From Auanema rhodensis (lineage: Eukaryota; Animalia; Nematoda), in NCBI GenBank assembly GCA_964057225.1, contig OZ059894.1:9548001-9612000 (forward strand): DNA of 64,000 bases, in the 5' to 3' direction. The notes under the pieces were generated by a model. The model saw only the letters and a program-made list of their open reading frames with translations. It made no database searches and had not been told where the DNA came from. The position numbers were made by a program, and so were the translations under genes. This document shows, piece after piece, positions 1 to 64,000 of the stretch (position 1 is its first letter; each line of letters opens with the position of its first letter).

Positions 1-3000
1 AGATACGACTCAACTCCTCTATCCTATTTTTCTCTCTCTTTCTCTCTCTCATCAACTTCTAACTTTCTTTATCACCTATACTCTCTATGTTATTCTGTCT
101 CTCATGTTTCACCTTTTCACCTCTCTCTCACCCTCCCCGTACATCTTTTCACACTCTTTCTTTCTCTACCATTTTCCCAACCCTCTCTCTCTATTTCGTT
201 TTTTATCTTTTCTACTACTTTCTGTAAATCCTCCCTCAATTTCTTTTCAGGACATGATGATAGTTACACTGTTTTTACTAAGAAAATGAATGAAGGCAAA
301 AAAATGTTCTGAAGAGATAAACGAGAGACGGAGCATAATAGAAGCAATTTTTGGGTTCTACAGAGTATCAAACTCAATACCAATATATAAATTTTCTCTT
401 CTTCTCTGTAATGAGAGTTTTCTTTTGTATTTTTCAAACCTTTTCTACCTATCTATACGAGTTTAGATAGGTATTTCAACTTTCTCATTTTCATCTTAAA
501 CTTGATACGATCAAGTTTTCTCGAATCACCAGAAGACTCTCCATCCACTTACTATACTATTCCACCCCGATTTACTGAGCAATTTAAGATAATTGAACAA
601 CATTCCCTGTCATAACATATGTTTCTCATTAGTTCTTCGACTTCAGATTCGGCTTGCACAGTGTTTCTGTCTGCCAATTTGAAATATCAGAGAACATTAC
701 AACTGCCCGTTTTTCTTCGTAAGCTGGATGTCTTGCGGGGGACATGCGATAGCAATCGTTTTCGTTAGTATGCATTTGTGTTGAAGACACCAAGACAAAA
801 AGAAAATCTAGAGATATTGATGGAAAGAGCAGAGGAAAATCAGCCGATCTCTGCTACAGCCAGCTAGCTTCTCTTCCTTTAAGCATATGTATGAGTTCTG
901 GCATACCGCGTCATCTGTTCTGGATTACATCTTCTTACTTCAGAAGTCAGCCTCCTCCTTCTTCTTATTCTGGCTCCACATTTAACATCTCCAGATCTCC
1001 CCCTTGTTCTATTCATCACTATCTCTCACTCTCTCTTCCCACACCTCTCAATCTCTCATTGACATTTCACGCTCATTCATATTCTTTCCTTCTGGATTTC
1101 AATAGTTCGTTTCGATCGAGAAAAGATATGAAATAAGGATATCAAACTGATAGACAACTAAATCTTCTTGTAAAAAGATTTCAACATTCTACATCAGAAA
1201 ATGTTGCTCACTGTCTCGAATCTTCCGCTCTTCGTAGGTTTATTATGATAGAAGCCTGTTCTTACTATGTCGCTCTCTCTCTATATCTCTCTGTATTGCT
1301 TGCTCTCTCTCCATCTTAATTACTCTCTTGCTCAGTCTTTCCAGTTCATTCTTTACTTATGCTTTATTCTCTCTCCCCCCCCCCGCTTCACGTTCAGATG
1401 GTATGAGATCACTTGCTGATAACACGATAGTGAGAATGCTCTTAAGGAATATTCATAATGAGTATATCTATTGAATCAACACTACTATCGAGCCAAAAAA
1501 CCTCGTGGTCTTCTGAAGAAAAGCATGGTATGTGTCGTGAAAAATCTAAATTTGGGATAAAAACCGGAAGCAATAAAGACATTAAGATACATCTTGAAAT
1601 ATGAATGAATAGATAGGAATGTAATTATTTGTAATTTATCAATCAAGCTGAACATCATCATGGGTAACTGATTTATTTCTTTGTTATTTTCAAAAAAAAA
1701 AACAAAGTAAAAACAACGAAATATCTTGGCATAAACATGCTGTCAACAAACTTTATGTGATATTACTTTGAAGTACATCTGTTTAGCTGTTCTATAGCTC
1801 CACTAAAAACTTTGACAAACTATAGATAAAACTTGAATCATTACAGATTTATGCTTAAAATCTCTTATAAAGAATATTGTTATTAATATGTGTTCGTTCT
1901 TTAAATCTTTCCAATACTTATGTAATCAAGACCATAATAGATGGACGACAATTTTGCCATTAAAGGTATAATCAAGAAGCTGTTTTATGATTTCTTCTTT
2001 TGCTGTCACTTTTCACTTATAAAGAAATAATATAAGGAACAAATAAAAAGCATTTTAAGCTATAAAAATGAAATATAAAATGATTAGAGAAGTTAGAGAT
2101 GGCTATGAGCACGTGGAAACTCTTCAAAATCATCAGTAGTTTCATCACATAATTAAGAAAATGAAAATTATTGCTTTTGAATTCTTATCTCATATCAAGC
2201 CATTTGACTAACTTTTTAGTATTATTGGTACAAATGAGCACCAGATTCTCCAAAAACTAATAAGAGCACAGTATGCTACAGTTCTCTCTTTGCTCATTTT
2301 CAAATTCATTTTCGCCGTGAGCGGTTGCATTCGTATGAGTATGAATGGCTGAAGCAGCGCAGCAGCAGCAGCAGTGTTTTGAACTGAATGAAGAATAACT
2401 TTACATGAACCATTTTCATTTAAAATAGTTGACATTCCTTTTGTGAAGATAAATATAGAATTTTCTAGTTAATCTGATTATAAATTGAAATTATCAAGAT
2501 AATATGAAGAAATGTCGATTGAATGAATAAACCTATGCTGTTAATGAGCTGACAAATCAAACAGCTTAATGCTTTCTCAAATCAAAAACTATAAACTAAT
2601 AATTCTTTATAATGAGCTCTTAGTGAGTTTAAATTATCAAACTGATTAATAATGATCAGTGAACGTATAGAAAAAAGAAAAATTGAAAATGACTTAATGG
2701 CAACTTATCCCATAAAAAAGTAATAACTTGAATGAATCATTCACTCACACCATATAGTATTTTCTAATTTTATTTTGATTTTCAAATAGCCATAAAGATA
2801 AAGTTCTATTTGAATTTTACAAAAAAAAGTTTATTTTTATTTTCGTCTCTCTCTCTCTCTCTCTTTATACTCTTTCTCTCGTTTTCTTTTAGATTATCTT
2901 GTTTAGATCTTCAGCTCCTTCTCCTATATTCATTGATACTTTTTTTTATTTTGAATGTGTTGTTTGTTCGAAACTTTAGAACTTGATCTCTCAAGACAAT

Positions 3001-3372
3001 AACAACAACAACAACAATAATAAACAAAAAATATTCTTCCTGAATTGATTGATCAAATTGATCTTACAAATAAAAAAAATTCATTTTCATCTGTTGCTTG
3101 ATCTGCTGATGTTTTGTGTTTTTCGTTTTGTTGAAAAAGATAAAAGGAGAGTTAAATCAAATAAATTTTTTTCTTTAAAGTCATATACATAGAGATATAT
3201 AGTTAATGAGATCAAACAGCTAGTTAGATTATGTCAGCATCGAATTATATGTTTGAGTCCTTGAAGTAGAAGATGTTGTTGATGTTGTTGTGGCTATCGT
3301 GAAGCTAATATCCATCAGAATTGCTTAGAATATAATGGAATATAGGTACGATGAAATAGTTAAGGCTGTTGT

Positions 3373-3633
3373 CTATCCTGGACGATAAGCTGATCCAGTT
3401 CCTGTACCATTTTCAACAATTTCTTTCATTATTCGCTCGAGTGCTTGAAGATCTCTCTTTGGTCGAGCTAGAAATGATGAAATAAATTGACGAATTCAAA
3501 GGAAAAACAAGGAAAAAAAGAAAAATTTAAATGATTAAATGAAAATTGACTTACCATCAACAGACACTGATAGTACAAGAATCAATAAGCTGAATAATAA
3601 GATGAATGATAGAAGGCTGTTTTGACGAAACAT
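3373..3633 (-). CDS. Small secreted peptide precursor A (57 aa), C-terminal YRPG (predicted YRP-amide)
   Basis: Exons 3633-3555 and 3467-3373 joined by a phase-1 gtaagt...tttctag intron give MFRQNSLLSFILLFSLLILVLSVSVDARPKRDLQALERIMKEIVENGTGTGSAYRPG*: signal peptide, KR site, terminal Gly amidation signal. Confidence 0.85.
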
Positions 3634-4244
3634 TGTTGAATTAACGCTAAGCGACGGTAATAAATCCAAATATAGCAATGAAAACAGCAAGTAATGAGTT
3701 TGTGTTGATGTTAGATGTAGTTCTCAGGTTTATGAGTTAGAGCTTGTAGCTTGATGCTAGCAAAGCCTTGTTAAGTCAGGAAGTGACAGCCACCAATCAG
3801 TGGAGGAAGGTCTTTGAAGCTAAGAGAGCGAACTGTGATGGTTCAACTATCAGCCGGGCCATTCCTTATAAACTTCATGCCTTATCAGGACAGAAATAAT
3901 TTGAATTCCTCTGTCATAATGTCGTAAATATCTACACGAAACTACTGTTATCTGTTCAATGATTTGTGACTTACCAACTGAAATTCTTCTTCAACAAACT
4001 AGATTATCAGACAAATCAGATGAATGTCATCAAATCACTCAGTTAATAAGCTTTTCCAGTACTACAAACTTGAATTTAAACTTTTTTTCAATCAAATGAT
4101 TGTTTATTTGACTTTTTTTGATGTAATTTTCAGAAAGTTTTTCGTTTGTATGTTGCAACTAAAGAACATTCATAATAATCAAAACTGTTATCTATACAGT
4201 ACGGTATTTATGAAAACTGCTATACTAATGGATTGGCTACAAAG

Positions 4245-4248
<4 letters not shown>

Positions 4249-4284
<36 letters not shown>

Positions 4285-4290
4285 TCTCTC
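4249..4290. repeat. (TC)n microsatellite
   Basis: Near-perfect dinucleotide run between the two peptide genes. Confidence 0.9.
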
Positions 4291-4708
4291 TTTTTGTATT
4301 TCCAATTTCTCCTGAACGAAACTTAGTAATTCTTACTTACAACTTTCTTATTTCTTCAAACACAACAAATGATATAAACTTTAAAGTTTCTGACATCAAA
4401 AACGTGAAAACATGTTTGTTGTGAACGTGGGAGTTGACTAAATACTAAAAACTAATTTTGTTTGTTAGTAATGAGTAAACTAACAGTAATTGTGTTTATT
4501 AATATCTGCAATTTCTTCATATATGAAATTCTTTTTAAAAATTCTTTAGATATCTTTTGAAATATTATTTATTTTATAACAAGAAGACATATAAATATAG
4601 GAATATAATAGATAATTGAGATCATATTTGGTTAATTATGTGATTGAGTATCATATAATCTCTGCTATCCTCTTCATTCTTCATCCAAAATACACACATA
4701 TCTCACAT

Positions 4709-4939
4709 CTATCCTGGACGATATTGTAATTGATCTCTCTTGTTATCCATTAAGCCATGCAATAAGTTTGTTAAAATCTTTTTCTCTGTTGGTGCTGCTG
4801 AAACTAAAATTCAAATAAAATAAGTTGGTTAGCATAAGCTATACATATTATTAATATTTTTTAATTTATACTAACCATTTGTTGTGAAAATAGTTATAAT
4901 GATGAGAGTGATAATGAAGAAAAGTATAGTTGAATTCAT
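4709..4939 (-). CDS. Small secreted peptide precursor B (50 aa), C-terminal YRPG; paralogue of A
   Basis: Exons 4939-4876 and 4797-4709 joined by a phase-1 gttagt...tttcag intron give MNSTILFFIITLIIITIFTTNAAPTEKKILTNLLHGLMDNKRDQLQYRPG*. Same intron position as A and identical last 15 nt (TATCGTCCAGGATAG). Confidence 0.85.
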
Positions 4940-5201
4940 CTTCCAATCAAAACTCAGATGCTGCTCCTGCTCTTCTTGTTGCACACAAGATCAAGTAAGT
5001 AGAACTCAAAGCTGTTCCTAATACGGTAGTGGGGTTGATTCAAAGAAAATATTAGCTCCTCGTGTAAATGAGAACTGACTGGCCGTTCAGTCTGTCACAG
5101 AATATCTTTTCAATATCATTTTATCAGTATTTAGTATTTCTTCCTCTGTCTTTCTCTTTATCTATTTTGCTCCTTTTGCTATTTTTCTCAATAGTTCTTT
5201 T

Positions 5202-5205
<4 letters not shown>

Positions 5206-5282
<77 letters not shown>

Positions 5283-5290
5283 CTTTCTCT
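5206..5290. repeat. (TC)n microsatellite
   Basis: About 58 bp perfect run plus a degenerate flank. Confidence 0.95.
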
Positions 5291-7418
5291 TTCAAACTCT
5301 ATCAGCGTTCTATTTGTGTCTCAAGAAGAATTTGTTAAGAGCACTTGTACACTACAGTCATTTCAGCATTAATCTGTTGTAATGTTGCATTTCACACCAT
5401 TTTCGTCGAAATAATCGTCCAATCGTAAGTTGATTTCACGCAAAAATAGGTGATAACATGAAAATTTTGGTAGCAGATAATGGATTAGAGAAAAGAAAAA
5501 AACAGTCAATAAGCTATCATCATGTACTGAAAAACAATTATTTAACATTTTTATTTCAGAAACAATCCGTCTGATTCTGATAAGAGTAAATCAAGTGCAA
5601 TTCATTAAAACCATATCGTTGCTACTCAAGCTTTTCATTTTTCGCTCTACGAATTTCGAATATACAGTTCAGCTTATATGCCTACAGCTGTTAACAAGCA
5701 AATTGCTAAGCTGAGTGGAATCATGTGAACTAAAAGCACTTCACAAGCTCTAAGTTGGTATCAGAAATGTACTTTCATGCTTTGGTTGAACTATGGGATT
5801 ATGAAACTATTCATTCTTATATGATATACCTTTCAAAAGTGAATAGAAAGGGAGAGAGAGAAGGAGGGAGAGAGAGAGAAAGAGAGAGAGAGAGAGAAAG
5901 AGAGAAATAGCAATATAGACTCAGTGGTCAACTCATTCACTCTCTCGCATATTATGATGTATAGTCCAAAAAGAAGTATATCAGCCTACTGTAGTCTTGC
6001 AAATTTTATTTATTACAAGATAAAAAACTCGATACGAACTGTATTTCATCTAGATGATGACTTGTGTACGCAACTGAGCTCTGTCCAGTTAATGACCCAT
6101 AAAATTGCCTCAGGCCATGCATCTGCTGCTTCTCTCTAAAAGTAAATTTGAGCAGGCAAAACTACACTTGGTTGTTAGAGTGATGTCACATTCTTTTGAT
6201 CTTCTATCTTTGTTTTTTGTCATTGTTTCTAAAATCTCCAATAGATTGCATGATGTATGTGCGCGTGCTTACAATAGCAGTACCCGTAAAGAGGCTGCTA
6301 TTGGCGCCGAACTGTCCAATTAAGCTGATGACATCATGCTGCTAATTACAGCATATTTTTATATTTAATGTCAATTTTTAGTAACAATTGAATCAGCTTA
6401 ATCAGTAAGTTGGCAAATGAGGCTATTACATAGATTATCATCTCCAGAGAGAAAGAGAATGAAAACATAAGTTGTTCATAAGAAAACTAACAAACATTAT
6501 TCTTGAAAATTATTTGTTTAGTTAACTATATACATATATTTAAGAAATATTTTTAATGAATGACTCATGAATGAAAATCTATATAAATCTATGTTATGAA
6601 CTAAATTATATAAGTATATATACTATATTATTTGATTTAACCTTCATGCCCATAATACTTATGATTATCAAAAACGAAAAATGTAATAATGCTTGAATAG
6701 TTCTGATAAGCCTTTCTAATCGTAAACAAGCCGACATGTCCAAGACAGAACTGCCAGAAGCAGCTCTGCTCAGCTCTAACCATCACGTACTCATGACCGA
6801 GAAACGTTAAGCAATTGCCGGTTCATGCATACCTATCTATCTTCGTGAACACGGACTCATCATGCCTTAACTATCTGTTTAAGCTTTCAACATATGACCT
6901 TAAAACCCGGAACAAATGGTAGCAAAAAAAAAACTTTTTTTCGTTAAAAATTAGAGAATTTCAATGAAAACTTCATTCAAAGACGACAACTATCTGGCTA
7001 CTGGCTGAGAGTTGGCAGGATGGCAAAGGATTAGCATAATCACGATAACGATCTTCAACTTCAAACAGGAGCTAAGTCATACGCATGTGTATGTAATAAG
7101 CAATTGAGATGAGTAAGAAGAGCAGAAAAATGATATGACTGGTAGTTATCATTTGGTCAGATTGATGACTACACTCTAAGATATACGTATACATTGATGT
7201 ATATAGATGTATTCGTCTCATAAATCAAGTACTCTTTTCTCTTTCAAATTTCTAAAGAAAGAATGAATAGATGAAAGCTTTTCATATAATATTCATATAT
7301 AATCATTAGAATTTTAAAACTCTTCATAGTCTTAACAGTGATGTTGTAGTGATTACTTATACATTTCTTTTCATTTCATATGAACAAATGATATAAGCTG
7401 TTAATCCGATTTATCTAG

Positions 7419-7942
7419 TTACATTCACAAGAATGTGCGTTGGAGAGAAAAGAACTTTGTCCTGTTTCAAACATATTAGATAGTAACCACCTTCTATTCT
7501 CCTTCTATCTCACTTAATATTCTCATTTTTAAACTTAATTATCAAAAAGAAAATGACATAAAGGGTTATTTCAAAAATAAGAATTGATTATAAAAAATAT
7601 AAATAAATAAATATAAATAGAATAGAATTAATACAATCAAATTACTGACAAACTTTACCCTAAACCCACACATACAACCGTTTCATGCATTACAAAAAAT
7701 TAAAATGAATATTCCAATTTTTCCATTTCCACGTGTCACAACAACATTTGCATATTATGCTAATTTCTTTTTTTCTTCTCTACCAAGTTAATCGCATCAA
7801 CATCGTAGACTATGGAAATATGGATAGTAAGGTTAAACAGTTTTCCGTATTTCGTTCAAGTGTTAACAGTCAGATGAAATGTTTTTGTGCGGGAACAGAT
7901 GGATGTAACAGCAAAATAGCAGCAGCATCATTAGAATATTAG
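7419..7942 (+). CDS. Possible terminal exons of a Ly6/three-finger-like Cys protein (5' part not found)
   Basis: Putative exons 7419-7482 and 7788-7942 join in phase 1 to give LHSQECALERKELCPVSNILDINRINIV...MKCFCAGTDGCNSKIAAASLEY*. CxCxxxxxCN resembles the three-finger C-terminal motif. Strong pyrimidine tract before 7788. Confidence 0.35.
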
Positions 7943-8916
7943 TTGAAAACCATAGAGTTCCGACGAAACTTTTTCAAACAAAGTATTTCGAATCAATAAG
8001 TGAATATATTACTACTTACGTAGATATTTTATAATTTATTTTTTTATATAATATATTTAACTTTTCTTTTTTTTTTTCATATTGTGTGGTCTTATGGGAT
8101 TTTTGTAGTAAAACTATATCTTTGCCTCCTTACATCATCCTCTCTTCTTTCCTTGTTTCCTCCCTAGAGATGGAACTAAATTGACAATTATAAACTGAAT
8201 GGTGGTTTTCTCTTTTCTTTTTCCTTTTTTTTGGTTAAAGTTGAAGTTTTTTGTTTTGTTTTGTTTTTTTTTCATATAAAGTTTGTATAAGTTCAGAATA
8301 ACATTGGAGAAATATATATATATGCATGCAACCCTATTGCTTTAGATGATTTGCTTGTCAACCTTTTATAACCTAAGAGATAGTAATTTGAGTAATTTAT
8401 CTGACCATAGGTTATGTTCATATCTCTCATAACTATATGTATATTTATAAATATTATATATTGTAGGTCGACATTCTATTTCTAAGTTTTAACAACAAAG
8501 TACACACACACTCACACATACCTATATATACCTTATTTCATATAGTCCTCATTAAATTTTTTTATTTATATCATTAGTAATAATTAATTTCTCTCTCTCT
8601 CTATCTCTCTCTCTCTCTCTATCTCTCCCCCTCCCTCCCTCCCACCTTCTCTCTCTTTGAACTAACTTTTATGAAAGATTTTTCATAATATATTTTGTTT
8701 TTATAGTTAAATATATATGTGTAGCTTAAATTTCTTCTTTTTTTTTTCAAAATTCATTTCTCTGCTTTTGTTGTCGTAGTCGTCGTTGTTATGTTGTATT
8801 GTACTCTGCAAAAAAAAAAGTTATTTCACCCTTTTTTCAGATATATAAAGGATTTAATAATCAAATATCTTATTAGTTTTATTAACTATACTTATATATA
8901 AGATTTATATGTCTTT

Positions 8917-9709
8917 ATGGATACTATATTTGGGACTGAATCTTCACTAGAAGGTATCAGACAACGGAATCGATTTAATCAAATCACCAAAGGATTAACA
9001 GAAGATGAAATTGAAGGTTCGTTTTTCCTCTCATGTTCTTTGAAATTATATTAAATTTTTGTTTGTGAATTATCAAAATTATTATTCTATATATCTATAT
9101 ATAGTTATAGTAATTTGTTTTTCTAGTTTATGCTACTGTACAACGACTTGTCCTCACAATCGACCATATGGAGCAGTTTGAGAAGAGAGTTGAACTAACT
9201 ACACGCATGTTACGTGATAAAGGTATTTGAAAATATTTTTTTTTATTTGAGAATATTATGGAAAAGAATCTTTTTTTTCCAGATTACAGAGGATTAGATC
9301 GCATGTTTCCTAAAGGCAAAAAAGACAAAAGAGCTGGTTAGTTGTATATATATATATATATATTTGATTTCTCTGAATATACCTTATAACATACTGATTT
9401 ATCTATATATATTTCTTGAATTTCAATATAATTCTGTGTTTTCAGCTCTAGAAAAGCGTCGAACATCAAAACGATTATCAAATGCTCAATATGATTGTAA
9501 TTCACCTCCATCATCATCATCCACATCATCATCTGGTTCTTCCTCACCTATATTTGGTAATAATTAATATAATTATAAATATTTTTAATTTATATTATTA
9601 TAAAAATTATAAATTAACGTATTTATATTCAGAATCATCATCGCCGCTGGTCGGAATAGCTGTCGGAGGTGCAGTACGAAACGGGCCAAAAGTTGGAAAA
9701 GTTAAATGA
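8917..9709 (+). CDS. Hypothetical protein, 5 exons, N-terminus uncertain
   Basis: Four consecutive phase-1 GT-AG introns give an open frame MDTIFGTESSLEGIRQRNRFNQITKGLTEDEIEVYATVQRLVLTIDHMEQFEKRVELTTRMLRDKDYRGLDRMFPKGKKDKRAALEKRRTSKR...(Ser-rich)...GPKVGKVK*. Confidence 0.75.
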
Positions 9710-10417
9710 TTGGACCACAAACTTTATTGTGTTTTCCATTCCATTATGTGCTTCATCTTCTACCATTACATTCATTCATTCATTTCTGCTTTATATTGAT
9801 CTCATCTGATTCCTGGAGAAATTAAATTTTTTTTACAAGAAATACGTAAATGTTAGTATGAGAGTACAACCCCTTTTCGCACTTTTGCACACAAAAACGA
9901 AAATGATCATCTGAACAGCTTGTAAACGATGCTGTTATCTGCAAAATTTGTATGAAAACGACTTCAAAATTTGAGAAAATAATACAATTTAAACAAAATG
10001 AAAACAAACAAAAGTGTGTGTGTTGTATGTATGTATGCATATAAGGTATTATTATTGAAATTTTATACAAAACAATGAAAGCTAGAAAGATTGAATGATA
10101 ATCATATAATCAATTAAACTTTAACTATATGATATACATCGATAACACATAATTAACAGTTTTTAGAAATATATTATTATTGAGAAAGTGAATGTATGTA
10201 ATGAATAGAAATGGAAATGAACCAGATGTCTGGCTGGCTACGCAGTTCACGCAAATAAAATTTATTTTCTTTCCAGAATATCTTAAAGATACTAAAGATA
10301 ATCCAGAGTATTAATCAGAATTTTGATTATATGAATAAAAAGTTTTTTTTACGACCCGTAAAAATGGAAAATAAGAACAAAAAAAGAATTGAATATACTA
10401 TATGAAGTGAGATATAT

Positions 10418-10419
<2 letters not shown>

Positions 10420-10456
<37 letters not shown>
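10420..10456. repeat. (GA)n microsatellite
   Basis: Perfect dinucleotide run. Confidence 0.95.
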
Positions 10457-10458
<2 letters not shown>

Positions 10459-11947
10459 GGCTGATCAAGAATATGCTTAAGCAAACTTAGTGGACAATAA
10501 ATTTTATGTTTCTGATAGAATAGTGCACGTTATGGACAATTTTTCAAGTTTCTTCACCTAAGACAGATGAAAGTGGCCGCTAAAATTTTGGTGGAAAAGC
10601 AACAGAAAATTTAAAAATGATCGTAAAAATGTTAATTTGCGTTGTTCTTTTAAAGACACAAAAATGCGGTTGCGAGTGTAGTTTTTGACGTAATCAACTA
10701 AAAATCATTTTTCGAATTCTGATGGAGTCCTCTGCTAATCATGTTAGAACACCATTTTCGGTATTTCTTTTAATTCAAGTTGAAGTACAAATTGAAAAAA
10801 AAGAGATTTTATAGAATTGTGTGAGAAACATGCGTTACGATTTGAACTGTTTTAAAATAAAATAAGGAAGATGATGATGATAATGAAGACGATGAAATGA
10901 AATTCAAAAATTAAAAGAAAGTTGTGTGGTTTAACATGAATCCGTAACACGATTATTTGAAAATAATTTGACGAAATGATCAATCTACATATACAGCTGG
11001 CCATACAAATAGAAAATACTGAATCTGAAGCTTGACCGCCGCTTGTTCATCATTTTTGGAGTTTTGTTTGAAATTGAGATCAAACACTTTGATTGGGGTG
11101 AGACCTTCATCATCATCAACACCAGCATTCAATCACTAACATCATCATCATCGTTCATATTGAGAACGATATGACGTTGTCACAGAGACTAGGTGGGCTG
11201 TGGAAAGCAAAACACCGAGTATGATTCTTTGCTTTTTTCATTTTTTTCATAAATTGTCTCAACACTGTTTAACAGCTACATATTTCGCTGAACAACTGAA
11301 CGTCTTGTGATTGTAAGTGATTTTCTGGTGAAAATCTTCTGAATAAATTGAATAAAAACCATGGAGAGATGTGATTGAGAGGCTAAATGCTTGAAATGAC
11401 AAATCGCTTATTTCATTCAGATCATATGCCGGTCTTCAGTTTATTTGTCCTTTTTTTGCCGTCTTTTTGACCTAGAAGCTAATACTGGTTTCATCAAACA
11501 CTGGCGCCATGTCTCGTCTGCTCCGGATTGGAACAATAGGCTTGTAGACAACAAGCGACGTAGATGTAAGGTGATGCCCTTTCACGTCAACGCACTTCAT
11601 CTGGATCTGATCTCGTCCATCATATTGTCTATCCGTTCTGTTCTTTACTTCATCTTTTTAACATCACGTTGCTGGTTTCTCGCGCCTGTTAATCAAATCC
11701 AGACCTCCATTTCGCCTTTTCCGATTTATCGCCCTTTTTCCTTGAGAAATATCTCTATCCCCTTACTCTCTCTAGCTTTCCCCTTCCGTTTTTTCTCTCA
11801 TTTATCACCGAAGATAGCTTAAATGATTCTTCTTTTCTACGTTTATTCCAACTGGTGTGCATCCAGAGAGTCTCTATCTACTTGTTTCAAGGAATAGAGG
11901 CAAGTGGAAGTGTCCCTGCTGGACCGAAATCCAAACTTTCTTCTAAT

Positions 11948-11991
11948 GGGTCATTAAACCATTTGGCGCCGATAAGCCATCACATATAAAA
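11948..11991 (+). promoter_or_regulatory. Putative core promoter of the collagen gene
   Basis: GGGTCA half-site (11948), GATAAG (11971) and TATAAAA (11985) lie within 45 bp, about 170 bp upstream of the ATG. Confidence 0.5.
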
Positions 11992-12158
11992 ACTTGTGGA
12001 GATCCGATGTCTCAACTATTTAGATCTGTGAAATGCCCTCAGGTTGTTGTGCCCATCTGAGTACCGTATCCATCGCTTAATTTCAACGTTTTCTTATGCT
12101 TTTAAATTATATATTTGTTATTTGAACTGCTAGTTATCTAAATATTTTGATTTTAGCA

Positions 12159-13337
12159 ATGGGCCTCCTAAGCTTAACCTCCGCAACTGTTGCATTGTCA
12201 GGTACTACCCTTCTCATCTCATTATTAGGTGTAGCTTATCTTCATGGCGAAGTTACTAATATGTGGAATGAGCTTGATAATGACATCAACATGTTCAAGG
12301 TACTGTATTCCATTATTTGTTTCTTAATTTTGTATTATGATACAGAGTATCACCGACGATTCATGGAACGGTATGATCTCTCTTGGAGCTGGAAGTCCCA
12401 GCACCAGAAGTCGTCGTCAATATGGTGGATACGGTGCTACCGGATCTCAGCCACCACTTGACGAGAGTACGCTATTATGACTTCTTCTTTACATATTCTT
12501 GTTTTTAACTTATATTGAATTCAAAATGCTTTATTCTTCCGTTTCTAGATTCTGCGGAGGAAGGAGGTGTCAGCGTTGCAAACCCCAATTTTCCAAACTT
12601 CATTAATCCAACTGACAAACAGACAGACCTCTGCCAATGTAATGCAGAGAATAAATGTCCTGCTGGTCCTGCTGGACCAGAAGGTGAACAAGGCCCAGAC
12701 GGAGAAGATGGTATCCCAGGAGTTGATGGATACGATGGTGGTGATGCCACTGACTCTCCCAGTTTCAGTGATGCTCTTGGTTGTTTCACATGTCCATCAG
12801 GTTTGAAATATTTGAAAAAATACAAATTCATGTTTGATGATCAGGACCCCAAGGCAGACAAGGAGATATGGGACCTTCTGGTATGCGTGGAATGCGCGGA
12901 GCTCGTGGACAATCTGGGCGTCCCGGACGTGATGGAAATCCAGGAATGCCAGGAGATATTGGACCACCAGGAGTTCCAGGAGCTGATGGAAATCCAGGAA
13001 TTATCGGAGAGCGTGGAGATGACGCAGAACAACTTGTACCAAGAACAGTATGATCAAATAGATTGATGAGCATTTTTAATTATTCTATATTCAGGGACTT
13101 CGCGGACCACGTGGACCAGAAGGACCACCAGGAGTTGCTGGAAACCACGGCAGAGACGCTCGCACCGGCCTTCGTGGACCACCAGGTATGGAAGGAATCA
13201 CCGGCTATCAAGGAGCTGCCGGAGCTGATGGTGGTGAAGGTCCAGAAGGAGCTCCCGGAAAGCCAGGACAAGACGCGGAATACTGTAAATGTCCAGAACG
13301 CGAAGGTGGTCCAACTTTCAAGAAATTCTCGAATTAA
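12159..13337 (+). CDS. rol-6: Cuticle collagen, ROL-6-like
   Basis: Five exons. Col_cuticle_N domain, RSRR furin site followed by [12 protein letters not shown]...[40 protein letters not shown] and C-terminal DAEYCKCP, collinear with recalled C. elegans ROL-6. Confidence 0.88.
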
Positions 13338-13692
13338 TAAGACAAATGTAAATTATATTCATAATTTATTTCCCAAATACAATAATTATTTTATTTTTAC
13401 CTTAATTTTGGTAATTCGTTTTCTTAAAAAAAAGAAAAATGACATATAGAAGATGGAGAGATGATGGAAAGTTTGAAATTTCAAATTTCCAATAAACATT
13501 CACAGAATGTTAAAGTTTTAAATCAAAAAACACAGACCATAAATGACTAAAAAAGATTAATTTCTTCTAATTTTAACTAAAAATTGTTTTAAAAAAATAA
13601 TTTTAACTAATTTTAACTAAAAATACATTGGGAGATATATAAATAGAGAATTAAGCAGATTTTATGCGAAAAAAGGATGTTTCAAGTTGTAT

Positions 13693-14876
13693 TTACTTCT
13701 TGTTTATCAGATTCAGGAATTCTTCTCGTGTTTTTGGATCGTCTCTGAAAGATAAGTTAATCAATTTTACGTACAGATCATAGTTACTGTGAGAAATTAG
13801 AAACATATAAACTAAAGAATTACCGGAAAACTCCAAGCATACATGATGTGGTAGTTGTAGCATTGATCTTCTGAACTCCGCGCATTACCATACACATATG
13901 ACTGAAATTATTTATTTATTTGTTTTTTAAAATTAATTATCATTCTCATAATTTAAATTTAAATTATTATTTCCCTGTTTTTCGTGATTTTCAAAATTTT
14001 TAATTGATTTACCTGGCTTCTATGACGACAGCAACACCGGTAGGTTGAACTGCTTGTACCATGGCAGTTGCAACTTGCTTTGTTAAACGTTCTTGAACTA
14101 AATTAATAATGTTAACAACATTTTTTCAAAAGAAAGGGAGAGAGATAGAGAGAGGGAGATAGAGAGAGAGGGAGAGTTGTAAATAGTTTGAGAGAGAAAC
14201 AAACCTTGTAATCTTCTGCTGAACATTTCAACAATTCTTGCTAATTTACTAAGTCCCAATACTTTTTTGTTTGGAATATATCCGATGTGAACCTGAAATT
14301 TATAATTTTTTAGTTTTTGAAGTAAGATTAGTGGCATTTACCTTTCCCAAAAATGGAACCAAATGATGTTCACATAAAGAAAACATTTCTATATCTCTTA
14401 CAATTACCATTTCATCATGATCTTCATCAAATACAGCTTCATTAATTATTTCTTCAAAGACATAAGATTTGATTTTTAAAAATTAAAAAATGATATTTAC
14501 CATCTAATTGTTGTTCATATCCTTTTGTGAAAGCTAACATAGCTTTAGCAGCTCTTTCTGGAGTTTTAAGTAAGCCTTGACGGTTAACATCTTCGCCCAA
14601 ATGGCTAATTATTGAGGAATAAGCCTGAAAATAAAGTTTTAACGATTAGATATGCAACTTAAAGTTGAACCTGAGCCATGTTATTCAAATTGCTATCCTT
14701 ATGAGACAAATCGCTCATCATCTTGTCAACCTGAAATATTTTGAATAATAATCCAGATGACGTAGATTGTATTGAAGGAGTTGAAAAGGTTGAAAGAAAA
14801 GTTTATTTACCTCCTTAACTTCATCGTTTTGAAGACTTTGGCTGTTATCAGATTGAAATCCACTTTCAGCTTCCAT
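13693..14876 (-). CDS. cat-4: GTP cyclohydrolase I
   Basis: Spliced motifs [65 protein letters not shown] and [12 protein letters not shown]. Confidence 0.96.
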
Positions 14877-17282
14877 TCCTTTTATGCTTTGTTGTATATC
14901 TCAAAAAGTTGAAATAGTTAACTAAGATCTTAACGGCGAGAGAAATAGTGGAAGAGAAATGATGAATGGTTTGCGATAACAGGTGAAACTGAATAGAAGA
15001 GTAATGAAAGAAAAAGTGGAAAAAACATAGTTGGAAACGATTTGTTCTTCAAGATAAAATGTGTTTTCAGTGCCTCTTCTCATGAAAAAGAAAAAAGAAT
15101 GGAACAGACTAATCGGAAATTATGCCGGAAGCTATTGTCATCATAAATCTTTGAGACATGTACAATTATGTTTGAAAAAAGAAAAGAACAACGAACATCT
15201 CAGAAATATCTTATTTTGGTAACGAAAAACGATTGAAAAAACTTGTATTAGTAGATAGTCAACATTAGGCTTCTAGAGCATAGCCATTGGTCTATGGAAA
15301 TGCTGAAATGAAGGCAGAGGGGGGAGGCGCAACCATGTTCAGTGAAATGAGTAAGTAAGCACGTAGCCTGATTGATATGACATTACATCATAATCATACA
15401 AATTGACCTATTAGCTAACATATAAGGTCAAACAAAACTCTTTTTTCTTATCTGTGTCTGGGGGAATAATCAAGTGGAATTGTAAAAAGAGTAGCAAAGA
15501 ATCAGTGCGATCAGCTCTTGTTGTCATCAGTTTGACGCATGAGTTCATACATCAATAAGCTCAACTAGTAGACGATTACGAGCAGCCAGAAAGTGATATA
15601 GATGCTGTATGATGATTAAGGTAAATGCTAAAAGCATATCATACGAGAAGAATGATCTGAGAAAGAGTGATGAAGACAAGACCAAAAACTGTCGCTTTGC
15701 GACAGCTGGCAATTGATTACAAAAAGAAAGATCAAAGACGGTATGGTTTCTCAGGACAGATTTTTTACGTAGATAAAACATCGGTTTCCTGTTGATATAA
15801 TCACTAAATTTTTGAACAAAATTTCTTTTTTTTTTCTTTGAAGAAGAAGAAGAAAATTTACAATTTTAGTTAATGAATTATGAGAAAAATGATATATTAT
15901 TGAAAGCTAAACGATCTATGAAATACAAAAAAAAACCAAAAAATTAGCAGAAATATGGAGCAGAATGTGAAGGATTATCATGATTATTTAGAAATATTTT
16001 TATAAATATATATATGATATATAGTTAATATATATCGTTAAAACTATATAGTTCTATGTAATTTTACCAAATGAATGATGTCAGATGATGTTTCACGTGG
16101 AAATACGTGTAAATTGCATTTTAACGATCACAGACGCATGAAATGGGTTGTATTCAGTTAATGCATATGTAGTTGTTTGAAATTAATAGCTGAAATTCCA
16201 GAAAAGAAATGAAGAAGAGGAGAATCTAAGGTTAAGTTGAAACTAGATAGTATCTGATAAAAAAAAACCCCATATATAGTCAGAATCTTATCAGTATTTT
16301 ATAAATTTTTTCGTATAATATTGTGTTATTAGAGCTAAAACTATAATTTAGTTGAGAGCATTGTGTGTTAGACATTAATTATTTTGATTCTTTTTTTTTG
16401 CTCCAAAACTATAATACAGTTTTATCAGTATTTTTATAAAATAAATATGAATTGTTTCCAAATAATACAAGATTTTCAAGAAAAGAAATTACATTTTAAA
16501 TTAAAAAAAAAAGAAAAAAACTAATCAACCGGTTCATGATCGTAATCAATAGAAAGAAAAACGAAATATAATGATGCAGATGTATGAAGATGTCATTGAA
16601 ATCATTTTCGATTGTAGTCATATGTAGCTAGATGGTACAAAGAAAATTCAATTTAAACCAATTAAAACTTACTACAACCTTCGGATGTAAATTGAAGTTT
16701 AAACACAAAAAAAAAATAAAATAAAGGATATCTAATGGGAAAAAAAGTTTTTTTTTGCTGTTTTCGCGTGATAGCAATTAAGTGGAAAATAACTATATTG
16801 ACCTAGATATTAATGTATATGATTGTTAAAGATTTTCAAGATGTAGATGTGAATTTCAGAAGTTTGGAAAAGCTTTGATGGATTGGAGGAAGAATAAAGA
16901 ATTTTAGATAAATTCTGGTTGAATAGTTGGTTCTGTTGGTTCATCATTTAAAGTTTTTAAGCGTTTAGACTATTCAGTTGCAGCACATTTGTCTGAGATG
17001 AAACAAGTTTCATGATAGAAATTGTAATTGTGAAACATCAAAGACATGTGGGCTGTTTGAATTTTTAGATTTTTCCGCTTAGGGAACAAGTTTGGGTGAC
17101 GAACTTTAACATGTGTAGCTGTTCAAGATGATGTTGATAAAAAGGTTAAACTGACTAATGAAATATAATGGTAATGTATGTAAAACATGATCAAAAACTA
17201 GAAATCATCCGATATAATAAGCATCATGAGATCATTTAACAACTTTACTACCTGATCACACTTTTCCATTCCGAAAGTATTG

Positions 17283-17287
<5 letters not shown>

Positions 17288-17348
<61 letters not shown>
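17288..17348. repeat. (TC)n followed by (TATC)n compound microsatellite
   Basis: Seen directly. Confidence 0.95.
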
Positions 17349-17349
<1 letters not shown>

Positions 17350-18630
17350 GCATACTAAAGAACTACTCTTTCTACTCGTTTTCTTTAAGAAGCATGTATT
17401 GAAATGTAGACAATTGAGGAGAATGCTCATTAAGAAATAGATACAGGAAAAGCAATACGCCGAGTTCCGGCCGTTTAAGGTGCCGGTTTCCATAAATCCG
17501 AAGCAAATACCGGATATGACGATACAGAAAACGGAGGCGGTGGACAAAAAGATCTCATGAATAAGTTATTTCATTCAAATTCTAAAAAGAATATAATTCA
17601 AAAATGAAATAAGAAGATAGGTGAAGGTGTAGCGGGATTAATCTCAGTAACAAGCATAGGTTTCACATTACTTTGGAATTTTTAATGAAAATGAAAGAAA
17701 AATGAATAAAAGAATTATGTTGTTAGCATAGACTATCATAAGAATATGCTGTAATAACAATGTTATCTCAGGGAAAATAACTTTCGTAAGGTTGGTAACC
17801 ATGTTTAGAACGGATAAATCAAAATTTGTAGATCTTGAACACGGTTTTGCACGAAAATACTTTAGTAGGTTCGTGTTTTTGTGTGAAGATGATCCAGAAT
17901 TCGTAGTAAAAGTGATTTAGTTCAAGAAAAGTAAGTGGGCTAGAAAGGAAATATGATAGAGAATTGAAATCAAATGAGGAAAACCAAAAAAATTAAAAAA
18001 AAAAACTTTATAAAAGAGGTAAGGGAGTTGGTCAAGGGTTGTGCCACCTAGTGGACAATCTAACAAATCGACTGGACAAACGACATGAGTAAGCGAAAGT
18101 TCAGACATACTCTTGCACTAGTACATGTTGATGTTAACCATCTGAATTGAAAAAAAACGTTTTGAAGGGAACAGAAGGCAAAAAAAAGGAAAAACGTTCG
18201 ATATGCCCATATGTGGGCATAGCACTACCTAGAACGTGTTTCAACCTGAAGATACATCATCATTGCGTTGGTGATCGTCTATAGATGTATATCGCACATT
18301 TCAATACCCAACTTTGCACCTATTCTTATCTCATATTCTCTCTCTCTCATTCTTTCTCTCTCTCTCACTCTCTCCCTCTTTCTTTTTCATTCTCTTTCTC
18401 TTCTATATTTCTTGAAATCTTTTTATAGTTTTTATGTATAAAGAATCGTTATTTTTCATAATAATACATTTGTTTTGCTATTAATTGCAACAAAAAAAAG
18501 AAGAAAAAATCAACTTTGTTCAGCAAGAATTTCGATGAAATCTCACCATTTACATACATTCATCGCTCATCGCTTTGAGGGAAAAGACAAAAAAAACATT
18601 TGAAACGCAGATTGCCTATACGACAAGAGC

Positions 18631-19207
18631 ATGAACAGTTTCACAGATGAACCGTTGTGGTGTTTAGATGAAACTGTTTGTGATGAAAACTCATGGGTTG
18701 AAAACATGGATACATGTAGCAAAGAACAAAACAATGAAACTCGTGAACATTCGCCAATTTCAATCTCAGAGCATGACTATGCTGTCCGGAAGAAACAGGA
18801 GTTTGTTTTTGGAGAATGCGGAACCGTAAGATTATCAAACAACATCAGAAAGATTGCTTTGAAAATGTGTTTTACCTCGAGAAAACAGGAAAAATTGTCT
18901 ACAATGAATGAAACAAAATGTCTACACATATTAAGCAAACTGCTTCAAAATGGACAGTCTGAATATTCAGATTCGAAAAGCAATAGCATTCTGGAGACAG
19001 CACCCACGCAAGCGCAGACACACACACAGACATATTGACTATTGGCTGTCGACGATACGAACTACGTGTCATCGATACAAGATCGTTCGTTGTCTTCGTC
19101 AAACTACCCAACCCTATTGCAAATCATGCAGCCAATCAGCTAACCAAGAAACAACTCAGCAACAGAAATCTGTCGTTTTATCCGTTTGGACGATTGTATG
19201 TGTGTAG
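18631..19207 (+). CDS. Orphan small protein with EHDY motif; unspliced 135 aa (18631-19038) or spliced about 143 aa (intron 18826-18970)
   Basis: ATG-initiated ORF with coding-like composition. A phase-0 gtaaga...attcag intron would join frame 18631 to frame 18950 (IRKAIAFWRQHPRKRR...). Confidence 0.45.
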
Positions 19208-20478
19208 ATGAAACCTAGATATAAGTTAAATCTACATAGAAATTGATAGAACATTCTTAAAATATTCGAAAAAACACAAAACAACTAAAACAGAGGCGGA
19301 GAAGAAGAGGAAACACAGAATGATGTATAAGCTGTATGCTGCTACTGTTTTCATGCTTTATATATCCATTAGTGACGTCCTTCTTCTAATCGTTTGAAGC
19401 CATCGGAGTAACTACAGGCAGCATTGCATACGGCGTTCATGCCCCAGCCATTCAAGTAGCTTTTGCCTGAAGTTGGAGAGGAGATAGACTGGATTGAAAA
19501 TGACGAGCTGATGCAAATCTCGAACACATCATCGTTGTACTGGTTTTATGGCGATAAATCTTAAATATCAGAAGCATTCCATCTTTGGCAATTGTACTTT
19601 TAAGAATTCTTTAGATTAAGAGCGAAGTAGCAAAACATTTTGGCGTAGTCGAACTGCATGACATGGCCAAATGCCTACGTTTCGGAATCGCTAAACGCAT
19701 TTCTTCATCTAACTATCTGTGTTCATATCTATGCGGTTAGTCATTAAATAGCTTCGGATGTTGCGATAATTAATGCCACACCTGAAAGTTGCGAATATGC
19801 TCAAGCTACGAGTGCACTGCAAAGAGGACAATGATCCTGTTGTGGCAATTTATCATTGAATCTATTAATCAGCTTTGTCCAATGGCATAGATATGAGACA
19901 GCTCTATCAGAACTCGTCAAGATGTGGAATCTTAACAACAGGCACAGATAATCGAGCAAACTAAGTGGCCAAATCAAAGAGAAACAGATGAGGATACTGA
20001 AGTTAGCTTGAACTGATAGAGAGACGAAGAAGAAAAGCATGTGTTGTGTGTTCTGCTGTCATTTCATTTTGCTTCGCCTTCTTTTAATTTATCCCTTTCT
20101 TCTATTCGCTATCCATCTATTCAAGCAGGCTCTAACTCTAGCTTATACAGGGGTTCTCTCTATCTCTCTTTCTCTCGTCCCCTCTCTCTCAGTCACTGGA
20201 TGCTCTCAATCCCTTCTATTCATCTTATCACTCTCTTAGACATCTACCTCTGTCAATTCTTTCAATCACTTGCTAACATCATAGAGAGTCCGTCAGTAGT
20301 GATCGTATCGTCTCCTGCAATTCTACTTTTCATGATTTTTTAGACAAACCTGTTAGTTTTTTTTCGTAATTTTGATAATTGACAATAAACTGCCCAACTT
20401 CTATAATTTCTTCTGCTCTTTTAATTATTTTAACAATCATTTTTCCGATAAAAACCATAGATCAAAGCAATCTTACAG

Positions 20479-23400
20479 ATGGCATCTTTTATTAAAAAAC
20501 TGGTAGACGTTCGAAATCGTTCAAAATCTCCAGTTAAGCAGGTAATTACAAGATTTTTACTACTTTTCATCTCATTATCTATCTCATTTCTTAGCGGCAA
20601 CGTCCATTACCTCCACCATCTCTACATTATCCTCATCATCCACATTCTCCAACCTATGTTCATAATGGTTATGCTGGTTGCGAACAAGCTTCATTCATCT
20701 ATGGATCTCTACCTCGTCCAGGATTATCCCATCAATATTCAAGAGATTTCGTACGTTTTATCATAATACATCTTCTTCTTTATCAAATGACTGTTTGTTT
20801 TAGTCACCTTATGCTCCTTCAGCAAGTTTGTTACCGTTGCCACCTTCTCCGTTTATGACACCCACACCTGTTGTTCGTAATAGCTCCAGATTAAGTGCTC
20901 CACATAGTAATCAAAGTAATGTAAGTGGATATGACTTTCATCTTGTTTTCTAGAAAAAAAAACATCAAATATCATGGTTTTTCTTTGATATTTCTCAAAA
21001 ACATAATAAAAATCTCATTAAATCATGATATCTTCATACGAATTTATATCGAAATAATTCAGTTTTTAAGAGATTTTAAGCACGAAAATATAAAAAAAAT
21101 CCATCACTTATCAACTGTTTATTACAACTCCATTCTGGAAAACTAAGAGTTTTTCAAATTATTGTCGTAAACGTTGTCACTAAAATACACTGAACTGAAG
21201 AAAAAACAGTGCATTGGTGACTGGAGATGGCTCTCCAAGAGCTTCACAATTGCTCATTTGTTGTGCCATCATCTCTCCCTTTTCTCTCTTTCGTCCGTTT
21301 CGAACAATATTTTCGAACTTTCACACATATTTTCTTCTTACCTATTTATAATTTTTGTCATTTCTCATTATTTCTTTTAACATTTTGAAACTTATTTTTA
21401 AGTTATTATTATATTTATTGATTAATTAATTTCATTTTTATTTGTTTTTTTTTTTCTCAAAAAAAAGTCAGTGAGAGTCAGAATGGATTCGGGAACACTC
21501 TGACAGAGAGGAAAAAAAAAGAATTGAAATTCAACGAATCTATTTAAGATGCATGAATGACAAGTATTATGATCAACTAAGCTCATCCATGACATTCTTT
21601 AATGACTTTTTTAGCTTAAAAGACAGTAAAAAATCTTTTTTTGTTGTTGTTGTTGTTCTTTCTTATGATTTTTAATTCAAAAATGCCATGTTTTGCTTGC
21701 AGGAATCCGTCGGCATTCACTCGTGGAACACAGAGAAATCTGATACACTCATAGACAAATTGCCGAAACCGAGAAGATTGGAAGATAATAGTTCATTTTA
21801 TTTGAACAAGGTACACAAATGTTCTCAAGCTCAATAGTTTTTTTAAAATTTAATATTACAACATCAAAGACGAAACATGATAAAAGTACTTTAAGAAAGA
21901 AATATTTATTTTATATTTGAAATAAAAAAAAATAAAAATTGATTGATTTCCTTTAAAGGATCTAGGCTCGCAGATGATTGAACCAGCGTTATTCGATCAA
22001 AATGATACTTTTGGTAGAACACGATCGTATTCACCGCGTAAAGAACGACGACATCATGAAGAGAAGTCAGCAAGGTAATTCTCAGTTCTCATATGAAGAT
22101 AGCACACGAAGCTATTTGCATATCATTGCTTTATCGTAAATATGTTTCAAATTCTTTAATTTTTTTGGTTTTCAATAATGAAAATGATGATTATTACTAC
22201 GAATGATTCGAGCATTTGTTGTGAGGTTTTGTGTAAAATATGATGAAAAGCTGTCAAACAGCATGTTGGTCTGATAGCTTTTGCGGTAAGAATTTTATTT
22301 TTCGAACTTTTCTTCTGAAGATGTTGACGAAAAAAAAACAAAATGATTTTTTGTTATTTATCAAGATTTGTGTGATGAGAGATAACATTAGCTTATCGTG
22401 TCTTTCAACCATCCCATGTTATCCGAGTTAGATGAGGGCACGTGAAAGTCCACGTGAATCATTTTTTATTTATTTTAACAGCAAATTTGATGTAAAGCGG
22501 TTGTATTCAAACACATTTTAGTAAAATATATCATTTTCTTATAATATTTTATATATTTTTCAGATCAAAATCTCCTCATAAAAAGAAAACTGTCAGTAAT
22601 ACATTAGATTATTTAAATAGCCAATGTCATTTGGAAGGATGTTCTGTAGGAATTGTTGTTAACGTTAGTCAAATTTTTTTCTGTTTGAAAATATCAGTTC
22701 AACTTCATGTTTTATGGTTTTAACGTCTTGATTTATTTCTTGTTTTCCAATCTTTTCAATCTATCATTATCAGTTTTGTTGGGAAATGCTTAAAGTTTTC
22801 GGAGATTTATAGCATCTTTCATTTATGCCATTGTTAACAGGTGTCTCTCTCTCTCTATCCCTCCCTCTTTATCTTATCTATAGAAAGGCTGACTATCTCA
22901 AGAATGACCAGAATGAATTTATTATATAAATTTACAAAAGAAAAGATGGAAAATGAGAAATATTTCGTGTTCCGGAACTAAAATTTAAAAATTTAATCCG
23001 TTCTTTCTATGAAAGATATTACAGACTACGCGTTTTTTAATTTGTCGTCATCAACTGTGTCATTCATCTGAATATTTTAAGAATTTAGTTAATACAACAC
23101 CTAGAAATGAAGATATTTATGTGAGAATTTATAATTATATTATCTATAATTAAAGAAAATTATCATTTAATTTCAAAATGTTCCAGATAGCTGTTTCGGG
23201 TCTAAGTAATCCATCACCAACTACACAATTCCGCTGGTTCGTTGAAAGCTGTATCCCTTGTCCAGCTTTAAAAGATGTAGAAGGTATGATTTTATATTTT
23301 GTTTCGCAATAATTATTTTATATTGTATATTTAATCTAATCTTTATCATTCAGATGATACGTTAGAAACTTGTATGCGATTGAGTAGACGTTTTGAAGCT

Positions 23401-24747
23401 GGAGGCTTAGAAGTCCGATGTGCAAAGTATATTATAGAAAATGTAAGAGAATTTTATTTTTTATTCATTAAGTTTGATTGTTGCATCTTCGTCTTGATGT
23501 TGTTTATCTCATCAACATACTTTGATATGTTTGTTACAGGCATTTTCAAGACAACCCATTGTAGCTTTATGTTGGCTTAACTGGTGTCTGAAGCATAAAT
23601 TCGAACAACAGGTCAGTATCAAGCTTTGTTGTTAACTGAACAATCATTCTAATTGTTGGTTCTTCTTCTTCTCTTTTTTTCAACTTTGTTATGCAGGTTG
23701 TACAAGCATGTATGCCAAGTGTTGCTCGATTATCGTTATGTAGCCTAGAACAGCATCGACATATGATGAGTGAAAAGGTATTTGCTGATATCTTAGCAGC
23801 TAAACTAAGAGGATGTTATGAGAAAGTAATACTTTTCTAATTATAATGCATATATAAATTGATTTGTATTCATCAGGCAGTTCATGTATTTCGTACAATA
23901 CATCAAATGGATCATTTCTCTATTGATATGGATCGTTGTCCACGATGTGGTCGAACTAAGGATGGTTTGCGAGTTAAAGTAAACTCTCATCCATGTCGGT
24001 GAGTGTATGAGACATTCACAATCTCTATTCAATTCATTGTTATCAATCTTTATATCAAAACGACATGCGGCACCGGTTACTCACCTTTCGATCTTTTTCT
24101 TTCTCTGTTCCTCTTTCTTTCATGCACTTAGCTACTATTATTACTATAACATACTTGTTTGTATTAAACCTTTTTTTGTAAGCCCTTATAGCTCAGTGGC
24201 AGAGCGTCTGTCTCGTAAACAGAAGGTCGACGGTTCAATCCCGTCTGAGGGCAATTGTTTTACATTAGAAAAGTATGTTTTATGTTTCAGAAAACAAATA
24301 GGATGTGATAGATGCCTTACTGAAAACTGTGAAATAGAAATCAAGGGAGGAGAAGATTTACAGGCAAGATTATATAAGATTCTTTCAAAACAAATTGCTA
24401 AAGTATTTGCGGTTTTCTCATTTTGTTTGTTATTTTGTTTTTCAACTCAACTTGTCAATTTCGTTTTCCCAACTGTTTGTGTTTAGGCCTTTTATCAGTG
24501 TGCTCATGGATTGCTACCTCTCAATGATATTACTGAAGAATGTCACTGCCAAACCCGATCTCTTGCTATGCATTTAGGTAACTATATAGCTTCATTCAAT
24601 GAATGTGTAAATATGACAAGCTTAACAACATGTTATACAGGTGCCGCATACCCTGCTAGAAGGCCAGAAGATTTCATAATGAACGGAACTACAGTGCGAA
24701 AGACCCGTTCGCCAGATAGAAAACATCGGCATAAAGACAAAAATTGA
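20479..24747 (+). CDS. BTB/POZ-like protein with Pro/Ser-rich N-terminus and Cys-rich C-terminus
   Basis: About 16 exons splice in frame. BTB-like segment VGIVVNTTRFLICRHQLCHSSEYFKNL...DTLETCMRLSRRFEAGGLEVRCAKYI. C-terminal CPRC...HPC...CDRC...CAH...CHC. One GC-AG intron. Confidence 0.8.
24182..24253 (+). tRNA. tRNA-Thr(CGT), intronic in the BTB gene
   Basis: Cloverleaf: acceptor GCCCTTA/TGAGGGC, anticodon arm TCTGT-CT CGT AA-ACAGA, GGTTCAATC T-loop. Confidence 0.95.
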
Positions 24748-24932
24748 GAAGAATATTTCAAATAAAAAAACCTTTATTGCCAAAATATATAAAATAATAT
24801 GCAACTATTTGTACATAAGATCACAGAAAATGAAGATAATAATCATGTATATATACGTATATATGTATGTATATGGACTAGATGCAAAGCAAAAATGGAA
24901 TGTTTAATGATGAAAATGTCTAAAATCTTATT

Positions 24933-25434
24933 TTATGCTATGCTTAAAGCATAAACGACAGATATTGATAATGACAATGGCACTAGATATCTGGCTAATG
25001 TGGATGAATTGCAGTAATCTGAGTCACAAAAGCATTGAGTTGCCTTAATTCTGAAATCAGAAAAATGAGCTGAGCCATCATGTATATGCTGCGTATGTTG
25101 CACAGCAGAGCATTCGCTATACTAACCCCTGTATGGCTATATTCTCACAACCGACATCCAAGTTGTCTTTTCTATCAGCACATCGCTTTTCTACATAGTA
25201 TGTTCCATCCTACAAATTAATTATATAAGAAAAATATTAAAAAAAACTTGAAATTACTGTATTTTTCCCTGTAATTGTTATACAACCTAAGTGATCTGGA
25301 TCACACACTGTTTCTGTTGGTTTTCCTTTGCATTCTGCTGTTGGAGCTGACAAGAAAACACCACATGAATAACAATTCAAAGCTGATGATATAACAAAAA
25401 AAGTCGAAAGAACGGCCAAAATCCTTGTTATCAT
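24933..25434 (-). CDS. Ly6/uPAR (three-finger) protein, probably GPI-anchored
   Basis: Three exons: signal peptide + LNCYSC...C...C...C, KRC...GC, CFCDSDYCN, then a hydrophobic C-terminal tail (LVPLSLSISVVYALSIA*). Confidence 0.88.
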
Positions 25435-25549
25435 CTAAAGAAAGTTTTTCAGAGATGCAATGCGATAAATCGGCATTTTAAACAAAGGTTAAGCAAATAT
25501 GCAAGAGATTAATCACGTTTACAGAGGCACTAAGTGCAAAAGATACGGC

Positions 25550-25621
25550 TGCCCCCAGGCGGGATCGAACCACCGACCTTTGGTTTACAAGACCAACGCT
25601 CTACCACTGAGCTATAAGGGC
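25550..25621 (-). tRNA. tRNA-Thr(TGT)
   Basis: Reverse complement GCCCTTATAGCTCAGTGGTAGAGCG TTGGT CT TGT AA ACCAA AGGTCGGTGGTTCGATCCCGCCTGGGGGCA. Confidence 0.95.
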
Positions 25622-26586
25622 TACGTGTTTGTCAGGCAGTAACCTACAGATGACCACAGTTGCACTGATCACACCTTACCATCCAAGATACAATACATAT
25701 TAGGATTATAAAACGTATTAAAAGCATTAAAAGTATCGGAAATAGAAAATAACAAGTTAGGTGGCTGTTTATGCAGACAACCGTGCAGCTGGATTCTATT
25801 GAAAGATAAGAGAAAAATTAGCCAAACATGTCAACGTCATCTGAAAACATTCAGAAGAAGTGCGAAAACTTGCGAATCAGCAGAATTATTTCATGAAATA
25901 TGCTGTAACATGAGGAGCATTTCACTTTATATATAATTCAAATTGTTTATATTTGAATGAACAAGTTCTAAAATCAGATGATCTTGATGAAAATATGAAA
26001 TTATTTTCAGTAAAACAACCTATTTACAACTTGTTAGCCAAAAATGCTGTGAAATAAAACGGGAAGTAAAGTACTAGCTGTATAAGAAGTTTGGTCAGCT
26101 TCATCAACAATTAATAAGAAACTCAAGAAAGGAAGTTAAAAAGTGATATTAAGAGAAAAGTTAAAAGAATTTTCTCATATGAATTGGTAAGTAAAACTTA
26201 AACTGAAATGAAGTTGAAGTTGGTTTTTCAAAAACAGAAATGAAGAAGGAATTGATTATTGGTCTCTTAAATTTACAGACTTTTTTCTGTTTCTGCTATA
26301 AATCCTATTAAGTACATAGAGAGCGAGGGATTAGTTGTAGCTGGTGACACACTTGATGTACCATCTGACCGTATGAGGTAATAAGGGGTTGAATCGTATG
26401 AATACAAAGGCAATATGATCCAAATTAGGGAGTAAAGTGAGGGTAAGATGAGCAAGTGAAGAGGAGCTATAGCTAGCTATCGATGTCAACATATGCTCTC
26501 TCTGATAGAAACAAGGGTGAGCTTTTGGAAGAAGAATAAGACGATTATGAAGAAGAGTTATAGATGAGAGCATTGGAAAGGAAATG

Positions 26587-26591
<5 letters not shown>

Positions 26592-26634
<43 letters not shown>
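26592..26634. repeat. (GA)n microsatellite
   Basis: Perfect dinucleotide run. Confidence 0.95.
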
Positions 26635-26638
<4 letters not shown>

Positions 26639-29004
26639 AAAGTGAGCAGCCAGCGAAGAGAAGTAAGCAGAGAAAAGAGAAAAGAAATGGCGAGAATGGT
26701 GACAAGAAAGCTAGAGAATAGTTGGCCGGATGAAGATATGCAAAGGAAATACTATTAAGAAGTATGCTGGGTCAGAGAAATTGACCCCGACATTCGGGTG
26801 ACAACACTGCCGTTAGGAAGGCATTGTGAGCACTGGCTACTTAGAACACCTGAGTAGAGCACGTTTGTTTACAAGGCAATCCCTCTGTCTATCGTCCGTT
26901 CTTTCACCAATCATCTCTATTGAGCGGAATAATCGCTTCGGCAATGCCTAAGAAGAGACACAAGGAAAATAGACACCACAGGAATATAAGTAAGTAAGTA
27001 GTAAGTGAGAATGAGTATATCTATGGATGTGATCCAAAAATTGGCACACACCTTCATTCATTTGCGATATTTACTGAGATATAATGCTGTATCTTTCGAT
27101 CCATCCAGCACATAGTTAATTCAAAATATATTTAGAAATAGATATTATACATATAGTTGCTGAATAATAAATTCATTTGATGTTCTTACATTTTCACTAA
27201 ACGGAAGCAATTTTCGCAAGGAAATAGCATGAATTCCCACGACTCTCATATGTGCTTATCAACTTCCAAAATGACCGAGGAAATCCCATGACATTTCAAG
27301 CATAATGTTCCATTAACAATACAAATTGGCATTTTTTCAATGAAAATCAGTCAAAAGTATAAAGATGTAAAAGAGAAAAAGAAGAAATAAATATAATAAA
27401 GCAATAAAAATTTGAAGAAAATGAAAACATTGGAAGATAGAGAGATGTGAAAGACGTTCAAATGAATATTTCCGTCACAAAGATACACATGTTTATTCTA
27501 AGAATATCGACATGACCATACAACACATGTATATTATGAAAACAATGAATTAAGTGGATGGAGAATTTGGTTAAACAGGGGGAGAACTATGACTAAGTAG
27601 CATGGTTGAATGGCTTGCTCGAACGCAGTCGAGAGACGACGTGCATGCCAATGAAAACATGCAGAGTACTTGCTGTGGGCTGGTGAGATGGCGGAGAGAA
27701 GGAGGCACACAACGAGGCGAGGAAATTAAAGAAACAGAAGAAATGCTAGTTGGCTAGTTTTGCAAGTATGTGTGGTCATTCTTTCTTCCCATGGGTAAAA
27801 GAATTCAGCAATTTTCAGAGGCGACACGAAGCTTCATAAAGCTGAAGTATGTCGTTTGGCTAATGAAAAGATCTTCAATTTAGATGACTGCAATACTTAG
27901 TGGAAGATGTTGAGAAGTATTGCCTTTTAAGCTTAGCAGATAGTTTCGGTGTAGGCCTGGCAGCATGATAGTTGGTGAAATACGAAAAGCCTTGCTAGAA
28001 GCTCAGAGCATTTATCTTGGATACAAATGAAAAAAGCCAACAACGAAATAGCAGGAACACATTAGCATAACGTGGATTTATTCTGATCAATATGAAAGCA
28101 TGAAGCATTAGATGCAACCCAACAACCAACGTCAAACCGACCGGCCGACCTAGCCGTAGAGGCTTGTCTGACTGGCTAGAGCTGGCGTTTCTGCCGCTGT
28201 TGAGCTGCTTCTTTCTTAAACTAGATGGCGCTTAGTCATTTCTATTCTTCAAATGTCTTCTCTTAAGGGCACGTTCTTCTTCACCATTTGGAGCTTTGTC
28301 GTTTTTTCTCCGCCTTCCGCCCTTTCAACTATTGCACATTTCAGGCTGTACTTCAATACACAGACGCCTCAGGGGGTCAATGTGCAAGCCATTGTTAAAG
28401 CTTGTTGTCAAGATTGTATACTTTAAAACTTGAATTTATCCATCAAACTCATAACTGCTCTTCAGGAGCATTGTGTTGAAATATGCATTTACCCACATAA
28501 GTAAGTGCATCGAGTGTACTATGTAAAGGATTTTTCTTAAAAATCAGCAAAAAAAAAGAAAAAAAAAGTTTTAAACAAACTATTTTATAAATCTGAGCTT
28601 TGTTAAGCTCAGAAAATTTAAAAGCTATAAGAAATATAAAATATAGTTATAATACTTTCAATATTTACTAATAATATGTAAATTATTGCTAATTTATATG
28701 TTATAAACATTCAAGATTATATTATGAACTTGCATAATCCTTCCTCATAAAGCACATCAAAAGCTAATCTTCATCGTCTATTTATATGAAAATATAAATT
28801 CATTTTTCTAATTTATATGTATATATAACTAATTAACTATGAAACTTTAGCATCAATTGAGCTTTCGTTAAGCTTAATATTCAGCTTTCACGATGAGAAG
28901 TCGAATTGTTAATCCATTTTTAATTTGAAATTATTTTATTATTGTGAGAAGTTTATTAATTGTTTCAATCTAGTTAGACAAAGTGCATGAGTAACTTTCA
29001 GAAT

Positions 29005-29951
29005 CTATCCGCTGCAGCGGCCGCATGTCTTGGGGCATTGCTCCGTCATGAGTTGCATGTAGTTGGACTGATTGCAAAGATAAGCGCTTCCTGGACAATC
29101 GGATTTTCCTGTTTTGGGGTTAATCTTATCAACACAGCCTTCAATGAAATTTAGTGTTGATGTTAAATCACATGATGATATGTACTTGTGGTTGGTGGCT
29201 TGACGGTTCCGGTTCCTGTTCCGGAGCAACGGTTACAGGTCTTTGGGCATTGTGTCGTCATAAGGTCGAAGTAGATGGGATCATTACAGAGGTTAGTTCT
29301 ATTTGGACAATCAGATCTTCCTGTCTGAGGATTAAGCTTATCAACGCATCCTATTGAAATATTATAAATTTAATTGAATATACGATATTTTTGGTTCATA
29401 CCAGTTGGAGGAGCAGAAGTTACACCTCCACAGGTTCCACATGTTTTTCCACATTGCTCGCTCATAAGCTTCTTATATAGAGAATCAGTACATAGATAAG
29501 TCAATTTGCTACAATCAGTTTGATCGACACATGCTGAAACAAAACATATTTAGAAACTAGCTAAGAAACCTCAAAAGACGTACGGGCAGAAGTAGCGGCA
29601 CGGGTTGTAGGGTTGTTAGGTGCTGTTGTTGGAGCAGCAGGAGTAGTAGGATTGATCTGAATCAGTAAAGATAATGAACGTATGTAGCTTTATAAAAAAC
29701 TTCGTCATTGCTGCAGCAAATCTCATCATTGGTACCAAGATTGATGCAAGTCATAGTAGCTGCATCAGGACAACCTCCCATGACGCATGCTACAAAATAC
29801 ATTTTAATAATAGTTTGAGAAAGAAAACTAGAAACTATGAAAAAAAATTAAAACATCACTAACGTCCGAATCCTCCTGGAGTCAGGCATACATCAGCAGC
29901 CAACGTAACAGCAACAATACCGAGGAAGTAACAAGTTTTAGCAATCATCAT
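29005..29951 (-). CDS. Secreted protein with N-terminal Cys module, Thr/Pro linker and three ShKT domains
   Basis: Signal peptide MMIAKTCYFLGIVAVTLA; three CVD...DC...LC...M..QC.KTC..C repeats; six exons. TATA-like TATATAAAG about 40 bp upstream. Confidence 0.92.
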
Positions 29952-31095
29952 TAAGTGATTTACAAATGAAATTCATTTTGAATTTCTTTATATATAGTTA
30001 TCTGAATTGAAATATATTCAAACGAATATCAGCTGTACATATAAATGAGCATAAAGAGGAAGAACAGTGCTACTCTTTGTTACATGTTGCCATGTTTGGA
30101 TGTTATACCCTACAAGCTAAGCCAAATAGATAAGACTGTCTCTCTAATATTAGTCACATATTTGATTTCGTAGGAAAGATATGTAGAGAGTGGGTGGCTT
30201 TTTCCTTTTTTTGATATTAAAAACTTTGCGAGATCATGTTTCGAATAATAGAAACAAATTTTTTTTATTATAATATCTTGATTGAAAGCGTAATAAATGT
30301 TCGTACATTCGTATGTTGCTATACATAGTAGAAGCTCATTGTTTTCAGATTTTGAATTGCAAAATCAAATGTTGCATCTGATACTTGTGTATCTCGTATA
30401 TCTCATACTTATAGCTTATGGCTTGTTCTTTAAGCTTGATCTATATCATGCTCCTTAATCTTGTACTTTCATGTTTGATCTTTAATTGGAAGCTTAATCT
30501 CGACCATCATGTATACTCGAAGCTTAATCTTGAATTCTATGCTTGAGTTGTACAATGAAATTTCATCTAAACTGCATTATCTGCTGTTCTACGTTGAATC
30601 ATTATTTTCAATCTAATCTTTATAATTCAGAAAAGAAATATAACAACGACATCATTTGATTTGTAAAAATTTATTCTTCGACTACCCATATTCATGGATT
30701 TCTGCTGGCATCTTAATGATTGTATTAAGTCATATAGAAGAAAAAAAAGAAACAATGATATGATAATATGACAAAAGAAAACAAAATAATCATTAAAAGG
30801 CGACCCGTAGTTTGTTGTTGTTGTTGTTGTTTTTTTTAAATAAAAGGAAAATTAAACAAAAATATTTCTCATGTATAGAGGAGTACAAGCAGTTGGCACG
30901 GTCTGATGACAAGTTATAGAATAAGATATCTAAGTTTGATATACATAATCATAACTATATAATATGGTTAGATGAAAACCTGATTCAAGAATTCCATAAC
31001 AGTTTTTGAGAACAATTATGTGAATGAGTGACAGAAAAAAGAAAAGAAGGAGAGAGAAAGAACTTAAAGTAGAAAAAAACGTTGTAAATACTAAG

Positions 31096-34000
31096 TTAGC
31101 CTTGTTCACGACACACTTTTTGTGGTGACGGTTGAGATTTTTCTGAAAAATAGACATAGAGGATTCAGAATATGGAAGCTGCTAAGTAATTTACCATTAT
31201 CTACATCTCGAGATACTAAGTTGTCGTCACTATTCTTATCAGATTCCATAGTTACACAACTTTCTGTGCGTTTTTGCTCCGGTAATGCTACAACTTCTGG
31301 TTGAACGAAGTCAGATGAGCAAACAACCTGAAAGAGTATGAGATTTAAATATAGAATAGACATCTGAATAGACGTACCGTTAATAGAAGAGCTGGTAAGA
31401 AGATGATTCCATGTAATAATCCTAACAGTATAACAAGCCAAATAGTTTTCACGAATACAAGTACCATATACGAATCAATAAATAACAATGGAGAAACACA
31501 GAAAATAGTTGAAACTCCAGCCTGAATCATTGGCCATCCAATTGATCTGAATAATTGAAAAATAAACTTTTGAACGATTTTAAAACTTTCTATATACCTT
31601 AAAGCATCTGCTAAACGTTCGTCTGTTGTCCATGTTCTAGGATTACGGTAATAGTGATAACTGATATGAGCTGAAAATTAAAATTTACCTGCAATTTATA
31701 TATTTTTCAAATAAAATACCTGTGAAATCTACAGAAAATCCTATACTCATGAGAGTTGTACACATAGTTATAGGGTCTAAGTTAACACTCCAGACAGATA
31801 ATAATCCAAATACACCAATATTAATAGATAACATAGCCAATGAACTAAGAATATATGTTAAAAACTTAATTAAGTTGTATAGATTACCTTGTAATAATAG
31901 ATGAAGCATGAGGAATCATTAAGAAACAAGCTAAATCCATAGTAATAGCTGCAACAACTACAGTTGATAAGGTATTTCCTTTGATGGAATCAAGCTGATC
32001 AACATAGAATGAATATCCCTAAACAATCAAATTACTTTTAAACAAATTTACTTTCTGAAAATACCTGAAAAACTGTAACATTGAAGTGATCATATTCATG
32101 TGCTAATCCTCTCCAAGAATGTTGAAGCTTGGCACGTGTGAGCCAACTAGCATCTTTGCCCATAGCACAAGCGGTAGCAAACATGAATCTACAAATGTAT
32201 TTCATGTTTCATCAAATATAAAAGAGAGAAAAAATCCATTAATGATCACAACGTACTTATTTACTCCAGTTACTTCGTTCTGTTCATCGCGCTCCAATCG
32301 AATCATGTCATTCCAACGAGCTCCACCATTTTCTGGATCCTGTAAGCAGTAAATCAGAACTCTTTCCTTATTATCAATACACTTACAGATAACCAAGTAT
32401 CAATCAGTTTATAGAAACCATTTTCATTATGATATAAAGCACTTTGATATAAGAATGATCTTAACCAAAATGATGTCGAATTGCGACCCATGGAATACGG
32501 TAGTTTCTCGAATCGATCAACCAGTTCAAACATAGCTTGTTGATTATGTTCAATTGATAAATCAGGTGGAGAATTGACAAACACAAGGACCTAAAAGATG
32601 AAAACATTTCTTTGAAACATCAATAGATTGCTCACCAATTGTCCTTCACTCCATAAATATTTTTCATAAACATGAGCAACATTATGAAGAGGACTATCCT
32701 TCATAACAAGATTAGTTGTATCCATTTTCACTTCCATATTCATACATCCATACAATGATGCTGACCAGTATACCATCATAATAAGTAGTAGACCAACACG
32801 TGTCTTTAAAATTTACATATAATTAATATAATATCTAAAGAAGCTTTAGTCTAAGCTAATAGTACCTGCCACATCTTTAAGAAACGACAATATTTAGATA
32901 CAATTCCATTTCTTATAGCTGGAGCTTGGGATAAACTTTGAATAGAGGGTTGAGCAGATAACTTAAATATAATGTTATGATAATTATTAAAGTTTGTTGT
33001 CAAGTTTGTTGTTATTTATTCATTATGCTTCATGTTTTAAAACTTTTTCTCTACTTACAGCCATTTTCTTAGGTATAGCATCTTCAATAGGTGGCTTCTC
33101 ACTAGTTTCTAATAATCGCTTTTCCTCATATACAAGTGCGGCAACAAAGAATGTAAGCTGAAATATTTTGTTTGTTTTATATAATTTGTTGAATAAATAT
33201 ATGATAAGAAGAGTATGAATGGTAGAGAAGCATACTTGATAGATGAAATCAACTGTTACTCCAACAGCTGTGTACAGACAGAAGATTGAAATAGCTGGAG
33301 TCGGTGTTAAAACTCCTGTAAAACATAATGATGTAATGATTTACTTTTTGCTCTTACCAATGCCAAATGAAAGTATATTGGTCGCTGATGTGACTGTAAT
33401 TGATGGACCAGCTTCTTCCATTGTTTCAGCTGGAAATGCAATCGAATGATTCATGATAATAATGCTACACAATGCATAATTGACAAAGAGAAAGTTCGTA
33501 ACAGGAGTACTATGAAACAAAAATTAAGTCCACACGTACCGATTTGATGTTCAAGTCCCTTTCTCTTATCAGTTTTTCTCATGGCATGAATGATGATGAA
33601 TACATCATCAGATCCAACTCCAATAATAAGGAAAGGCATAACGAGTGTAATTGAGTTGAATGGATATCCAAACAAGAATAAAAGACAGAATCTGAGAATA
33701 GGAATCAGCTTATTACATGGAAAGACATCGCAGCAACTCACGTTGTACCTACAGCCATCAGTGGTCCCATGATTCCAAGTAAAGCCATTACAACCGAGTG
33801 AGCCATTTGAAAATGCTCACGACGATTAGTAATGAGAATGAAGCAGAAGACAAATGCGACAGAAAATGAGAAATACGGAACACAAGCAACACCATTTGCT
33901 CGAACCTCAAGTGATTGCAAAGTTAATAAGATTTGAATGAACTAATAACATACTTCTTTTGCTATCATAGCATCACTATTCAAAGTAATATTCAATATAG

Positions 34001-37000
34001 GATGTTGGAAGTGTTCAACATAATCAAATAGCTTATATTCCCATCTATAAATTAATTAAACAGGTCAAATGAACAGCAAATCATCCAATTAAAATAGAAA
34101 ATCAGAAGTGAGATCTAACAAACCTAGCCAAAGTATTAGCTATATCTTCAGTTTGACGATCAGTACGGAAATACAAAACAACCACAGTAACAGATGATAT
34201 TCTGAAATCGTATGAAATGAAAAGTGATGTTTTCAAAAAAAAATTTTGTTTCATATACATGCAACCGCTTACGTATCTTCTAAAATGGAAAATGAATGAA
34301 TTTCGTATGCAAATGTTTCACGTTTTTCACGTAATACGTGTAAATTTCTTACGTTTCATTCATGAAACAATCATAATATTTGAAATGAAAATGAATAATT
34401 CGATTAAAAAAGTTAAATAACATCGAAATTTCAAGAAAATCAAAAAGAAAGTCACTTACACATTGGTTTTGTTATCAATTTGGACTCCACCAAAATGCTC
34501 TCCAACATAATATTCATCATTATATAGATGCATAGTAGGAAAAGTTAGACGGAAATTAGGATGAAGCCTTGATGAAGCATTTCGATAAATCAAATTAAAC
34601 AATGGAATCACCTAGAAATATGTATTGGTAACTATATGAACTAATGATATTATATTTCTTACTTGATTTTCATTACAACTACTTCCAGAGCAGAGATCAT
34701 CAAAAGAACAATCATTTTTATTCTTTACATTACAATCTATAGTAAAGTTATATTGTAGATATTCAGCTAATGATACAACTTCATCAAAATGATCTTGACG
34801 AAGCAAATTTTTTAAATCTTTTGCTGTTATAGTAACCTGAAAACAGACAAATTTTAATATAAGATGTTGCATTCAATGCTTTTAAATTTTCTTCAAGATC
34901 CTAAAATTCTCAAAAACTTTAATAAAATTATACCCCGTACGACGAATAATTGTCTTTTCATTCTAAGCGAAAGCAAAATTGCAGTAGCTTATTTTAGATT
35001 TTTTATCCTACCGGTGTATCGAGTTCAAAGGAAAGGGGGATCAGGATGTCAAACCGGTCCAGGCTTGATTGTACTAAGGAAACCTTTACTATACCTTTCT
35101 TCTTTTCTCTTCTCTCAATCATATACTATCTTTATCTCTCTCTTTTCATAATATACACGGATCGTACGTATTAATCCGTCCTAAGACCTATTCACCCTCC
35201 GGCTATTAGCTCATGTTTCTTGCATGATGTACGCCACTGTACATGTATATGCATGTATTCAAGTGAAGATTAAGGCTTAGACAATGCCGTTACTGTCATC
35301 CTGCCAGATACAATGAATTTTGATGAAAAATCAAGTTTTTTAATATATTTTGTCCGAAAGAGTGACATCAGTCATATCTAAGCAGGTTTAAACTTTTAAT
35401 TTTTGGAAAAAAAAGTTTAATCCATGGCCAGTTAGAAAGCAAACATTTGGTCAAAAAACTGTTTCAAATGCATATATGCCATTACCTCCAACCAGAATTT
35501 TCCTCCTCGATCATTGAAGAATTCATTTGCTACAGCATGCTCATAATGAGAATCAGCTCCAGAGGGACTGAAGAAACGATCGGATAAGCTTGTTCAGTGA
35601 TTTTTGGCTAATCTACCTGTATAGATACCAGATTCGATTTTCTTCATGAAATCTGAGTAGTCCAAGCGCTGATGCAGCCGTCAGAAGAATTGGCAGCCAG
35701 AAGAATGGGCCTGGATATCTGTAAGAAAATATTCTTCTACATCTAATCGTATTGACAATTATGAAAGTTTTATATAAAAACCTAACTATTACGATCTACT
35801 TATATGATAATTTTGATTGAAAATCCGATATGTCAAGCGAAAAACGAACTTTAATTCTAAACTTATATTGATTCAAAAATCGGAATCGAGAGAATATCTA
35901 ATACAAGAACTGAATGATTGAGATGTGAACGAGTTGATCCCCTTTTTCTGGATTGCTTCTGAAGAGGTTGATATATGCCGAAGAAATACGAGAGGCACCT
36001 CATAGTAATAGCATGTATTCACAATAATTCTGCTGGTTTGTCTATGTTCTAGTCTTGATTTCTGTCGACTTGCCCATCTCTTCTATCTAACTACCAATCG
36101 ACTATAATCTTTAATTTGAAATATCGAAAGAGCTGCTTTCACGTATTGAGAAAGGCCTTTTTCAAATGTTTTTCAAGCTATTTCAAATGACCTTGAAGTG
36201 AGCAATAGACAGTCAGTCAGGTACGGAAGCGATTAAAGCGGATATGTCTTCGCTTTCCATCTCCACCATCTTCAATGTCTTTTTTCTTTGTTTCTGAGAG
36301 CGTGTCGCTTTCTCTCTCATTCTCTCTTTCTCTCACTCTCTATCTTCATATCTGGCATATACACACATTACTTTCTTTTCCTTCTCTATTTCTTTATATT
36401 CTCTTCACCTCGTTCATCTGACGTTTGTTGCTAATTTAATCTATTGTTCCAACTGCCGATTAGCTTAGGGGGGGGGGGGGGAAGAGAGGGGGAGTTGGAT
36501 AAGAAACCATTGACGGAAAAATTCTACAGGTGCAGCCACAATTGAAGGAAAAAACAGGTCTGTCCGTAGGGCTATGGCTAAAATTTTATCTCGTCCATTG
36601 GTTAATTCGAGATTCGAAACGGTAAAAGTGAGTAGCCAATTATCTTCTCCCCTCTCTCTTTTGCTTTACCGCCACGAGATAAGAACAAAGTCCCTGACAG
36701 TCTATATCTACATCAAAATTTTGTGAAAAAACAAGCATTTTTCATCATCATATCTCGTACTCTACGATTTCACAAGTTACGGTTTTGATGTCAAACCAAT
36801 TTGATTTCAAATCATATTGGAGGAGAAAGATGAAATAAAAAAAAATTCCTCAAAGATATGCGCTAAGACCTCATGTTCTTCGTCGAGAGACAAGCCAAAT
36901 GATGCATGCGTCATCCGCACTTTCAATGGAATATGGAGAAGTTTTGAATAGAAAAGATGGTAACAGCATTTATGGTCAATGCACAATCGGAATTTTCAGA

Positions 37001-38480
37001 ATACATCATTTGATGAAAATGAGACAAGAATGTAGGTATGCTGGTAGGGAATACAAAGACATTTCTTCCGAATAACACGAGTTTTGAATGCAAAAAGGTG
37101 TCACAGATTGATGATACACGATTCTGAAATAGCCACAGCCGTTTTGCAACGGAAAAAACGTTAACGGTTTCCTTTTAACTGGACAAATATCATATCACAC
37201 TATCCATCCATCTTGCATGTATTCTAGATGTTCAAATCTAAATGCGTATATCATATGGGATTCACAATATATCAAAATCATGGTGGCCTTTCTTCCGAAA
37301 TTCTTTTATGGTAAATAAAAGATGTCATAGCCTGTTCTCATATATGGTGTGGACTAAGCATTCAATAGATATGACTTCTCATCCAGCATATGAGCGAAAC
37401 TCGCTCACTGTCTTTTGCCGCTTTATCGTCATCTAAGGTAGATGACGAACAAAGTTATGATGCAGCTGCTGCTATTGCTGTTCATGCTGTTGCTACTGCT
37501 TCTGCTTCATGTTGTATGAACGGATGCTAGTGGTAGTGTGAAGGATTGGAATGCCCTCCATCATATTCCACTCAAGTGTTATCGCCTATACAGGCTGCAT
37601 GCGCAAGAATGCTATATATGAAAAGGCTAATTGCCATAATTTCAACATTCTAGATGTTCGGATGTATAGATGCATGTGTTTTCAAAAGTAATATATGAAG
37701 ATTCATTCAATTGGACATCTTAAAACGCTCCTTAACTATATGTATTATTCTATTTTCTTACAGAAAAATACATCAAGTAACTTATAAAAGAAACAAGAAG
37801 CATACAAGAAGAAGCTAATGAACGAGAGGCAATGCTGCCTACAAGACATACGACAATCAAAGAAATAAGTCTCTTGTGCCAATTTCAGAATCGATTAACT
37901 ATATTTTTTTTTCAGAAATTTGACGGAACATTGAAATAAGTGTATTCAACCTTCTTTTTAATTATTGATGAGCGACTAAAAGATATTTTCTTGAAAAACT
38001 TGGATAGAACACAAGCCTATATCAGCTTTTTCTTCATCTTCTCTCCGTTTCTCTCGCTCACCCGATCAAGATAGAGAAAAGTTTCAAAAACTACAAGAAA
38101 TTGCTGATTAAGCACAATATTCTCAGTTTTGAACGACAACTCATATCACAGAAAAATATGATAAGCTGTATTAAGTAAAGAGGATTTGGTCGTCAACTTA
38201 ATTTCAAAGCGAAAGTAAGGAGAAGTCATGAACGGGTTCTCTCGGCAAACTAATGAAATCACTAGATTGAACAGGATTTCATAACTAAATGAAAAAAGAC
38301 ATATATGTAGATCAATATTAGGAAGATCAATACGGTAAACAAAATATAAAATATAATAAAAAAAAAGAAAAACAAAGAAAGAAAACGTGCAAAAGCTGGC
38401 TCTTACCTGTATACAAGGACGCCAACGGCTTTGAAAAAACGGCGAATATGCAGAGATATCACATGGCCGGGCGACTTCAT
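31096..38480 (-). CDS. Patched-related (PTR) sterol-sensing-domain / RND membrane protein
   Basis: First exon MKSPGHVISLHIRRFFKAVGVLVYR, then an intron of about 2.7 kb. SSD motif MPFLIIGVGSDDVFII, AGPSITVTSATN, NLDPITMCTTLMSIGFSVDFTAH and GLLHGIIFLP. Exact ptr orthologue not determined. Confidence 0.93.
36468..36492 (+). repeat. G14 homopolymer plus G5 (G-quadruplex-capable)
   Basis: Seen directly in the large first intron of the ptr gene. Confidence 0.85.
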
Positions 38481-41400
38481 CGAATAGCCTGATATCTGGC
38501 TAGCACAGAAATTAATAGAATGAGAGTTAGATGGTGGATGATAGTCAACCAAAACCCAACACACTCGGTATAAGCTGATCAGCTAAGGCTGTAAATGTAT
38601 CTGTGTTGAGAGATGAGGGGTGGGGAGAAGCTTCAGCTATGGGCTGACTTTCTCTCTCTTCTCCAGAAAGGGCTTGGGTCCAGTCGGGAAGCCAGCCAAA
38701 CGCCTGTAGATGACCACGCCTACTGTCGATCTGTTTCTCTCCCAAATCTCTCTTTCTTTCCGCCTTTTTCTCTTTTTCTCTCATTTTTCGCCGCATATAG
38801 TAGTATCCTGTCGATGTGGCTGTGCGTTCATCTTCATCCTGTGTGAATATGCGTTATGGACTACGCGCCATTCAAACACAGAGGGATTCTTGCTGACGTC
38901 GCCGTCGGAGAAAATTCTTCAACATGATGAGAAGTGGGGAATGGAAAAGGCACCCGAAAAGAGACGTGGAGGTTGAAAGAGGAAGATCAGAGAGGATGAA
39001 ATAGGCAGACAGTCCAGAGAAGATATGACGAATTGAATGTCTGAACTCCGATATTAAGGAATCATTAAAAGAAGAAAATCAACATCAAGCAAGGCTAGAA
39101 TGAAATCGGTATTTTCACCCACTCCACGGCAAACATATGAATTCCCTGATTTTCGCTTTCCCAAAATGTTTCAAAAACATACTGAAGAAATGAAAATAAC
39201 CCGAATTCCGATTCAAAGACATATACATATATATTCAAACATGAATAGGATATACGCCAGATTTGGCATGTTCAGGATTATATTGATGATTCAGTCAGTC
39301 AGTCAGCCAAAGTACATTGAGAGATTCATCTATTCTAGTCGTTCAGATATCTGTATCTTCTAGTTCCGATACTTCTGATTCATCATCACGAACGTCAGAG
39401 GCAAAAGCTTATGAGAATCAGAATTGTTTTATTGATTCTATGCTGTCAAATGAATAACGAGGAAAAGTAGATGACACGAAAGAAAAAGCTGAGGATGAAC
39501 GGATAAATGAGTAGTTTTGCAGCCAGAATCACGTTCATCAGAATCTATGCAGATGATGATGACATACGATATATTCCGAATGAACATTGTAAATTACACA
39601 TATAGGATACATACATATATGTATATACGTTATTCATTGTTTTAATTAATAAAATGCAACAGCTAGTTACTTATAAATCTTTAAGAAAATTTAATTCATA
39701 AAACTTAAACCAGCTTGTTTTTCAGCTTAACTATATACATGTGAAACATAAACATAATTAGTCTTCAAGGATGATTAATAGATTTGATATAGTTTGCTGT
39801 CATTCAATAGAATCGTAAACATTTTATTTACTTAACTATCAATGTTATTCTTCACTTTGTGTTCCAGCAACGATCTAGCAGCATGCTTGCATCCATGATA
39901 TTAGACAGTTGTGAAGATTCAGATGCGCCAATTAGATGTCGCGATGTTTGGATTTTCTCACAGCTATCTAGCATTGTCCTTGAGCATCATATGTGATGTC
40001 ACATCATCGTATATAGCTATATGTAATGAATCACACTCATCTAGTTGTAGCTAAATGCCGTTTGTTGACATCATCACATCATGACAATGCTTTATGAACA
40101 ACACTCTCACCAGCTTCAAATTTGGCTGTTTTAAACCGTTTCTCGGCTCTGATCACCGAAAGCTGGCAAACATCAAGCTGGCCAGTTTTTCGTCGCCATC
40201 TTTGAAATTGAAGCAAAAAATACTTTTTTTTCGGCCAAACAACAACAGGTTTAAACTTTTAACGAATATGCCGTTACGCTTTCACTGAACATCAGTGAAG
40301 CAGAACATTTTTTTTGTTTGATTTTTATATTTCTAACACTTTTTTTTCGTTAAAAACATTAAAATCATATAATTTAAGATGAGAAAAATGGATAAATTTT
40401 TACCTGTATCATCATTCGGACCCTTTTAAACAAAAAAAATGCCCGAAGAGATTCACTTTTGATCTGGAACCGGGTGATATACTGAAAGGGATAAACAATT
40501 TTTCTAAGATTAATGGAAACAACTATAGAATAGTATTATCACATAGTCTATTTCACGATAAGTTGTAGTTTTATGATGAAAACTTTTCGAGCTTGTGAGA
40601 AATGCTGTATTACTTTCATCTTGAAACAAAAAAACTTGAAATCTCAGCTACTACCGCACCATGACATGTCAAACAATCTTTTGCAAAGGAGATCAGAGTA
40701 GTTTTCGGCCGTTAAGTACAGATGAGCGAGGATATGTTCAGATCTCAAATTTCTAAAATCGTCGTCAAACTGTCTGCTGTTTCCAGTTTTACAGTCTAAT
40801 ATCCTCATCTGAGATTTAAGTTATTCGATGAAGTTGGTCCAACGTAAACCTATGGTGTCTGTTAGCATCACATGGTGATATTCCTGACGATTCTCTGTGT
40901 CTCACGGCAGTACAGACATCATGACGGACAGATGAACTAGACCAAGGAATCATTTCCGTATGATCGAGACGTTCGTCCTTCTTTGTTGAGATGATAGATC
41001 GGATTGATCCTCGGATGAAAAAAGCCTTTAGTTATCTCGAAATATTCTATAATCAATCTCTCTATAGAATATTATGATTTCGTATTCAAAACTTTCATGA
41101 AACTCACATCTTACTCATCCTTCATCAACAGATTGTACAGGTTTTTGCAAATTCAAATATCATTTTCAATTTCATTGTCTTCAAATGCTTTTCGCACATT
41201 TTTCAAATGCCAATACAGCGATTAATTCATGAGACTGTATTTCAAAGTGCAACATGTCTGGTGCTTGTGTCAGCTAATCAGACGATGACGATGTATCGCC
41301 ATTGGAAACCTCTTTCTTCCCAGTATCTGTCTCTCTTATTTCATTTCAGTATCTCTATACATAGCCTCAAGCCCATGGTGAACTCTTAGTATCTCTTATC

Positions 41401-42179
41401 TGCCTTTCTTTACGAACAATCCACCACGCTACGGGTGAATGAACATGAGATACTGAGAGGCTTTAGCAATTTCTTTTCTGGACAGGTTTTCTCGGCTACT
41501 GTCGACATGTACATTCCATCCAGTCCATACAACTTGCTTATCATCTTTCCTCTCAGCATGATCATTCACTCATCAAACACAATTACCTTAATACAAGCTT
41601 GGAGCCTGTGTTTTCCTATTTGTAGCTCAAACACACCTCACTAAGATGAAACTTTCTAATAAAAAAAAAAGAATGACATTCATAAGCACTCGACTGTAAC
41701 AGGAGAAAGTAAAAATTGCCGTGACAACTTAAGTTACACTTTCACTTCGCACTAATCCGAAAGCATCCGACTCAAAAAAAGATTTTTCGACATATCCTCT
41801 CTGGCCAATATTCCTTTAGAAAGGGATGCCTATGTGAATATGGCTGATGTGATAAGAAATCCTTGCGAATGTAATGAAACTGTGAAAGAACAGGATTACA
41901 TCGTCTATGAGACAATAGACTACATCTCATAAAATAACCCGAGAATACACATCACACACGAATCATTTTCATTATTTAGATTTAAATAAAGATAAACACT
42001 TTAAAAATATCTTACATGATGCTTCTTTAGTTATTTCTCTTTTTTGCCGATTCTGCGGGCCCGGGATTAAGATGGTGCATCAAAAAAGATTAGAAAATCT
42101 TTTTTATAATTTGTAAAAACAAATGTGAGAAGAAAAACAAAAAACAAACAAATTCAACAAAATATGAACGGTTTCACGA

Positions 42180-44836
42180 CTACTTGACTTTCAAATAGCA
42201 AATTGACGCAGTTGGTGAAGAAAAAATCAAGATGATTAGACTGCTTCTAGCAGAATTTCTGACTATATTTTCAATGTTTTCATCTATTTCCGCAACCAAG
42301 GCTGGATCGGCAGGAGAACTTGAAGGCTCCGATAGCAGCTCACCTTCCTCTCGTTCATCTTCACCACCTTCAGTTACATTACGCGGTTTCTGAACAAGTA
42401 CTTATACAAACTTCTAAACCATGAATCAAAACCTCTTTGATATTCTTAGCATAATCCATTTCGAAAAAGGCCAAACCATAATTCAATACTTCCAATGATA
42501 AATCCTGAATAAACTCTGATATGGGCATGTCGGATGGTTTAATCCTCTTATCGAAACTGCAAAAAAATGTATGATATATAGCAATATAATCCAGAAAACT
42601 TACAGTTTAGTATTGTGAGATGAAAGCTCAACAGGGGGATCGAATCCTATAAGCACATTTTTACTCGATTCATTGAGATAATAATGTAGAGATCTATATT
42701 TCATGCTAGTATCGATTCTTAAACTGGCACTATAAAGAAAACAAATGTAAGGTTATAACTAAAATACAAAATATACTTCCAATCAAAACCATTTTCAAGA
42801 GGCTCTAATGGGTCTGCTCCAAGACATTTGACACATTTGCTAGGAGGTGAGATCAAACATTGGCAATTCGGAAGAATACATTCAATATTAACAACAGAAC
42901 CACAAGCACAAAAACGTCTGAAAGCAATTTACATACAAACCTTTTCCAAATATTTCAATTAAATTCTTACTTTTTAGGTTGATTTAATTTTTGTCGTTTG
43001 TGAGGAATTTCGTCTTCATCTTCACTATCTTCTGATTCGCCACTTCCTTCAGTCTGCTTTTTCGTTTTAACATATTCATCATAATCCCAACCATAACGTA
43101 GATTACCAAATACAAGTCTGAACAAATAATTGAAATTAAATAAGAATAAACAAGATATAACCCTTTCTCCAACTTCATATTAATCAAATCCATAGCAGCC
43201 ATGGCATCTTCAACTGAGCAGTGTCCTCTTTTACTCTAGAAAAATCAAAAAGATGAACAACGTTATGAAACTATTTAAGTACCTGAATATCTTTATTGAA
43301 AAATAAAGACATTAGATTCTTCAAACTACTTTTTGAACGTGCAACCCCAGAAAGATTATAAAGTAAAGCGACATCTATACAGTATCTATATATTTTGCTT
43401 TTGAAATATTAAAAACAATTTGAAGAACATACGGATGTGCCAATCCCATAGCTTTCAAATCGAATTCCAAAGAATGGCCGCAGAGAATGGCATCAGGAGG
43501 AAGACAAGCTTGTATAGCCTTTTGGACATCTGAATAATAAAAATTTTTAAATTGAAAGGTACGAACATTAGCCTAACCTCGAAGAGTAGTATTCACATCT
43601 TCTAGCATTTCTTTAGTAATACCCGAAAACCTGGTAAGATAATCCTAGAAGAAAATAAGAATTAAATAAAATTTGGAAGGATAATTTACAGTAATTTCGT
43701 TGGCAGGTTTCACCAAGGAATCGATTAATACAGTTCCATCTTCCCGAATCTTAAATTATTTTTAAAATCATATAGTCATCAAAATTTAAATTAATAATAC
43801 CAAAGAAACCCGTGTTAATTCATGCATTTGAGCAGTTGTAATACACATTTCACAATCTAAGGCATACAAGGGAGAATTTTCCGTTACAGGAGCATATCTA
43901 AAAACAGAATTTAAAACTAAAATATTTGAAATTTGCTCACTTTTCTTTAGTTGCAATATATTTTCCATCAGGGAAAGGATAACTGTTGTCAACCATATCA
44001 GACGAGGTTATTAAAAGCTGTTCTTTAAGTGTAGCACGATCTTTGTTATTTGAAGAATTTAACGAACGCCCCAACTTAAAAAAAAAATTCAAAATGAGAA
44101 TAAACCAATTAATAATGAAATCTTACTCTTATTTTCTCCTTTATTTGTTCTTGGAGAGATACAGGAACACGGAAAAGATGAGACCAAAATTGGTCTCTTT
44201 CACTCATATTACTACTCATTCGAATCCATTTTTTAGAGAAAAAATCATCAACAAAATTAAAAGAATAATCATTACTTTCCTGAAAGTTTTAAAAATCATA
44301 AAGGCAAAGAAGTACAAGAACGAACTATATATTCTGTAGAGCAATTTACACGAATAACTACAGTTTGAGAAGTGCTTCTCCAAGGTCTAAAGTAAGCCCA
44401 TCGTGGCTTTTGAACCACAGGGCCTATCACAGAATAATGAACGAGATCTCTTATTTCTATAAAAAAGAAACATTTAATTCACAGAATAGTAAAAGAATAA
44501 ACAAACCTGGATGCGATAAGTAAGCTCCACCCAATCTTTCCATACAAAGCGTGAGGACAGGGCCAGTTTTTTGCTGACGAGCCGCTGTTAGTTTCTTCAT
44601 AACTGTCCTCGTTATATCTTTGACAACTTCTTCATCTGAAATAAAGCACAAAATAAATTAAAATCACAATAATAAAAAATACTTTCAGGTTTATCTCCAT
44701 CTATATCAATGGCATTAGTTGCCTCAGTTTCAATGTCTTTTGCTTCGCCTTCGGTTAATTCACCCATCAAAAAGAGTTCATTGATCTTTTTTCTTAAATT
44801 CTGTAAATTTCTTTTTTTTCGTTTGAACTCTGCCAT
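42180..44836 (-). CDS. DEDDh 3'-5' RNA exonuclease (REXO1/REXO5-like)
   Basis: ExoI LYALDCEMC, ExoII ILCGHSLEFDLKAM and ExoIII GHCSVEDAMAAM, plus DYLTRFSGIT. Catalytic residues appear intact. Confidence 0.92.
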
Positions 44837-45300
44837 CTAAAATTTAAATATGATACTAATTATATAAGATAAGATAAAATAAAGAAAAAGCTACTCAGTA
44901 AGGCTAATATTGAAAGATCACCATGGTTTATTTTCGCATTGTAGCACATAATGCAAAATGAAAAAAAATTTATTGAAGAAAAGATTCAAAATCACTATAA
45001 ATTATATAATTATACCCCGTTTTAACATATATTCATAAAAAATTATATAAAGTGACTATACTTTAATTTTCCATCATAATCATAGTTATTTGATTATGCA
45101 TGCCAGTTTTAGGCCATATCATGTATACGATTTGTACAAGTTTTTTGAGAACGAGACGAGTTTTGACTGTATATTTTCCGTTTTATTTGTTCTTCATCAG
45201 TACACACTCCGTTTTTCTGTTCAAGAGACTTAAAGGGTTGGATGGTGTTTGCGGTAACAATAACACATTGAAGATAGCAACTCTCAGTAGTTTGACCGTC

Positions 45301-45372
45301 GGTTCCATGGTGTAGCGGTTAGCACTCAGGACTCTGAATCCTGCGACCCGAGTTCAAATCTCGGTGGAACCT
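45301..45372 (+). tRNA. tRNA-Gln(CTG)
   Basis: Canonical GGTTCCATGGTGTAGCGGTTAGCACTCAGGACT CTG AATCCTGCGACCCGAGTTCAAATCTCGGTGGAACCT. Confidence 0.97.
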
Positions 45373-46305
45373 TAAGTTTTTGCATTTCTTTAAACGTTAT
45401 ATTTATTGCCTTTACTGTATCTAAGATCGAATCGAAGCTCAAAATCATCTTGCAAAGTTCATGCAAGCGTGAATACAAAGTGACACGGATGTCATTTTTA
45501 AACATGCGGAAGCTCGATGCGGTTGTTCCCTACCATTTATCTATACAATCTCAAATATAGCTCATATTTATCGCTTTAGTCTCTAGTTCTCCGACAAGAT
45601 TGTACATGTCTATATGTATGTATATTCCCTCAATTTGCCTATTTCACTTTCTTTAAAACTAAAAACTATTGAGCTTCAAACAAGTTGTCAATTTCATTCA
45701 TCTTACATTGGTATTCTTTCTCTTTTCTTTGTCTTTCGTTGCGTTTTTTAGATATTATCGTCAAATTCACACGTTTTTTTTATCTGGAGGTTATATCTCA
45801 AGTTTCGTTTAAGATAGGATAGACTTCTTTAGTCACTGATATTAGGCTTAACATATGATTGCTGGATCAGAGAGTGTAAGCCTAGTTGGTTGGTTATTAG
45901 CTATTGCAGTTTGTTATAGATACTCGATTGCTATCATTGTAAATCTTTTAGTAATTACATCATTCATTCAAGAGCCGGTTCATTAGTTGAACAGTGCAGA
46001 GCGCAGAGATGTTAGATCAGCTTCAACTGATTTCTATCAAGCATTAGCAACATGTTATATCGGATTTCTAATATTCTGGAAGGAATTCTTTGATCAGGAG
46101 AAGATGTTCAGAATCGCATTGTTTATATGTTTTCTGTAGCTTTCCTGTCGTGTCACTTGTCTCGTTGTCAACCGATCATCATTACAATTCCACGGCGGGA
46201 TTGTCTTCATAACCAGTTACATCTTAGGATTGTTCCTTATAGCTTCGCGGATCTTCCTTTCGAGCCAGAAGCTGCTTCTGCTGTATTCAGAAACGCTCTT
46301 TCCAC

Positions 46306-48572
46306 ATGAGGCTGCTCAAGGTTTATCAGTTAACCATATTTATCATGTTACTAATTTATTTTAATTTTAGTATTTGATTTTGTTAAGCTCGACCGTTACG
46401 CTGGGCGTTATAGCCCGGACAGGTGAGAGAGCAATATTTTTCTATTTTTCAGTATATATTCTATTTAATATCTAGTATTCGTATGAATTATATATTATTC
46501 TATATATTATAGGTACATCTAGTTCTGATAAATCTGTTAATACATCCAAAAAGTTACAAATAGCAGGTAATTTCTATTATCTGCATCATGAACTTTACTC
46601 AACATCCAACTTCTAAATCTTTTAGCGTGCTCGGCGGGTGAAGTTAGGAAAACTTGTCGCTCAAAATGCGAACCCACATGTTTCTCTAGTTCGGTAAGTT
46701 CTTATTAAACTTTAAAATGTTTTCTACGTTGACTGTTATATTCAGAAATGTTCAACTGTTTGTACTTCTATTCCTGTATGTGTATGCCAGGATGGCTTTG
46801 TAAGACATGAAGGCATCTGCATTCCTCAACCAGCTTGTCAATTCTTTGCTAGGGCAGTCAAAAAGAGTCACAAGGTTGTCATAAAGGTTTTTTTGAAATT
46901 ATCATTCAAGCTTTTCCTATTCAGCGGTCTTCTTCAAAACCAAAAAAGATAAAACCTACCACGAAAAAACCACAAAAGAGAAAGCCAACTACACCTAAGA
47001 CAACTCTTGCTACTGCTCCACCTGAGATCATCGTCAAGCCAGATCATCCACCACCAAGTAAGTTTTTCTCTGTTTCACTATTTCAAAGATAATTTTTATC
47101 TGCTACATCTTCATTTACATTGCTATTACTTCAGGCTGTGGAAAAGGTCAAGCTTTCACCTTATGTGTCTGCGATGCTACTTGTGAAAAAGGAAAGGTAT
47201 TCCTTATATATTCTCTTAATAGTCACTCTGAACGTATCCTTTAAGGTATGTAAATCTTGCAAATCGGGTTGCGGATGCTTCAGACACTTCGTTCGAAATT
47301 CACACGGACAGTGCGTAGCATTCGAGGAGTGTCCTTTACCTCGTTCACCATTCGTGAGTGTTTCCTTCAGATTTTTTTCAGACTCAAAAATATTTCAAAA
47401 CATCATGCTTAAGCCATATAATTGATTTTTCATTGGATTTCGAATATTTTCAGAAACCTGTGGCAATAATAGCTGAAGAAAAGACGGGTGGTTCGTTATC
47501 ACAATAACTATGCATGGCAACATTTTTTGTTTTATATTCTCACTCTTGTTTGAGTTTCTGTTTAACACAACTAAATAAATTTTCCTTTGAACTGACCGAC
47601 TTCTATTTTCTATTCAAACAATTTTAATTTTAACTTTACTTTTAATTTCATTCAGGAATTCGAATCGAAGGATCTAGAACATTTCTTTTGAGTCCTGAAC
47701 GTTTTGGTAGCCGGATGCATCACTTCGGATCGAGATCAGAAGCTAGTCGAACTATCAATATCAAGTCATTCAGACATGCAAGATCAAATCATACGTTCAA
47801 TAGGGATACACTGATAGACAAGAAATCTCAAAGACATTTTTTCACTTCCTCTGTGTTATCGAATCCTGTCTTGTTCAGAGGATTCTCTGAACTAAGGCCA
47901 ACGACTACTGCACGTCCTCTCAGCACTAAAATTATTTTCTCGGATGTACTGGGAGCTCTTCATCGTAATTCAACAGGAACATTTGCTCATGTAACACAGA
48001 CACCTATTATCAAGCCGCCAGCATTCGGTTTTTCACGTAGACATCATCATCAAAATGAGAAGTTCCGTCATCAAAGCGACAGGTCCCGTCATCAAAATGA
48101 GAAGGCTCATCTTCGTCGACATCATTCATCACGTCCTTCTTCAGCGCTAACTATGCGTATAGTCAAGAGAGATAAGAATCCTAGCCTCGCATTCATTCCA
48201 AATAATGAAAGTGATGATCAGAAGAAACAGGATTTCAAATTTTCAAAGGACCTATCCATTCCTCTTGAACCGCCACGTGAACTGATAAATAAGCCTACTA
48301 AGGCAGATAGACCGTTATTATCGGACACGCCGTCTAATAATATAGTCCATGAAAACAAATTCGGACCGGTTCCTCCACCACGAGTGAAAAAACTGAAAGA
48401 GAAATTGAGAGGATTGCCTCCAGGAATAGCTCCTCCTACAGACTTTGGACCACCAGCTATGACGCCATTCCTGTTTTTCCGTGAGCAACGTATTCATCGT
48501 AGACAACAGAAGCTTCAGAAATTGAAATCAGAAATGCCATGGTTGGCGACGGCGATGGAACGAGTCAAGTAA
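46306..48572 (+). CDS. Secreted protein with two TIL (trypsin-inhibitor-like Cys-rich) domains and a basic low-complexity tail of about 300 aa
   Basis: Signal MRLLKYLILLSSTVTLGVIA. TIL1 CSAGEVRKTCRSKCEPTC...CVCQDGFVRHEGICIPQPAC, Lys/Pro/Thr linker, TIL2 CGKGQAFTLCVCDATC...CGCFRHFVRNSHGQCVAFEEC. Large last exon (ORF 47688-48572). Confidence 0.85.
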
Positions 48573-48750
48573 TTCGTAAGCATTCGTATGTAAATCAGGA
48601 GCTGGGTGCAATTTTTCATCGATTCTAAACGTCTATTGAAATTGACGTTCGCTTATTATATAATTTATTTTTTATTTTAATAATAGGAACTACTTAATAA
48701 AAACTTTTTTTATTTTTTATTTGAATTATTGTTTTTACAAAATATTTACA

Positions 48751-51700
48751 TTAAATTCCAAGTCTACTGAAGAAACTTCTGAAATTTCAACGAATTGCCC
48801 TTCTTATTCAAAATATTATGAACTTACTTGAACTTGACGCGAGTTTTATCTTTTTCAGTACCAGACGATAAGCTAGTTGATCTAAGGCTTTTCATTTCCT
48901 AATAAAACTTGATGATTTAACGTCATGATAAATGAAATAAAACCTCGAATTGAGATGATATGTTAGTGAAACTCAAGGGATTAGCTAATGCTCTACTGAA
49001 AACAGCTTCAGTCTTTTCTTTAGAATATGGATCTGCTAAATCACCACGTAATACTAAATATAATTAATTATATGAATTATTGTATAAAAATATTTATACC
49101 AGCAGTACTTTTAGGCATATTATATGATACATCAAATAATATACATAAAGATGCTGGACCAAAGTTATTATTTCCGGCTGATCTCAGAATCACATGTCGA
49201 TATCCTTAATATAGACATTTTACAAGTTATATCTTTTTTTTTTTTTTTTAATTATTTACCATTGTTCAGCTTATCAACCATTAAAACTCTATAAGCTATC
49301 GGAATATTTTCACCTCCGTTTCGTTTATGAACTGTAAATCGTATAAAGGCCAATTCAGACAACATGATCTAAAGATTAGATATAAGAGGAATTGCTGATT
49401 GACGAAACAAATTAAATGTCAATTTTACATTTGAGAATTGAATTTGTTCTTCCGGATATAATGTTTTGAATAACATTTCCGGAGCTGATTTGCTGGAATA
49501 TATTGTTCGACCCTCTGTATCTATCAATTCGGCTGTAACTACAGTCGTAAATGATTCTTCTTCACGTGATAGTAATGATGAAAGGAAATAACCAGATAAA
49601 ATCTGAAAATAGATCAAATTTAATGAGAAAATAATGCAAAAGCAACCGAATAGTGTGAATTTAGTAATAAAAATGATAACGTCTATTCCACGTTGCTTAC
49701 GTGGTAGAGGGATTGGTAGGAAGGAGGAGCGGAGGGGGGGGGGGGTGGATATTACGTGAATGGCATTACCTTGATACGAAGCTTAGTTGGAATCATTTGC
49801 TTTACACCATGTTTAGCCGAATGTGGATCATAATTCAATGAAATATCTCGTAAAGCTTTTGATTTCAAAACATATCTATAAGATCATTTATCATTAATCA
49901 ATCTCTTCAAAGATATCTATACCCAGTTCCACCATTACTTTCAAACAAGGCTTGATTCAAAAGCATTTCTGCTCCATTTGTTTGAAAATTTAATGCAACC
50001 ATCTGTATTCCTAACATCCAAGCTCTCTAAAATTGAAAACAAAAATGAATGAATCTGAAACAAATCTACTGTACCATAGGATCAAAGTTATCAGATAAAA
50101 AACGAAAACTTGATGGATAGGCTCTAATCATTTTGCGGGAAGTAAATTTGATTGCTTTCTTTGAATCATTTTTCACATTTGTGATTTTCTTCACAATTTC
50201 CTCAGATAATGAACACATAACATACAATCTATTGTCAGCTAAAATTCATAGAAGAAACAGAATTCAGATGTGGGTTAGAGAACTTACGATTCCAATCTTT
50301 CGGCATCTTGTCAGCTTCCAAATAGTTTACTAAGTTTGAAAAGTCAACTGAAGCTTCATTTTCTTTCATCGGAGTTAATTGTGTTTCTTTTACCATTGGT
50401 CCCAATTCAGACATTGCATTCTAAAACTATTTTAAGATAGCTTTACAAACTTAGATTTTTATCGAAAGGTCAAGAAATGAACAACAAACTTGCCAAAGCA
50501 TTCAATTTCTCTTCATCCATATCGTCTGATGAATCTGATAATGATATAATGGATATCTAAACATCATCAATTATTCAATCAGTTAATGTTTTTGAAATAA
50601 ACCTTACGATCTGGGAATTCTTCTCCTTCTCTTGTTGGAGTTGAAGGTGTTTTACATTTCTTAGCTTTCACAATAATTTTGTATTTAAGCAGTTGAGGAG
50701 AAGGTGGTTCAACTCCTTCAAGAAGCTTAAAAAAACATAATTCTCTCATATATTTGAAGAGAATTCGACTAACTGGATGAGATTTTAAAGGTTCTGCTAA
50801 CAGTTTATCACCAAATATTGTTCGAAAGATTTCAGCCAATTTCTTCTGTTGTGAGTATTTCAGATGATTTTCAACGGAAAGAATAACTGGATAAGGTGAT
50901 GCTTTAAATGCTGAATCATTAATAGCATAACATACATCCTTGATTTCAAAAGAAAATATTAATAAATGAGATAATTTAGTATTTACCCTCAGTGGAATTT
51001 CATTCATTCTCATAAAATGCTGTGGACCATGTGTTACAACAGGCTCCGTATCCCCATCCCAACAGTCTAACTCAATACATCGACATCCAGATAATAAAAC
51101 CTGTAAGAGGTTATGATATAACCAAATAAATTTTCTCATAGTTTATATATTTCGATTGATTAGAAGCCATTTTTGCGTCTTTGTTGTATTATATTTCAAA
51201 ATATTTTATAGATATTATCAACTTACTTGTCTGTACATCTCAACATCTGCTTTGCATATGCTATGTTGGCTATTAGCTGTAAGCATTGCTGCACACTTTA
51301 ATTGAAGTCCTATAATCAAAATGTTTTTCTTAGTTTTCTTTTCTCATAACAAACTAACTACACAATAATCACAGAAGGAGAAGAAGAAGAAGAAGAAGGT
51401 TGAAACTGACCATAACAGTATGTGTTGTGAGATGAATTGATGTAATATTGGGTGATAGGCTTATCCATTTCAGCTTCATTCAATGTATAGTGACTGTTAC
51501 TGCTATCAACAACGTAATCACTCCATAGATAGTGCACGAATATTGGATATGTTATAGCTTCATCTGAAGAAACATGATGACAAAAGTTTTGTTCGGAGAA
51601 CAATTTACCTTCTTTGTAACCTAGAGATTTCAGGATTCTCTTCAAGTTTTCTAACGATAAAGGTGGATGGAGTATCTCATTGCGTCTCGGGTCTCGTTGA

Positions 51701-52955
51701 ATCTGTAAATGTTGCTAAATGAAAAGGCATCAAGGCATCTGAAACCTCATTGATGAAACGAAGCATAAGCTCATGGCTGATTGTGCTTGAAAAGGATGTT
51801 CTGAAATCATTTGTTTTATGATTCTATTACTTTTATTCGTGAAATTACTAACAGATTGTCAAAAATATTTTTCAATGGACTAGACGTAGCACCAACTAAT
51901 TCAAAAACAATCTCAAAAAATTTTATTGGATTTCTCAATGCAGCAATTGAGAAAAAGGAATCCTGAATAAAAGTTTTGGTTAAAACTTTAAGAAAAAAAA
52001 GCTATAAACCTTTCTTATCTTTTCAAAGTGCGCTTCTATAGATTGTTTGTCTATCATAGCTTTTGAATTGACACATACCTTAGCAAACCTAAAATAAAGT
52101 TTTTAACGAAAAAGATGCAGCATTCTTCAGCTTTGGTGCAACTTGAAAACTTATTTAGACAGAAACTGAAATTACTTACTTGCTTAGATTTATTTGTGAG
52201 CTTTCATTCATGTTCTTAGCCATTGTCATGCAGATTAAGGGAGTCCAAAGTTTTTCAACGTGATAAAGAAAGCCATGATTAGTCCTTCGAACACTATAAG
52301 CATGACTAAGTATGAACTTAGACCATTGTTCAAGCTCTTTCTACAAGCATAAGTTGTAATAAGTTAAGTTTTATATCTTTCTCAAATTACCTGATTATTT
52401 CCTATATACACAAATGTATGATATTGTGAATGAGTGAAATCTGTATTTGAAACAATCGTAATCAGATCACCAACTACTTTCACTTTTCTATTCTGTGTTT
52501 CTCTCGTCTATAATCAGATTACAGTTTTTCTCATAGACTACGACATTAAAATTCAAAAAAAATAGGATTGATCTACCATGTGTAACAATGCTTGATTTCC
52601 AAGTCTCACATCAACTATATCTTGGAAATAAATAAAACTTTTCACTTCAGCATGCTAAAGATTAAAGATTCAAAAATCAGGATTCAATACTGATTTTCCT
52701 TACGTCTAAATTGATTTGTAAAGTAAGATCATGGGTCCAATATAGAATATGTCCTTTAGGATCTACATGTAAGCTAACTCTGGACGAGTCAATCTTAAGC
52801 TTTTGCTCCTAAAAAAACCAAATATAGGAGACTTTATAAAGTTCATAATCAGTGAACTCATGTATATGTAGTGGAAATTATTTAAACAAATGTACCTCAG
52901 TTCCGGCAAACTTAAGAAAGGGTGTACCTTTCACAAAATAATTAGGAATTACCAT
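48751..52955 (-). CDS. plc-2: Phosphoinositide phospholipase C, PLC-beta-like without the C-terminal coiled coil (plc-2-like)
   Basis: PH/EF region with [14 protein letters not shown] box [38 protein letters not shown] box [16 protein letters not shown]2 domain, then a short tail. The PLC call is firm; plc-2 orthology is inferred from architecture. Confidence 0.85.
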
Positions 52956-55900
52956 ATATAAGAATAGAATATTTAGTAAAAAATATCAGTTTAGTGCACT
53001 AATTGGAAAATACAAATATGAAGAAGTTGAAGGTAGAGCTAAAAGCTGTAATGAACCATCTTATCAGTTCAATTCAATTCAACTGCATAAACTATTTCTT
53101 CCTTTATTAAGAAATCAAATCAAACACCTTTTCATATCATCTGATATCATAATCACTTCTAGATACACCAACTTCTGTGTTTGTTTAGTTGAATAGATAT
53201 GCTTTACGTGCTCAGAAATTCAATAGACTTTTCACTTTTCTTCTCAACGACTGCCCACCATCTCTCTCTCTCTCTTACCTGCTCTTCCCTCGTCTTCCTT
53301 TTGCGTAGCAGCCATTATCAGTCGTCCCACGAGTTTTAACCCTGTTTTGCCCCTCCTTTCTATTCTTCTTTACTGTAGATATCTCCTCTACCCCTCTCTT
53401 TTCTTTCTCAGTTCTTTCCTGAAACCGTGTACATACATATCAAGAAACTTACTTTTGATGGTTCGTTTTTGTTACATGAGCAACTACCAGCTGTAGCACA
53501 GCTTTTGTACTTTATCCTAAATTATTTTTCTGTTTTTTCAATCAACAGCTGGATAGATAGCGAGCGTATCATATCAATATCCATTTCCAATTACTTTTTT
53601 TTTGCCCAAAATTGTACGAATGGCAGTGCAGCAACACCAGCAGCTGCTTATCCCCCTCGGTAACTCGTCTGATATACATAGGTCTTGAGAAATGTCTGAC
53701 TCATAAGCCTGGACGGTTACACATCAAACGGCTATTTGAGGTCGAGAGGGCAGACGACCAGATAAATGAGTCTCCGACATTCTTGACAGCGGTGAAACAA
53801 TGATAAATATCATACCAACTGTTACAGCCTGTTCACTAAAGCCTAAGACAAACTTTTCGATTGCATCCCCCCAGCTAAATCTAGATCTATATCTCAAGAA
53901 ATGCATTTGAGAATTTAGAACGCATAGAGTTCCAGCGTACATCTCTCAATCACGTTAGCAATACCGTCTGTGATATGTGGAGTTTCTCTTTTAGCAAAAT
54001 TCTCCAACCCCCCTCGCCACCCCATTCTACTGTGCATGTAACATGCCCTGAATTCTCTGAAAAATGTGTGCCACCACGAAACTGTCACCAATTCCGCTAT
54101 ATTCTAGGTTCACACCGAAGAAATTTTCTTTAATGAGAATTTTGTTCATGAATAGAATGAGTCGTATCTGGTCATTAGTTGAAACGATCATTTGCTTTTT
54201 GCCATTTGGACTGTCACAGCTGCGATTTGTTTTTACGAGTATGTGTTTAGGCCACATCTGGAAAAGACGGTGTCAAGTTGAGATTCAGATTGATAGAAGA
54301 AAAGGGAAAAAGAAAAATTCTAAATGAAAGAATAAGAAGAGAAAATGAGGAAGATTTCTGAACCTGTTGATCGCAAAAATCGTCTTGGTTACGATTTCTT
54401 CATCCACCACCTTTTTCCATTTTTCATTACTTTCGAAAAAAAATGAAAAAGTGGAAGAACAGATGAGAAATGAGAACAAATGATACTCTGAAATAAAAAA
54501 AAAGGAAATTCAGAGGCTTTTGCAAATCATTGTGTATGTATGAGCAGCACATGAATCCTTTTTCTGAGATGATACTGCTGATGACTCATCTTATCACGTT
54601 CATCTATCCTCATATCTATCTGTCTAATTCTTAACTTTCTGGAAGAATGTTTTCCAATCCTATTAGTTGATGTGCTGGGGAAAACAATGTGGAAGATTTT
54701 CTTGGCATGGCATGATCTTTAGCCAATCAATGATCAAAAAAATTTTTTTTATAAATGTTTAGAAAATTCAAAAAAAGAAAACTTCGTGATCTCATTTTGT
54801 GATATTGAATCGTCAAAAAATTAAAAAATTCAATTTCTGCAATGGTGTAGTTAGCAGGAAAATTCGAAATTGCATCTTATCAAATTACCAGATATCTATT
54901 CGAAAAAAAAAATTATTTCTATGAACTCTATGTTACTCTCTTGCTCCCTGTCTGCGTACTTCTCAACAGGTTGCTGAAAGAACTAGGATGATGACGTCTG
55001 TTGCTGGATATACCAAAATGAATTGATGTAATCACCAGATGTTTCAAATGTAACTTGACACAAGAAAGTGAAGAGTAACTGTGTACACGTATTGCGTAAC
55101 TGTTGATATCTGATAGTTGACCAGACACGTGTGACCCTTTGAAAACTGATCGAGATTTGATGAAAATGAAGATATTCAGATGAAATGTCTCATTGTTCCA
55201 TTGTTTTCATAATCCCATTATCACATTTTGGATACGAGTGCTCCGATTAATTACAGAGAATTGGAGAATACAAAGAAAGTAACTGATAGCCGTATATTCA
55301 TTCTGGTTACAGGATCTGACTCTGCTGGATTCAGTTTAAACAATGAGATCAAAGTAGCTTAAGTCAAATTGTTGTTCATATACTTGTTTACATTGACCTT
55401 TTTCTCTCAAAAAGTAAAATCATTTCATATAACGCATTTGTTTCATTGTTTATATTAACTAAACATAAAGTATTATGAATCTGTATAACAACAATAAGCA
55501 TAGTTTTTTAGGTTTTATCTCTCTTTCTCACTCATTCTCTCCCTTTCTATAACTCTTTCCTTCTCTCTGTATTCACTAAGCTTTTGCATCTATGTTTCTT
55601 GGATATGTCTCTTCTTCTATCTTCTGACGGACGGTCATCCAACATTCTGACACTGATAGACTTTTGTCTTTAGGCCGACAGACGACCTCAATAAACTATG
55701 CTTGGATAAGCCAGATGCTCTACATCGTTTATTCTCCCTTCTTTGATGAGGCATGGCATAGTAAGTAGATGAAGAGGAAGTAAAACTTATGCTGATGATG
55801 ATATACAATAAGATGATAATAGTGAAACAAAGGATTTATGAAGGAAGGAAAGATTTTCTTTTACTATATGAACTTTAAAAAAAAACAAAAATCGAAAAAG

Positions 55901-56136
55901 TTAGATAGATTGTATAGAAAGATATAGTAAAGTTTTCTTCAATAGATTGTAAAATTATGTATATTTATTTATTAAAAGAGAAATATTTTTAGATTTTTAA
56001 ACATATAAACAGGCAAGTGGTCAACAGATGAATGTTTATCTATTCAATTCATTAAATTGAATAATTTATTGAAAGTATAAGAAATAGTGAATTGAGTTGA
56101 TAGTAAACTTCATGTTAGACATCTCTTATACAAGAA

Positions 56137-56145
56137 AGAGAGAGA

Positions 56146-56199
<54 letters not shown>

Positions 56200-56202
56200 G
56201 AG
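56137..56202. repeat. (GA)n microsatellite
   Basis: Near-perfect run of about 60 bp. Confidence 0.95.
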
Positions 56203-59105
56203 GTGCTGTTACGCAAGTTTGCAAGGTTATATAACATACAACCGTTCGTCTGGTACCATGTATTATAAATGGTACCGTACCATGTTTACGTCATGTTGAC
56301 GTGTAAATTTGTTTTACCGTATGCTAATGAGAGTAACACGTTAAGAACATTTCTTATATACTCTTATAGATTATCTCTCTCTCTCTCTCTCTTCTTCTTC
56401 TTCTTCTTCTCTCGTTTTCTTATATATTCAGACACATCCTTATTACTGCTCCTCAATATTATACATTATTTTAAAAAACCATATACATATATATTAGAAA
56501 TAGTTTATTATTATAATTTCATAAAGAAAAATATATTTGCTTTGTCTTCAAAGTAATTGTGTAATGTTGTTAAGCTTCCGTTCAGGTCAACAACATCAAC
56601 ATTGACGGTAAGAACAAAAAGATATGCTTTTAACATTACGGTAAAGTTGTATAATGCGATTAAAAAGTATTGCGCAATACTTTTTGTATTTAAAACTTGA
56701 AAATAGATAAATTCCATAAAGCTTACAACATAGATTACAAATTGATTTTCATTTCTATCAAATTGTTTTTTCAAATGCCACCATTATATTCATCATTCTC
56801 ATCAGTAATAGCAATGATGATGTGTCCTCATGTCTTCTTTCCAATATGTTGACGAAGTTTTTGCCTTCTAGTCTGATTGAACCCGAAATGAGTCCTTTCA
56901 AGCTCTCGTTCAAGAAAATTACATTAATTGTATATGTATAGTATAAGCTTTTCTTTTAAAGGAATCAACTAACTTTCAAACTACATAATCTCTTCTCTCT
57001 CTCATGTACTTTTCGTTTTTTTTTCTATTTCTGTCCTCACTTTGTTATCCGCGCTTTCAATCTAGGGGAGAATTGTGGCTGACATCATCTCACACAGTCG
57101 ACAGCTTAAGCTGAACTGATTGAATGTATCGTAAATCAATCTGATTGGTTTCAAAAGTGAACAGACCGCAATCGGAAAAGCCCTTATTTCGTCTTTTGTG
57201 CAGCTTTGACCTTAGGCTAGCCTCAATAAATCATTAGGTCTATATCCTTCTTCTATCTTTGCCTGTTGCTTCTTCGATTAAAGTCCCTCAGTTTCAATCT
57301 CTTAATCTTTCTCTCTTTTTTTTCTGCTCTCATCTCTTCCTAGTTTTCCCTCCCTCTCTCTATCTCTATCTCTCTTTTCCAACCTCTCTTTTGAATTCTC
57401 CTCCCTCGCTTTTCTTTTTTCCTTTCCTCCACGCTTCTCATCTCCTTCTTACAATAACTCTCTAGTTATCGTTCTGCCTTCTATTCTCAGATAAATTCTA
57501 GATTCCTCTCTCATCTTCTTCATCTTTTTGTCTTCTTTGCTGCTCCAAGAAATGGGCGTGGCTATTTAGACACGCCCCTCGATTCGTATTCGCAGCTTTT
57601 GCACAATCTTCATCCACGTCTCACTGGCACGTAGGCCGTCCTCAAACCGGGTACTGTAATCGGATGGAGACAGTCAAGAAGCCTCAATTATGTCCTATAC
57701 TATAGCATTTTTTCAAAAAAAAAATATTATTTATAATTATTTTAAAGCTTTAACTACACAGAAATTGATACATAAGTTATATAAAACTTTTTTTTCTATT
57801 TTCTTCATTAATCTTAATGCTGAGACAGTTGAAGTTTGTTCGTTTGTATTACAGAACTTAGTTGATGTTTCATTTGTTTTCTTCAATTCAAAGTACTATT
57901 TCACCCTCAGTTCACACTAATTTCATTTAAAAAATAGTTATCATCACCGATATATGATGAGAGTCTTGAATTCTATTGACTTTTTCAAAATATCCTAAGT
58001 CATCCTTCTTCTTCTTCCTCTCTCTTTTACCTATTTCTCTCGAACATCCTTTTCAAGAACCAAATATCATTGTCTGATTCCTCTCCTCGCATCCCTTTCT
58101 TTCCTCTGAAAAAAAATCTTTTTTTTTCATCTTCTCATGCCTCTTGTTTCTTACACATCTGTTTGTATATTTTTCGTTCAATTTGACCTCACATACTATT
58201 CTTTAATTACAATTCAAAAAAGTTTTAATTTCAACTTTATAAAGTTGAATATGATGAATGAATAAGTAATTTACAATATCATATATTCAATCTTATCCAT
58301 TATTTCATATAAACTTCTATTTTTATCCAAATTTCTAAGCTATTCACTCTAATGTAAATCAATTGAATGAATTAGATATCAGATCATCGTATATGATTAC
58401 CGTCATACCGTCATCATCATCTCTTCCGAAACAACAGTTTTTAAAAAAATCAACAATCATCTTGCTTATATTAATATTCTTTACTTGATTAGCTATTTAT
58501 ATAAATAATTACCTTGAATTCAATCGGTTCAAATTCAATATTACAATTATTCTTTTCTAATATTCTGGTTCATAATTCTCTTATCTATTCTCATTCAAGC
58601 GTCATCAGATAATGATTAGCCACAATATTTATTAAAATTTGGAAGAAAATAGCCTTCGATTCTATTCAATTCTCACACAAACAATCAAAAAATGCTCTTT
58701 TCATTCAATCATATATGCAATTTTTGATCATCCGCATATGATTGTTTCAAAATTGCCTCTTATTCTCGTTCATTCTTGCATCATTTTCCCTTAAAACATC
58801 ACCAAATCTGTGCCAATTTTTCTGAAAGATTTTCCGAGTTTCCAAGTGGCAACAGTTGTTCTGCTCCTCATTTTGCCACCCCGGACAAGAAACATTTGTG
58901 CAAGAATCACGACATTTGTCCAGTCCGTCCAACTGGAGACATTCGTCCTTTATTCTCCATCGACGACGTTTGAACTTTTTTTTCTTTCACAACATCCATA
59001 ATCATATCCCGAATTTTCTAGATTTTCATTCATATATTTTATTTCGTCTCTCTTCTTGTCTGGTTAAAACTTGAGTTTAAACCTTATTTCATTATAGGGC
59101 TTATA

Positions 59106-62100
59106 ATGAGATTGCTGCTGCTAACGGCAGCTATCGTTGCCCAAACATGGGCATTCTCTCTGAACTTTTTCTCTTCAGAGGTACGTAAAATCCTGGCACA
59201 CTATAACAGATCCTAATAAGTTATATTTCAGCCTGTGAAGCCATACCTCCATCCTTCTTCACCCCTGTTGACCGATCCAGCTCATGCCCGTTCAAAGAGA
59301 CAAGCCTACCAGGTAAGCAAGCTATGTGAAGCAACATTCAATTATATTTCCCTATAAGGTGTACGTTGGTGGAGATTCTACTGTTTCTGTTGATAAATCT
59401 GGCCAAACTGAAACTGGTGCTTGGGGACCATGGTCTGCTGAAGCTCAGTGCTCCAGAACCTGTGGTGGTGGAGTTCAAGTTGAGAAGCGTCAATGCAGGT
59501 ATGACTACACTTTCAAATGTTGTAAAACACCCAAGTTTTCACAATATTTTGATTGGCTTGTTAGCTTGGATGACTAGTGACACATGTGTCACTCATTCGG
59601 AGATACTAAGCGACAGAGGATCGTGGTATCTTCTCTCCAACTGAAACATCTAGTGTTGCTAACAAGCGTTTAAACAAAGAAAAAGTCTCAAATATACACT
59701 GAAAAACGGAGAAAAGTTCAACTTCTGATCTTTAACTTCAACAAATTGTTTTCAGTGGTGATTGTACCGGACCATCCGTTCGTTACATCTCCTGTAATCT
59801 TGAACCATGCTCAACCGGATCTGACTTCCGCGCTGAACAGTGTGCCCAACATAACGACGATGCTCTTGATGGAAACTACCATAAGTGGATCCCATACAAG
59901 GGAAAGAACAAGTTAGTTTTTAGCTTAACAGTTAGTATATAAATATTTTTGTATACTGTACTTTTTGGCAAAAATGTTTTTCGTAAGCCATCTGTGAGAA
60001 CATCACAGCTGCCATTTTTTCATGTTTGCAAGAAATGGGCGCCAGTTTTCATGTAAAAATCAAATCTATTTGAATTCTGGCTTATCAAATAAAATCTTTT
60101 GAAAGAACTTACAAATTTTAATTTTTTTAAAAATAGAACTGAATTAGGAAATATAACATGAAAATGAAGAAAATTTATTTTATATTCTTAGGTGTGAGCT
60201 CCTTTGTAAGCCAGAAGTTGGAACTTTCTATTATAAATGGGCTGAAAATGTTGTTGATGGAACCAAGTGCGACAACTTCAGCGACGATATCTGTGTCGAA
60301 GGAGTCTGTCTTCCTATTGGATGTGATGGAAAGCTTGGATCAGGTATTGTTATCATAACATAACTTATCTTATATACATACATATTCTGCGATTTTTAGC
60401 TAAGAAGCTCGATAAGTGCGGAGTCTGCGATGGCGACGGTTCAACTTGCAAGACTATCGAAGGTGGATTCGATGAACGTAACCTTAGCCCAGGATATCAT
60501 GATGTCATGAAGCTTCCCGTTGGTGCTACTGCTATCAAGATCTATGAAGCTAGACCAAGCTCCAATAACTTGGGTTTGTCGATAACTAATTTGAAAACAA
60601 CATTGAAATGTTCTTTCTAGCTTTGAAGAACTCTTCTGGACATTTCTATCTCAATGGAAATGGTATGCTTCAGGTCGAGAAGGAAGTTATTGCTGGAGGA
60701 GCCGTCTTCGAATACGATGACGACAAGCCAGAGAAAATCATTGCTAACGGACCCCTCACCGAGGTATAAGCTAAGACTTGGGACTAGAAATACGAATGAT
60801 TTCAGGAAATCACTGTCTCTCTTCTTTTCCGTAAGGGAAACAAGGATGCCGCTATTCGCTACGAATTCTCCATCCCACTCGAAGACGATGTTCCATACAT
60901 GTACAAGCCAGGAGAGTGGTCTGAGTGCTCAGTCACTTGCGGAAAGGGTAAATAGACTAACATTGTTGAATAGTAAATGAATTCAACTTGTAGGAGTTAT
61001 CACCCGTACTCCATTCTGTATTGATACCAAGACTCAAGCTCGTGTAAACGACGATCTCTGTGACGAGAACAACTCTACCAAGCCAGAGGTTAGAAACATC
61101 GAAAGAAGCTTTAAATATACAACAACTTTTCAGTTCGAGAAGGAATGTGAAACTGTTGATTGTGCTGCTGAATGGTTTATAGGAGAATGGGAGCAATGCT
61201 CTCAAACTTGCGGAGACCTTGGAGAACAATACCGTGTTGTCTACTGCCATCAGGTTAGAATTTGCATCAACTTTTAAACAAAAAAAAAAGCTACAGTACT
61301 ATGAGTGTCTCGAGAATATTTCCTCTTCCCAAGAAAGAAGAAAAAATATTCTGGAGCTTAATCAAACGGATGAAAAGAAATAAAAAGTGTTGAAAGATGT
61401 AACAACTGCGCATAAGACATAAAAAGCCACACGACCAGTTGGTCAATTGCGTTCATCTTGTCAAGGTAATAAAAAGAAAAAAAGAAGAGAAGAGGAAGAA
61501 AAAGAAGAAGAAGAGCAAGATGATTAGGCTAGACAGGCGGACAGATTTTACGATACAGCTTTGAGAACTTGTTGTCATTTGACCTCCCACAAATAACAAA
61601 ATTTTTATGAAAATGCCGATGTTTTATGACAAGCTAGTGTGATGATTGACAGATGTGTTTTCTCAATTTATACATTTTGTAACAATTAGTATGAAAACAT
61701 TGAAATTAAATGCCAAACCATTAAGTAAACAGAAGAGATGGTCCCCCTAATTCGTTTCTTATTTTTCAGATCTTTGCTAATGGACGCCGTATTACTGTAG
61801 ATGACGGAAACTGTACCGCTGAGAGACCATCCGTTCGTCAATCTTGCAACAGGTATTCTATTGGCTTCTGAAAACATTTTGAGAGTTTCGGTATGCTGTT
61901 CGAAAGATATTTGCATCCAATTGCGACATTTACAAAGACACTGAACATATATCTACAACATCTTTTCGTCTTTTGGTTTATGTCCCGAGAATTTGATTGT
62001 AACATGTGCCGTCTTCATCGTTTGAAAGTGGTGGACCCAGATTAATTGAAAATGAAGAAATGCTGATGTAAAGCTTATCTTAACATAAGAGTAGCATTAG

Positions 62101-64000
62101 CAAAAATAATGAGATCAGAGATAAGAGATAAGAGAAGTAGAACTCACGACTAGAGAGGTCGCGATAAAACACACGGTTTGCTTAGAACTGCTTTTTCTCG
62201 ACACCCACTGTTATTTATGACTTCGTACTATGCAGCTTTCTGTCGATTTTGCCACTAAGCTGGGACAGATAGACAGGAAAAGATATGAAAAATAATTCAA
62301 AAATAAAAAAAGTACAATATGATTCACAAAATCATGTTATTGTATCGTTGTTGATATTTTTATTTCCCAGATTCTCTTGCCCAGAATGGCAAGCTGGACC
62401 ATGGTCTGCCTGTTCTGAGAAGTGTGGTGATGCTTTCCAATACAGATCCGTTACCTGTCGCTCCGAAAAGGAAGGAGAAGAAGGAAAACTCCTCCCCGCT
62501 GATGTAATAGAATACATATAAGCTTCTATTTTAAAATTTCTTTAAGGCTTGTGATGCTGAAGCTACCGTTGAGACCGAAAGAACCTGTAACCTTGGACCA
62601 TGCGAAGGACTCAAGTTCCAAACTTCTGAATGGAAATTGGTAAGAATTGTGGTTTCTATTATACATGTCTGCTTGTCTAACACATGAATGTGCCATAATG
62701 TTGGCAGTTAGAACGAAAAAAGACTGTTTTACCAATATTAGTCAAATATGGCCCCGTGGCCTAATGGATAAGGCGTCGGTCTCCTAAACCGAAGATTGCA
62801 GGTTCGAGTCCTGCCTGGGTCGAAATTTTGCATAAGCGTTTCGCTTTCATTAAGATTCCTATATAGCAGCTTTCATTAATATTCCTAACTGTTACGTTGT
62901 TTCAGTGCTCCAAGTGTAACGATACTGAGGAAACTCGTGAAGTTAGTTGCACAGATACCAATGGAAGAGCCTATCCACTTGAGAAGTGCCTTGTCGACAA
63001 CACCACCGAAATCCCAATTGATACCAGGTATATTTAAAACAAATAAAAAATATTTAGCTATTGTTATTACAGATCCTGCGCCACCGTTCAGCCATGTCTT
63101 TACGAATGGACTGCCTCCCAATGGTCTAAGTGTTCCACTGAATGCGGACACGGACACAAGACTCGTCGTGTTGTCTGTGCTATTCATCAGTTGGGTGATC
63201 TCGAGGTTGTCGATGAAGGATTGTGCCAGGGAGAAAAACCAGGAGACCGTGAAGACTGTACCAACGAAGAAAAGTGTACTGGAACCTGGTACACTGGACC
63301 TTGGTCAGACTGTACTGAAAAGTGAGTTGAATAAGTTTCAAGCCTTAAAACTGTTGAGAATTATTCAGATGTGGGGGAGGAAAACAAGACCGTTTGACTG
63401 TTTGCTTAAACTACGACAAGAAGCCAGTCCCAGAATGGTGTGACGAAGCTGAGAAGCCTGCTGAATCCCAAGATTGTAACGTTGAGGAGTGCCCAAGTAT
63501 GCTGATTTTCTGAATTTATTTTACTAATTTTCTGGTTTCAGCTTGCTTTGATTCTGAGTTCGGTTGCTGCCCAGATAACTCTACTTTCGCTACTGGCGAA
63601 TATAACCTAGGATGCTCCAACTGCTCTGAGACCGAATTCGGATGCTGCGGAGATAACGTTACTGAGGCCACTGGAGCCAATCTTCTTGGATGCCCAGAAT
63701 TCGTCGAAAGTGAATTGACTGTCAGCGACTTGAAGGAAGCTGAAAGCACCAATGAAGTTGAAGGATCTGGAGATTCAGCTGCTGATGCAACTGAATGCAA
63801 TGTCACCAGTGAAGATGGAGATCAAGCTACTGTTAACTGCAAGGTTGCCAACATGACGAATGTTGAAGACCTTGAGCTTTTGGGTAATATTTCATGCTAA
63901 AACAATTGCTGTTTCAAATATTTATTTAAAGGTAATGAAACTATGGACGGTAACGCTACTATTCATTGTTCCAAGACTGAATTCGGATGTTGTCCCGATT
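59106..64000 (+). CDS. mig-6: Papilin (5' part; continues beyond the window)
   Basis: MRLLLL...RSKRQAYQVYVGGD...GAWGPWS...CSRTCGGGVQ TSP1, ADAMTS Cys-rich and spacer regions, several TSP1 repeats, then SEFGCCPDN lagrin-type repeats. Matches recalled C. elegans MIG-6. Confidence 0.96.
62750..62822 (+). tRNA. tRNA-Arg(CCT), intronic in papilin
   Basis: GGCCCCGTGGCCTAATGGATAAGGCG TCGGT CT CCT AA ACCGA AGATTGCAGGTTCGAGTCCTGCCTGGGTCG; one C-T mismatch in the acceptor stem. Confidence 0.92.

Follow-up and report, generated by a model that had tools for sequence, protein, structure and literature searches.

Two small genes on the minus strand

The window analysed here, a stretch of 64,000 nt (C1:9548001-9612000), belongs to a 181-Mb nematode assembly, that of Auanema rhodensis, with a G+C content of about 33% and with arrays of SL1 RNA genes. 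Two small two-exon genes, both on the minus strand, are legible in it directly by reading and translation. In gene 1, exon 1 (3555..3633) begins with an ATG at 3633, the first ATG in its open frame, and its translation gives 26 signal-peptide codons plus one base of a split codon, with a maximum Kyte-Doolittle value of 3.42 over a 10-residue window. The intron (3468..3554) has 87 nt, is in phase 1 and reads gtaagt...tttctag, the closure of the frame having been checked. The second exon of 95 nt (3373..3467) encodes Ala, Arg-Pro, the pair KR, a predicted 25-residue peptide placed directly after the KR (3379..3453), a Gly and the stop, a TAG at 3373-3375 that comes right after YRPG. The joined model has 57 aa, with no internal stop. 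A canonical AATAAA was not found within 280 nt after the stop.

Gene 2 has the same layout. Its exon 1 (4876..4939) opens with an ATG at 4939 and is translated into 21 signal-peptide codons plus one base of the split codon, with a maximum Kyte-Doolittle 10-residue window of 3.50. The intron is again in phase 1, with the donor gttagt, and runs from 4875 to either 4798 (tttcag) or 4804 (ttttag). These acceptors are 6 nt apart, so that both are in frame; exon 2 starts at 4797 or at 4803, respectively, and the joined models of 50 or 52 aa are both free of stops. With the ttttag acceptor, exon 2 has 95 nt, the same length as exon 2 of gene 1. In its shorter form (4709..4797) it encodes a short pro-region, the pair KK (4783..4778), a 12-residue spacer (4777..4742), the pair KR (4741..4736), the heptapeptide DQLQYRP (4735..4715), a Gly and the stop, which is also a TAG right after YRPG (4709-4711). 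An AATAAA is found 209 nt past this stop, with weaker variants closer to it.

The signal peptides were judged heuristically, by hydrophobicity and the -3/-1 rule only. Both first exons encode a hydrophobic core, the residues in positions -3 and -1 from the exon junction are small, and both phase-1 introns are placed where this rule predicts the cleavage of the signal peptide. An earlier note on this DNA had described two same-strand two-exon genes with these properties, and our reading and translation agree with it. As a control in the window, stop codons with at least 25 open codons upstream were collected from both strands (n = 1573) and compared with a model in which an ATG exon of 18-30 codons that encodes a hydrophobic core lies upstream and is followed by a GT[AT]AG donor, an intron of 40-150 nt and a phase-compatible pyrimidine-AG acceptor. 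Two of the 1573 open-frame ends fit this signal-peptide two-exon model, exactly the two YRPG ends; since the criteria were modelled on these two genes, the value is to be read as a background rate, essentially zero, and not as an independent discovery. A third copy was looked for between and beside the two genes and was not found.

Some repeated and gene-like sequences surround the pair. Tracts of (CT)n, equivalent to (GA)n on the gene strand, are located at 4249-4290, about 600 nt upstream of gene 1, and at 5206-5290, about 270 nt upstream of gene 2, and a third one is present at 2846-2864, on the downstream side of gene 1. These tracts could be what is left of a duplicated unit, or else promoter-proximal elements of GAGA type. 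Between the genes, 22 nt at 3955-3976 resemble the donor region of gene 1 (TGGTAAGTCA...) and follow, on the minus strand, a short hydrophobic frame interrupted by stops; they represent at most a decayed exon, since no exon of YRPG type follows.

Elsewhere in the window, a cuticle collagen gene is found at 12147-13450 (plus strand), with a weak Pfam Collagen match and Gly-X-Y frames over several ORFs, for which a word search returned no protein at E <= 0.001. An exon with a PI-PLC X domain (E 1.5e-32) is present at 50579-51139 on the minus strand, and four tRNA genes are scattered at 24182-24253, 25550-25621, 45301-45372 and 62750-62822. In the segment adjoining the window on the left (L037, C1:9538001-9548000), we recognised by eye only an acidic troponin-T-like first exon at positions 9575-9787 of that segment (minus strand), calponin-like repeat ORFs at 6888-7378 (minus strand), and TPR/BBS8-like and M16-peptidase-like ORFs. 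The start of the troponin-T-like gene is 3.6 kb downstream of gene 1 and is a possible synteny anchor. On another contig, a large array of SL1 RNA genes occupies C3:6741531-7099372. At least 51 copies were scored in it, with spacings that are often 252 or 504 nt, and each of them falls just below the Rfam gathering score.

Relationship between the two genes

The two genes end in identical codons for YRPG-stop, as the earlier note had pointed out. The last 15 bases are the same, and the identity extends to an island of 16 nt (3372..3387 and 4708-4723, minus strand) that comprises the codons Y-R-P-G-stop plus one base. The 15-mer TATCGTCCAGGATAG occurs in two copies in the window, against none in 100 shuffles. 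The pair formed by gene 1 and gene 2 is not due to chance. By our estimate from typical codon usage, all synonymous positions in the last five codons would be identical by chance in less than 1% of cases. Local gene conversion or a nucleotide-level constraint are possibilities for such an identity amid the similarity lost elsewhere.

In the genome, YRPG-stop is found at 8 other sites, roughly as many as for the reversed pattern used as a control. The pattern search suggested earlier, meant for nematode genomes in general, was carried out in this one; five of the eight sites were read and rejected as paralogues, having no comparable context. A tandem array at C6:11119813-11131378, with a period of 361 nt and at least 32 copies, surfaced through an over-loose pattern that allowed TGG.

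The DNA alignment of both genes shows similarity only in two short islands, the 16-nt one and another of 10 nt, and none in introns, leaders or flanks. The shorter island, AAGAGAGATC (3450..3459 and 4732-4741, minus strand), covers the codons K-R-D plus one base and in both genes coincides, in frame, with the processing site; the shared 10-mer was found in 1.2% of shuffled exon bodies. The best local alignment of the paralogues is correspondingly KRD-LQ against KRDQLQ. A helix-to-helix alignment of the middle parts of the two proteins, as proposed in the earlier note, is not above chance: once YRPG is left out, the similarity of gene 1 and gene 2 lies within the range of shuffled sequences (P 0.11 for the global and 0.40 for the local alignment), and BLASTP gave no match between them. 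It may still be correct; with the ttttag acceptor both second exons have exactly 95 nt. The hydrophobic moment of gene 1 is unusual, at 0.81, a value attained by 47 of 2000 shuffles, while that of gene 2, at 0.57, was reached by 530 of 2000.

The relationship better supported by these sequences is one in which the paralogues would have in common the processing site together with the residues immediately following it, and also the amidated end, with 19 more residues in between in gene 1. Since the shared parts are KRD(Q)LQ and YRPG, the product of gene 2 is most likely the heptapeptide DQLQYRP-amide, accompanied by a 12-residue spacer peptide bounded by KK and KR, so that this gene would probably yield a YRP-amide of 7 residues.

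A counterpart in Heterorhabditis

Since novelty can be claimed only if relatives are absent, a full profile search was run, as the earlier note had recommended. A HMMER profile from the two second exons was compared with 1.84 billion protein representatives (cut-off E 0.001) and returned exactly one match, the Heterorhabditis bacteriophora protein A0A1I7X5G2 (UniRef100_A0A1I7X5G2; 58 aa; E 4.1e-6), with the match reaching the last residue. It is a predicted protein with the source name "Venom peptide" and a singleton in a collection of 15 billion proteins. Its sequence begins with a signal peptide of its own, followed by a short pro-region, a KR, the conserved block with a Gly-rich tail, and YRPG at the very end; relative to gene 1, two residues are inserted in this tail. 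Its AlphaFold model consists of a helix at residues 25-46 and a coil tail, with a mean pLDDT of 68, a modest confidence. When A0A1I7X5G2 was searched against the Auanema genome, only the gene 1 locus was found. We consider gene 1 to be a conserved gene, since this protein was independently predicted with the same architecture.

The comparison of gene 1 with A0A1I7X5G2 gives 22 of 26 identical residues (85%) after the KR and 10 of 29 (34%) before it, in the prepro part; this difference concerns gene 1 only and one species pair. The known range of the family is two species, and long-term constraint rests on this single comparison.

In UniProt, proteins that were previously uncharacterised receive names from ARBA rules and from the ProtNLM language model (PMC11701636). 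Given this practice and the lack of a Pfam domain in A0A1I7X5G2, the name "Venom peptide" is very probably automatic. No paper mentioning the protein was found in a literature search, and searches for YRPamide, YRPG, SAYRP and similar strings in the literature gave unrelated matches only.

The remaining homology searches were run on the exons separately, the joined coding sequences being used for frame, length, hydrophobicity and identity counts. Each second exon matched only itself in its own genome. Pfam gave nothing meaningful for the four separate exons and A0A1I7X5G2, ESM Atlas had no usable match, and among PDB sequences there were chance matches only. When the 40-aa open frame surrounding exon 2 of gene 1 was compared with proteins through a word index, no candidate was returned, and the same search with A0A1I7X5G2 returned this protein itself only. 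For gene 2, no relative in other species was found in the databases searched, the protein-collection search having included it only within the two-exon profile, as its open frame of 33 aa is shorter than the 40 aa required by the word search. Synteny through the neighbouring cuticle collagen was also tried, with 38 candidates and none significant. The sole return of a metagenome scan (L039) belongs to a bacterial histidine kinase and was rejected, the likeness of its N-box region to the helix being a chance one; the stretch concerned, at positions 2020-2088 of that locus, closely resembles the gene 1 helix in its first half, which is a false-positive risk for pattern searches.

No already named nlp family was matched, and the string YRPG occurs neither in the text of the pan-nematode NLP catalogue (PMC8764417) nor in its eight supplementary files. 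A canonical multi-copy RPamide precursor is present in the Auanema genome at C7:6722222-6722882, with at least four GR..[FL]RPGK copies over several exons, and the YRP genes are additional to it. It was not matched in own-genome searches with either second exon. This precursor region (L040-L043) includes an NLP-2-like copy with the core MGRTSLRPG.

Amidated peptides as the proposed products

In gene 1 and A0A1I7X5G2 the conserved block is immediately preceded by a KR, in gene 2 a KR precedes the heptapeptide, and all three sequences (3/3) end in Gly-stop. A peptidylglycine monooxygenase domain (Cu2_monooxygen, PHM, PF01082) is encoded in the genome on contig C6 (75.8 bits). We suggest that gene 1 and gene 2 are tandem paralogues encoding small secretory precursors of neuropeptide or peptide-hormone type, with YRP-amide products that are probably ligands of peptide GPCRs, and we give this reading a probability of about 0.6. 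The N-terminal signal peptide encoded by exon 1 would direct entry into the secretory pathway; cleavage would occur after the dibasic KR, with the basic residues then trimmed, and the C-terminal Gly would be converted into the amide, leaving peptides that end in Tyr-Arg-Pro-amide. The product of gene 1 would be a 25-residue peptide made of an amphipathic helix followed by a flexible tail rich in Gly and Thr. For both genes, transcription, splicing, cleavage, amidation and receptor action are what we infer. The receptor would probably be a peptide GPCR. As candidates we place first those receptors of the expanded GnRH-like RPamide group that are still orphan, purely by analogy, the Arg-Pro-amide end being common to RPamides and YRP-amides.

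Conservation in the mature rather than in the prepro part is the pattern of receptor ligands, the reverse being usual for toxins and antimicrobial peptides. The net charge of the side chains is -1 for gene 1 and 0 for both A0A1I7X5G2 and the gene 2 heptapeptide. A secreted signalling peptide is favoured because it is the mature part that is conserved and not the prepro, and because the charge is close to zero, which speaks against a cationic membrane-active peptide.

The conservation of gene 1 in a second genus argues for a distinct peptide family. With odds that we place somewhat short of even, the YRP-amides may form an unnamed peptide-hormone family in a subset of clade V nematodes (at least Auanema rhodensis and Heterorhabditis), in which a long helical member and a short one, alike only in an initial Asp-(Gln)-Leu-Gln and a terminal Tyr-Arg-Pro-amide, signal through an orphan GnRH-like RPamide-type receptor or another orphan GPCR. 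The earlier note had proposed the unlisted genes as a candidate new family. Its distinctness is upheld by the second genus, but it was not entirely unlisted: the family is unnamed and unstudied, while one predicted H. bacteriophora member was already in UniProt under its automatic name. No C. elegans match was found in the search covering UniRef.

Parasite control has peptide signalling in nematodes among its target areas, and many of the peptide GPCRs of these animals remain orphan; a conserved amidated peptide that the nlp catalogues do not list would be a further candidate ligand, and at the same time an example of lineage-restricted peptide signalling in the group containing Heterorhabditis. 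Intron-split genes of 50-57 codons, such as these, are missed by ORF tracks and mostly by annotation. The scope is modest, one more small family beside about a hundred known.

Other readings and comparison with known peptides

Gene 1 could be real and gene 2 a decaying or non-functional duplicate, or a partial copy keeping only its two ends, which we consider unlikely. Gene 2 has no relative in any database searched, its similarity to gene 1 is confined to the 10- and 16-nt islands, and it has a weaker donor and an ambiguous acceptor. Its frame is nevertheless intact over both exons, with ATG, hydrophobic core, phase-1 intron, KR and Gly-stop all present and with AATAAA and its weaker variants after the stop, and a 50-aa frame with all these features would hardly survive unselected, given flanks that retain no similarity. 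Less probable still is that the two genes encode secreted effectors, venom-like or antimicrobial peptides acting on host, prey or microbes through an amphipathic helix. The net charge near zero and the conservation of the mature part (85% against 34% in the prepro, the opposite of the usual toxin or antimicrobial pattern) disfavour this defence-peptide alternative, which the earlier note had offered, and gene 2 lacks a significant amphipathic segment. The predicted helix of gene 1 appears amphipathic, tandem duplication and fast divergence are common in defence peptides, and the sole relative, from an entomopathogenic nematode, is called "Venom peptide", but this name has very probably no other source than automatic naming. 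Nematode cecropins and other amphipathic helical antimicrobial peptides have small secreted precursors with an amphipathic helix, as predicted for gene 1 (PMC10506718); cecropin-type peptides are strongly cationic, in contrast with the values of -1 to 0 for gene 1, A0A1I7X5G2 and the gene 2 heptapeptide.

We regard as very improbable that gene 1 encodes a ligand of a class-B (secretin-type) GPCR like calcitonin/DH31, PDF or NLP-49, in which the helix would bind the receptor extracellular domain and the chain would end in Pro-amide. A length of 25-27 residues, a helix followed by a flexible Gly-rich tail and the Pro-amide end would suit such a ligand, and class-B peptide receptors (SEB-2, SEB-3 and PDFR-1) exist in nematodes (PMC11004728). 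However, SEB-2 already has a ligand of calcitonin/DH31 type, NLP-73 (CTDH-1), which carries a C4-C14 disulfide and a GP-amide end (PMC7615250, PMC11004728). NLP-73 is a longer peptide with a C-terminal Pro-amide (PMC7615250), as is predicted for the product of gene 1, and gene 2 would also have this end, but the N-terminal disulfide loop and GP-amide of NLP-73 differ from the predicted YRP-amide end of gene 1, gene 2 and A0A1I7X5G2, which are free of cysteines, and there is no visible sequence resemblance. The calcitonin/DH31 likeness drawn previously is reduced to a helix and a Pro-amide end. Moreover, gene 1 has no sequence match to any family in Pfam, ESM Atlas or PDB sequences, and gene 2 would probably give only a heptapeptide sharing both ends, a product more in keeping with recognition of a C-terminal motif by class-A receptors.

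The YRP genes were also compared with the RPamides. Nematode RPamides are defined by a C-terminal RP-amide together with Ala3 and Gly5-Arg6 (PMC7303124), and nlp-85, -86 and -87 keep GR four to five residues before RPG (PMC8764417). It is conceivable, although we find it unlikely, that gene 1 and gene 2 are divergent RPamides (nlp-2/-22/-23/-46, nlp-85 to -87) acting on GNRR receptors, a sub-branch rather than a family of their own. The Arg-Pro-Gly amidation end with a preceding aromatic residue, as in FRP-amides, points in this direction, and so does the tandem duplication from which RPamide genes, too, arose (PMC7303124); of the seven GnRH-like RPamide receptors (GNRR) in C. elegans, five are still orphan (PMC11538413). 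Against it stand the canonical precursor located separately on C7 and unmatched by either second exon, the absence of YRPG from the NLP catalogue, and the lack in both peptides of the RPamide signature, either Ala3 and Gly-Arg at 5-6 (PMC7303124) or GR before RPG (PMC8764417); the earlier note had already reported an IA[IL]GR-type motif of the RPamides as absent.

We keep the reading of gene 1 and gene 2 as precursors of distinct YRP-amides, which would have in common with the RPamides (NLP-2, -22, -23, -46; nlp-85 to -87) an Arg-Pro-amide derived from RPG and preceded by a hydrophobic or aromatic residue, a tandem arrangement and a restriction to nematodes (PMC7303124, PMC8764417). RPamide precursors contain several copies flanked by KR and their peptides carry the Ala3/Gly5/Arg6 signature or GR before RPG; the YRP precursors, in contrast, would release a single peptide from a direct Gly-stop end, without this signature, and the predicted peptide of gene 1 differs further in its 25 residues and its helix.
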